Position numbers and translations under genes: made by a program
DNA from: Escherichia coli
GTDB lineage: Bacteria > Pseudomonadota > Gammaproteobacteria > Enterobacterales > Enterobacteriaceae
Assembly (NCBI RefSeq): GCF_041886205.1
Contig: NZ_CP169029.1
DNA length: 64,000 nt
Direction: 5' to 3' (one strand)
The notes under the pieces: generated by a model
The model's database searches: none
What the model saw: the letters and a program-made list of their open reading frames with translations, nothing else
What the model was told of the DNA's origin: nothing
Shown here: piece after piece, positions 1-64,000 of the stretch
Numbering within the stretch: position 1 is the stretch's first letter
How the letters are laid out: each line of letters starts with the position of its first letter

Positions 1-11306: not shown

Positions 11307-12254
11307 ATGCAAAATCGGCTGACCATCAAAGACATCGCACGCTTAAGCGGCGTGGGGAAATCTACAGTTTCCCGGGTGCTGAATAACGAAAGCGGCGTGA
11401 GCCAGCGCACCCGCGAGCGTGTTGAAGCAGTGATGAATCAGCATGGATTTTCCCCTTCCCGCTCTGCGCGCGCTATGCGTGGGCAAAGCGATAAAGTGGT
11501 CGCCATCATTGTTACCCGTCTGGATTCGTTGTCAGAAAATCTCGCCGTTCAAACCATGCTGCCAGCGTTCTATGAACAAGGTTACGACCCAATCATGATG
11601 GAAAGTCAGTTTTCCCCGCAATTAGTTGCCGAACATTTGGGGATCCTAAAACGGCGTAATATCGACGGCGTAGTGCTGTTCGGTTTTACCGGCATAACAG
11701 AAGAAATGTTAGCCCACTGGCAGTCATCGCTGGTTCTGCTGGCGCGTGACGCAAAAGGCTTTGCTTCGGTCTGTTATGACGACGAAGGGGCAATCAAGAT
11801 CCTGATGCAACGGCTCTATGACCAGGGGCATCGTAATATCAGTTATCTCGGCGTGCCGCACAGTGACGTGACGACCGGTAAGCGACGTCACGAAGCCTAC
11901 CTGGCGTTCTGCAAAGCGCATAAACTGCATCCCGTTGCCGCTCTGCCAGGGCTTGCTATGAAGCAAGGCTATGAGAACGTAGCAAAAGTGATTACGCCTG
12001 AAACTACCGCCTTACTGTGCGCAACCGACACGCTGGCACTTGGCGCAAGTAAATACCTGCAAGAGCAACGCATCGACACCTTGCAACTGGCGAGCGTCGG
12101 TAATACGCCGTTAATGAAATTCCTTCATCCGGAGATCGTCACCGTAGATCCTGGTTACGCCGAAGCTGGACGCCAGGCGGCCTGCCAATTGATCGCACAG
12201 GTAACCGGGCGCAGCGAACCGCAACAAATCATCATCCCCGCCACCCTGTCCTGA
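11307..12254 (+). CDS. treR: Trehalose operon repressor (LacI family)
   Basis: 315-aa ORF with N-terminal LacI-type HTH (TIKDIARLSGVGKSTVSRVLN). Confidence 0.95.
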   Translation: MQNRLTIKDIARLSGVGKSTVSRVLNNESGVSQRTRERVEAVMNQHGFSPSRSARAMRGQSDKVVAIIVTRLDSLSENLAVQTMLPAFYEQGYDPIMMESQFSPQLVAEHLGILKRRNIDGVVLFGFTGITEEMLAHWQSSLVLLARDAKGFASVCYDDEGAIKILMQRLYDQGHRNISYLGVPHSDVTTGKRRHEAYLAFCKAHKLHPVAALPGLAMKQGYENVAKVITPETTALLCATDTLALGASKYLQEQRIDTLQLASVGNTPLMKFLHPEIVTVDPGYAEAGRQAACQLIAQVTGRSEPQQIIIPATLS

Positions 12255-12372
12255 TCGTTTCCTGAACGATAAATTGTGATCTTCGCTGCGTTTCGGGAAC
12301 GTTCCCGTTTTTAAATTTTTCCGCGCAATATATTCTGCAGCCAACCAAAAATGTCATCTGCCATGGGGCTTT

Positions 12373-13794
12373 ATGATGAGCAAAATAAACCAAACGGATA
12401 TCGATCGGTTGATTGAACTGGTCGGCGGGCGCGGCAATATTGCGACGGTGAGCCACTGTATTACTCGCCTGCGCTTTGTCCTCAACCAACCGGCCAATGC
12501 CAGACCGAAAGAAATTGAGCAACTCCCCATGGTGAAAGGCTGTTTCACCAATGCCGGGCAATTTCAGGTGGTGATTGGCACCAATGTGGGTGATTACTAT
12601 CAAGCACTGATTGCGTCAACCGGACAGGCGCAGGTTGATAAAGAGCAGGTAAAAAAAGCCGCCCGGCAGAATATGAAATGGCATGAGCAGTTGATCTCTC
12701 ATTTCGCGGAGATCTTCTTCCCGTTGCTGCCCGCGTTGATTAGCGGCGGTTTGATCCTCGGTTTTCGCAATGTGATCGGCGATTTGCCCATGAGCAACGG
12801 TCAAACGCTGGCGCAAATGTACCCTTCCCTGCAAACGATCTACGATTTTCTGTGGTTGATCGGTGAAGCGATCTTCTTCTACCTGCCGGTCGGGATTTGC
12901 TGGTCAGCGGTGAAAAAAATGGGCGGCACGCCGATCCTTGGTATCGTACTTGGCGTAACGCTGGTTTCTCCACAGCTGATGAACGCTTATCTGCTCGGGC
13001 AGCAGCTGCCGGAAGTGTGGGACTTTGGCATGTTCAGCATCGCCAAAGTAGGCTATCAGGCGCAGGTGATCCCGGCACTGTTAGCCGGGCTGGCGCTGGG
13101 CGTTATTGAAACTCGCCTTAAACGCATCGTGCCGGATTACCTCTATCTGGTGGTGGTGCCCGTCTGTTCGCTGATCCTCGCGGTGTTCCTCGCCCATGCG
13201 CTGATTGGTCCGTTTGGACGCATGATTGGCGATGGCGTTGCCTTTGCGGTACGTCACCTGATGACCGGCAGCTTTGCACCTATTGGCGCAGCATTGTTTG
13301 GCTTCCTGTACGCCCCGCTGGTGATCACCGGTGTACACCAGACCACGCTTGCTATTGATTTGCAGATGATTCAAAGCATGGGTGGTACGCCAGTGTGGCC
13401 GCTGATTGCGCTGTCGAATATCGCTCAGGGCTCCGCCGTGATAGGCATTATCATTTCCAGCCGCAAGCACAATGAACGCGAGATCTCCGTGCCTGCCGCT
13501 ATCTCCGCCTGGCTTGGGGTCACTGAGCCTGCAATGTACGGCATCAACCTGAAATATCGCTTCCCGATGCTGTGCGCGATGATTGGTTCTGGTCTGGCAG
13601 GATTGCTATGCGGCCTGAACGGCGTTATGGCGAATGGCATCGGCGTAGGCGGCCTGCCGGGAATTCTCTCGATTCAACCGAGCTACTGGCAGGTGTTTGC
13701 GCTGGCAATGGCTATCGCCATCATCATCCCGATTGTACTCACCTCGTTTATCTATCAGCGGAAATACCGCCTGGGCACGCTGGACATTGTTTAA
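12373..13794 (+). CDS. treB: PTS trehalose-specific EIIBC component
   Basis: 473-aa ORF with EIIB cysteine motif (VSHCITRLR) and a polytopic EIIC domain. Confidence 0.95.
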   Translation: MMSKINQTDIDRLIELVGGRGNIATVSHCITRLRFVLNQPANARPKEIEQLPMVKGCFTNAGQFQVVIGTNVGDYYQALIASTGQAQVDKEQVKKAARQNMKWHEQLISHFAEIFFPLLPALISGGLILGFRNVIGDLPMSNGQTLAQMYPSLQTIYDFLWLIGEAIFFYLPVGICWSAVKKMGGTPILGIVLGVTLVSPQLMNAYLLGQQLPEVWDFGMFSIAKVGYQAQVIPALLAGLALGVIETRLKRIVPDYLYLVVVPVCSLILAVFLAHALIGPFGRMIGDGVAFAVRHLMTGSFAPIGAALFGFLYAPLVITGVHQTTLAIDLQMIQSMGGTPVWPLIALSNIAQGSAVIGIIISSRKHNEREISVPAAISAWLGVTEPAMYGINLKYRFPMLCAMIGSGLAGLLCGLNGVMANGIGVGGLPGILSIQPSYWQVFALAMAIAIIIPIVLTSFIYQRKYRLGTLDIV

Positions 13795-13843
13795 TTTTCT
13801 TCGGGGCGCAATTGCGCCCCCTCGCATTCGCAGGAATAACGTA

Positions 13844-15499
13844 ATGACTAATCTTCCCCACTGGTGGCAAAACGGCGTTATCTACCAGATTTATCCAAAG
13901 AGTTTTCAGGACACCACGGGTAGCGGTACCGGCGATTTACGTGGCGTTATCCAACGCCTGGACTATCTGCATAAACTGGGCGTTGATGCCATCTGGCTAA
14001 CCCCCTTTTATGTCTCTCCCCAGGTCGATAACGGTTACGACGTAGCGAACTATACGGCGATTGATCCCACCTACGGCACGCTGGACGATTTTGACGAACT
14101 GGTGACGCAGGCAAAATCGCGCGGGATTCGTATCATTCTCGATATGGTGTTTAACCATACCTCTACCCAACATGCCTGGTTTCGCGAGGCGCTGAACAAA
14201 GAAAGCCCTTACCGCCAGTTTTATATCTGGCGCGATGGCGAACCAGAAACGCCACCGAATAACTGGCGTTCAAAATTTGGCGGTAGTGCGTGGCGCTGGC
14301 ATGCGGAAAGCGAACAGTACTATTTGCATCTCTTTGCACCAGAACAGGCGGATCTCAATTGGGAGAATCCAGCGGTACGCGCAGAGCTGAAAAAAGTCTG
14401 TGAATTCTGGGCCGATCGTGGGGTCGATGGGTTGCGCCTGGATGTGGTGAATCTGATCTCCAAAGACCCGCGTTTCCCTGAAGACCTGGATGGCGACGGG
14501 CGTCGCTTCTACACCGACGGGCCACGAGCACACGAGTTTTTGCACGAGATGAACCGCGATGTGTTTACGCCACGCGGGTTAATGACCGTAGGTGAAATGT
14601 CCTCCACCAGCCTTGAGCATTGCCAGCGATACGCGGCACTGGCAGGCAGTGAATTATCGATGACCTTTAATTTTCATCACCTGAAGGTCGATTATCCCGG
14701 TGGTGAAAAATGGACGCTGGCTAAACCTGACTTTGTGGCGTTGAAAACATTGTTCCGCCACTGGCAACAAGGAATGCACAACGTAGCATGGAATGCCTTG
14801 TTCTGGTGTAACCACGATCAGCCGCGCATTGTTTCTCGCTTTGGTGATGAAGGTGAATACCGCGTGCCTGCGGCAAAAATGCTAGCGATGGTGCTGCATG
14901 GCATGCAGGGAACGCCGTATATCTACCAGGGCGAAGAGATTGGCATGACCAACCCGCATTTCACGCGCATTACTGACTATCGCGACGTGGAGAGCCTCAA
15001 TATGTTTGCCGAGCTGCGCAACGATGGGCGTGATGCCGACGAGTTATTGGCAATCCTCGCCAGTAAATCCCGTGACAACAGCCGCACGCCCATGCAATGG
15101 AGCAACGGCGATAATGCCGGGTTTACGGCTGGCGAACCGTGGATTGGCCTGGGCGATAACTATCAACAAATCAACGTAGAAGCCGCGCTGGCCGATGATT
15201 CCTCGGTGTTTTACACCTACCAAAAGTTAATCGCACTGCGTAAGCAGGAAGCCATCCTGACATGGGGCAATTACCAGGATCTGCTGCCAAACAGCCCTGT
15301 ATTGTGGTGCTATCGCCGTGAATGGAAGGGGCAAACCTTGCTGGTCATTGCCAACCTTAGCCGTGAGATCCAACCCTGGCAGCCAGGGCAAATGCGCGGC
15401 AACTGGCAGCTTGTGATGCATAACTACGAAGAAGCCTCACCACAACCCTGTGCCATGAATTTACGGCCTTTTGAGGCTGTCTGGTGGTTACAGAAGTAA
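13844..15499 (+). CDS. treC: Trehalose-6-phosphate hydrolase
   Basis: Internal ATG at about 13844 gives 551 aa (MTNLPHWWQNGVIYQIYPKSF...), GH13 alpha-amylase family. Confidence 0.95.
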   Translation: MTNLPHWWQNGVIYQIYPKSFQDTTGSGTGDLRGVIQRLDYLHKLGVDAIWLTPFYVSPQVDNGYDVANYTAIDPTYGTLDDFDELVTQAKSRGIRIILDMVFNHTSTQHAWFREALNKESPYRQFYIWRDGEPETPPNNWRSKFGGSAWRWHAESEQYYLHLFAPEQADLNWENPAVRAELKKVCEFWADRGVDGLRLDVVNLISKDPRFPEDLDGDGRRFYTDGPRAHEFLHEMNRDVFTPRGLMTVGEMSSTSLEHCQRYAALAGSELSMTFNFHHLKVDYPGGEKWTLAKPDFVALKTLFRHWQQGMHNVAWNALFWCNHDQPRIVSRFGDEGEYRVPAAKMLAMVLHGMQGTPYIYQGEEIGMTNPHFTRITDYRDVESLNMFAELRNDGRDADELLAILASKSRDNSRTPMQWSNGDNAGFTAGEPWIGLGDNYQQINVEAALADDSSVFYTYQKLIALRKQEAILTWGNYQDLLPNSPVLWCYRREWKGQTLLVIANLSREIQPWQPGQMRGNWQLVMHNYEEASPQPCAMNLRPFEAVWWLQK

Positions 15500-15643
15500 A
15501 TCTTCCCTAAGCCCCGGTAATGCCGGTCATTCCGGGGTTTTGTCTGTCAGCATGTTGTTTTTGTTGATTTTTCAACCAGCAAATTCATTAAAAAATTTAC
15601 ATAACGCTGTAGCGCCCGTCATCCGTACGCTCTGCTTTTTACT

Positions 15644-15701
15644 TTGAGCTACATCAAAAAAAGTTCAAACATCCTTGATGCAAAGCACTATATATAGACT
15701 T
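15644..15701 (+). promoter_or_regulatory. nrdDG promoter region with FNR-like site and NrdR-box-like palindrome
   Basis: TTGAGctacATCAA near 15644-15657 fits the FNR TTGAT-N4-ATCAA pattern; cactatatatag nearby resembles an NrdR box. Confidence 0.4.
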
Positions 15702-15892
15702 TAAAATGCGTCCCAACCCAATATGTTGTATTAATCGACTATAATTGCTACTACAGCTCCCCACGAAAAAGGTGCGGCGTTGTGGATAAGCGGATGGCGA
15801 TTGCGGAAAGCACCGGAAAACGAAACGAAAAAACCGGAAAACGCCTTTCCCAATTTCTGTGGATAACCTGTTCTTAAAAATATGGAGCGATC

Positions 15893-18031
15893 ATGACACC
15901 GCATGTGATGAAACGAGACGGCTGCAAAGTGCCGTTTAAATCAGAGCGCATCAAAGAAGCGATTCTGCGTGCAGCTAAAGCAGCGGAAGTCGATGATGCC
16001 GATTATTGCGCCACTGTTGCTGCGGTTGTCAGCGAGCAGATGCAGGGCCGCAACCAGGTGGATATCAACGAGATCCAGACCGCAGTTGAAAACCAGCTGA
16101 TGTCGGGTCCATACAAACAACTGGCTCGTGCTTACATCGAGTACCGTCACGATCGCGACATTGAACGTGAAAAACGCGGTCGCCTGAACCAGGAGATCCG
16201 TGGTCTGGTCGAGCAGACCAACGCCTCGTTACTCAACGAAAACGCCAACAAAGACAGCAAGGTGATTCCAACCCAGCGCGACCTGCTGGCCGGGATCGTG
16301 GCTAAACACTATGCACGCCAGCACCTGCTGCCGCGTGACGTGGTGCAGGCACATGAGCGTGGCGATATTCACTATCACGATCTCGATTACTCGCCGTTCT
16401 TCCCGATGTTCAACTGCATGTTGATCGACCTGAAAGGCATGCTGACCCAGGGCTTTAAGATGGGGAACGCCGAGATTGAACCGCCGAAGTCGATCTCTAC
16501 GGCAACCGCGGTAACTGCGCAGATTATTGCTCAGGTCGCCAGCCATATTTATGGCGGCACCACCATTAACCGTATCGATGAAGTGCTGGCACCGTTTGTC
16601 ACCGCCAGCTACAACAAACATCGCAAGACCGCAGAAGAGTGGAACATCCCGGACGCCGAAGGCTACGCTAACTCTCGTACCATTAAAGAGTGCTACGATG
16701 CCTTCCAGTCGCTGGAGTACGAAGTAAACACCCTGCACACCGCCAACGGTCAGACGCCGTTTGTAACCTTTGGTTTTGGTCTGGGCACCAGCTGGGAATC
16801 GCGCCTGATTCAGGAATCTATCCTGCGTAACCGTATCGCAGGCCTCGGTAAAAACCGTAAAACTGCGGTGTTCCCGAAACTGGTGTTTGCGATTCGCGAT
16901 GGTCTGAACCATAAAAAAGGCGATCCGAACTACGACATCAAACAGCTGGCGCTGGAGTGCGCAAGCAAGCGCATGTATCCGGATATCCTGAACTACGATC
17001 AGGTAGTGAAAGTCACCGGTTCGTTTAAAACCCCGATGGGCTGCCGCAGCTTCCTCGGCGTGTGGGAAAATGAAAACGGCGAGCAGATCCACGATGGTCG
17101 TAACAACCTCGGCGTGATCAGCCTGAACTTGCCGCGTATTGCTCTGGAAGCAAAAGGCGATGAAGCCACCTTCTGGAAGCTGCTGGATGAACGTCTGGTG
17201 CTGGCACGTAAGGCGCTGATGACCCGTATCGCTCGTCTCGAAGGCGTGAAAGCGCGCGTGGCCCCGATCCTCTATATGGAAGGTGCTTGTGGCGTGCGTC
17301 TCAATGCTGACGATGATGTTTCTGAAATCTTCAAAAACGGTCGTGCGTCTATTTCGCTGGGTTACATCGGCATCCACGAAACCATTAACGCGCTGTTCGG
17401 CGGCGAGCATGTTTACGACAACGAGCAGCTTCGCGCGAAAGGTATCGCCATTGTTGAACGTCTGCGTCAGGCAGTGGATAAGTGGAAAGAAGAAACGGGT
17501 TATGGTTTCAGTCTCTACAGCACGCCGAGTGAAAACCTGTGCGACCGCTTCTGCCGTCTCGATACTGCTGAGTTTGGCGTGGTGCCGGGCGTGACCGATA
17601 AAGGTTACTACACCAACAGTTTCCACCTCGATGTGGAGAAGAAGGTGAACCCGTACGACAAGATCGACTTTGAAGCGCCTTACCCGCCGCTGGCGAACGG
17701 TGGTTTCATTTGCTACGGCGAGTATCCAAACATTCAGCACAACCTGAAGGCGCTGGAAGATGTCTGGGATTACAGCTATCAGCATGTACCGTATTACGGC
17801 ACCAATACACCGATTGATGAGTGCTACGAGTGTGGCTTTACCGGTGAGTTCGAGTGCACCAGCAAAGGCTTCACTTGCCCGAAATGTGGTAACCATGACG
17901 CCTCCCGTGTGTCGGTGACTCGCCGCGTGTGCGGATATTTAGGTAGCCCGGATGCACGTCCATTTAACGCCGGTAAGCAGGAAGAAGTTAAGCGCCGCGT
18001 TAAACATTTGGGGAATGGGCAGATAGGTTAA
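15893..18031 (+). CDS. nrdD: Anaerobic ribonucleoside-triphosphate reductase
   Basis: 712-aa ORF with N-terminal ATP-cone and C-terminal glycyl-radical/Zn-ribbon region (CxxC...CPKCG). Confidence 0.96.
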   Translation: MTPHVMKRDGCKVPFKSERIKEAILRAAKAAEVDDADYCATVAAVVSEQMQGRNQVDINEIQTAVENQLMSGPYKQLARAYIEYRHDRDIEREKRGRLNQEIRGLVEQTNASLLNENANKDSKVIPTQRDLLAGIVAKHYARQHLLPRDVVQAHERGDIHYHDLDYSPFFPMFNCMLIDLKGMLTQGFKMGNAEIEPPKSISTATAVTAQIIAQVASHIYGGTTINRIDEVLAPFVTASYNKHRKTAEEWNIPDAEGYANSRTIKECYDAFQSLEYEVNTLHTANGQTPFVTFGFGLGTSWESRLIQESILRNRIAGLGKNRKTAVFPKLVFAIRDGLNHKKGDPNYDIKQLALECASKRMYPDILNYDQVVKVTGSFKTPMGCRSFLGVWENENGEQIHDGRNNLGVISLNLPRIALEAKGDEATFWKLLDERLVLARKALMTRIARLEGVKARVAPILYMEGACGVRLNADDDVSEIFKNGRASISLGYIGIHETINALFGGEHVYDNEQLRAKGIAIVERLRQAVDKWKEETGYGFSLYSTPSENLCDRFCRLDTAEFGVVPGVTDKGYYTNSFHLDVEKKVNPYDKIDFEAPYPPLANGGFICYGEYPNIQHNLKALEDVWDYSYQHVPYYGTNTPIDECYECGFTGEFECTSKGFTCPKCGNHDASRVSVTRRVCGYLGSPDARPFNAGKQEEVKRRVKHLGNGQIG

Positions 18032-18044
18032 TCTTCACTCTGCG

Positions 18045-18178
<134 letters not shown>

Positions 18179-18188
18179 AGGCGAAACA

Positions 18189-18653
18189 ATGAATTATCAT
18201 CAGTACTATCCTGTCGACATCGTCAACGGCCCCGGCACTCGCTGCACCCTGTTTGTCTCCGGGTGTGTTCATGAATGCCCCGGTTGCTATAACAAAAGCA
18301 CATGGCGGGTAAATTCTGGTCAGCCATTTACCAAAGCAATGGAAGACCAGATCATTAACGATCTGAATGACACTCGTATCAAACGCCAGGGGATTTCCCT
18401 CTCCGGCGGCGATCCGCTGCATCCGCAAAACGTGCCGGATATTCTGAAACTGGTAAAACGCATCCGCGCCGAGTGTCCGGATAAAGACATCTGGGTGTGG
18501 ACAGGCTATAAACTCGACGATCTCAACGCTGCGCAAATGCAGGTTGTTGATTTGATTAACGTACTGGTCGACGGCAAATTTGTGCAGGATTTAAAAGACC
18601 CTTCCCTGATCTGGCGCGGCAGCAGCAATCAGGTGGTGCATCATTTGCGATGA
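18189..18653 (+). CDS. nrdG: Anaerobic RNR activating enzyme (radical SAM)
   Basis: 154-aa ORF with Cys cluster CxxxCxxC (CVHECPGCYNKS). Confidence 0.95.
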   Translation: MNYHQYYPVDIVNGPGTRCTLFVSGCVHECPGCYNKSTWRVNSGQPFTKAMEDQIINDLNDTRIKRQGISLSGGDPLHPQNVPDILKLVKRIRAECPDKDIWVWTGYKLDDLNAAQMQVVDLINVLVDGKFVQDLKDPSLIWRGSSNQVVHHLR

Positions 18654-18656
18654 TAA

Positions 18657-18688
18657 GTTCCCTGTTACCTGAGTGCAGGCAACAGGGA
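18657..18688. terminator. Bidirectional terminator hairpin between nrdG and cybC
   Basis: Inverted repeat ttccctgtt...aacagggaa between two convergent stops. Confidence 0.5.
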
Positions 18689-18697
18689 AATGAGGAA

Positions 18698-19087
<390 letters not shown>

Positions 19088-19138
19088 TCACTTCCTTTTT
19101 TATTATGAAGATTTGGCGCGGCAGGTCGCGCCAGTTTT

Positions 19139-20491
19139 TTACTGCCCGGCGATTTTCATCTCCGGCAACAGCACAGAACCACACTGTATATTACTGCGTG
19201 TTTCAATATCGTTACCGACGGTGACAATATTGCGCCACATATCTTTTAAATTACCTGCGATGGTGATTTCGCTAACCGGATACTGAATTTCGCCGTTTTC
19301 TACCCAGAAGCCCGCCGCACCACGGGAATAATCACCGGTAATTGCACTCACGCCCTGGCCCATCAGCTCCGTCACCACCAGCCCGGTGCCCATCTCTTTG
19401 AGCATTTGTTCGAAGCTTAGCCCTTGTCCGGCAATCCGCCAGTTGTGAATACCGCCCGCATGTCCGGTGCTTTTCAGCCCCAGTTTTCGCGCCGAATAGC
19501 TGGTCAGCAGCCACTGAGTCAGGATGCCATCTTTAATAATATCGCGACGCTCGGTGCGCACACCTTCGCTGTCAAATGGCGTCGATGCCAGCCCTTTCAG
19601 CAGATGCGGATGCTCTTCAATGGTCAGCCAGTCCGGCAGAATTTGTTTACCCAGCGAATCCAGCAGGAAGGTAGATTTACGGTAAACCGCTCCACCCGCT
19701 ATCGCCCCCACCAGATGCCCAAAAAGCCCGGTTGCCACTTCATTGGCAAAAATGACCGGCGCTTTCATGGTGGAGAGTTTACGCGGTGACAGGCGCGATA
19801 AAGTACGGCGAGCACAGTCGGCCCCAACCCACTCTGGCGTTTGCAGATCGCTCATCGCACGACCAATGGTGTAGGCGTAATCACGCTCCATATCGCCATT
19901 TTCTTCGGCAATTACACAGCTGGAGAGCGAATGACGCGTAGAGCAGTAACCCTGCAACATGCCGTGGCTGTTGCCAAAAACTTTGACACCGTAGTGGCTG
20001 TTAAAGCTGCCACCTTCGGTATTGGTGATACGTTTGTCCGCCTGTAATGCTGCCTGTTCTGCGCGGGCCGCCAGTTCAATGGCTTCATCCGGGGAAACTT
20101 CCGCAGGGTGGAACAAATCGAGATCCGGTGCCTCAAAGGCCAGCAGCTCTTTGTCTGCCACGCCGGCACAGGGATCTGGCGAGGTATAACGGGCAATATC
20201 CAGCGCCGCCTGTACGGTGCGGGCAATGGCCTGCGGGCTTAAATCGGTGGATGATGCGCTACCTTTGCGGTTCTGGTGATAAACAGTGATCCCCAGCGCG
20301 CCATCGCTATTGAATTCAACATTCTCCACTTCACCATAACGCGTGCTTACGCTAATGCCGGTGGTCTTGCTGACGGCAACTTCCGCACCGTCCGATTTGC
20401 CTGAGGCCAACTCCAGCGCAGTGGAAACTGCTTCTTCCAGAATCTTGCGCTGCGCTTCAACTTGAGAGATTACTTTCATTGCAAGTGCCAT
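19139..20491 (-). CDS. pmbA: Metalloprotease PmbA (TldE)
   Basis: 450-aa ORF, divergent from yjgA as in K-12. Confidence 0.94.
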
Positions 20492-20584
20492 AATGTAGAG
20501 AGTTTCTCTGAAGTCTAACAGAGAACCGTTTTTCAGTGCGCATCTTAACTGGTAACATTAGCCTCTTTTTTTAAGGAGCCTGAG

Positions 20585-21136
20585 ATGACTAAGCAGCCCG
20601 AAGACTGGCTCGACGACGTTCCCGGTGATGACATCGAAGACGAAGACGATGAAATTATCTGGGTCAGTAAAAGTGAAATTAAACGTGATGCCGAGGAGCT
20701 AAAACGCCTTGGCGCGGAAATTGTTGATCTGGGGAAAAACGCGCTGGATAAGATCCCGTTAGATGCGGATCTGCGCGCGGCTATTGAGCTCGCCCAGCGT
20801 ATTAAGATGGAAGGTCGCCGCCGCCAGTTGCAGCTCATCGGTAAGATGCTGCGCCAGCGCGACGTAGAGCCTATTCGTCAGGCGCTGGATAAGCTGAAAA
20901 ACCGTCACAACCAGCAGGTGGTGCTGTTCCATAAACTGGAAAACCTGCGCGATCGTCTGATCGATCAAGGTGATGACGCCATCGCTGAAGTATTGAATCT
21001 GTGGCCCGATGCCGATCGTCAGCAGCTGCGTACTCTGATCCGCAACGCGAAGAAAGAGAAAGAAGGGAATAAGCCGCCGAAATCCGCACGCCAGATTTTC
21101 CAGTATCTGCGCGAACTGGCGGAGAATGAAGGGTAA
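20585..21136 (+). CDS. yjgA: Ribosome-associated protein YjgA (DUF615)
   Basis: 183-aa ORF, acidic N-terminus, K-12 synteny. Confidence 0.92.
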
Positions 21137-21149
21137 TTTTCGTTGTTGA

Positions 21150-21288
21150 TGTGAGTATGGTTTGCCGGATGCGGTGCACCTGTAGGCCTGATAAGACGCA
21201 TCAAGCGTCGCATCAGGCACTATGCTCAAATGCCGGATGCGGCGTGAACGCCTTATCCGGCCTACGCACACTATATCAGGCTAAGGCC
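21150..21288. repeat. REP/BIME palindromic repeat cluster
   Basis: Several gccggatgcgg...ccttatccggcctac units between yjgA and mpl. Confidence 0.7.
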
Positions 21289-21291
21289 GAA

Positions 21292-22665
21292 TTACTGCGC
21301 GGCTTCCGCCTTCTTCGCCAGACCATCCAGCAGTTTCTGATGGATCCCACCAAAACCGCCGTTGCTCATCACCAGAATATGGTCGCCAGGCTGAGCGGTT
21401 TTCACCACCATATCTGCCAGCGTATCCACATCGCCACTCCAGTGTGCAGGCTGAACGCAGGCTTCTGCCACTTCTGCCACCTGCCACGGAATATGCGCTG
21501 GTTGCAGCAGGAAGACTTCATCGGCACGACCTAATGAAGGTGCCAGATCGTCTTTGCAGATCCCCATTTTCATGGTATTCGAGCGCGGTTCCAGCACAGC
21601 AATAATGCGCGCCGTACCGCCAACTTTGCCACGCAGCGCCGCAAGCGTTGCCAGAATCGCCGTCGGGTGATGGGCAAAATCGTCATATACCGTGACGCCA
21701 TTCGCTTCACCACGCAACTCCAGACGGCGGCGAGCGTTAATAAACGAACCCAGCGCGTTAGCGGCATCTGCCGGCGCTACACCAACATGGCGAGCCGCCG
21801 CAATCGCCATCAGGCCATTGTGCATATTATGTTCGCCTACCAGCGACCATTTCACTTCGCCCACTTTTTCGCCATCCAGCAAGACTTCCCATTCGGAAGC
21901 ATCGGTGGTCAGCTTTTTCGCCTGCCAGTGACCCTGCTCACCCACCAGCTCCTGCTCGCTCCAGCAGCCCATCGCCATGGTCTGTTTCAGGTTGATGTCG
22001 TTTTCCGGCCAGATAATACGGCCCTGCCCCGGAACGATACGCACCAGATGGTGGAACTGTTTCTGGATCGCTTTCAGGTCGTCAAAGATATCGGCGTGAT
22101 CGAACTCAAGGTTGTTGAGGATCAGCGTACGCGGGCAGTAATGGACAAATTTAGAGCGTTTGTCGAAGAAGGCGCAGTCATACTCATCCGCTTCGATAAC
22201 AAAGAAGTCGCTTTCGCCCAGACGCGCCGAAACCTCAAAGTTCCCCGGCACACCGCCGATCACAAATCCCGGTTTGTAACCGCACTGTTCCAGAATCCAG
22301 GTCGCCATTCCCGCGGTGGTAGTTTTGCCGTGTGTACCGGCAACGGCCAGCACCCAGCGGTCGCGCAGCACAAAATCGTGCAGCCACTGCGGACCTGACA
22401 TATAAGGGATGTTTTTTTCCAGTACCGCTTCCACACACGGATTTCCACGGGTCATGGCGTTGCCAATAATCACCAGATCCGGCTGCGGATCGAGCTGGCT
22501 GGCATCGTAACCCTGAATCAGTTCAATGCCTTGCTTCTCAAGTAAGGTGCTCATCGGCGGATACACATTGGCGTCCGAACCCGTTACTTCATGGCCTAAC
22601 TGGCGCGCCAGCATCGCCAGACCGCCCATAAACGTGCCACAAATTCCTAAAATATGAATGCGCAT
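21292..22665 (-). CDS. mpl: UDP-N-acetylmuramate:L-alanyl-gamma-D-glutamyl-meso-diaminopimelate ligase
   Basis: 457-aa ORF, Mur ligase family (GTHGKTTT P-loop). Confidence 0.95.
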
Positions 22666-22840
22666 ACGTCACTATCCTTTTTTAATCTGCCGCTCATTTT
22701 ACGCATATGTCGGGCAAGTGAGAAACGCATTTCAGGATAATCCGCAATTTGCTGGCGCGATTCACCTGAGCGCAACATTCCGATTATTTGTTAAGATTGT
22801 TACGGTCGCTTTACTCCATAAACATTGCAGGGAAAGTTTT

Positions 22841-23839
22841 ATGAAAACGTTAGGTGAATTTATTGTCGAAAAGCAGCACGAGTTTTCTCATGCTACCGGT
22901 GAGCTCACTGCTTTGCTGTCGGCAATAAAACTGGGCGCCAAGATTATCCATCGCGATATCAACAAAGCAGGACTGGTTGATATCCTGGGTGCCAGCGGTG
23001 CTGAGAACGTGCAGGGCGAGGTTCAGCAAAAACTCGACTTGTTCGCTAATGAAAAACTGAAAGCCGCACTGAAAGCACGCGATATCGTTGCGGGCATTGC
23101 CTCTGAAGAAGAAGATGAGATTGTCGTCTTTGAAGGCTGTGAACATGCAAAATACGTGGTGCTGATGGACCCACTGGATGGCTCGTCCAACATCGATGTT
23201 AACGTCTCTGTCGGTACCATTTTCTCCATCTACCGCCGCGTTACGCCCGTCGGCACGCCGGTAACGGAAGAAGATTTCCTCCAGCCTGGTAACAAACAGG
23301 TTGCGGCAGGTTACGTGGTATACGGCTCCTCTACCATGCTGGTTTACACCACCGGATGCGGTGTTCACGCCTTTACTTACGATCCTTCGCTCGGCGTTTT
23401 CTGCCTGTGCCAGGAACGGATGCGCTTCCCGGAGAAAGGCAAAACCTACTCCATCAACGAAGGAAACTACATTAAGTTTCCGAACGGGGTGAAGAAGTAC
23501 ATTAAATTCTGCCAGGAAGAAGATAAATCCACCAACCGCCCGTATACCTCACGTTATATCGGTTCACTGGTCGCGGATTTCCACCGTAACCTGCTGAAAG
23601 GCGGTATTTATCTCTACCCAAGCACCGCCAGCCACCCGGACGGCAAACTGCGTTTGCTTTATGAGTGCAACCCGATGGCATTCCTGGCGGAACAAGCGGG
23701 CGGTAAAGCGAGCGATGGCAAAGAGCGTATTCTGGATATCATCCCGGAAACTCTGCACCAGCGCCGTTCGTTCTTTGTCGGCAACGACCATATGGTTGAA
23801 GATGTCGAACGCTTTATCCGTGAGTTCCCGGACGCGTAA
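22841..23839 (+). CDS. fbp: Fructose-1,6-bisphosphatase class 1
   Basis: Internal ATG at about 22841 gives 332 aa ([26 protein letters not shown]...). Confidence 0.95.
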
Positions 23840-23871
23840 TCTCCTGCGCCTCTCCACACGGAGAGGCGTTT

Positions 23872-24867
23872 TTATCGCTGCGCAATGTTGACTCTTGTCA
23901 CTGGCGAACTCTGACGATTCTCCCACAGCACCGTTAATCCACGCTGTAATGCTATAAAAATAAACAACAAAATACCGATGGCGATTTTCGTCCACCATGA
24001 GCTCAGCGTGCCATCAAAGTTTATGTAAGTCTGAATCAGTCCCTGAATCGCCACGCCAAAAAGCGTCCCTAATACCGTTCCAACGCCACCGCTCAGAAGC
24101 GTACCGCCAATTACCACTGAGGCGATAGCATCCAGTTCCACACCTACGCCCGCCAGCGCATATCCGGCCTGGGTATAAATCGAGAAGACAATCCCCGCCA
24201 GCGTTGCCAGTCCGGTGGAGAGCATATAAATGCGAATAGTGGTGCTGCGAGTGGAAATCCCCATCAGGTTCGCCGACGTTGCGTTGCCGCCAATGGCGTA
24301 TACCTGATTACCAAAACGGGTACGATGCGCGAGGAAAATACCGATAACCACCACCGCCAACATCAGCAGTCCCATCGCACTTAAGCGACCGCCGCCAGGG
24401 ATTTTCCACGCAAGGCTTGAGAGCGTGTCATAAATGGGATGGTTTATCGGAATCGACTCTTCCGAAACGAGATAGCTGACACCGCGCAAAAAGAACATCC
24501 CCGCCAGGGTAATGATAAATGCCGGGATCTTCAGGGCGTCGATCAAAAGCCCCATAAATGCGCCGAAGGCACAGCCCATCACCAGCACTAGCGGAAACGC
24601 CAGTAGCGGCGAGAGGCCGAAATCGCCAATCACTTTTGCCAGAAACACGCCAGTAAAGGCGATCACCGAACCGACGGAGAGATCGATCCCACCGGAGAGG
24701 ATCACAAAGGTCATGCCAACGGCAATGATCCCAAGAAAGGCGTTATCGGTCAGGATATTGCAGATCACTCTTGTGGAAGCAAAACCGGGAAACTGGGTCA
24801 GGCAGTAAAGATAACCCAACACAAAGACGCCGATGGTGATCATCAGTGGCAAATTACGTTTTATCAC
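23872..24867 (-). CDS. yjfF: Galactofuranose ABC transporter permease YjfF
   Basis: 331-aa polytopic membrane ORF, K-12 synteny. Confidence 0.92.
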   Translation of the reverse strand: MIKRNLPLMITIGVFVLGYLYCLTQFPGFASTRVICNILTDNAFLGIIAVGMTFVILSGGIDLSVGSVIAFTGVFLAKVIGDFGLSPLLAFPLVLVMGCAFGAFMGLLIDALKIPAFIITLAGMFFLRGVSYLVSEESIPINHPIYDTLSSLAWKIPGGGRLSAMGLLMLAVVVIGIFLAHRTRFGNQVYAIGGNATSANLMGISTRSTTIRIYMLSTGLATLAGIVFSIYTQAGYALAGVGVELDAIASVVIGGTLLSGGVGTVLGTLFGVAIQGLIQTYINFDGTLSSWWTKIAIGILLFIFIALQRGLTVLWENRQSSPVTRVNIAQR

Positions 24868-25900
24868 GGCTACGTACTCCTTTAATCAGACTGATAAAGC
24901 GTTGCGACTGGACAATCAGCACGCAAAGAACCACCACCGCTTTTACAACCTGGTTCATCTCTGGCGGAAAGCCCGAAAGCAAAATTCCGGTGTTCATCCC
25001 CTGAATAATCAGCGCCCCCACCACCGAAAGCAGTAGGTTAAAACGTCCGCCCATCAGCGATCCGCCGCCAATAACCACCGCGAGAATGGCGTCCAGCTCC
25101 AGCCATAACCCGGCGTTATTGGCATCGGCACCGCGAATATCCGCCGCCACGATAATGCCCGCAATCGCCGCACACAGCCCGCTCAACACGTAGGTAAGCA
25201 TGACGATGATCCGCGTGTTTACCCCGGCATTTTTTGCCGCCCGAATGTTGATACCAACGGCTTCGATAAACATCCCCAGCGCCGTTTTGCGGGTCAACAG
25301 CCAGAACAGGATAAGCGTCAGCACCGCGATAATGACCGGCGTTGGCAGGAACAACAGCGATCCACTGCCAAACCATGAGAGATCCGGCGAGTTAAACGTG
25401 ACGATCTGTCCGGAGGTGATCAGTTGCGCCACGCCGCGCCCGGCGACCATCAGGATCAGGGTGGCAACAAACGGCTGAATTTTGAGGATCGCTACCAGTA
25501 TGCCGTTCCACAATCCCGCCAGGATGCCAGTGCCCAGGGCGCTTAACAAAACAATCGGCAGGCTGAATCCCGCGACCGTCATCGCAGCCGTTGTGGCTCC
25601 GGCGATAGCCATCACCGCCCCCACGGAGAGATCAATCCCACCTGTTGCGATCACCAGCGTCATTCCGATAGCCAACAGCGCAACGGGGGCCGCACGGTTA
25701 AGAATGTCTATGGGGCTACCGAATAAACGCCCATCCTGGAGCACCACCTGCCAGAAATGCGGGGCCACCAGGCTATCGACCAGCAGCACCAGCAACAGTG
25801 CCGCCAGCTGCGGCATTCCCGTTGGCCAGCGAAAGCGCCTTTTCGGCGGCGTAGTGTCCGGGAGAGATTGAGGCATCACACTGTTCTCCTTACGCCGCAA
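24854..25900 (-). CDS. ytfT: Galactofuranose ABC transporter permease YtfT
   Basis: Membrane ORF; maximal ORF given, true start probably the internal start giving about 341 aa. Confidence 0.9.
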   Translation of the reverse strand: MRRKENSVMPQSLPDTTPPKRRFRWPTGMPQLAALLLVLLVDSLVAPHFWQVVLQDGRLFGSPIDILNRAAPVALLAIGMTLVIATGGIDLSVGAVMAIAGATTAAMTVAGFSLPIVLLSALGTGILAGLWNGILVAILKIQPFVATLILMVAGRGVAQLITSGQIVTFNSPDLSWFGSGSLLFLPTPVIIAVLTLILFWLLTRKTALGMFIEAVGINIRAAKNAGVNTRIIVMLTYVLSGLCAAIAGIIVAADIRGADANNAGLWLELDAILAVVIGGGSLMGGRFNLLLSVVGALIIQGMNTGILLSGFPPEMNQVVKAVVVLCVLIVQSQRFISLIKGVRSRDKT

Positions 25901-27392
25901 TGGCGTTCATGATCGCCGGAACGGAAAGCTCTGCCAGCGGGATCTCCGCCACCTGTTTGCGATCGCGCATGATGATCACCCGGTCGGCATAGCCCACCAG
26001 TTCTTCCAGTTCGGAGGAGATCACCAGCAGCGCCAGACCATCGGCGCATAGCGTTTCAATCAGGCGGATGATCTCGGCGTGGGCACCAACATCAATGCCG
26101 CGAGTTGGCTCATCAAGGATCAGAAATTGCGGTCGGGTCAGTAGCCAACGTGAAAGCAACACTTTTTGCTGATTGCCGCCAGAGAGAAATTCAATCGGTT
26201 GTTCAGTTGAAGGTGTGCGAATGCCAAGCTGGCGGATAAAGCGTTCGGCAATCTCTTGCTGTTCTTTGCGGGAAATGGGACGTAGCCAGCCGCGCTGGGC
26301 CTGGAGAGCGAGGATGATATTTTCCCGCACCGAGGCGGCAGCGATGATGCCATCGGTTTTCCTGTCTTCCGGGCAGAAGCCAATGCCCAGTACCGAAGCC
26401 TGATGTGGCGATCGCAGGTTTTGCGGTTTGCCTTTGATCAACGCCGTGCCGCTGTCAGCAGGTTTGATACCGAAGATCACTTCGGCGGTTTCGGTACGTC
26501 CTGATCCCAGCAATCCAGCCAGACCGACGATCTCGCCGGGGCGTACTTCGAGATCAAACGGTGCGATCGTTCCTTTTTTGCCGTAATTTTTGAACGCGGC
26601 AACGGGTTTGTCGCTCAACAATGTTCGCCCGGCACGCTGTAGCGCGTGGGTATCCAGCTCGCGCCCCAGCATCATTTTTACCAGTTCGATCTGCGGTAGC
26701 TCGCACGTTTCCCGACAGCCTACGAAACTGCCGTTGCGTAAGACGGTGATCCGATCGCTGACCTGATAGACCTGATCGAGAAAGTGAGTGACAAAAATCA
26801 GGCTGACGCCGCGATCGCGCAACTGACGCATCAGGTCAAACAGTAACTCCACTTCCTGGGTGTCGAGACTGGCGGTGGGTTCATCGAGGATCAGCACTTT
26901 GGCAGAGAGATCGATAGCCCGGCAAATAGCGACGATTTGCTGCATCGCGACTGAAAAGCGGTTGAGCGGTTCGCGCACGTCGAGGGAGAAACCGTAAGAT
27001 GCCATCAGTTCGGTGGCGCGCTTTTCCATCTCTTTGCGGCGTAGAAGGCCGAAGCGTTTGGGTTCGCGGCCTATAAATAGATTATCAGCGACCGACATAT
27101 TGGGTAGCAGGTTTACTTCCTGATAGACGGTGCCGATACCGAGTTGTTGTGCATGGGCGGTATTTTTCGGTGAGATAGCCTGGCCTTCCAGCCAGATGGT
27201 GCCGCGATCGGCGTGGTATACACCAGTTAATGCTTTGATTAGCGTTGATTTTCCTGCCCCGTTTTCACCGAGCAGCGCCATGATTTCGCCGCGGCGCAGG
27301 CTGAAATCAACGTTGTCTAACGCTTTGACGCCGGGGAAAAATTTACTTAATCCTTCGGTGCGGAGGATCTCCTGGTGTTGGTTAGTCGTCAT
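25890..27392 (-). CDS. ytfR: Galactofuranose ABC transporter ATP-binding protein YtfR (duplicated ABC domains)
   Basis: 500-aa ORF with two Walker A motifs (GENGAGKST, GLLGSGRTE). Confidence 0.94.
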   Translation of the reverse strand: MTTNQHQEILRTEGLSKFFPGVKALDNVDFSLRRGEIMALLGENGAGKSTLIKALTGVYHADRGTIWLEGQAISPKNTAHAQQLGIGTVYQEVNLLPNMSVADNLFIGREPKRFGLLRRKEMEKRATELMASYGFSLDVREPLNRFSVAMQQIVAICRAIDLSAKVLILDEPTASLDTQEVELLFDLMRQLRDRGVSLIFVTHFLDQVYQVSDRITVLRNGSFVGCRETCELPQIELVKMMLGRELDTHALQRAGRTLLSDKPVAAFKNYGKKGTIAPFDLEVRPGEIVGLAGLLGSGRTETAEVIFGIKPADSGTALIKGKPQNLRSPHQASVLGIGFCPEDRKTDGIIAAASVRENIILALQAQRGWLRPISRKEQQEIAERFIRQLGIRTPSTEQPIEFLSGGNQQKVLLSRWLLTRPQFLILDEPTRGIDVGAHAEIIRLIETLCADGLALLVISSELEELVGYADRVIIMRDRKQVAEIPLAELSVPAIMNAIAA

Positions 27393-27419
27393 GGTTTCCC
27401 CCGGTGTAAAGCGTGCTCC

Positions 27420-27520
27420 CAGTAGGCATGATAAGACGCGGTAAGCGTCGCATCAGGCTTCAGCGCACCACCGCCGGATGCGGCGCGAGCGCCTTATCCG
27501 GCCTACGAATCGGCATCAGG
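27420..27520. repeat. REP/BIME palindromic repeat cluster
   Basis: gccggatgcggcg...gccttatccggcctac units between ytfR and ytfQ. Confidence 0.7.
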
Positions 27521-27531
27521 CATAGCAACCC

Positions 27532-28488
27532 TCAATACCCCATATTTTTCTTCTTCTCTAACTCTTCTTTTGCGGTATCAGGCAGATAAAGGGTGGATTT
27601 GGTCAGCGTCAGCTTTTCAGGCATGGTGCCGTCTTTTTTGTATTTCTCCAGCGCGTCGAAGGCGGGACCTGCCATATTCGGCGTCAGTTCAACACTGGCG
27701 TTCGCTTCGCCATCAATCATCGCTTTGTAGATATCCGGTACGCCGTCGATAGAACCTGTCAGAATATCTTTGCCTGGTTTCAGGCCCGCTTCTTTAATTG
27801 CCTGAATTGCACCAATCACCATGTCGTCGTTATGGGCGTAAACCATGCAGATGTTTTTGCCGTTGTTTTCCGCTTTGATAAAGCTCTCCATGACTTCTTT
27901 GCCTTTACTGCGGGTGAAGTCACCTGACTGCGAGCGGATAATTTTGATATTTGGCGCATTCTTAATGGCTTCGGCAAAGCCTTTCTTACGGTCAATGGCG
28001 ACGCTGGCCCCAACAGTGCCCTGCAGCTCCACCACGTTGCATGGTTTGCCATTCACTTCTTTTACCAGCCAGTCACCAATCAACTTGCCTTCGAGAATGT
28101 TGTCGGCAGTGACGGTGGTCATATAGAGAGATTTGTCTTTCACATCAATAGAACGATCGAGCAAGAAGACCGGGATTTCGGCATCTTTCGCCTCTTTTAA
28201 TACCGGTTCCCAACCAGTCGCAACCACCGGAGCGATAAAGATCGCATCCACCCCTTGCGCGACGAAGGAACGTACCGCTTTAATCTGGTTTTCCTGCTTT
28301 TGCTGACCATCGGCAATTTTCAGCGTAATTCCGCGTTTTTCGGCCTCACTTTTCGCCACATTGGTTTCTGCGGCGCGCCAGCCAGATTCCGATCCGACCT
28401 GCGAAAATCCTACGGTTAATGGAGCGGCCAACGCCATAGACGACATGGCTGCCGAGACTGCAGAGACTACAAGTAAGCGTTTCCACAT
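27532..28488 (-). CDS. ytfQ: Galactofuranose-binding periplasmic protein YtfQ
   Basis: 318-aa ORF with signal peptide, K-12 synteny. Confidence 0.94.
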   Translation of the reverse strand: MWKRLLVVSAVSAAMSSMALAAPLTVGFSQVGSESGWRAAETNVAKSEAEKRGITLKIADGQQKQENQIKAVRSFVAQGVDAIFIAPVVATGWEPVLKEAKDAEIPVFLLDRSIDVKDKSLYMTTVTADNILEGKLIGDWLVKEVNGKPCNVVELQGTVGASVAIDRKKGFAEAIKNAPNIKIIRSQSGDFTRSKGKEVMESFIKAENNGKNICMVYAHNDDMVIGAIQAIKEAGLKPGKDILTGSIDGVPDIYKAMIDGEANASVELTPNMAGPAFDALEKYKKDGTMPEKLTLTKSTLYLPDTAKEELEKKKNMGY

Positions 28489-28797
28489 AGGGTTGTCCTC
28501 GTCGGGGTAATTATTATTGGTGAAAAGATGTTCGCGAAAAAACTATAGACAATTCGTTATGTAACGGATTGCGTTACATCACACTTCAAAGAAGTAAATA
28601 AAACGTTAATCACAAGTTTGTAATCGCTTTCATCTCACTATGAAAAATGCGGCTACGGTTATGGATTTTCCTGCTCTGTATACCGTCTTAAAATTGGCGA
28701 AAAAGGAAAATGAAGACGAAAACAAGCGAAGACATTCGGCGCGAGTTGGCTATAATACTCGGCACTTGTTTGCCACATATTTTTAAAGGAAACAGAC

Positions 28798-29329
28798 ATG
28801 AGCTTACTCAACGTCCCTGCGGGTAAAGATCTGCCGGAAGACATCTACGTTGTTATTGAGATCCCGGCTAACGCAGATCCGATCAAATACGAAATCGACA
28901 AAGAGAGCGGCGCACTGTTCGTTGACCGCTTCATGTCCACCGCGATGTTCTATCCGTGCAACTACGGTTACATCAACCACACCCTGTCTCTGGACGGTGG
29001 ACCCGGTTGACGTACTGGTCCCGACTCCGTACCCGCTGCAGCCGGGTTCTGTGATCCGTTGCCGTCCGGTTGGCGTTCTGAAAATGACCGACGAAGCCGG
29101 TGAAGATGCGAAACTGATTGCTGTTCCGCACACAAAGCTGAGCAAAGAATACGATCACATTAAAGACGTTAACGATCTGCCAGAGCTGCTGAAAGCGCAG
29201 ATCGCTCACTTCTTCGAGCACTACAAAGACCTCGAAAAAGGCAAGTGGGTGAAAGTTGAAGGTTGGGAAAACGCAGAAGCCGCTAAAGCTGAAATCGTTG
29301 CCTCCTTCGAGCGCGCAAAGAATAAATAA
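28798..29329 (+). pseudogene. ppa: Inorganic pyrophosphatase, reading frame broken by an apparent +1 insertion near 28999
   Basis: Track ORFs 28798..29010 and 28850..29329 are the N- and C-terminal halves of Ppa in different frames; span is 532 nt = 531 + 1. Extra G read in ...ctggacggtgGacccggtt. Confidence 0.9.
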
Positions 29330-29344
29330 GTTCTTATAGCGCAA

Positions 29345-29386
29345 TAACCCTGAACACCGGGCTTCGGTTAGTAAGGGTTTTTTTAT
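29345..29386 (+). terminator. Probable ppa terminator
   Basis: GC-rich imperfect hairpin followed by a T7 run downstream of the ppa stop. Confidence 0.4.
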
Positions 29387-29405
29387 GCCCGCGATAAATA
29401 AACAC

Positions 29406-29758
29406 TTATTCCACCACCGCCTGCAAGCGTAATAACGCCTCTTCCACCACCTCATCCGCAGCCAGACCAATACGCTTTGCCAGCCGGGCGCGTAGATCCA
29501 TCATCCGCACCTGATTAACCAGCACCACGCCGTGCACATCGCCTTCTTCGCAATGTAAAGGAACGCTAAATCCGGCATAACGGGCAAAATTTCCACACCC
29601 TGCGTAATGGGGGCCACCAGCGTCATTCCCAGTTGATTAAAGGCTTGAACGGAGAGCACAAGCGCAGGTCGACCAGCACCTTGCTGTTCATGGCCGCTTG
29701 CTGGATCAAAGCCAACCAGCACAATGTCTCCCCGTTCAAATTCACTTTTCTTTACCAT
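29406..29758 (-). pseudogene. chpB: ChpB (MazF-like) toxin, frame broken by an apparent 2-bp tandem duplication near 29585-29588
   Basis: Track ORF 29501..29758 matches ChpB through ...VAPITQG, then diverges; the remaining ChpB sequence continues in another frame to a stop near 29406. Confidence 0.85.
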
Positions 29759-30003
29759 ATTTCGTCACCCGCAGGGGTGGATTTACCCCAGACATCCTGC
29801 TCGCTAAGTTCCGCGGCGTTCATGTCACACTGTGCCAGCAGTTCATCAAGCGAGTAGCGCCTGGAGATGGGTGTCAGAATCAGTTGGTTGTTGCTCACCT
29901 GCGCTTCCACGCTCTGCCCCGGCTGTAAGTTAAGTTCTTTCATTACGATATTGGGAATGACCATACCTGCACTGTTCCCCCATCTTTTTATGGTAATACG
30001 CAT
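29752..30003 (-). CDS. chpS: ChpS antitoxin (MazE-like)
   Basis: 83 aa from the internal Met (MRITIKRWGNSAGMVIPNIVMKELNL...); appears intact. Confidence 0.9.
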   Translation of the reverse strand: MRITIKRWGNSAGMVIPNIVMKELNLQPGQSVEAQVSNNQLILTPISRRYSLDELLAQCDMNAAELSEQDVWGKSTPAGDEIW

Positions 30004-30017
30004 CTGCACCTCCTTAA

Positions 30018-30034
30018 GTTATACAAAGTATAAC
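30018..30034. promoter_or_regulatory. Palindrome upstream of chpS, candidate autoregulatory operator
   Basis: Perfect inverted repeat gttatacAAAgtataac just upstream of the chpS start. Confidence 0.4.
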
Positions 30035-30175
30035 TCACGGTGCTACAGGAAACGTTTTACCCCTGCGCATTTGTGAATGCCAGCAGAGTTTTTTATGCGT
30101 TAATAGATATGGAAAGCGGCTCGGAGAGAAAAGCAAAAGGTGAGGGAATTACAAAACAGAATGCGAGTCGTCTCG

Positions 30176-30218
30176 CAAAAAACAACGCCACCCGCGAAGG
30201 TGGCGTGCTTTTATTATT
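30176..30218. terminator. Hairpin with flanking A/T runs downstream of ytfP, probable bidirectional terminator
   Basis: cgccaccc-gcgaa-ggtggcg stem-loop with an A-run on one side and a T-rich run on the other. Confidence 0.55.
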
Positions 30219-30558
30219 ACTTATCCCTGTCTAACCAGTCGCCGCTTTCAATTAGCTTTAATCCATCGACGGGTCGTTGATAAACGTACATCCATGCACT
30301 CCCGTACGGCGTCTGAATCAACTGGCGCGCGTATTCACCGCCCCTGGTGCGCAAGGCATCAAGTTCGGCCAGCGTGGCGTTGTCAATACGATAAACTTCA
30401 CCGTGTACTGTTCCGTTCCCCGGAACTGCGCCTGGATAGTGGCCCAGGCTATACAACTGGTAGTTATCGATACTGAAATCGCCCAGTAACTGGGCATTGG
30501 TCATCCAGTGACTGTTGCCTTGTTTGTGGCGTAAACTGCCGTAGACAAATATTCGCAT
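30217..30558 (-). CDS. ytfP: Gamma-glutamylcyclotransferase-family protein YtfP
   Basis: 113-aa ORF, intact, K-12 synteny. Confidence 0.92.
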   Translation of the reverse strand: MRIFVYGSLRHKQGNSHWMTNAQLLGDFSIDNYQLYSLGHYPGAVPGNGTVHGEVYRIDNATLAELDALRTRGGEYARQLIQTPYGSAWMYVYQRPVDGLKLIESGDWLDRDK

Positions 30559-30560
30559 TG

Positions 30561-36126
<5,566 letters not shown>

Positions 36127-36289
36127 TTAAACGGCTTAACAAAAATCCAGTAATATGGATTAAAAAGCAGACTAAACCCCAAATATTTCTTATGTTTTAC
36201 TTTAGACCTATTCACGGTGGTTATTGTGTGCAAATACGCCTCTTGTTACAACCTTAACCCCAATGACCGATTTTCGGGAGAGCGACACC

Positions 36290-36931
36290 ATGAGTTTATT
36301 TGATAAAAAGCATCTGGTTTCCCCCGCCGATGCCCTGCCTGGACGTAACACCCCGATGCCCGTAGCCACGCTGCATGCGGTCAACGGTCACTCAATGACC
36401 AATGTACCTGACGGAATGGAGATTGCCATTTTTGCGATGGGTTGTTTCTGGGGTGTGGAGCGTCTGTTCTGGCAGTTACCCGGCGTTTACAGCACCGCCG
36501 CAGGCTATACCGGCGGCTATACGCCAAAAAATCCGACTTATCGGGAAGTGTGCTCCGGTGATACGGGTCATGCCGAAGCGGTACGCATTGTTTACGATCC
36601 TTCCGTCATCAGCTATGAGCAGTTGCTACAGGTATTTTGGGAGAATCACGATCCCGCCCAGGGAATGCGTCAGGGCAATGACCACGGCACGCAGTATCGT
36701 TCAGCGATTTATCCGCTGACCCCAGAACAGGATGCCGCAGCTCGCGCCAGTCTGGAACGTTTTCAGGCGGCGATGCTTGCCGCCGATGACGATCGTCGCA
36801 TCACCACGGAAATCGCTAACGCCACACCGTTTTATTATGCCGAAGATGACCACCAGCAATATCTGCATAAAAACCCGTATGGTTACTGTGGAATTGGCGG
36901 AATTGGCGTCTGTCTGCCGCCGGAAGCATAG
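36290..36931 (+). CDS. msrA: Peptide methionine sulfoxide reductase A
   Basis: GCFWG active-site motif; open throughout. 213 codons here versus 212 aa remembered for K-12, possibly an in-frame 3-bp A-run expansion near 36526-36531. Confidence 0.92.
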
Positions 36932-36977
36932 CGTTACGGGTACAAATGTAGATTGTCGATAAAGTGCTATTTGTCTA

Positions 36978-37078
36978 TGCCGGATGCGGCGTAAACGCCT
37001 TACCAGGCCTACAAAATCGTCCAAATTCAATATATTGCATGGACTGCGTAGGCGGCCTGATCGGCATAGCGCATCAGG
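36978..37078. repeat. REP/BIME palindromic repeat cluster
   Basis: gccggatgcggcgtaaacgcctta(t)ccaggcctac-like units between msrA and ytfL. Confidence 0.65.
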
Positions 37079-37256
37079 CAGTTTTGCATTTATTAGCAGC
37101 CTGAATTTTAACCCTCTGGCGGCTTTACAGTACCTTACGCTATACTAGCCACTGAAAATGCCGGTTCACTTTCTTCGAATCGGCTTTCAATGTGTATTTC
37201 ACACAAATTAATCAACTTCCCCTTCCGAGGATCTGGCCTGAAAGGTCGGATAAGAT

Positions 37257-38603
37257 ATGTTAAACAGTATTTTAGTCATACTCTGCTTGATCGCTGTAAG
37301 TGCGTTCTTCTCGATGTCCGAGATCTCACTTGCCGCCTCACGCAAAATCAAACTTAAACTGCTGGCTGATGAAGGCAATATAAATGCCCAACGCGTTCTG
37401 AATATGCAGGAAAATCCCGGCATGTTCTTTACCGTGGTCCAAATCGGTCTGAACGCAGTGGCGATTCTCGGCGGTATCGTCGGTGATGCGGCATTTTCTC
37501 CAGCTTTTCACAGCCTGTTCTCCCGCTATATGTCGGCAGAGCTCTCTGAGCAACTGAGCTTTATTCTCTCTTTCTCGTGTTAGTGACTGGCATGTTTATC
37601 CTGTTTGCGGATTTAACCCCGAAACGCATCGGTATGATTGCGCCAGAAGCTGTGGCTTTGCGTATCATCAACCCGATGCGCTTCTGCCTGTACGTTTGCA
37701 CCCCGCTGGTGTGGTTCTTCAACGGCCTGGCGAACATGATCTTCCGTATTTTCAAACTGCCAATGGTACGTAAAGATGACATCACTTCTGATGACATCTA
37801 CGCGGTAGTGGAAGCCGGTGCGCTGGCGGGCGTGTTACGTAAACAGGAACACGAGCTGATTGAAAACGTCTTTGAGCTGGAATCCCGAACCGTTCCGTCT
37901 TCAATGACACCGCGTGAAAACGTGATTTGGTTTGATCTCCACGAAGATGAGCAAAGTCTGAAGAATAAGGTGGCGGAACATCCGCACTCTAAGTTCCTCG
38001 TCTGTAATGAAGATATTGACCACATCATCGGCTATGTCGATTCTAAAGACCTGCTGAACCGCGTGCTGGCTAACCAAAGCCTGGCACTGAACAGCGGCGT
38101 ACCAAATTCGCAACACGCTGATTGTGCCGGATACGTTAACCCTTTCAGAGGCGTTGGAAAGTTTTAAAACCGCAGGTGAAGACTTCGCGGTGATCATGAA
38201 CGAGTACGCGCTGGTGGTGGGGATCATCACCCTCAACGACGTGATGACCACGCTGATGGGCGATCTGGTCGGTCAGGGTCTGGAAGAGCAGATTGTCGCC
38301 CGTGATGAGAACTCATGGCTGATTGACGGCGGCACTCCGATTGACGACGTCATGCGCGTGCTGGATATTGACGAGTTCCCGCAGTCGGGCAACTACGAAA
38401 CCATCGGCGGCTTTATGATGTTTATGCTGCGTAAGATCCCGAAACGCACCGATTCGGTGAAATTCGCCGGCTACAAATTTGAAGTGGTGGATATCGATAA
38501 CTACCGCATCGACCAGCTGCTGGTGACCCGGATCGACAGCAAGGCCACCGCCCTTTCGCCAAAACTGCCTGACGCTAAAGATAAAGAAGAAAGCGTCGCG
38601 TAA
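37257..38603 (+). pseudogene. ytfL: CNNM/CorC-family membrane protein YtfL (DUF21 + CBS + CorC-HlyC), two apparent frameshifts
   Basis: Three track ORFs (37257..37583, 37577..38167, 38124..38603) tile the YtfL sequence; 2-bp dup near 37577-37580 and +1 C near 38102-38103. Confidence 0.87.
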
Positions 38604-38664
38604 CCCCCAGAAACATCAACGGCTCCTGAATCAGGAGCCGTCTTATTACTGCATAGCACTTTGG

Positions 38665-38871
38665 TTAAGCCATCTCTGTTTGCAGACGCATAACCTGACG
38701 GTTAACTTCGGACATCACTGACAAATGCAGCTTATCCTTCACTTTTGGGATAAGAATCTTACCCTTATCAAATTCAAAAGCGCCAACGTCCTTGATGTAT
38801 AACCGTCCACGGAACAGGATCTTTACGTACTTCGCCACCTGAAGTGGGTTGTACCGTTGGAAAATTTTCAT
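38665..38871 (-). CDS. ytfK: Small protein YtfK (DUF1107)
   Basis: 68 aa from the internal Met ([30 protein letters not shown]...), intact. Confidence 0.9.
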
Positions 38872-39198
38872 TGTTATCTCCTGCTGAGTATTACGCCTGT
38901 GCGGTGCCACAATCGGCCCAACTATTATGAGGCGCAAATTTTAATGCTTAGTGACTATAGACTATCCGGGCAATGTTTCCACCGCGTATAACTTTTTTTA
39001 CCTAAAGGTTACAATTATTCAGAATTATCTTTTTACCGAAGCGCGGTCTTCAGTATAAGCATTCATTTTTCATATGATTTGTGCGCTTGACCGCAAACTG
39101 GCATCACACTTGCGGGAAATTCGATAAATAGCACATATTATGATTAAAACTCAGACCCAAGTGGTCGGATCACCTGCATATCATAAGAAGGAAACACC

Positions 39199-39755
39199 AT
39201 GACCCTACGCAAGATTCTGGTACTCACCTGCCTGCTGTTGCCGATGATGGCTTCCGCACATCAGTTCGAAACCGGTCAGCGAGTGCCGCCGATTGGCATT
39301 ACCGATCGTGGCGAGTTGGTGCTTGATAAAGATCAGTTTAGCTACAAAACCTGGAACAGCGCGCAGTTAGTGGGAAAAGTGCGAGTACTGCAACATATTG
39401 CTGGTCGCACCTCTGCAAAAGAGAAAAACGCGACGCTGATTGAAGCGATTAAATCAGCGAAGTTACCGCACGATCGTTACCAGACCACCACCATTGTTAA
39501 CACCGACGACGCAATTCCGGGTTCCGGCATGTTTGTGCGCAGCAGTCTGGAGAGTAATAAAAAGCTTTATCCCTGGTCGCAGTTTATTGTCGATAGCAAT
39601 GGCGTCGCGCGCGGTGCCTGGCAGCTGGATGAAGAAAGTTCCGCTGTGTAGTGGTGCTGGATAAGGATGGTCGCGTGCAATGGGCCAAAGACGGGGCGCT
39701 CACTCAGGAAGAGGTGCAGCAAGTGATGGACCTGCTGCAAAAGTTGCTCAAATAA
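39199..39755 (+). pseudogene. ytfJ: Periplasmic protein YtfJ, truncated at residue 150 by an apparent 2-bp tandem duplication near 39645-39648
   Basis: Track ORF stops at 39651 after ...EESSAV; the rest of YtfJ (VVLDKDGRVQWAKDG...QKLLK) continues in the +2 frame to about 39755. Span is 557 nt = 555 + 2. Confidence 0.85.
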
Positions 39756-39817
39756 TGGCAACAACATAGAGTCTGCAAAAATAATATTCCCCTGTCGATA
39801 CCTATGGGATAGGGGAA

Positions 39818-40783
39818 TTAAGTGTATGAGTTCTTACGCCGAACTAATACTGGTAACGCTAGTTGCTCTTTTTTAAACGCCTCAATGGTAGATTTATATT
39901 TCTCGCAAATCTCCTCTTCGGTAATATCACTATCTACCGCCAGATTCGCACTTACTATCGCATCCACTTGTTCGGCTAATTCCACTTGTTGGCAACCTGC
40001 ATTAACCAGAAAATTATAAATAAGAGAGTAATCTTCATCCTCCAAAACAACAAAGGAACCATTACGAAAACGTTCATCCCCTCCATAGATTGTAAGTACA
40101 GAGCCCAAAGATTCTATGACTATGGCAAAATTATCATCAATTATTTTTTCGTAAATAAATATACCATCCATCGCATTCTTTAATTCCACCTCCTGGTATT
40201 TGGAGTTCAAATTTACCCCGTTTTAATTTGCTTACTATATCCTCCAATAAGGCATAACCTAAAGACACGTCACCAAACGCCTGGCGAATATAACCTTTAA
40301 TCCTTTTCGGTATGTCAGACTGTTTTTTCGGTATGTCAGACTGTTTTTTCTGTAAAATATCCCAGGCATACAATCTTCTGTTTTGTTCTAACGGAAACTC
40401 GCGGTTTTTGAAATCCATGAATGAGTTATACTCATTTATTGTTATGGGAATTTCTTCGTATTCAAACCCACTGCCTCGCAATGTCATTGTATATTCGGCA
40501 CCGTTATCTTTAAGGCTGAAACTGATAAGAAACTTATCCATGGCGTTAACAGTTTCATTTTTTGATGAAAGTACCTGATAACTATTTTTATCAATCTGAG
40601 TTGCGCAACGAAAGAACTCCCTCAAAGTTAAGAGGCTATCATAATTCGAAACCCAATCTTTTTCCCTCCTAAATGCATGCTGAATATTATTAAAAAATTG
40701 TTTGAATGTGTTTTTGTATGCGATGATTTTACAAATAACTCCACCGCACCAATAAAATTATTGTGTCTGATCCTGGGTAACAT
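39818..40783 (-). pseudogene. ytfI: AT-rich uncharacterized protein YtfI, split into at least two or three frames
   Basis: Track ORFs 39818..40210 and 40137..40625 overlap in different frames; an in-frame ATG further upstream (about 40781-40783) opens a third frame that runs into a stop near 40630. Confidence 0.7.
40304..40345. repeat. Perfect 21-bp tandem duplication inside ytfI
   Basis: ttttcggtatgtcagactgtt occurs twice head-to-tail, encoding the repeated heptapeptide KKQSDIP. Confidence 0.8.
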
Positions 40784-40994
40784 ATGGCCACCTTATTTTA
40801 TTTGGTTATTTTATGTCGCCATTAAATATCTCATTATAGAAGTAAACTATCAAAAAACGCTCATTATTAAAATGTAACTTATTAGCAATTGAATTTTTGC
40901 ACTTTAAATACAATCTCTTTTTATTTATAACTTTTTAGGTTGGGAGAAATCAGGATGGCAGAATCAGGAAATACACTGTTTCTGCCATCTGAAT

Positions 40995-41742
40995 TTAGTA
41001 AATAGACACTCTGAACCCCGGATTCAGGAACGACTCGCGCGGAGTGTAATCCAGCGGTTTACCCTGCCAGTCGTGAACGTGCGCTCCGGCAGCTGCAGCC
41101 ACAGCATGTCCAGCGGCGGTGTCCCAAATATTCGTTGGTCCGAAGCGCGGGTACAGCTGCGCCTGTCCTTCCGCCACCACCAGGCAGAATTTCAGCGAAG
41201 AGCCGATGGACGTGGTCTGATGTTCGCCAAGCTGTTGCAGATACTCTTTCAGCTCCGCATCTGCATGGGAACGGCTGATAACCACCAGCGGCGGGCGCGC
41301 ATCGCGGACCTGAATCTGCTTGCGCACACCGCACTCTTCTTTCCAGGCTTTACCTTCTGCCGCGCTGTACATTACGTTCATTACCGGCGCATACACCACA
41401 CCTAAAATCGGTTTGCCGTGATCGATGAGCGCAATGTTAACGGTGAATTCGCCATTACGTTTAATAAACTCTTTAGTACCATCCAGCGGGTCTACCAGCC
41501 AGTAACGCTGCCAGTGCTGACGGACTTCCCAACCGGGAGGATCTTCTTCAGAAAGGACCGGAATATCCGGTGTCAGCGTACGTAAACCGTCCATGATAAC
41601 GGTGTGTGCGGCAATATCCGCTGCCGTTACCGGAGAATTGTCCGCTTTGCTGACGACGTCCATCGGTTTCGCCCCGTCGTAGACCTACCTGCATAATGGC
41701 ATCGCCTGCATTCCGTGCAAGCTGGCATACTTGATCTAACAT
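40995..41742 (-). pseudogene. cysQ: 3'(2'),5'-bisphosphate nucleotidase CysQ, frame broken by an apparent 4-bp tandem duplication near 41683-41690
   Basis: Track ORF 41548..41742 matches CysQ through ...GDAIMQV then diverges; ORF 40995..41663 carries the rest ([20 protein letters not shown]...). Plus-strand acctacct reads as a doubled acct. Confidence 0.87.
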
Positions 41743-41922
41743 TTCTCCACCTCGTCTCTGTGAGCGGTGTTAACTTATTGTTTTACTTATACCCTATCGT
41801 TAATGAATGCGCCAACTGTGATAGTGTCATCATTTTCAAAGCGTAAAATTGTGGCATTCTTCACTGTTCTATAAGTAAGACGTTTATTCTCCCTTTTCTT
41901 TCGTATTCCCGATGATAAAAGG

Positions 41923-43882
41923 ATGTCCCTGATGATTAAGTTTAGCGCAACGCTCCTGGCCACGCTGATTGCCGCCAGTGTGAATGCAGCGACGGTCGAT
42001 CTGCGTATCATGGAAACCACTGATCTGCATAGCAACATGATGGATTTCGATTATTACAAAGACACCGCCACGGAAAAATTCGGACTGGTACGTACGGCAA
42101 GCCTGATTAACGATGCCCGCAATGAAGTGAAAAACAGCGTACTGGTCGATAACGGCGATTTGATTCAGGGGAGTCCACTGGCCGATTACATGTCGGCGGC
42201 GAAAGGATTAAAAGCAGGTGATGTTCATCCGGTTTATAAGGCGCTGAATACGCTGGATTACACGGTCGGTACACTCGGCAATCATGAATTTAACTACGGT
42301 CTGGATTACCTGAAAAATGCGCTGGCGGGAGCGAAATTCCCTTATGTAAATGCCAACGTCATTGACGCCAGAACCAAACAGCCAATGTTTACACCGTATT
42401 TAATTAAAGATACCGAAGTGGTCGATAAAGACGGAAAAAAACAGACGCTGAAGATTGGCTATATTGGCGTCGTGCCGCCGCAAATCATGGGCTGGGATAA
42501 AGCTAATTTATCCGGAAAAGTGACGGTGAATGATATTACCGAAACCGTGCGCAAATACGTGCCTGAAATGCGCGAGAAAGGTACCGATGTCGTTGTCGTT
42601 CTGGCGCATTCCGGGCTATCTGCCGATCCGTATAAAGTGATGGCGGAAAACTCAGTTTATTACCTCAGTGAAATTCCTGGCGTTAACGCCATTATGTTTG
42701 GCCATATGCTCACGCCGTTTTCCCAGGTAAAGATTTTGCTGATATCGAAGGGGCTGATATCGCGAAAGGCACGCTGAATGGTGTTCCGGCGGTAATGCCG
42801 GGCATGTGGGGCGATCATCTTGGGGTGGTCGACTTACAACTCAGTAATAACAGCGGTAAATGGCAGGTGACGCAGGCGAAAGCGGAAGCACGGCCGATTT
42901 ACGACATCGCCAATAAAAAATCCCTCGCGGCGGAAGACAGCAAGCTGGTAGAAACACTCAAAGCCGATCACGATGCCACACGCCAGTTCGTCAGCAAGCC
43001 AATCGGTAAATCCGCCGACAATATGTATAGCTATCTGGCGCTGGTGCAGGACGATCCGACCGTGCAGGTGGTGAACAACGCGCAAAAAGCGTATGTCGAG
43101 CATTACATTCAGGGCGATCCGGATCTGGCAAAACTGCCGGTGCTTTCAGCTGCTGCACCGTTTAAAGTTGGTGGTCGCAAAAATGATCCGGCAAGCTATG
43201 TGGAGGTGGAAAAAAGGCCAGTTGACCTTCCGTAATGCCGACGATCTTTATCTCTACCCCAATACGCTGATTGTGGTGAAAGCCAGCGGTAAAGAGGTGA
43301 AAGAGTAGCTGGAGTGCTCCGCCGGACAGTTTAACCAGATTGATCCTGACAACACGAAACCACAGTCACTCATCAACTGGGATGGTTTCCGCACCTATAA
43401 CTTTGATGTGATTGATGGTGTGAATTATCAGATTGATGTTACCCAGCCTGCCCGTTATGACGGCGAGTGCCAGATGGTTAATGCCAATGCGGAAAGGATT
43501 AAGAACCTGACCTTTAATGGCAAGCCGATTGATCCGAACGCCATGTTCCTGGTTGCCACCAATAACTATCGCGCTTACGGCGGCAAATTTGCCGGTACGG
43601 GCGACAGCCATATCGCTTTTGCTTCACCGGATGAGAACCGCTCGGTGCTGGCAGCGTGGATTGCTGATGAGTCGAAACGTGCGGGGGAAATTCACCCGGC
43701 GGCAGATAACAACTGGCGTTTTAGCACCGATAGCTGGCGATAAGAAACTGGATATCCGTTTCGAAACCTCTCCATCAGATAAAGCCGCGGCGTTTATTAA
43801 AGAGAAAGGGCAATATCCGATGAATAAAGTCGCGACCGATGATATCGGGTTTGCGATTTATCAGGTGGATTTGAGTAAGTAA
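41923..43882 (+). pseudogene. cpdB: 2',3'-cyclic-nucleotide 2'-phosphodiesterase / 3'-nucleotidase CpdB, four disruptions
   Basis: Fragments 41923..42777, 42795..43235, 43093..43308, 43408..43743 and 43517..43882. Apparent 2-bp dup near 42704-42707, +1 A near 43210-43215, in-frame TAG at 43306-43308 where Trp is expected, +1 T near 43729-43732. Confidence 0.87.
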
Positions 43883-43909
43883 TACACTTCTTTTTCGGCC
43901 TATAAATCA

Positions 43910-44000
43910 TCAACCGCATCCGGCACTTTTGTCGGATGCGATGCTGGCGCATCTTATCCGCCCTACAAGTCATGAACCGTAGGCCGGATAAGCGCAGCCG
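43910..44000. repeat. REP/BIME palindromic repeat cluster
   Basis: gcatccggc...gccggataagcg-type palindromes between cpdB and ytfH. Confidence 0.65.
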
Positions 44001-44004
44001 GCAG

Positions 44005-44385
44005 TTATGCCGCACGTTCATCCCGCACCGCCAACACCTCGGGCAAATTCAACTCAATCCAGTCCGCCAGTGCAGCAACCTTTTCGCTCACCTGCTCGCC
44101 CAGCGGCGTGAGGCTATATTCCACATGCGGCGGCACCACCGGATACGCGATACGGTTAAGAAAACCATCCTGTTCTAACGCCTGTAACGACTGCGCAAGC
44201 ATCTTTTCACTCACCCCACCGATTTTGCGCCGCAGGTCGCTAAAGCGATGAGTACCTTCGCGTAGCGCCACCAGAATCAACACCCCCCAACGGCTGGTGA
44301 CGTGTTTCAACACCTCGCGCGACGGGCACTGTTCCGCAAAGAGATTACCCTCTTTCAGTTGTTGTGACAGGCTAACCTGACTCAT
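44005..44385 (-). CDS. ytfH: HxlR-type HTH transcriptional regulator YtfH
   Basis: 126 aa from the internal Met (MSQVSLSQQLKEGNLFAEQCPSREVL...); divergent from ytfG. Confidence 0.9.
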   Translation of the reverse strand: MSQVSLSQQLKEGNLFAEQCPSREVLKHVTSRWGVLILVALREGTHRFSDLRRKIGGVSEKMLAQSLQALEQDGFLNRIAYPVVPPHVEYSLTPLGEQVSEKVAALADWIELNLPEVLAVRDERAA

Positions 44386-44473
44386 TTCATACTTACCTTT
44401 TTGTACGTACTTACTAAAAGTAAGTTTAGGTGTTAGCGTATTTAAACACAAGACAAAACGATGGAGACTTCCC

Positions 44474-45334
44474 ATGATCGCTATTACTGGTGCCACTGGC
44501 CAACTTGGTCACTATGTTATTAAATCCTTGATGAAAACGGTTCCTGCCAGCCAAATAGTGGCTATCGTTCGTAATCCGGCAAAAGCCCAGGCACTGACAG
44601 CACAAGGCATTACCGTGCGTCAGGCTGACTACGGCGATGAAGCCGCACTGACATCTGCACTTCAGGGAGTGGAAAAACTACTGCTGATCTCTTCCAGCGA
44701 AGTGGGTCAACGTGCCCCGCAGCATCGTAATGTTATTAATGCCGCAAAGACGGCTGGCGTGAAATTTATCGCTTATACCAGTCTGCTTCACGCGGATAAA
44801 TCTCCGCTCGGCCTCGCCGATGAGCACATCGAGACGGAGAAAATGTTGGCTGATTCTGGCATCGTTTACACCCTGCTGCGCAACGGCTGGTACACCGAAA
44901 ACTATCTCGCCAGCGCCCCGGCAGCACTGGAGCACGGCGTATTTATCGGTGCCGCGGGCGATGGCAAAATTGCCTCGGCAACGCGGGCAGATTATGCGGC
45001 AGCTGCGGCACGCGTGATTAGCGAAGCCGGTCACGAAGGCAAGGTTTACGAGCTGGCGGGCGATAGTGCCTGGACGTTGACACAGTTAGCGGCAGAGCTG
45101 ACCAAACAGAGCGGCAAACAGGTTACCTATCAAAATCTGAGCGAAACCGATTTCGCTGCGGCGCTGAAAAGCGTTGGCCTGCCTGACGGACTGGCGGATA
45201 TACTGGCGGATTCTGACGTTGGCGCATCGAAAGGCGGTCTGTTTGATGACAGCAAAACGCTGAGCAAATTGATTGGCCGCCCAACGACAACGTTAGCCGA
45301 AAGCGTAAGCCATCTTTTTAATGTTAATAAATAG
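44474..45334 (+). CDS. ytfG: NAD(P)H:quinone oxidoreductase YtfG (NmrA-like)
   Basis: 286-aa ORF with N-terminal GxxGxxG Rossmann motif (MIAITGATGQLGHYV). Confidence 0.93.
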   Translation: MIAITGATGQLGHYVIKSLMKTVPASQIVAIVRNPAKAQALTAQGITVRQADYGDEAALTSALQGVEKLLLISSSEVGQRAPQHRNVINAAKTAGVKFIAYTSLLHADKSPLGLADEHIETEKMLADSGIVYTLLRNGWYTENYLASAPAALEHGVFIGAAGDGKIASATRADYAAAAARVISEAGHEGKVYELAGDSAWTLTQLAAELTKQSGKQVTYQNLSETDFAAALKSVGLPDGLADILADSDVGASKGGLFDDSKTLSKLIGRPTTTLAESVSHLFNVNK

Positions 45335-45442
45335 TTAATTAAAGTGGCATCCTCCCGCATCCTCTCTGATAATGACGGGATGCCGGGAGCAATCATGTCT
45401 GCTTCCTGAACGTTTCTTCTGACAGACCAATGGATGCCAGTA

Positions 45443-46408
45443 ATGATTAGCGGCGTGCTGTACGCCCTGTTAGCAGGGTTGATGTGGGGGCTTATTTTTG
45501 TCGGGCCGTTGATCGTGCCGGAATACCCGGCGATGTTGCAGTCGATGGGGCGTTATCTGGCGTTAGGGTTAATTGCGCTACCCATTGCCTGGCTGGGACG
45601 CGTGCGTCTGCGTCAGTTGGCGCGTCGCGACTGGCTTACCGCCTTGATGCTCACTATGATGGGCAACCTCATCTATTACTTCTGCCTTGCCAGTGCCATT
45701 CAACGTACTGGCGCGCCTGTTTCTACGATGATTATTGGCACCCTGCCGGTGGTCATTCCTGTCTTTGCCAATCTGCTTTATAGCCAGCGCGACGGCAAAC
45801 TCGCGTGGGGAAAACTCGCCCCGGCACTGATTTGTATTGGCATCGGCCTGGCGTGTGTGAATATTGCTGAGTTAAACCACGGACTCCCCGATTTTGACTG
45901 GGCACGTTATACCTCTGGCATCGTGCTAGCGTTAGTTTCCGTGGTCTGCTGGGCATGGTATGCCCTGCGCAACGCCCGCTGGCTGCGGGAAAATCCCGAC
46001 AAACATCCGATGATGTGGGCGACGGCGCAGGCGCTGGTCACGCTGCCGGTTTCTCTCATCGGCTATCTCGTCGCCTGTTACTGGCTGAATATACAAACGC
46101 CGGACTTCTCCTTACCTTTTGGCCCCCGTCCGCTGGTGTTTATTAGTCTGATGGTTGCGATAGCCGTGCTTTGCTCATGGGTTGGCGCACTCTGCTGGAA
46201 CGTCGCCAGCCAGCGATTACCGACAGTGATTCTCGGGCCGCTGATCGTTTTCGAAACACTGGCAGGTTTGCTGTACACCTTTTTGATACGCCAGCAAATG
46301 CCGCCGCTGATGACGCTGAGCGGTATCGCGCTGTTAGTGGTTGGCGTGGTCATTGCAGTCAGAGCAAAACCGGAAAAGCCTTTAACTGAATCTGTCTCAG
46401 AAAGTTGA
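45443..46408 (+). CDS. ytfF: Inner membrane EamA/DMT-family transporter YtfF
   Basis: Polytopic membrane ORF; start set at the internal Met (about 321 aa). Confidence 0.9.
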   Translation: MISGVLYALLAGLMWGLIFVGPLIVPEYPAMLQSMGRYLALGLIALPIAWLGRVRLRQLARRDWLTALMLTMMGNLIYYFCLASAIQRTGAPVSTMIIGTLPVVIPVFANLLYSQRDGKLAWGKLAPALICIGIGLACVNIAELNHGLPDFDWARYTSGIVLALVSVVCWAWYALRNARWLRENPDKHPMMWATAQALVTLPVSLIGYLVACYWLNIQTPDFSLPFGPRPLVFISLMVAIAVLCSWVGALCWNVASQRLPTVILGPLIVFETLAGLLYTFLIRQQMPPLMTLSGIALLVVGVVIAVRAKPEKPLTESVSES

Positions 46409-46515
46409 CATACTGGCAGTGAGTTAAATAAGCCTCTGCTACGTAAGGGTTATAGCATTTGCCTTAAAGATGCATTTAAAATACATCTTATCTTATTAAG
46501 AATGAGGTATCAGCT

Positions 46516-47178
46516 ATGGCTTATCGCGACCAACCTTTAGGTGAACTGGCGCTCTCTATCCCTCGCGCTTCGGCTCTGTTTCGTAAATATGATATGGATT
46601 ACTGCTGCGGCGGTAAGCAAACGCTGGCGCGTGCGGCGGCACGTAAAGAACTGGATGTTGAGGTCATTGAAGCTGAGCTGGCAAAGCTTGCTGAACAACC
46701 GATTGAGAAAGACTGGCGTAGCGCCCCGCTGGCAGAAATCATCGACCATATCATCGTGCGCTACCACGATCGTCACCGCGAGCAACTGCCGGAGCTGATC
46801 CTGCAAGCGACTAAAGTCGAGCGCGTTCACGCCGACAAACCGAGCGTGCCAAAAGGGCTGACAAAATACCTGACCATGCTGCATGAAGAGCTTTCCAGCC
46901 ACATGATGAAAGAAGAGCAGATCCTCTTCCCGATGATCAAACAAGGCATGGGCAGCCAGGCAATGGGGCCAATCAGCGTAATGGAAAGCGAGCACGATGA
47001 AGCGGGCGAACTGCTGGAAGTGATCAAACACACTACCAATAACGTCACACCGCCGCCAGAAGCCTGCACCACCTGGAAAGCGATGTATAACGGCATTAAT
47101 GAACTGATTGATGACCTGATGGATCACATCAGTCTGGAAAACAATGTACTGTTCCCACGCGCGCTGGCGGGTGAGTAA
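46516..47178 (+). CDS. ytfE: Iron-sulfur cluster repair di-iron protein YtfE (RIC)
   Basis: 220-aa ORF with hemerythrin-like His/Glu ligands. Confidence 0.94.
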
Positions 47179-47185
47179 TCTAAAA

Positions 47186-47210
47186 GCTGGATGGCATTGC
47201 GCCATCCAGC
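47186..47210. terminator. Bidirectional terminator hairpin between ytfE and cycA
   Basis: Palindrome gctggatggc-attgc-gccatccagc between two convergent stops. Confidence 0.5.
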
Positions 47211-47222
47211 ATGATAATGCGG

Positions 47223-48635
47223 TTATTTCCGCAGTTCAGCAGCCCGCTTCTTACCAATAAACAACCAGCCCAGCCCCAGTGCGATAAACCACAGCGGGGT
47301 GACCAACAGCGCCTGGCGAGTGTCATCTTCCAGTGTCAGCAACACGACCACGAACACAAAGAACGCCATACATACCCAGCACATCAGCTTGCCGAGCGGC
47401 ATCTTGTAGATCGACTTCTCATGCAGATGAGGACGCTGTTTGCGGTAAACCAGGTACGAGCAAAGGATAATCGTCCAGACGAACATAAACAGAATCGCGG
47501 AAACGGTTGTAATCATCGTGAACGCGCCAATCACGCTAGGATTCACATACAGCATCACCACGCCACCGAGCAGGCAGATGCAGGAGAAGGTCAGCCCTTT
47601 CGCTGGTACTGCGCGCTTAGAAAGTTTAGCGAACGCTTTCGGTGCCACACCTTCCTGCGCCAGACCAAACAGCATACGGCTGGTAGAGAAGACGCCGCTG
47701 TTAGCGGAAGACGCCGCAGAGGTCAGCACCACAAAGTTGATCACGCTTGCGGCAGCAGGCAGCCCTACCAACACGAACAGTTCAACAAACGGGCTTTTCT
47801 CCGGGACTACCGAACTCCACGGCGTCACGGACATAATCACAATCAGCGCGAAGACGTAGAACATAATGATACGGATCGGAATGGAGTTAATCGCGCGTGG
47901 CAGTGATTTCTCCGGATCTTTGGTTTCCGCAGCTGTTGTACCTACCAGCTCAATCCCCACGAAAGCGAAAACCGCTATCTGGAATCCGGCAAAGAAGCCA
48001 CTTAAACCTTTCGGGAACCAGCCGCCGTCATTCCACAAATGCGCGAATGACGCTTCCACACCGGTCGGTGACTGAAAGTGCATCGCCACCATGACCAGGC
48101 CGACGACAATCAGCGACACGATGGCGACGATTTTGATCATCGCAAACCAGAACTCCATCTCACCGAACATTTTCACGGTGGCAAGGTTGAGCGTCAACAG
48201 CAGCACTATCACCGCCAGCGAGGCGACCCAGTCGGAGAGATCGGGGAACCAGAACTGAGCATAAGCAGTGATCGCCACCACGTCTGCCATACCGGTTACA
48301 ACCCAGCAGAACCAGTAAGTCCAGCCGGTGAAATATCCTGCCCACGGCCCGAGTAAATCGGAAGCGAAGTCACTAAAAGATTTGTATTCCAGATTCGAAA
48401 GCAGCAATTCCCCCATTGCCCGCATCACGAAAAAGAGCATAAAACCGATGATCATATAAACGAAAATGATCGACGGCCCGGCAAGGCTAATCGTTTTGCC
48501 AGACCCCATAAACAACCCCGTACCAATGGCACCGCCAATGGCAATAAGCTGAATATGTCGGTTTGTGAGATTGCGCCGTAGCGACTGTTCAGCCGGAGCC
48601 TGATCATCGGCAACGACTTTTACCTGATCTACCAT
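47223..48635 (-). CDS. cycA: D-serine/D-alanine/glycine:H+ symporter (APC family)
   Basis: 470-aa polytopic ORF, K-12 synteny. Confidence 0.95.
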   Translation of the reverse strand: MVDQVKVVADDQAPAEQSLRRNLTNRHIQLIAIGGAIGTGLFMGSGKTISLAGPSIIFVYMIIGFMLFFVMRAMGELLLSNLEYKSFSDFASDLLGPWAGYFTGWTYWFCWVVTGMADVVAITAYAQFWFPDLSDWVASLAVIVLLLTLNLATVKMFGEMEFWFAMIKIVAIVSLIVVGLVMVAMHFQSPTGVEASFAHLWNDGGWFPKGLSGFFAGFQIAVFAFVGIELVGTTAAETKDPEKSLPRAINSIPIRIIMFYVFALIVIMSVTPWSSVVPEKSPFVELFVLVGLPAAASVINFVVLTSAASSANSGVFSTSRMLFGLAQEGVAPKAFAKLSKRAVPAKGLTFSCICLLGGVVMLYVNPSVIGAFTMITTVSAILFMFVWTIILCSYLVYRKQRPHLHEKSIYKMPLGKLMCWVCMAFFVFVVVLLTLEDDTRQALLVTPLWFIALGLGWLFIGKKRAAELRK

Positions 48636-48943
48636 GTTTTTTTCTTCCTGTACCTGTCTGTGTTGTTCAGGCTCTACGGCCTTTAGTCAGTCTATGATAC
48701 GACGAATCTGTATCGGGACTCATCGATATTAGGTAACAATACGCGGGATGAATACTAAGATTTAGATCTAATGTTAATTTTATGTTTAAAGTGAGTGTCA
48801 TATCACGGTGATAACGCGAAACAGCTCACAAAAATACACGCTTACGGGGTCTTTGCAACACAAAATAGCGCCGTTTGGCAAACTGAAGGGTTTATTGCTG
48901 AATGCCTGCTCCCCTCTGGTTCGAGGGGAACAGAATGCGCTGC

Positions 48944-49564
48944 TTAGAGGATTTCCAGCAGTTCGACTTCAAACACCAGGGTGCTGAACGGAGGGATGGA
49001 TGCGCCTGCGCCGCGCTCGCCATATGCCAGTTCCTGCGGGATAGTCAGTTCCCATTTAGAACCTACCGGCATCAGAGTCAGTGCTTCAATCCAGCCAGGG
49101 ATCACGCCATTAACCGGGAATTCAGCGGGTTCACCACGAGCAACGGAGCTGTCAAACACGGTGCCGTCGATCAGTTTACCGGTGTAATGAACACGAACGC
49201 GGTCAGTACGTGCCGGAATTGCGCCTTCACCCTGGTTGATCACGCGGAATTGCAGGCCAGATTCGGTGCTGTTCACACCTTCTTTTTTGGCATTTTCTTC
49301 AAGATATTTCACACCTTCGGCAGCCATCGCCTGGAAACGCTGACGACGAACGGCATCGGCGCGTTCGTGGATTTCACGCAGCGCGCGATGCACCACATCA
49401 ACCGGAACAGCCGGATGTTTGCTTTCCAGCGCATCTGCAATACCAGCCACCAGCGCCTCCGGCAGCAGCCCTTGCAGGCCAGATTCACTCAGTTGTTGGC
49501 CTACCTGTAAACCAATGCCGTAGCTTGCTTGCGCTTCGATGGTGTCAAAAGTTGGGGTGGTCAT
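48944..49564 (-). CDS. fklB: FKBP-type peptidyl-prolyl cis-trans isomerase FklB
   Basis: 206 aa from the internal Met ([25 protein letters not shown]...). Confidence 0.94.
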
Positions 49565-49782
49565 CGTATTTCCTTTCTTAGGGTATAAAAGTAGCGGGCA
49601 GCATATCAGCCACACTTCTTTGGGTAAAACTTTGTCGCAGGAATGATGACAAATCCCGGGGAAAAAGAAACAATAGCAATATCCCGTATGAATATAATAA
49701 AGGCGGGTTTACCACGGACATCATAGCGTTAGCTTATTCATAGGCTATGATTGAGGAACAAGACGCGGAGCAGGAGGAAACC

Positions 49783-50421
49783 ATGCCCGGGCGCTTTGAA
49801 CTAAAACCAACCCTGGAGAAAGTCTGGCACGCGCCGGACAATTTTCGCTTCATGGACCCGCTGCCGCCGATGCATCGTCGGGGGATCATTATTGCCGCCA
49901 TTATATTGGTGGTCGGATTTCTGCTTCCATCTGATGATACGCCCAACGCGCCGGTGGTGACGCGTGAAGCGCAGTTAGATATTCAGTCGCAATCACAACC
50001 GCCGACAGAAGAACAGCTGCGGGCGCAATTAGTCACACCACAAAATGATCCTGATCAGGTGGCTCCGGTCGCTCCAGAACCTATACAGGAAGGCCAGCCA
50101 GAAGAACAGCCGCAAACTACCCAAACACAACCATTCCAGCCAGATAGCGGAATTGATAATCAATGGCGCTCTTACCGTGTCGAACCCGGTAAAACGATGG
50201 CGCAGCTGTTCCGCGACCACGGACTGCCCGCTACCGATGTCTATGCAATGGCGCAGGTAGAAGGCGCGGGTAAGCCGCTGAGTAATTTGCAAAACGGGCA
50301 AATGGTGAAAATCCGCCAGAACGCCAGCGGCGTGGTGACGGGCTTAACCATTGATACGGGGAATAATCAACAGGTCCTGTTCACCCGCCAGCCGGATGGC
50401 AGTTTTATTCGTGCGCGGTAG
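49783..50421 (+). CDS. ytfB: Cell-division-associated protein YtfB (OapA/LysM-like)
   Basis: 212 aa from the internal Met ([33 protein letters not shown]...) with a TM segment and Pro/Gln-rich linker. Confidence 0.9.
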
Positions 50422-50469
50422 ATGAAGGGTCAACCAAAAGCCAGCTAAGGATTGTCTCTTTGATGACCT

Positions 50470-50650
50470 TACGTCTGGCTTCCAGTGCCTGGGGGGAAAC
50501 CATACTGATATGTTGACATCCTCCACGCCCTGAAGGACGTGGATCCCTGCTACGTTCAGGCTGTCGCCTGAATCATTTCGGTGGGTTCCTGCTTCAACGA
50601 GCGGCCTGACTGCACCATCTCTCCACAGGCAAGAACGGCGTGCCCCGCCG
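50470..50650 (-). ncRNA. Predicted omega-RNA (TnpB guide RNA) overlapping the tnpB 3' end and the adjacent IS end
   Basis: Inferred only from the known architecture of TnpB systems; structured hairpin-containing sequence lies just downstream of the tnpB stop. Confidence 0.25.

Positions 50651-64000: not shown

Follow-up and report, generated by a model that had tools for sequence, protein, structure and literature searches.

Are the genes that lie broken side by side in a 15 kb block of this Escherichia coli chromosome decayed, deliberately altered or wrongly assembled? The window, a stretch of 64,000 nucleotides from contig NZ_CP169029.1, shows split reading frames in its ORF track only between ~28.8 and 43.9 kb. 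The original prediction described a block of fragmented genes with clean flanks, and preferred a technical or engineered origin to natural pseudogenisation. As reference for the list of lesions we used the closest relative, E. coli wlxctx60 (NZ_AP045833.1; 99.85% identity, ~50 kb aligned). Base-by-base alignment of window positions 12000-62314 with this genome confirmed the block, placing 24 indels, all of them inside 28999-43719, and none in ~33 kb of aligned flank. By length alone, the chance of all 24 falling inside the block is ~1.6e-12. Comparison of window positions 1-24000 with strain CH4784 gave two indels, neither of them gene-breaking in the window.

All 24 lesions are insertions, and each is a perfect tandem duplication of 1-4 bp, adding 54 bp in total. 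A test of whether every indel is a tandem duplication had been proposed for this alignment, and the answer was 24 of 24. The expectation that most lesions would be short tandem duplications therefore held, whereas the one or two deletions expected among them did not appear: no deletion relative to the lineage was found among the 24 indels aligned to wlxctx60. Duplications of 1, 2 and 3 bp occur seven times each and those of 4 bp three times, so that the reading frame is kept at the seven lesions of 3 bp. About half of the lesions lie in non-repetitive context.

The lesions are given here in window coordinates, with no strand assigned to any of them. The first, an extra G at 28999..28999, shifts the frame of ppa at about codon 67; the essentiality of this gene was reportedly established by Chen et al. 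in 1990 and by the Keio collection. An extra CA (29594..29595) frameshifts chpB, and an extra CG (30193..30194) lies between chpS and ytfP. Three frameshifts follow in tamB, by an extra TC (32213..32214) and two single Cs (32774..32774 and 33338..33338). The frame of tamA is shifted by G (34426..34426), GA (34950..34951) and, in non-repetitive context, CCTG (35999..36002), while GGA (35474..35476) is a multiple of three. The msrA gene, thought to be untouched, was found to carry an in-frame AAA (36526..36528) that adds one lysine. An extra GGC (37051..37053) lies between msrA and paeA; in paeA (ytfL) itself GT (37577..37578) shifts the frame and C (38102..38102) regains the original one (2+1 = 3). 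Upstream of ytfJ lies an intergenic TAT (39136..39138), and within ytfJ a frameshifting TG (39645..39646). Next come TAAA (40152..40155) and CCT (40665..40667) in ytfI, a natural pseudogene of the lineage even without them, and then CCA (41174..41176, in frame) and ACCT (41683..41686, a frameshift in non-repetitive context) in cysQ. In cpdB, an in-frame CGG (42194..42196) is followed by frameshifts from AT (42704..42705), A (43210..43210) and T (43719..43719), the last lesion. The lesions fall without regard to genes, reading frame or surrounding sequence: three lie outside genes (30193, 37051 and 39136), the lengths of seven are multiples of three, and the essential ppa is struck.

Deleting the 24 extra copies returns ppa, chpB, tamB, tamA, msrA, paeA/ytfL, ytfJ and cysQ to full length, and the only genes still broken are two natural lineage pseudogenes, cpdB and ytfI. 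The first of these carries an in-frame TAG at codon 457 (W457*, window 43306-43308) and the second a frameshift, both common to wlxctx60 and many other assemblies; judged from this sequence comparison, they are older, natural features of the lineage. The TAG had been counted among the lesions of the block, where it does not belong. Nine genes had been listed as broken by the block; since the TAG and the ytfI frameshift are lineage-wide, only seven of the nine owe their state to the lesions alone. The prediction had also named shared broken frames in close relatives as evidence against it. Such sharing extends to these two features and to none of the 24 lesions.

The same correction restores colinearity with other genomes. 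Without the 24 copies no other gaps separate the window from wlxctx60, and five of six independent lineage assemblies align with zero gaps over 12.0-21.0 kb, the sixth having one 1-bp gap outside the block. None of the six contains the lesions, and none of the 24 junctions was found among 5,426 complete E. coli genomes. Substitutions are not elevated, with one private substitution in the ~12 kb of block covered by lineage relatives. The lengthened MsrA+Lys product (213 aa) exactly matches one NCBI protein only, XGC72620.1 / WP_374028426.1, and the PGAP-annotated chromosome encoding it also carries four rare alleles from the flanks of the window; the lesions therefore belong to a public NCBI deposit and were not introduced into the window afterwards.

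Equal spacing, the decisive property of these lesions, was overlooked in the original prediction. Computed after left/right normalisation of the duplications, the spacing is quasi-crystalline: 596 and 596 bp, 561 and 561 bp, then ~522.5 bp seven times and ~506.4 bp nine times. In un-mutated coordinates the lesions form the arithmetic runs 29000/29596/30192 and 32210/32771/33332, followed by a run of 8 points with a step of 522.1-522.8 and one of 10 points with a step of 506.0-506.9. Equal spacing holds to within 1-2 bp, and the fractional steps look like rounded values of L/n. In 200,000 random placements the minimum spacing of at least 504 bp was never reached, and never more than 4 consecutive spacings matched to within 5 bp, whereas the real lesions show 16 of 22. 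That the first lesion stands at exactly 29000 in window coordinates is a coincidence without explanation.

Extrapolated to their ends, neighbouring runs come together at nodes without a lesion. At window position 33903..33903, the segment boundary common to the 561-bp and 522.5-bp runs, the end nodes of the two runs overlap (33889-33895 versus 33894-33897, un-mutated), and nothing unusual was seen in the local sequence. Another pair nearly meets, at 38597-38599 versus 38601-38605, and the third pair misses by at least 1.3 bp. Further silent nodes would lie near window positions 28404, 30793, 31654, 38627 and 44228. From this we infer a patch of ~15.8 kb (28404..44228, both outer ends extrapolated from the lattice) made of five contiguous segments of ~2384, 861, 2244, 4705 and 5575 bp un-mutated. 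By the same extrapolation the segments would divide into 4, 1, 4, 9 and 11 equal tiles, the single 861-bp tile being suggested by its lesion-free nodes. These tile counts equal floor(L/x) only for x of 476.8-506.8, a range that includes 500, and a rule of floor(L/500) equal windows fits all five spans.

Duplication size also follows the lattice, being larger the farther a lesion lies from a silent node (Spearman 0.72-0.74, p ~6e-5, 13 of 200,000 permutations), a gradient that was noticed post hoc. In a toy simulation, proportional cutting of reads carrying 0.05-0.5% indels gave hump-shaped overlaps with a mean of 2-5 bp and zero overlap at no more than 0.1% of simulated nodes, and its output correlated with the observed duplication sizes (Pearson 0.73-0.75).

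Taken together, these data indicate that the 24 lesions are very probably computational junction artefacts of the deposited assembly, left in a patch rebuilt by window-wise consensus, and not mutations of the organism. The windowed mechanism and its 500-bp rule are what we infer from the lesions, lattice, size gradient, absence elsewhere and public record. A patch of ~15.8 kb on the 4,855,826-bp chromosome that encodes XGC72620.1 would have been rebuilt piecewise from five contiguous spans, each with an anchor at either end. These would have been cut individually into floor(L/500) equal windows, giving 596, 861, 561, 522.5 and 506.4 bp, and a consensus made for each window before the windows were concatenated. 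Because the input sequences would differ by a few indels, proportional cut points would scatter about each true boundary, with zero scatter at the anchors and a maximum in mid-span, much as in a Brownian bridge; each window consensus would therefore overrun its neighbour by 1-4 bases. Concatenation would then duplicate the overrun bases, leaving each interior boundary with a perfect tandem duplication and the anchors clean, and gene callers would read the junctions as frameshifts in ppa, chpB, tamB, tamA, paeA, ytfJ, cysQ, ytfI and cpdB. This marks the broken genes, the essential ppa included, as false pseudogenes, except for the natural lesions of cpdB and ytfI. The block is a unique, non-repetitive region, and nothing in its sequence accounts for special treatment or for the choice of anchors.

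The technical side of the original prediction is thus strongly supported by the lattice, the restriction to insertions, the absence of a substitution excess, the private junctions and the restored colinearity, and the best fit among the options it offered is a low-quality or chimeric assembly segment. Its mention of an uncorrected long-read consensus, read as random errors of an unpolished or low-coverage assembly that survived in the block and broke its genes, fares poorly. In its favour, the block is about as long as a single long read (15-16 kb), gene fragmentation is a classic sign that a long-read assembly was left unpolished, an ENA 'polypolish' contig (L009) has random fragmentation of cpdB and qorB, and two of the seven 1-bp insertions sit in runs of 4-5 identical bases. 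However, random placement would produce neither exact lattices nor duplication sizes graded from silent nodes. Such errors should bring deletions and substitutions, of which we saw zero and one private SNP respectively, and a homopolymer bias, whereas ACCT, CCTG, GGA and TAT were duplicated in non-repetitive context. We regard this explanation as highly improbable. Deliberate alteration, by in-silico editing as a test or watermark or by synthesis of a 15.8-kb segment from ~500-600 bp blocks with junction scars, is also very unlikely, if somewhat less so. It would account for rule-based positions obtained by equal division, for sizes limited to 1-4 bp whose counts (7, 7, 7, 3) fit a uniform draw (chi-square p = 0.57), for a first lesion at exactly window coordinate 29000, and for a lattice that is exact in un-mutated coordinates, as if an intact template had been edited. 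Yet the sizes follow distance from the segment ends and are not independent draws; the MsrA+Lys variant is present in a PGAP-annotated NCBI chromosome sharing the rare alleles of the window; the block holds no recoding, watermark or vector sequence, with one private SNP relative to relatives; and a frameshift in the sole ppa gene is incompatible with a viable strain. A design for killing genes is at odds with three intergenic lesions and seven of length 3, and with 10 of the 24 lesions leaving every frame intact, the deliberately mutated sequence that had been considered is unlikely.

It also should be considered that the duplications could be physical in the DNA of the isolate, whether from synthetic or in-vitro-assembled blocks of ~500-600 bp or from a periodic duplication process. 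Survival of the strain would then depend on ppa function provided from another source, and we give this a slimmer chance than random read error. Least credible of all, to the point of being nearly dismissed, is genuine localised decay or hypermutation, for instance by slippage-type tandem duplication in an island of relaxed selection. Slippage does produce short tandem duplications as a genuine type of mutation, cpdB and ytfI are true pseudogenes in the lineage, and the record passed deposition. Against these points stand spacings equal to within 1-2 bp, 24 insertions to 0 deletions, no excess of substitutions, a hit in the essential ppa, lesions seen in 0 of 5,426 genomes and 0 of 6 lineage assemblies, and coding and non-coding sequence struck alike.

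The window-junction origin that we prefer has parallels among known systems. Long-read consensus and polishing tools leave boundary artefacts at windows or chunks, as with the 500-bp windows of Racon or Arrow and the chunk stitching of neural polishers. The present errors resemble these in being small indels tied to computational windows of ~500 bp, independent of genes and gone when relatives are compared. Windows in common polishers, Racon and Arrow among them, have a fixed length of 500 bp, whereas here the period varies from one anchored span to the next as L/floor(L/500), giving 596, 561, 522.5 and 506.4 bp. Unlike in the known window artefacts, every interior boundary is struck, by duplications only, with sizes graded from the anchors and within one 15.8-kb patch. 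No published tool that divides spans equally by floor(L/500) was found in the literature, and the HASLR papers describe no such equal-window rule. The false pseudogenes of long-read assemblies, which NCBI quality control flags as a frameshifted-protein problem, are similar in that conserved genes are split, corrections of 1-4 bp restore them, and the assembly is at fault; typically, though, they are genome-wide, random, homopolymer-biased and rich in deletions, while those seen here occupy one region at periodic positions, consist of insertions alone and for the most part avoid homopolymers. Reductive decay, as in Shigella, Mycobacterium leprae and recent symbionts, likewise leaves many adjacent frameshifted genes, and the block does include two genuine lineage pseudogenes. 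Such decay mixes deletions, insertion sequences, stops and substitutions, is irregular, spares essential genes and is shared with relatives, none of which holds for these lesions. Finally, transposable elements leave short direct duplications of 2-4 bp as target-site duplications or excision footprints. These have a fixed length per element and flank an element or did so in the past, whereas here 1-4 bp are duplicated at periodic positions with no element. The window does hold one real target-site duplication, GTTG on the flanks of an IS3-family insertion in yjfZ.

The relevance of these findings lies in data quality. A GenBank/RefSeq chromosome would hold a 15.8-kb patch in which 24 false insertions create seven false pseudogenes, among them the TamAB translocation module and the essential ppa, as well as a single false protein variant: MsrA+Lys, for which a separate WP_ accession and UniRef entry exist. 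Analyses of pan-genomes, pseudogene content and gene essentiality that use this genome inherit the errors. The combination of insertion-only tandem duplications, L/floor(L/500) spacing and anchor-graded size is a signature that can be scanned for, and it could flag other affected records and trace the responsible software. For the organism itself the 24 lesions would have no biological meaning; the natural pseudogenes cpdB W457* and ytfI belong to the lineage and should not be discarded along with the artefacts.

Fragmentation of the genes from ppa to cpdB, predicted to be limited to ~28.8-43.9 kb, was confirmed by an ORF survey (minimum length 80 aa, with long ORFs normal elsewhere in the window) and by alignment to a close relative. 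Of 5,426 complete E. coli genomes searched by megablast, 5,354 contained all of window 27000-46000, at a best identity of just 99.7%, and the best match, strain wlxctx60 (NZ_AP045833.1), became the reference for base-by-base alignment. From window 12000 to 62314 the two sequences are 99.85-99.98% identical with a single IS-sized interruption, and the alignment contains 24 indels, all inside a block at 28999-43719. Every one of them is an insertion in the window and a perfect tandem duplication, of 1 bp (n = 7), 2 bp (n = 7), 3 bp (n = 7) or 4 bp (n = 3), 54 bp in sum. By simple arithmetic, length alone would place all 24 in the block with a probability of ~1.6e-12, and all would be insertions with a probability of ~6e-8 assuming that insertions and deletions are equally likely. 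Substitutions relative to wlxctx60 are not enriched, with three within the block and six outside. A comparison of window 1-24000 with a second strain, CH4784, gave two indels only, neither of them gene-breaking in the window. A 531-aa 'DNA-binding protein' ORF on the minus strand (1521-3116), in a region of low GC (40-45%), is intact in the window and frameshifted in CH4784 (a C6 versus C5 run at 2991).

Deleting the 24 extra copies regained full-length ORFs for ppa, chpB, tamB, tamA, msrA, paeA/ytfL, ytfJ and cysQ. Three of the 24 lesions are intergenic and seven have a length that is a multiple of three. The msrA gene is still open, as predicted, yet carries one added in-frame lysine, and the two paeA lesions (2 + 1 bp) bring that gene back to its original frame. 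Since ppa is essential in E. coli, an isolate carrying the frameshift near codon 67 of this gene could not be viable. Two genes remain broken after lesion removal, cpdB by one internal stop (TGG to TAG at codon 457, window 43306-43308, common to wlxctx60) and ytfI (39818-40783) by a frameshift that is also annotated in wlxctx60. Both are annotated as pseudogenes in that strain, and 138 blocks of the public collection contain the 456-aa CpdB fragment; the two defects are thus natural lineage features unrelated to the artefact. Of the lesion types originally described, the tandem duplications stand; the in-frame TAG is present but natural, and the deletions, absent among the 24 insertions, are probably explained by the same natural defects. 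A 239-aa YtfI fragment is called in assemblies of the lineage and a 303-aa product in some other E. coli (L004).

Further relatives were picked via the natural CpdB fragment, the restored TamA allele being too common. Six independent assemblies carrying the cpdB TAG (ENA metagenome scaffolds, NCBI drafts and one Logan assembly) all encode intact TamA, MsrA, PaeA, YtfJ and CysQ. They align to the restored window over 12.0-21.0 kb from position 31885 onward in un-mutated coordinates, the numbering after removal of the extra copies, with 3-19 mismatches each; five have no gap and the sixth has one 1-bp gap, outside the block. Where these relatives cover the block, just one substitution is private to the window, at 40789 (un-mutated 40749) between ytfI and cysQ; the window has C and seven of seven compared relatives have T, at a site away from the lattice nodes described below. 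There is thus no substitution-level sign of mutagenesis or relaxed selection in the covered block. The lineage also shares an IS609 element (IS200/IS605 family; ~50.5-52.4 kb, with tnpA and a 402-aa tnpB ORF at 50556-51764), common to wlxctx60, which splits a TetR/AcrR-family gene and holds the majority of SNPs between lineage members (un-mutated 50546-52151). An IS3-family element (IS1203/IS629-like) in yjfZ (52984-54293, ORFs 53038-53364 and 53361-54251), with a GTTG direct repeat on both sides, is a strain-specific marker, as it is not present in wlxctx60 or in three of the lineage assemblies (L011-L013); its exact junction pattern had zero matches in genome_contigs and metagenome_contigs.

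The lesion junctions were likewise searched for in the public record, using 24 N-separated oligos with which an un-duplicated genome is unable to give a 28-nt seed. No match was returned from 20,395 records of the 5,426 complete E. coli genomes, a set that does not include the window's own source chromosome, and exact-pattern searches of genome_contigs and metagenome_contigs for one lesion junction gave zero matches. With its added lysine, the 213-aa MsrA product exactly matches one public protein (XGC72620.1 / WP_374028426.1) on a single contig; this AAA lesion at least belongs to the deposited, PGAP-annotated chromosome and, by parsimony, so do all 24. Exact look-up of the frameshifted products (the tamB N-fragment and eight others) returned nothing relevant, probably because PGAP marks such genes as pseudogenes without products. 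The 159-aa C-terminal fragment of PaeA, found in 86 contigs, was uninformative, arising non-specifically from any upstream frameshift. Rare flank alleles are carried by 14 contigs only (the exact 531-aa DNA-binding protein), 18 (MgtA), 19 (YagU) and 181 (BdcR).

The spacing of the lesions is highly regular. Each duplication has several equivalent placements, which were normalised and the rightmost taken in un-mutated coordinates. This gave one run at 29000, 29596 and 30192, a second at 32210, 32771 and 33332, a third of eight points from 34419 to 38076, and a fourth of ten points from 39111 to 43669. By linear programming every run fits an exact arithmetic progression, with steps of 594.5-597, 559.5-562.5, 522.14-522.83 and 506.0-506.89 bp respectively, the fractional steps behaving like rounded L/n. 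Extrapolated by one step, the second and third runs meet at one lesion-free node (33889-33895 versus 33894-33897), and the third and fourth nearly coincide (38597-38599 versus 38601-38605). When 24 points were placed at random 200,000 times, the minimum spacing never reached 504 bp, and at most four consecutive spacings agreed within 5 bp, compared with 16 of 22 observed. The simplest description is of five contiguous spans of ~2384, 861, 2244, 4705 and 5575 bp with 4, 1, 4, 9 and 11 equal tiles, in which each boundary between two tiles of a span bears a duplication. The span ends, extrapolated to about window 28404, 30793, 31654, 33903, 38627 and 44228, are free of lesions and unremarkable in sequence. 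These tile counts equal floor(L/x) only when x is 476.8-506.8, a range that includes 500. The lattice is exact in un-mutated and not in mutated coordinates. One equivalent placement of the first duplication (window 28999/29000) is exactly 29000, which may be coincidence or, if windows are cut at multiples of 1000, reflect round contig coordinates. Other arrangements fared poorly: single-lattice and smoothly chirped models both fail, as the 2018-bp gap fits neither three nor four intermediate steps and spacing within runs is flat; placement relative to genes (gene-length fractions or same-strand gene runs) gave no fit; and, by reasoning, fixed 500-bp polisher windows, 256-bp bins or 512-byte buffers would not yield 596, 561 and 522.5 together.

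Duplication size is also patterned, running 1, 2, 3, 4, 3, 3, 2, 1 along the nine-tile span. Across all spans, size correlates with distance to the nearest lesion-free node and with the Brownian-bridge SD, sqrt(x(L-x)/L) (Spearman rho 0.72-0.74), a correlation equalled by 13 of 200,000 permutations for a trend spotted post hoc. Such a gradient would be the expected outcome if a number of sequences with small indel differences were anchored at the two ends of a span and each cut proportionally into n parts. Cut points would scatter most in mid-span, the consensus of each window would over-run its neighbour, and the overlap would be written twice on concatenation. In a toy simulation (30 reads, indel rates of 0.05-0.5%, several coverage rules) overlaps were zero in at most 0.1% of nodes, were hump-shaped with a mean of 2-5 bp, and matched the observed sizes with a Pearson correlation of 0.73-0.75, which supports proportional cutting. 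We regard this specific anchored equal-window consensus mechanism as plausible and, on balance, slightly favoured; no software or tool with equal-window spans was found in the literature, and the HASLR papers describe no such rule.

The technical origin preferred in the original prediction is supported by the lattice spacing, the exclusive presence of insertions and the restored colinearity. The defining features of natural gene decay, transposon footprints, purposeful engineering and random read error were absent. Random long-read error is exemplified by an unrelated long-read assembly (ENA ERZ27273522, contig_1_polypolish), where cpdB lies in three pieces and qorB in two, with ytfK and chpB also affected; that fragmentation is irregular, whereas the window pattern is periodic. 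The nearest known category is the window-boundary error of long-read consensus or polishing and, more broadly, the false pseudogenes due to indel errors in long-read assemblies. Unlike that category with its fixed window, the block has a period of L/floor(L/500) for each anchored span, affects each interior boundary, contains duplications exclusively, grades their size from the anchors, and is confined to a single patch of 15.8 kb in unique, non-repetitive sequence. The feature is almost certainly a non-biological artefact of the construction of the deposited sequence, and its best explanation, a very probable one, is that the lesions are computational junction artefacts in the deposited assembly. 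Its value accordingly lies in database hygiene and in tracing a software fault, and not in the biology of the organism.

Follow-up and report, generated by a model that had tools for sequence, protein, structure and literature searches.

MsrA of E. coli (the P0A744 family, with the solved structures 1ff3 and 2gt3) is characterised by the GCFWG and NPTY motifs, a C-terminal pair of cysteines and a full-length PMSR domain. All of these are shared by the MsrA encoded in the 64,000-nucleotide stretch of E. coli DNA analysed here (the window), which differs from the solved protein by an extra lysine between Pro79 and Asn80 and by a natural His/Arg allele near residue 170. Short tandem gains of the kind that supplies this lysine codon are familiar from slippage at homopolymers and short repeats, e.g. 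in phase variation, at contingency loci and among sequencing errors, and the A run of msrA is indeed lengthened; however, slippage needs existing runs and changes them by one unit in either direction at random loci, whereas the window displays gains only, at sites set by distance. Reductive accumulation of pseudogenes as in Shigella likewise leaves many adjacent frameshifted genes with an IS element nearby, but such decay is scattered, rich in deletions, accompanied by substitutions and sparing of essential genes, unlike the 24 insertions against 3 substitutions found here in 15 kb.

Two artificial sources of short insertions bear a closer resemblance. The long-read consensus tool Racon works by default in pieces of about 500 bp. 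In tools of this type the consensus of each piece of the backbone is built independently, the pieces are then spliced, and a few bases may be repeated at each splice. The pieces spliced by Racon do not overlap, and overlapping ones are said to improve accuracy (PMC5411768); chunk-wise consensus in general, including the stitching done by polishers and basecallers, shares with the window a division into ~500-bp pieces and errors that fall only at the joints, independently of sequence and genes (PMC5411768). It differs in that the spacing found here is exact in true-sequence coordinates, non-integer and particular to each segment, that only duplications occur and that the sequence between joints is flawless. 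Simulated or scripted spiking of indels shares the placement on unedited sequence, the roughly uniform sizes of 1-4 and the blindness to genes, essentiality and context; it leaves unexplained the mildly smooth course of sizes along each series and the meaning of the segment borders. Among these systems the lesion series of the window is most like scripted or chunk-stitching edits.

The gene and the lesion in it are placed as follows.

36290..36931, + strand: msrA CDS, 642 bp, 213 aa plus stop, ATG start at 36290, ORF open
36526..36531: AAA duplicated in tandem (3 bp) within msrA, event 11 of 24

A sequence-only reading of the window had noted a 213-residue MsrA in place of the 212 residues of K-12, with TPKNPTY instead of TPNPTY and six A at 36526-36531. 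The translation agrees, and msrA of both DH5alpha and strain wlxctx60 is 639 bp and encodes 212 aa; the AAA of the reference gene is AAAAAA in the window, and one additional Lys (between residues 79 and 80 numbered from Met1) is thereby read. Alignment with reference msrA, in which that reading would have been overturned by a reference TPKNPTY, finds this sequence in no reference MsrA (about 5,420 genomes, and the structures 2gt3 and 1ff3). Among about 5,425 complete E. coli genomes the best megablast match to the gene agrees in 638 of 641 columns, the sole difference being a 3-base gap, and a 70-base probe over the site recovered 0 genomes at >=99% identity, its best match being 67/70 among the 5,419 E. 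coli genomes with a match. The exact 213-aa protein is absent from the gene-position collection (exact-protein look-up), and a 39-mer over the site has no match in genome_contigs (species-representative genomes) or metagenome_contigs (JGI). The solved E. coli chains 2gt3 and 1ff3 read GGYTP-NPTY, one residue fewer than the window protein, and the bovine, human and other solved MsrA chains show a net one-residue deficit relative to it.

The protein is otherwise a regular member of its family: it scores 212.7 bits against PMSR (PF01625; cut-off 23.7 bits, E = 4e-63), residues 46-200 covering profile positions 2-152 of 153, and both the GCFWG catalytic motif at residues 51-55 and the C-terminal recycling cysteines are kept, identical to those of 2gt3 and 1ff3. 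The native GGYTP-NPTY spacing of the 212-aa E. coli protein is lost by the insertion of one residue. The extra Lys falls inside the conserved GGYTPNPTY, three residues before the Tyr of NPTY; the latter, Tyr82 in mature numbering, is the active-site residue that binds the substrate sulfoxide in the MsrA family. Two further differences in the gene are of another nature. At residue ~170 (36795-36800) the window and the top E. coli DNA matches have Arg (DDRR) versus His (DDRH) in the PDB chains, a natural allele with no relation to the lesion series, and the substitution at 36378 is a natural allele common to other strains.

The setting of the msrA lesion became visible by alignment, to K-12-type DNA and then to the nearest relative, NZ_AP045833.1, over window positions 11000-62314. 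In about 50 kb the window differs from this relative by 9 substitutions and, besides an IS insertion, by 24 indels. All of the indels are insertions in the window and exact tandem duplications of 1-4 bp, with 0 deletions among the 24 in this alignment, and all are located within 28999-43719 together with 3 of the 9 substitutions. The other ~35 kb of the alignment has no indel save the 1310-bp IS insertion; window positions 43720-64000 are free of indels apart from that IS, and for positions 1-12000 the alignment with strain FCI56 is one unbroken 12000:12000 piece at 99.6% identity with no net indels. With so low a divergence, ordinary decay cannot account for 24 indels, all of them gains, in 15 kb. 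The block and the remaining 23 events are:

28403..44226: gridded block, extrapolated extent, with borders near 28403, 30790, 31651, 33901, 38628 and 44226
28999..29000: duplication of G, ppa, frameshift at codon 68, stop at codon 71 of 176
29594..29597: duplication of CA, chpB, frameshift
30193..30196: duplication of CG, intergenic chpS/ytfP
32213..32216: duplication of TC, tamB
32774..32778: one C gained (CCCC to CCCCC), tamB
33338..33340: one C gained (CC to CCC), tamB
34426..34428: one G gained (GG to GGG), tamA
34950..34953: duplication of GA, tamA
35474..35479: duplication of GGA, tamA
35999..36006: duplication of CCTG, tamA
37051..37056: duplication of GGC, intergenic msrA/paeA, in a REP-like palindromic stretch
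37577..37580: duplication of GT, paeA (ytfL), frameshift at codon 107, stop at codon 109
38102..38103: duplication of C, paeA
39136..39141: duplication of TAT, intergenic ytfK/ytfJ
39645..39648: duplication of TG, ytfJ, frameshift at codon 149
40152..40159: duplication of TAAA, hypothetical gene, already a pseudogene in the nearest relative
40665..40670: duplication of CCT, hypothetical gene between ytfJ and cysQ
41174..41179: duplication of CCA, cysQ
41683..41690: duplication of ACCT, cysQ, frameshift at codon 19
42194..42199: duplication of CGG, cpdB
42704..42707: duplication of AT, cpdB, frameshift
43210..43215: one A gained (AAAAA to AAAAAA), cpdB
43719..43722: one T gained (TTT to TTTT), cpdB, last visible event

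The regularity of these events is best seen in de-inserted (ancestral) coordinates, in which it was measured on the unit starts. The unit starts form four arithmetic progressions, or trains, none of which deviates by more than ±1 bp; their periods are ~595.5 (3 events), 561 (3 events), 522.5 (8 events, msrA included) and 506.5 bp (10 events). Steps in the train of msrA are 523, 522, 522, 523, 522, 523 and 523 bp, i.e. they are precise to ~0.1-0.2% (±1 bp over some 520 bp), and the msrA event falls exactly on the 522.5-bp grid (residual 0 bp), which it shares with the tamA lesions on its left and with the intergenic and paeA lesions on the other side. That the lesion process of this block also yields in-frame changes, as the sequence-only reading had surmised, is upheld by this common grid of msrA and its neighbours. 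Spacing after insertion is less regular (524-527 versus 522-523 bp), which places the grid on the unedited sequence. The chance that 23 gaps within 14.7 kb should all be >=506 bp is ~1e-15, and 0 of 200,000 random placements came close. Neither one constant period nor a smooth chirp accounts for the series, the period being constant within a train and stepped between trains; an exact rounding-of-a-line fit to the unit starts of the 522.5-bp train does not quite succeed either, and jitter of ±0.5-1 bp is left.

Successive trains meet when extrapolated. The 561-bp train would end near 33890-33893 and the 522.5-bp train start at ~33894; the latter would end at ~38598 and the 506.5-bp train start at ~38601, so that successive ends coincide within 2-4 bp but not exactly. 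Each of the two double-length gaps (1088 and 1034 bp) is the sum of the period that precedes it and the period that follows it, and since the trains meet on extrapolation each of these gaps appears to hide a silent grid point. The 2020-bp gap corresponds to 595 + 861 + 561 bp, of which the 861 bp between the first two trains are event-free. From this layout we infer five adjoining segments of ~2382, 861, 2246, 4706 and 5572 bp, which would have been cut evenly into floor(L/500) = 4, 1, 4, 9 and 11 pieces, L being the segment length. The six borders of these putative segments share no motif and coincide with no gene borders.

In order along the four trains the duplication lengths are 1, 2, 2; 2, 1, 1; 1, 2, 3, 4, 3, 3, 2, 1; and 3, 2, 4, 3, 3, 4, 3, 2, 1, 1 bp, 54 bp in sum. 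Lengths of 1, 2 and 3 bp occur seven times each and 4 bp three times, so that events of 3 bases are not in excess over those of 1 or 2. Lengths at neighbouring joints mostly differ by <=1 and rise and fall within a train (permutation p = 0.027). At 14 of the 24 sites the tract in the window consists of exactly two copies of the unit and hence of one copy in the ancestor, with doublings such as CCTG to CCTGCCTG, GGC to GGCGGC and ACCT to ACCTACCT.

Neither local sequence nor gene content appears to have guided the events. A flanking motif was sought in 15 bases on each side of the 24 sites and none was found, all 30 positions having an information content close to 0, and the duplicated units do not differ from the background in base composition. 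Coding sequence holds 21 of the 24 events at a coding fraction of 86.7%, and the number of events per gene follows gene length (tamA 4, cpdB 4, tamB 3, paeA 2, cysQ 2, the hypothetical gene 2). Nine genes are frameshifted, the essential ppa among them. The agreement of the coding share with the coding fraction, the repeated hits per gene and the truncation of ppa thus give no sign of selection. chpS (252 bp), ytfP (342 bp) and ytfK (207 bp) are untouched because they are shorter than the period; msrA, the only gene of the block struck by a 3-bp event alone, is still open because the one grid point inside it happened to be given a 3-bp copy. The essentiality of ppa in E. coli is given in the passage of PMC9959109 that cites Chen et al. 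1990. Its loss counts against a living lineage, provided that the genome holds no second copy or suppressor elsewhere.

The sequence-only reading had named the msrA lesion a possible A-run expansion. This description stands insofar as the A run is longer by 3; the homopolymer slippage that it implies does not, since the ancestral run is only AAA, and a 3-bp tandem duplication of the bases at a grid point is the more apt description. Slippage was judged by a pre-existing run, typically of >=6-7 nt for mononucleotides; it is rejected on the 3 A of the ancestral msrA, on the single ancestral unit at the majority of sites and on the longer msrA tract being found in 0 of 5,419 genomes, where slippage would make it polymorphic. 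An independent natural polymorphism in msrA, whether through slippage of the A run or as a true length variant of MsrA, agrees with an in-frame change that keeps the ORF intact and a strong PMSR domain (E = 4e-63), but next to nothing can be allowed for it in view of an ancestral AAA, a grid residual of 0 bp, the 0/5,419 genomes and a position inside GGYTPNPTY. Natural pseudogenisation fares no better, with 0 deletions in 24 indels, a regular spacing of P ~1e-15 and a truncated ppa. A cellular machine that measures distance, i.e. a translocase-nuclease or faulty Okazaki-fragment maturation making staggered breaks every 500-600 bp that are filled in and re-ligated, would account for events gathered in one tract, as for a single processive run, and for the want of a sequence motif; fill-in of staggered cuts yields short exact tandem duplications, as in target-site duplications and templated insertions. 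Such a machine is nevertheless very unlikely: non-integer periods held to ±1 bp speak of arithmetic rather than stochastic stepping, the changes of period between segments exactly match L/floor(L/500), 24 events of break and repair have left no accompanying deletion or substitution, ppa would be knocked out in the cell concerned, and the msrA lesion occurs in 0 of about 5,420 genomes. To our knowledge E. coli has no efficient pathway of blunt end joining. A physical train of footprints, made in one pass of such a machine through nicks in both strands, staggered by 1-4 nt and later filled in and resealed, with a step length altered at pauses, on a molecule that need not come from a viable cell, is given a similarly small probability.

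Two explanations place the regularity in the handling of DNA or reads. Junction scars in engineered or synthesised DNA, with fragments of ~500-600 bp grouped into sub-assemblies of 0.9-5.6 kb, are suggested by the even division into pieces of >=500 bp, which may be likened to hierarchical DNA-synthesis design, and by exact tandem duplications of <=4 bp that recall duplicated cohesive ends. The window, however, carries no recoding, watermark or vector sequence, its backbone consists of natural alleles at 9 substitutions from a wild isolate, its scars are of 1 to 4 bp where any one cloning chemistry would leave scars of a single length, and the construct would inactivate the essential ppa; this origin is thus hardly credible. 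The main rival is a splice artefact left in a real assembly by a Racon-type tool for consensus building or polishing. It is in keeping with lesions found only at regular, motif-free joints (±1 bp) in a read-sized block, and a poorly covered 15-kb stretch might escape the later correction of splice errors. Fixed consensus windows, however, follow the coordinates of the draft, and a noisy draft would cause jitter of several bp per 500 bp, versus the <=1 bp observed in true-sequence coordinates; instead of one constant integer window there are four non-integer periods from 506.5 to 595.5, which suggest a division L/n. Deletions and mismatches would likewise be expected from faulty splicing, and none are seen; between joints the sequence is free of errors, the block having only 3 substitutions, of which at least that at 36378 in msrA is natural. 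A full-text literature search found no report of artefacts at Racon window boundaries. On balance the splice artefact is unlikely, though it merits more weight than the other rivals.

Non-integer periods held to ±1 bp, steps of L/floor(L/500), gains only, flawless sequence between joints, placement in ancestral coordinates, the want of motif and selection and the broken ppa together point to arithmetic on a finished sequence. The lesion series is probably of non-biological, in-silico origin, either a scripted edit on a computed grid or an error of chunking and rejoining. An ordinary E. coli sequence of ~15.8 kb would have been handled as five adjoining segments, each split evenly into floor(L/500) pieces, and at the internal joints 1-4 local bases would have been written twice while the segment borders were left untouched. 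This may have come about by cutting a finished sequence into equal chunks and re-concatenating them with a few overlapping bases, or by a script or simulation that placed the lesions on a computed grid. No named tool is known to us that would both split segments into equal pieces of >=500 bp and repeat 1-4 bases where these pieces join. The smooth changes of length along the trains (p = 0.027) are not predicted by a plain uniform random draw and are unexplained. The added Lys of MsrA is best explained not as a cellular mutation but as one joint of this ruler-based edit.

The msrA lesion provides no evidence for a new MsrA variant or for a new mutational process, and whether MsrA(+Lys) is active ceases to matter if the change is absent from real DNA. 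For quality control the record contains a 15-kb stretch with 24 probably non-natural lesions and nine broken genes. The earlier caution that ORF-length checks overlook in-frame lesions holds for msrA, whose reading frame is open, and such checks also miss the three intergenic events at 30193, 37051 and 39136. Pseudogene calls, an "MsrA +Lys" allele and inferences of lost function in ppa, tamAB, paeA, cysQ and cpdB taken from this record would then be wrong. The signature is easily screened for in other sequences: indels that are gains only, each an exact tandem copy of 1-4 bp, set L/floor(L/500) apart and lacking any motif.

Further features of the window were noted beside the lesion series. 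The ~1.25-kb segment between ytfJ and cysQ (~39760-40990) is absent in K-12 and present in wlxctx60, and two of the grid duplications are located inside it; its hypothetical gene is annotated as frameshifted already in wlxctx60. cpdB (41932-43882) is an annotated pseudogene with an internal stop in this nearest relative. Positions 1591-2555 share only ~86% identity with wlxctx60, against 97.8-99.2% in the flanks; they lie within or close to a "DNA-binding protein" gene, itself frameshifted in wlxctx60, and look in sequence like a natural recombination or hypervariable patch. The 1310-bp insertion at 52984-54293 is an IS3-family element with terminal repeats TGAACCGCCCCGGG...CCCGGGGCGGTTCA, IS629/IS1203-like, and a 4-bp target duplication GTTG; its site is empty in K-12 and in the nearest relative, and a match spanning the two junctions together occurs in no complete E. 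coli genome. At ~50500-52200 a TetR/AcrR gene is interrupted by a remnant of an IS200/IS605 element (IS609-like) whose tnpB (RNA-guided endonuclease InsQ/TnpB) is intact and whose tnpA is truncated; since this remnant is also found in K-12 and wlxctx60 it is an old insertion.

Follow-up and report, generated by a model that had tools for sequence, protein, structure and literature searches.

The gene cysQ is broken as written in the 64,000-nucleotide stretch of Escherichia coli DNA analysed in this study (the window), and, judged from the pattern in which it is embedded, its frameshift is very probably the joint scar of a deterministic artefact of non-biological origin. The status of cysQ as a natural pseudogene is almost certainly not supported by the sequence, as both lesions of the gene lie on a regular grid of small duplications and are found in no independent genome. 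What we observe directly are the individual events of this series and the exact grids that they form, and further that relatives lack them and that genes are fully restored upon their removal (Table 1).

In its present form, the frame of cysQ reads MLDQVCQLARNAGDAIMQV and then continues into out-of-frame residues, resulting in an open reading frame of 64 amino acids in total, while the remnant of the protein is contained in an open reading frame of 222 amino acids that begins at Met26. This remnant scores 468.8 bits against the equivalog model NF008182 (cutoff 379, NCBIfam whole-protein score) and 341.5 bits against the second CysQ equivalog model of the pair NF008182 and TIGR01331 (cutoff 228.8), and an exact-product lookup found the 222-residue product not to be on record. 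A full-length uninterrupted frame of about 246 amino acids is absent as written and is regained once one ACCT and one CCA are removed, with the repaired gene encoding 246 residues and showing 0 nucleotide differences from the cysQ of strain wlxctx60 (WP_000886884.1). At positions 41683-41690, the plus strand reads ACCTACCT, which is equivalent to atgcAGGTAGGTctac on the minus strand, where the stretch of cysQ spanning the site of the +4 insertion is atgcAGGTAGGTctacgac. The surroundings of the gene display the synteny cpdB-cysQ-ytfI-ytfJ that is the same in all E. coli.

To characterize the lesions, a query of 951 bases around cysQ was compared with complete E. coli genomes, in which NZ_AP045833.1 (wlxctx60) was the best match among 5,420 matching genomes. 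The differences are confined to the +4 insertion at 41687-41690 and the +3 insertion at 41180-41182, whereas the other 944 of 944 bases are identical. Both insertions are missing from all 5,420 complete genomes, where the top identity is 99.3% (944/951), and a 28-mer across the cysQ junction has 0 matches in collections of representative genomes and of metagenome contigs. The initial annotation had claimed that a 4-bp tandem duplication breaks the frame of cysQ and had called for an alignment to a reference gene; this alignment, with its 944 of 951 identical positions and its two insertions, bears out the claim, and removal of one ACCT returns the 246-residue protein. Its suspicion of a further in-frame insertion, which was based on a downstream part that appeared one codon too long, proved correct and is explained by CCACCA at 41177-41182, which encodes an extra Val. 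The disruption of the gene and its downstream insertion are thus present as described. What did not hold is the implied isolated and gene-specific inactivating mutation, since the two lesions are numbers 19 and 20 in a row of 24 micro-duplications arranged on grids. A tandem 4-mer by itself is unremarkable, because the window contains about 4 of them per kb and cysQ alone contains 4, and its status as an insertion is evident only from the comparison of genomes. We also considered a phase-variable simple-sequence contingency locus for cysQ, which was rejected in light of just two copies of ACCT, compared to one in relatives, and the absence of a long repeat tract.

The extent of the series became apparent when the complete window was aligned with 70 kb from wlxctx60. 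Between positions 29000 and 43722 (14.7 kb), 24 of 24 indels are insertions in the window, each being an exact copy of the 1-4 bases just before it, and they are accompanied by 3 SNPs, so that indels outnumber SNPs 8:1. No motif is common to the duplicated bases of the series, and most events are located outside of homopolymers. Between neighbouring joints, the size of the duplication differs by at most 1 in 19 out of 20 cases (permutation p = 0.0015), and this smooth drift suggests a systematic, slowly drifting offset, not a set of independent mutations. The alignment of the region 2555-52989 contains 27 gap openings as well as 69 mismatches, the majority of which cluster in the divergent stretch 2555-3717; that of the region 54294-64000 contains 2 mismatches and 0 gaps. 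Outside of the series, indels are limited to three small ones at 3024-3028, within the naturally divergent left end of the window, and the remainder outside of the series and this left end (1-3717) shows 14 SNPs and no indels over about 48 kb.

The left end itself (1-3717) shows 97.8% and 86% identity to wlxctx60 with clustered SNPs, whereas its identity to other E. coli reaches 99.8-99.9% and its length is unchanged relative to them; it is a natural recombinant or allelic tract. An open reading frame of 531 amino acids in this part (1521-3116), assigned as 'DNA-binding protein', is intact in the window and frameshifted in wlxctx60.

Table 1. Duplications, affected genes and implied segments. 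Coordinates refer to the window; pairs give both copies of the duplicated unit, and + numbers are inserted bases.
Feature	Coordinates	Strand	Remarks
cysQ, 3'(2'),5'-bisphosphate nucleotidase	40995..41742	-	748 nt instead of 741; two periodic duplications inside
ACCT ACCT tandem pair, +4	41683..41690	+	series event 20; frameshift past CysQ codon 19
CCA CCA tandem pair, +3	41177..41182	+	series event 19; extra Val in LKFCLV(V)AEG
Full series: 24 tandem duplications of 1-4 bp, all perfect	28999..43722	.	54 extra bases in total
Series pairs 1-6	28999-29000 G; 29595-98 AC; 30193-96 CG; 32213-16 TC; 32777-78 C; 33339-40 C
Series pairs 7-12	34427-28 G; 34951-54 AG; 35474-79 GGA; 35999-36006 CCTG; 36526-31 AAA; 37051-56 GGC
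Series pairs 13-18	37577-80 GT; 38102-03 C; 39136-41 TAT; 39646-49 GT; 40154-61 AATA; 40665-70 CCT
Series pairs 19-24	41177-82 CCA; 41683-90 ACCT; 42196-201 GCG; 42704-07 AT; 43214-15 A; 43721-22 T
ppa, inorganic pyrophosphatase	28798..29329	+	G duplication at 28999-29000; frameshift past codon 67, stop three codons on
tamB	30561-34344	-	+2, +1, +1; frameshifted
tamA	34341-36084	-	+1, +2, +3, +4; frameshifted
cpdB	41932..43882	+	four series hits: +3, +2, +1, +1
chpB			+2
paeA			+2, +1
ytfJ			+2
ytfI-like pseudogene			+4, +3
msrA			one codon added by the series
Spacer ytfP/chpS			one duplication, +2
Spacer paeA/msrA			one duplication, +3
Spacer ytfJ/ytfK			one duplication, +3
Putative chunk-and-rejoin region	28403..44228	.	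each grid extended one step; not directly visible
Implied segment 1	about 28403-30792
Implied segment 2	about 30792-31653		single piece
Implied segment 3	about 31653-33901
Implied segment 4	about 33905-38626
Implied segment 5	about 38631-44228

The spacing of the events is as regular as their kind. Successive gaps between events 1-13 amount to 597, 598, 2020, 563, 562, 1088, 525, 524, 526, 526, 525 and 525 bp, and those between events 13-24 to 524, 1036, 509, 510, 510, 512, 507, 512, 507, 509 and 507 bp. When 24 sites were placed at random 200,000 times, neither the observed number of near-equal successive gaps nor the observed minimum gap was matched a single time (0/200,000). For a quantitative description, we fitted grids in pre-insertion coordinates, allowing for the sliding ambiguity of each tandem duplication. 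Exactly constant steps are admissible within four blocks, at 594.5-597 bp in block A, 559.5-562.5 bp in block B, 522.15-522.83 bp in block C and 506.0-506.9 bp in block D, and linear fits yield steps of 595.75, 561.0, 522.42 and 506.47 bp that leave residuals of up to 0.5, 0.67, 0.58 and 1.43 bp, respectively. Both cysQ lesions are located on the 506.5-bp grid of block D together with eight other events, with residuals of at most 1.4 bp. If extended by one step, the end of grid B is found at 33891.7 and the start of grid C at 33896.2, 4.5 bp apart, and the end of grid C at 38598.0 and the start of grid D at 38603.2, about 5.3 bp apart. Since these grid ends nearly meet, the 'missing' events correspond to borders between blocks. 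Of this anatomy, the exact grids and the points at which they meet are firmly established. A single smooth 'chirp' of shrinking spacing was rejected, as the 2018-bp gap does not accommodate an integer number of intermediate steps while the block model fits; similarly, a rule in which the duplication size equals min(j, N-j) per segment comes near to a fit in block C (1, 2, 3, 4, 3, 3, 2, 1) and fails for B and D. The first event of the series (28999-29000) is located at the near-round window coordinate 29000; this may be chance, with odds of roughly 1 in 300, or may hint at an operation anchored to round contig or window coordinates.

The series shifts the frame of ppa, chpB, tamB, tamA, paeA, ytfJ, cysQ and cpdB. 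The shift in ppa is uncompensated, and with one G deleted the gene is 100% identical to the reference ppa, a gene described as essential for E. coli growth (Chen et al., 1990, PMC526883, as cited in PMC9959109). Upon deletion of all 24 duplications, each of the 15 genes from ytfQ to qorB is full-length again and differs from wlxctx60 by 0-1 nucleotides. The sole lesion left after this repair is a TAG at codon 457 of cpdB (43306-43308), which is independent of the series and common to wlxctx60, where it is annotated as internal stop, and to strain 6EVA, where cpdB is split into products of 456 and 157 amino acids; it is a genuine lineage-level pseudogene of natural origin. In the ytfI-like region, a minus-strand open reading frame (40137-40625) contains a 7-residue tandem repeat KKQSDIPKKQSDIP. 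The underlying 21-bp duplication is natural and shared, because there is no indel relative to wlxctx60 at this repeat. In wlxctx60, the annotation of this region gives a hypothetical gene with a frameshift, and the relative L007 lacks the region.

The relatives of the strain are free of the series. The exact QorB allele of the window, encoded 3 kb from cysQ, is found in 2,228 blocks of a public collection, and in 8 of 8 distinct genomic contexts listed with the identical allele, CysQ is 246 amino acids long. None of the series sites covered in these eight contexts carries a duplication (0/17 in collinear loci). If the insertions are set aside, one mismatch in every 6-9 kb separates L007 from the window. 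Another locus with the same QorB allele (L005, GCA_019269275.1, CP078572.1, 7151-17147) contains IS1 copies that split cpdB and an inverted cysQ-ytfJ-paeA side with intact cysQ. This arrangement is a natural IS1-mediated rearrangement of the cysQ locus.

We propose that a region of about 15.8 kb (window positions ~28403-44228) would have been split into five adjoining segments of about 2383, 861, 2244, 4702 and 5571 bp, that each segment would have been cut into floor(L/500) equal pieces, which are 4, 1, 4, 9 and 11 in number and 596, 861, 561, 522.4 and 506.5 bp in length, and that these pieces would have been rejoined with their last 1-4 bases repeated at each joint inside a segment and with nothing repeated at the joints between segments. 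The four longer segments and their numbers of pieces are implied by the grids, and the 861-bp piece without internal joint falls within the 2018-bp gap that separates block A from block B. The segment borders do not match gene borders. An artefact and not mutation is indicated by the single kind and direction of the events (24/24 insertions), their constant spacing within blocks, the empty segment borders and the drifting size of the overlap, and equally by the broken essential gene ppa, the 8:1 ratio of indels to SNPs and the relatives without a trace of the series. As its source, we infer software, in the form of an assembly, consensus or polishing step or of later in-silico handling. The floor(L/500) rule, which is likewise part of the inferred scheme, is satisfied by every implied segment and is only suggestive, because it is self-consistent for several piece counts. 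Several points count against the model: the unsplit 861-bp segment that is required to accommodate the 2018-bp gap is ad hoc, adjacent grids end 4-5 bp apart instead of meeting exactly, and the best-known programs for windowed consensus work with fixed windows in draft coordinates and do not divide segments equally. The underlying organism, an E. coli near wlxctx60 and 6EVA, most likely contains intact copies of cysQ, ppa, tamA, tamB, msrA, paeA and ytfJ.

Among the alternatives, we have considered a genuine and recent natural pseudogene, in which AGGT would have been duplicated by replication slippage and the PAP phosphatase lost, as in host-restricted lineages of E. coli and Shigella. Spontaneous mutations normally include small tandem duplications, and the lineage has real lesions in the shared nonsense codon of cpdB, the insertion of an IS3-family element in yjfZ and an IS609-like element. 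The lesion in cysQ alone is not biologically impossible, because loss of the gene is viable, with deletion mutants merely growing slowly without cysteine, at a rate reduced about 2.3-fold on minimal medium (PMC1935014). Conversely, neither lesion is independent of the surrounding technical pattern, as both share their 506.5-bp grid with eight other events, the 24 indels stand against 3 SNPs with ppa broken by the same series, and the insertions were encountered in none of the 5,420 complete genomes, the eight close contexts and the searched collections. We thus regard this origin as very unlikely.

Highly improbable is also a scenario in which the duplications are real but man-made, with a synthetic or re-assembled construct of 15.8 kb consisting of equal-length fragments and carrying a scar at each junction. 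The equal division into pieces of 500 bp or more is reminiscent of the way synthesis orders are partitioned, and the genes of a cloned construct need not work, so that the objection from ppa falls. Against it are scar sizes of 1-4 bp that are free of a motif, unlike the scars of fixed overhangs or restriction sites, flanks that consist of uninterrupted native chromosome with natural IS elements, the absence of vector or designed sequence from the region and the lack of a motive for rebuilding an unremarkable stretch of DNA. The same variation in size (1-4 bp) and the motif-free duplicated bases led us to reject restriction, Golden Gate or transposon target-site scars.

Hardly any credence can be given to an ordinary stochastic long-read error, an uncorrected nanopore or PacBio indel that would have happened to strike cysQ. 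Assemblies based exclusively on long reads retain indels that create false frameshifts, and errors of this type are enriched in homopolymers and comprise deletions as well (PMC11232133), whereas the events observed here are found mostly outside of homopolymers, are insertions in 24 of 24 cases, duplicate their preceding bases exactly and follow an exact spacing, with about 48 kb outside of the series and the left end (1-3717) being devoid of indels. The periodicity (0/200,000 random placements) effectively refutes this reading. Windows on a raw-read backbone or fixed-time chunks of a basecaller were rejected too, as by our own reasoning these would be expected to show a jitter of several to tens of bp compared to the residuals of about 1 bp.

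Finally, the chances of a biological process leaving micro-duplications at fixed intervals, such as a translocating nickase combined with fill-in, are vanishingly small: filled-in staggered cuts can in principle yield duplications of 1-4 bp and the events are restricted to one contiguous tract, but a step of L/floor(L/500) that varies by no more than about 1 bp across 8-10 events matches no known enzyme, the essential gene ppa is inactivated and relatives carry no trace. For the same reading in its most physical form, with the 24 micro-duplications present in the DNA of the cell, perhaps in a redundant or silent copy, after a processive activity had introduced staggered cuts at fixed distances that were filled in and resealed, we see virtually no prospect.

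Beyond the series, the window contains mobile elements. A complete IS3-family element of 1310 bp (52984-54293), with terminal inverted repeats of 25 bp and an OrfB of 296 amino acids, is inserted in yjfZ (DUF2686) and flanked by a 4-bp target-site duplication (GTTG). Its first bases (TGAACCGCCCCGGGAATCCTGGAGAC) match those of IS629, and its insertion junction (~52984) was found in no complete E. coli genome. An IS200/IS605-type element at ~50556-52386, composed of a TnpB-like open reading frame of 402 amino acids (50556-51764) and a TnpA-like open reading frame (51772-52386), interrupts a gene of the TetR family; it is shared by wlxctx60, where it is annotated as IS609, and its state varies in the loci L008-L011.

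With the chunk-and-rejoin artefact as preferred explanation, the biological weight of the cysQ lesion is small, as CysQ is most likely normal in the strain and even a true pseudogene of cysQ would be nothing out of the ordinary. The finding instead serves as a warning concerning data quality. About 15.8 kb of the window (~28.4-44.2 kb) would hold 17 false frameshifts and 7 false in-frame insertions that touch ppa, chpB, tamB, tamA, msrA, paeA, ytfJ, the ytfI-like open reading frame, cysQ and cpdB, and any 'pseudogenes' or odd open reading frames called within this region should be discounted as probable products of the same artefact.

A literature search for a published description of this exact signature found none. 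CysQ of E. coli, a member of the inositol-monophosphatase superfamily (WP_000886884.1), is the same as the product of the window after repair, to which the window as written adds the +4 frameshift and the extra Val. Pseudogenes of E. coli and Shigella that originate from short duplications resemble cysQ in the two-copy tandem duplication, the resulting frameshift and the dispensable nature of the gene; unlike the series, natural pseudogenes are scattered, come together with SNPs, leave essential genes untouched and are in many cases common within a lineage. There is also a likeness to artefacts of windowed consensus or polishing, as exemplified by Racon, which splits contigs into non-overlapping windows (PMC11232133): regular small indels appear at joints of about 500 bp, in one tract, with near-perfect sequence in between. 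In contrast to Racon-type windows of fixed 500 bp in draft coordinates, which would be expected to show spacings of about 500 bp with jitter, the spacings found here are exact at 506.5, 522.4, 561 and 596 bp, all of them at least as long as the default window of 500 and none equal to it, and too regular for windows on an error-rich backbone.

Follow-up and report, generated by a model that had tools for sequence, protein, structure and literature searches.

The cpdB gene in the 64,000-nucleotide stretch of E. coli DNA analysed here (the window) carries several lesions within about 2 kb, which raises the question of whether a single process damaged the gene or whether unrelated events coincide in it. 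An earlier note, made from the letters of the sequence, had counted four lesions, three small insertions and one in-frame stop codon, and attributed the mixture to a general error or mutation process rather than to one mechanism. Comparison with related genomes leads us to a different answer. With a probability of about 0.9, two unrelated causes overlap in cpdB, namely duplications left by software at chunk junctions and a genuine, inherited nonsense codon, W457*.

The identity of the gene was established by comparison with complete genomes. Positions 41800-44000 of the window show up to 99.7% DNA identity to annotated cpdB, with matches in 5,403 of 5,426 complete RefSeq E. coli genomes. The annotated start codon lies at 41932 and the stop codon at 43880-43882; position 41923 is an in-frame ATG upstream of the annotated start. 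The annotation of the matching regions shows the usual gene order cysQ-cpdB-ytfH, and the segment as a whole corresponds to the E. coli chromosome in the order ppa-chpSB-ytfP-tamBA-msrA-paeA-ytfK-ytfJ-cysQ-cpdB-ytfH-qorB. When the insertions described below are removed, a cpdB reading frame of 647 codons results, which equals WP_000589468.1 apart from W457*. The intact allele, with residue 457 as its sole difference from the repaired gene of the window, matches TIGR01390 over its full length with 1238 bits (cut-off 883). Pfam places Metallophos (PF00149) at residues 24-260 of CpdB and 5_nucleotid_C (PF02872) only downstream of residue 457, in agreement with the precomputed Pfam domains of the relatives of 647 amino acids.

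We then aligned positions 41800-44000 of the window with the E. coli strains wlxctx60 and D9. This three-way alignment contains exactly five differences in 2.2 kb, four insertions and a G>A substitution at 43307. The 2-bp duplication that the earlier note placed at about 42704-42707 is an AT duplication at that site, the extra A at about 43210-43215 lengthens a run of five A to six, and the TAG where Trp was expected is a TGG>TAG change at codon 457. An extra T in a T-run is also real, although the run lies ten bases to the left of the reported 43729-43732. The listed lesions thus all exist, but a fifth had been overlooked, an in-frame CGG insertion. As it stands in the window, cpdB cannot be read as a functional gene, with three frameshifting insertions, one in-frame insertion and W457*, and the TAG persists once the insertions are taken out. 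All positions are collected in Table 1.

Table 1. Positions in the window of the duplications, of cpdB and its stop codon, and sizes of the pieces into which the train of duplications can be divided. Basis: A, comparison with NZ_AP045833.1; B, gene mapping; C, check for tandem duplication; D, gene mapping together with absence from six further genomes.
Feature	Position	Strand	Detail	Basis
Block of 24 duplications	28999-43722		quasi-periodic tandem duplications of 1-4 bp; inferred chunk junctions	difference list, periodicity statistics, B, C
ppa	28999		+G, codon 68 of 176; frameshift to 70-aa stub (ORF 28798-29010)	A; 0 of 5,418 genomes
chpB	29594-29595		+CA, codon 55	A, B, C
Intergenic chpS-ytfP	30193-30194		+CG	A, B, C
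tamB	32213-32214		+TC	A, B, C
tamB	32774		+C	A, B, C
tamB	33338		+C	A, B, C
tamA	34426		+G	A, B, C
tamA	34950-34951		+GA	A, C, D
tamA	35474-35476		+GGA	A, C, D
tamA	35999-36002		+CCTG	A, C, D
msrA	36526-36528		+AAA	A, C, D
Intergenic msrA-paeA	37051-37053		+GGC	A, C, D
paeA	37577-37578		+GT	A, C, D
paeA	38102		+C	A, C, D
Intergenic ytfK-ytfJ	39136-39138		+TAT	A, C, D
ytfJ	39645-39646		+TG	A, C, D
Hypothetical gene	40152-40155		+TAAA	A, C, D
Hypothetical gene	40665-40667		+CCT	A, C, D
cysQ	41174-41176		+CCA	A, C, D
cysQ	41683-41686		+ACCT, codon 19; frameshift	A, C, D
cpdB (2',3'-cyclic-nucleotide 2'-phosphodiesterase/3'-nucleotidase)	41932-43882	+	broken: 4 insertions and 1 nonsense codon	
cpdB	42194-42196	+	+CGG, codon 88; in-frame extra Ala	alignments, C
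cpdB	42704-42705	+	+AT, codon 257; frameshift (ATAT at 42704-42707)	alignments, C
cpdB	43210	+	+A, codon 425; A5>A6 (run 43210-43215)	alignments, C
cpdB stop codon	43306-43308	+	TAG for TGG (W457*), G>A at 43307; KEVKE*LECSAGQ	common to wlxctx60 and 6EVA
cpdB	43719	+	+T, codon 594; T3>T4 (run 43719-43722)	alignments, C
Piece 1			about 2382 bp; 4 chunks of 595.5 bp	
Piece 2			about 861 bp; 1 chunk	
Piece 3			about 2246 bp; 4 chunks of 561.5 bp	
Piece 4			4707 bp; 9 chunks of 523 bp	
Piece 5			about 5573 bp; 11 chunks of 506.6 bp	

The stop codon has a distribution of its own. The same G>A is found in wlxctx60 (NZ_AP045833.1; bear faeces, Japan), where PGAP marks cpdB as a pseudogene with an 'internal stop', and in 6EVA (CP138428.1; human), where cpdB is called as two genes of 456 and 157 amino acids. 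The exact 61-mer around the TAG occurs in 2 of 5,426 genomes, only these two. Over 25 kb these two are likewise the nearest genomes, and they were sequenced independently. Both share the synteny cysQ-cpdB-ytfH-qorB with the window, and their flanking sequence is identical to it after deletion of the window's four insertions; over the four junction 61-mers the identity is 97.1%. In contrast to the window, they carry the stop codon alone and none of the insertions. Since W457* is present in the two nearest, independently sequenced strains, we regard it as a genuine nonsense allele that a small clade of E. coli has inherited. Being already annotated in a relative, wlxctx60, the allele is not new. 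The stop is predicted to truncate CpdB inside the C-terminal substrate-binding domain of the 5'-nucleotidase type, for which Pfam finds its match past the stop codon. Even with the insertions taken out, cpdB would thus probably be a true pseudogene in this strain, with loss of function. A second natural change, a 1-bp deletion at about 40692, lies in the hypothetical gene between ytfJ and cysQ, amid the insertions treated below as artefactual. It is present in the window, in wlxctx60 (PGAP 'frameshifted') and in 6EVA, is absent from five other genomes, and is a real clade marker.

To place the insertions in cpdB in a wider context, the whole window was aligned to the nearest E. coli genome, NZ_AP045833.1, and all differences were listed, mapped to genes and checked for tandem duplication. 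From 3718 to 64000 the two sequences differ by a dozen substitutions, one IS insertion of 1310 bp and 24 insertions, with no deletion. All 24 insertions fall between 28999 and 43719, about 14.7 kb, in which only three substitutions are found. The sole other indels in the comparison of about 60 kb are three of 1-2 bp (net zero) at 3024-3029, in the divergent left end. Besides the four in cpdB, the insertions hit ppa and chpB once each, tamB three times, tamA four times, msrA once, paeA twice, ytfJ once, and the hypothetical gene and cysQ twice each. The remaining three of the 24 sites are intergenic, gene boundaries bear no relation to the site positions, and the train runs across twelve genes. 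The suggestion of a general process therefore got the structure wrong, because the indels extend periodically over 14.7 kb beyond cpdB and the stop codon is inherited. An error process does stand as a candidate, but the indels form one systematic set and the stop is separate from it.

All of the insertions are exact tandem duplications of 1-4 bp, without a single non-templated insertion. The duplicated unit is single-copy in the reference at 15 of the 24 sites, as for ACCT, CCTG and TAT, and no more than three sites lie in homopolymer runs of three or more bases. The insertion sites are not slippage hot spots. We considered ordinary random sequencing or consensus error here, that is, homopolymer miscalls from a long-read or flow-based platform with poor polishing. 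Frameshifting indels are common in unpolished assemblies, and two of the changes in cpdB alter run length (A5>A6 and T3>T4). Such error, however, should include deletions, should concentrate in homopolymers and should not be periodic, whereas only 3 of 24 sites lie in runs of at least three bases and duplications of 3-4 bp of mixed composition occur (ACCT, CCTG, TAAA). The roughly 45 kb outside the block, in which the only indels are the three at 3024-3029, also speak against it. We therefore regard random error as very improbable.

Next, we analysed the spacing of the insertions. Measured on the reference, the distances between consecutive insertions are 594, 597, 2018, 559, 563, 1087, 523, 522, 522, 523, 522 and 523 bp (intervals 1-12), followed by 523, 1033, 506, 505, 509, 506, 506, 507, 507, 504 and 508 bp (intervals 13-23). 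Neighbouring intervals agree within 5 bp in 16 of 22 pairs, compared with a maximum of 4 among 200,000 random placements, and a minimum interval as large as the observed 504 bp was reached in none of the 200,000. Linear fits resolve four blocks with periods of about 595.5, 561.0, 522.5 and 506.5 bp and a residual SD of 0.4-1.6 bp. When extrapolated, block ends meet the start of the next block (33890 vs 33894; 38597 vs 38601). Because of this coincidence, the three long intervals can be understood as containing lattice points with a duplication length of zero.

On this basis the train can be divided into five pieces that adjoin one another, and a model in which a piece of length L is split into floor(L/500) chunks of equal size fits every one of them. 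Of the six boundaries between and around the pieces, two (33892 and 38599) are backed from both sides and four are extrapolated. We also tried to tie the piece boundaries to genes and rejected this, as they do not coincide with gene boundaries. The length of the duplications is zero at the piece ends and largest in the middle, running 1, 2, 3, 4, 3, 3, 2, 1 in the piece of 4707 bp. Such a smooth drift points to an offset in coordinates that is fixed at the two ends of every piece. The spacing is most regular in true-sequence coordinates, and therefore the chunk starts would have been laid on a template already of correct length. Homopolymer-compressed coordinates and basecaller signal chunks were discarded as sources of the lattice, as either is estimated to make the intervals vary by more than 10 bases, and a consensus would average out the effects of single reads.

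A fixed-window polisher of the Racon or CONSENT type could also leave regularly spaced marks. Windows of 500 bases would have been applied to a noisy draft, and differences in net deletion rate among the raw reads that served as draft backbone would account for the different periods. A window of 500 bases is a documented default, window extremities are a known weak point, every period is at least 500, and the 506-bp block is statistically compatible with this origin (P = 0.06). The 522.5-bp block, however, is much too regular, its SD being 0.5 where at least 4.9 would be expected (P = 2e-5). Moreover, block ends coincide with chunk boundaries of both neighbours, equally subdivided pieces fit better, and the best regularity in true-sequence coordinates implies a template that already had the right length. 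Taken together, we consider a classical fixed-window artefact unlikely.

The insertions were then sought in other genomes. All 24 are absent from the nearest genome, NZ_AP045833.1, and the 17 from 34950 onward are absent from six further natural genomes whose loci cover that stretch only. These six loci were obtained through the qorB product, which is itself shared by too many genomes to be diagnostic. None of 5,418 genomes has the ppa junction, and none of 5,426 complete E. coli genomes shares any of the four cpdB junctions. When the four cpdB junction 61-mers were concatenated, the best identity in any genome was 237/244, the value expected if none is shared. In agreement with this, the frameshift products (two N-terminal stubs of cpdB and the stub of ppa) were not found in large protein collections, nor was the cpdB AT junction found in collections of genome and metagenome contigs.

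Among the genes hit, ppa is the most informative. Its 70-aa stub extends no further than positions 1-51 of the Pfam Pyrophosphatase model, which has 153 positions. The gene is said to have been found essential in E. coli by Chen et al. in 1990, and reportedly also in the Keio collection. In a more recent study, deletion of ppa from E. coli succeeded only in the presence of an expressed heterologous pyrophosphatase (PMC9959109). The loss of ppa is biologically implausible, with essentiality established in K-12 laboratory strains rather than in this strain.

These data bear directly on genuine gene decay, in which real frameshift and nonsense mutations would accumulate through relaxed selection, mismatch-repair deficiency or Shigella-like reductive evolution. 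Pseudogenes do occur in E. coli lineages, the cpdB TAG and the 1-bp deletion near 40692 are real and common to relatives, and three insertions sit in short homopolymers. Pseudogenes arising by natural slippage or mismatch-repair frameshifts resemble the window in their small, frame-breaking indels, a few of them in short mononucleotide runs. Natural slippage, however, yields losses as well as gains, favours existing repeats, is purged from essential genes and forms no lattice, and the window shows the opposite on each point. No random set among 200,000 was as regular as the observed one, only insertions are present and all are exact duplications, 15 of 24 units had no pre-existing repeat, substitutions are almost lacking alongside, intergenic sites are equally affected, and ppa, an essential gene, is destroyed. 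None of 5,426 genomes carries any of the junctions tested, one in ppa and four in cpdB. Gene decay is thus extremely improbable as the source of the insertions. We know of no mutational process that makes only duplications of 1-4 bp, on a lattice of at least 500 bp, in coding and non-coding sequence alike and with flanks free of indels.

The spacing is regular and blind to sequence features, the junction repeats are exact, related assemblies lack them and their consequences, as in ppa, are implausible, all of which are marks of an artefact. As judged from this pattern alone, the 24 insertions were most likely produced by software and not by the cell. The most likely cause is chunk stitching, with pieces divided by the equal-chunk rule given above. 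In this process, a stretch of some 15.8 kb within an E. coli chromosome assembly that is otherwise clean would have been put together anew from successive chunks of at least 500 bp, each generated independently, which were then concatenated with their overlap incompletely trimmed. Each chunk would thereby begin with the same 1-4 bases on which its predecessor ended, and the four insertions in cpdB would be the final four members of the train of 24.

Published tools work along related lines. MarginPolish and HELEN process chunks of 1000 bases with an overlap of 50 bases, which are aligned and then stitched 'to remove the duplication' (PMC7483855), while Racon and CONSENT use windows of 500 bases by default, with window extremities as a weak point (PMC7804095). 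As in the window, pieces of a round target size are re-joined in these tools, and partial removal of the overlap would leave duplications at the junctions. These schemes differ from the window in lacking an equal subdivision of pieces of variable length, and the spacing in the window, with periods of 596, 561, 523 and 506 bp, does not have the fixed stride of the documented polisher windows. In the literature on windowing and stitching we found no published description of the periodic-duplication signature, and the HyPo preprint held nothing bearing on it. The forced bubble partition of Flye (maximum bubble 500 plus about 6) would give a stride of 506 bases. This stride fits only one of the four periods, and we do not claim Flye's partition as the cause.

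The duplications could also have been introduced after assembly, by joining overlapping blocks of text, or consensus sequences of amplicons, by hand or with a script, or by deliberate perturbation of a test sequence. In favour of this, the sequence apart from the duplications is near-perfect, the duplicated bases are exact copies, the chunks are evenly spaced in true-sequence coordinates, and a search of protein, genome and metagenome collections did not recover the source sequence. The strain's own IS insertion and recombinant patch, however, argue against a trivially modified RefSeq complete genome. We consider post-assembly editing decidedly unlikely; it would likewise not be biology, and it overlaps with the chunk-stitching explanation. 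An edited RefSeq complete genome was in addition rejected as a candidate by direct comparison, because no genome is identical outside the block, the window having its own IS insertion and a divergent left end.

If the duplications were physically present in the sequenced DNA, they might stem from aberrant repair at regular nicks or primers, or from an engineered or synthetic segment built of blocks of about 0.5 kb. This would call for a process that marks the chromosome every 500-600 bp or so over a tract of about 15 kb, and for a cell that survives the loss of ppa by compensation, or else for non-viable DNA. We rate the chance of this as close to negligible. Defects in Okazaki-fragment or flap processing were considered separately and set aside, as fixed positions are not expected from them and the hit in ppa would be lethal.

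With chunk stitching as the preferred cause, the indels are not a real feature and there is nothing biologically new at this locus. The biological weight of the locus is small, with one ordinary, lineage-specific nonsense allele of cpdB as the probable yield. The record itself should be treated as corrupted here, with about 15 kb of systematic frameshifts in positions 28.4-44.2 kb of the window. The duplications risk being mis-scored as ten or more pseudogenes, essential ppa included, or as genome decay or a mutator phenotype, and they inflate indel counts in comparative analyses. A simple screen could be applied to other assemblies, searching for exact junction duplications of 1-4 bp on a lattice of at least 500 bp, with no deletions and with clean flanks.

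Outside the block, the window shows three further features. The left end, positions 1-3717, diverges from the nearest genome, with 97.8% identity at 1-1590, 86% at 1644-2478 and dense substitutions up to 3717, compared with about 99.99% identity in the rest of the window. This end has a match of 99.5% in other E. coli genomes, and it resembles a patch acquired by recombination, close to argF and a 'DNA-binding protein' gene. Positions 52984-54293 hold an intact IS3-family element of 1310 bp, of the IS629/IS1203 type, with terminal inverted repeats TGAACCGCCCCGGG, orfA at 53038-53364 and orfB at 53361-54251. The element lies within yjfZ (DUF2686), flanked by a target-site duplication of 4 bp (GTTG). 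The two nearest genomes lack it at this position, and it contains no periodic duplications. Finally, at 399287-400928 of NZ_AP045833.1, an IS200/IS605-type element, consisting of an IS609 tnpA fragment and an intact TnpB/InsQ gene, splits a TetR-family regulator gene beside ytfB. Because the window aligns without indels to NZ_AP045833.1 in this region, the same insertion should be present at about 50500-52500 of the window.
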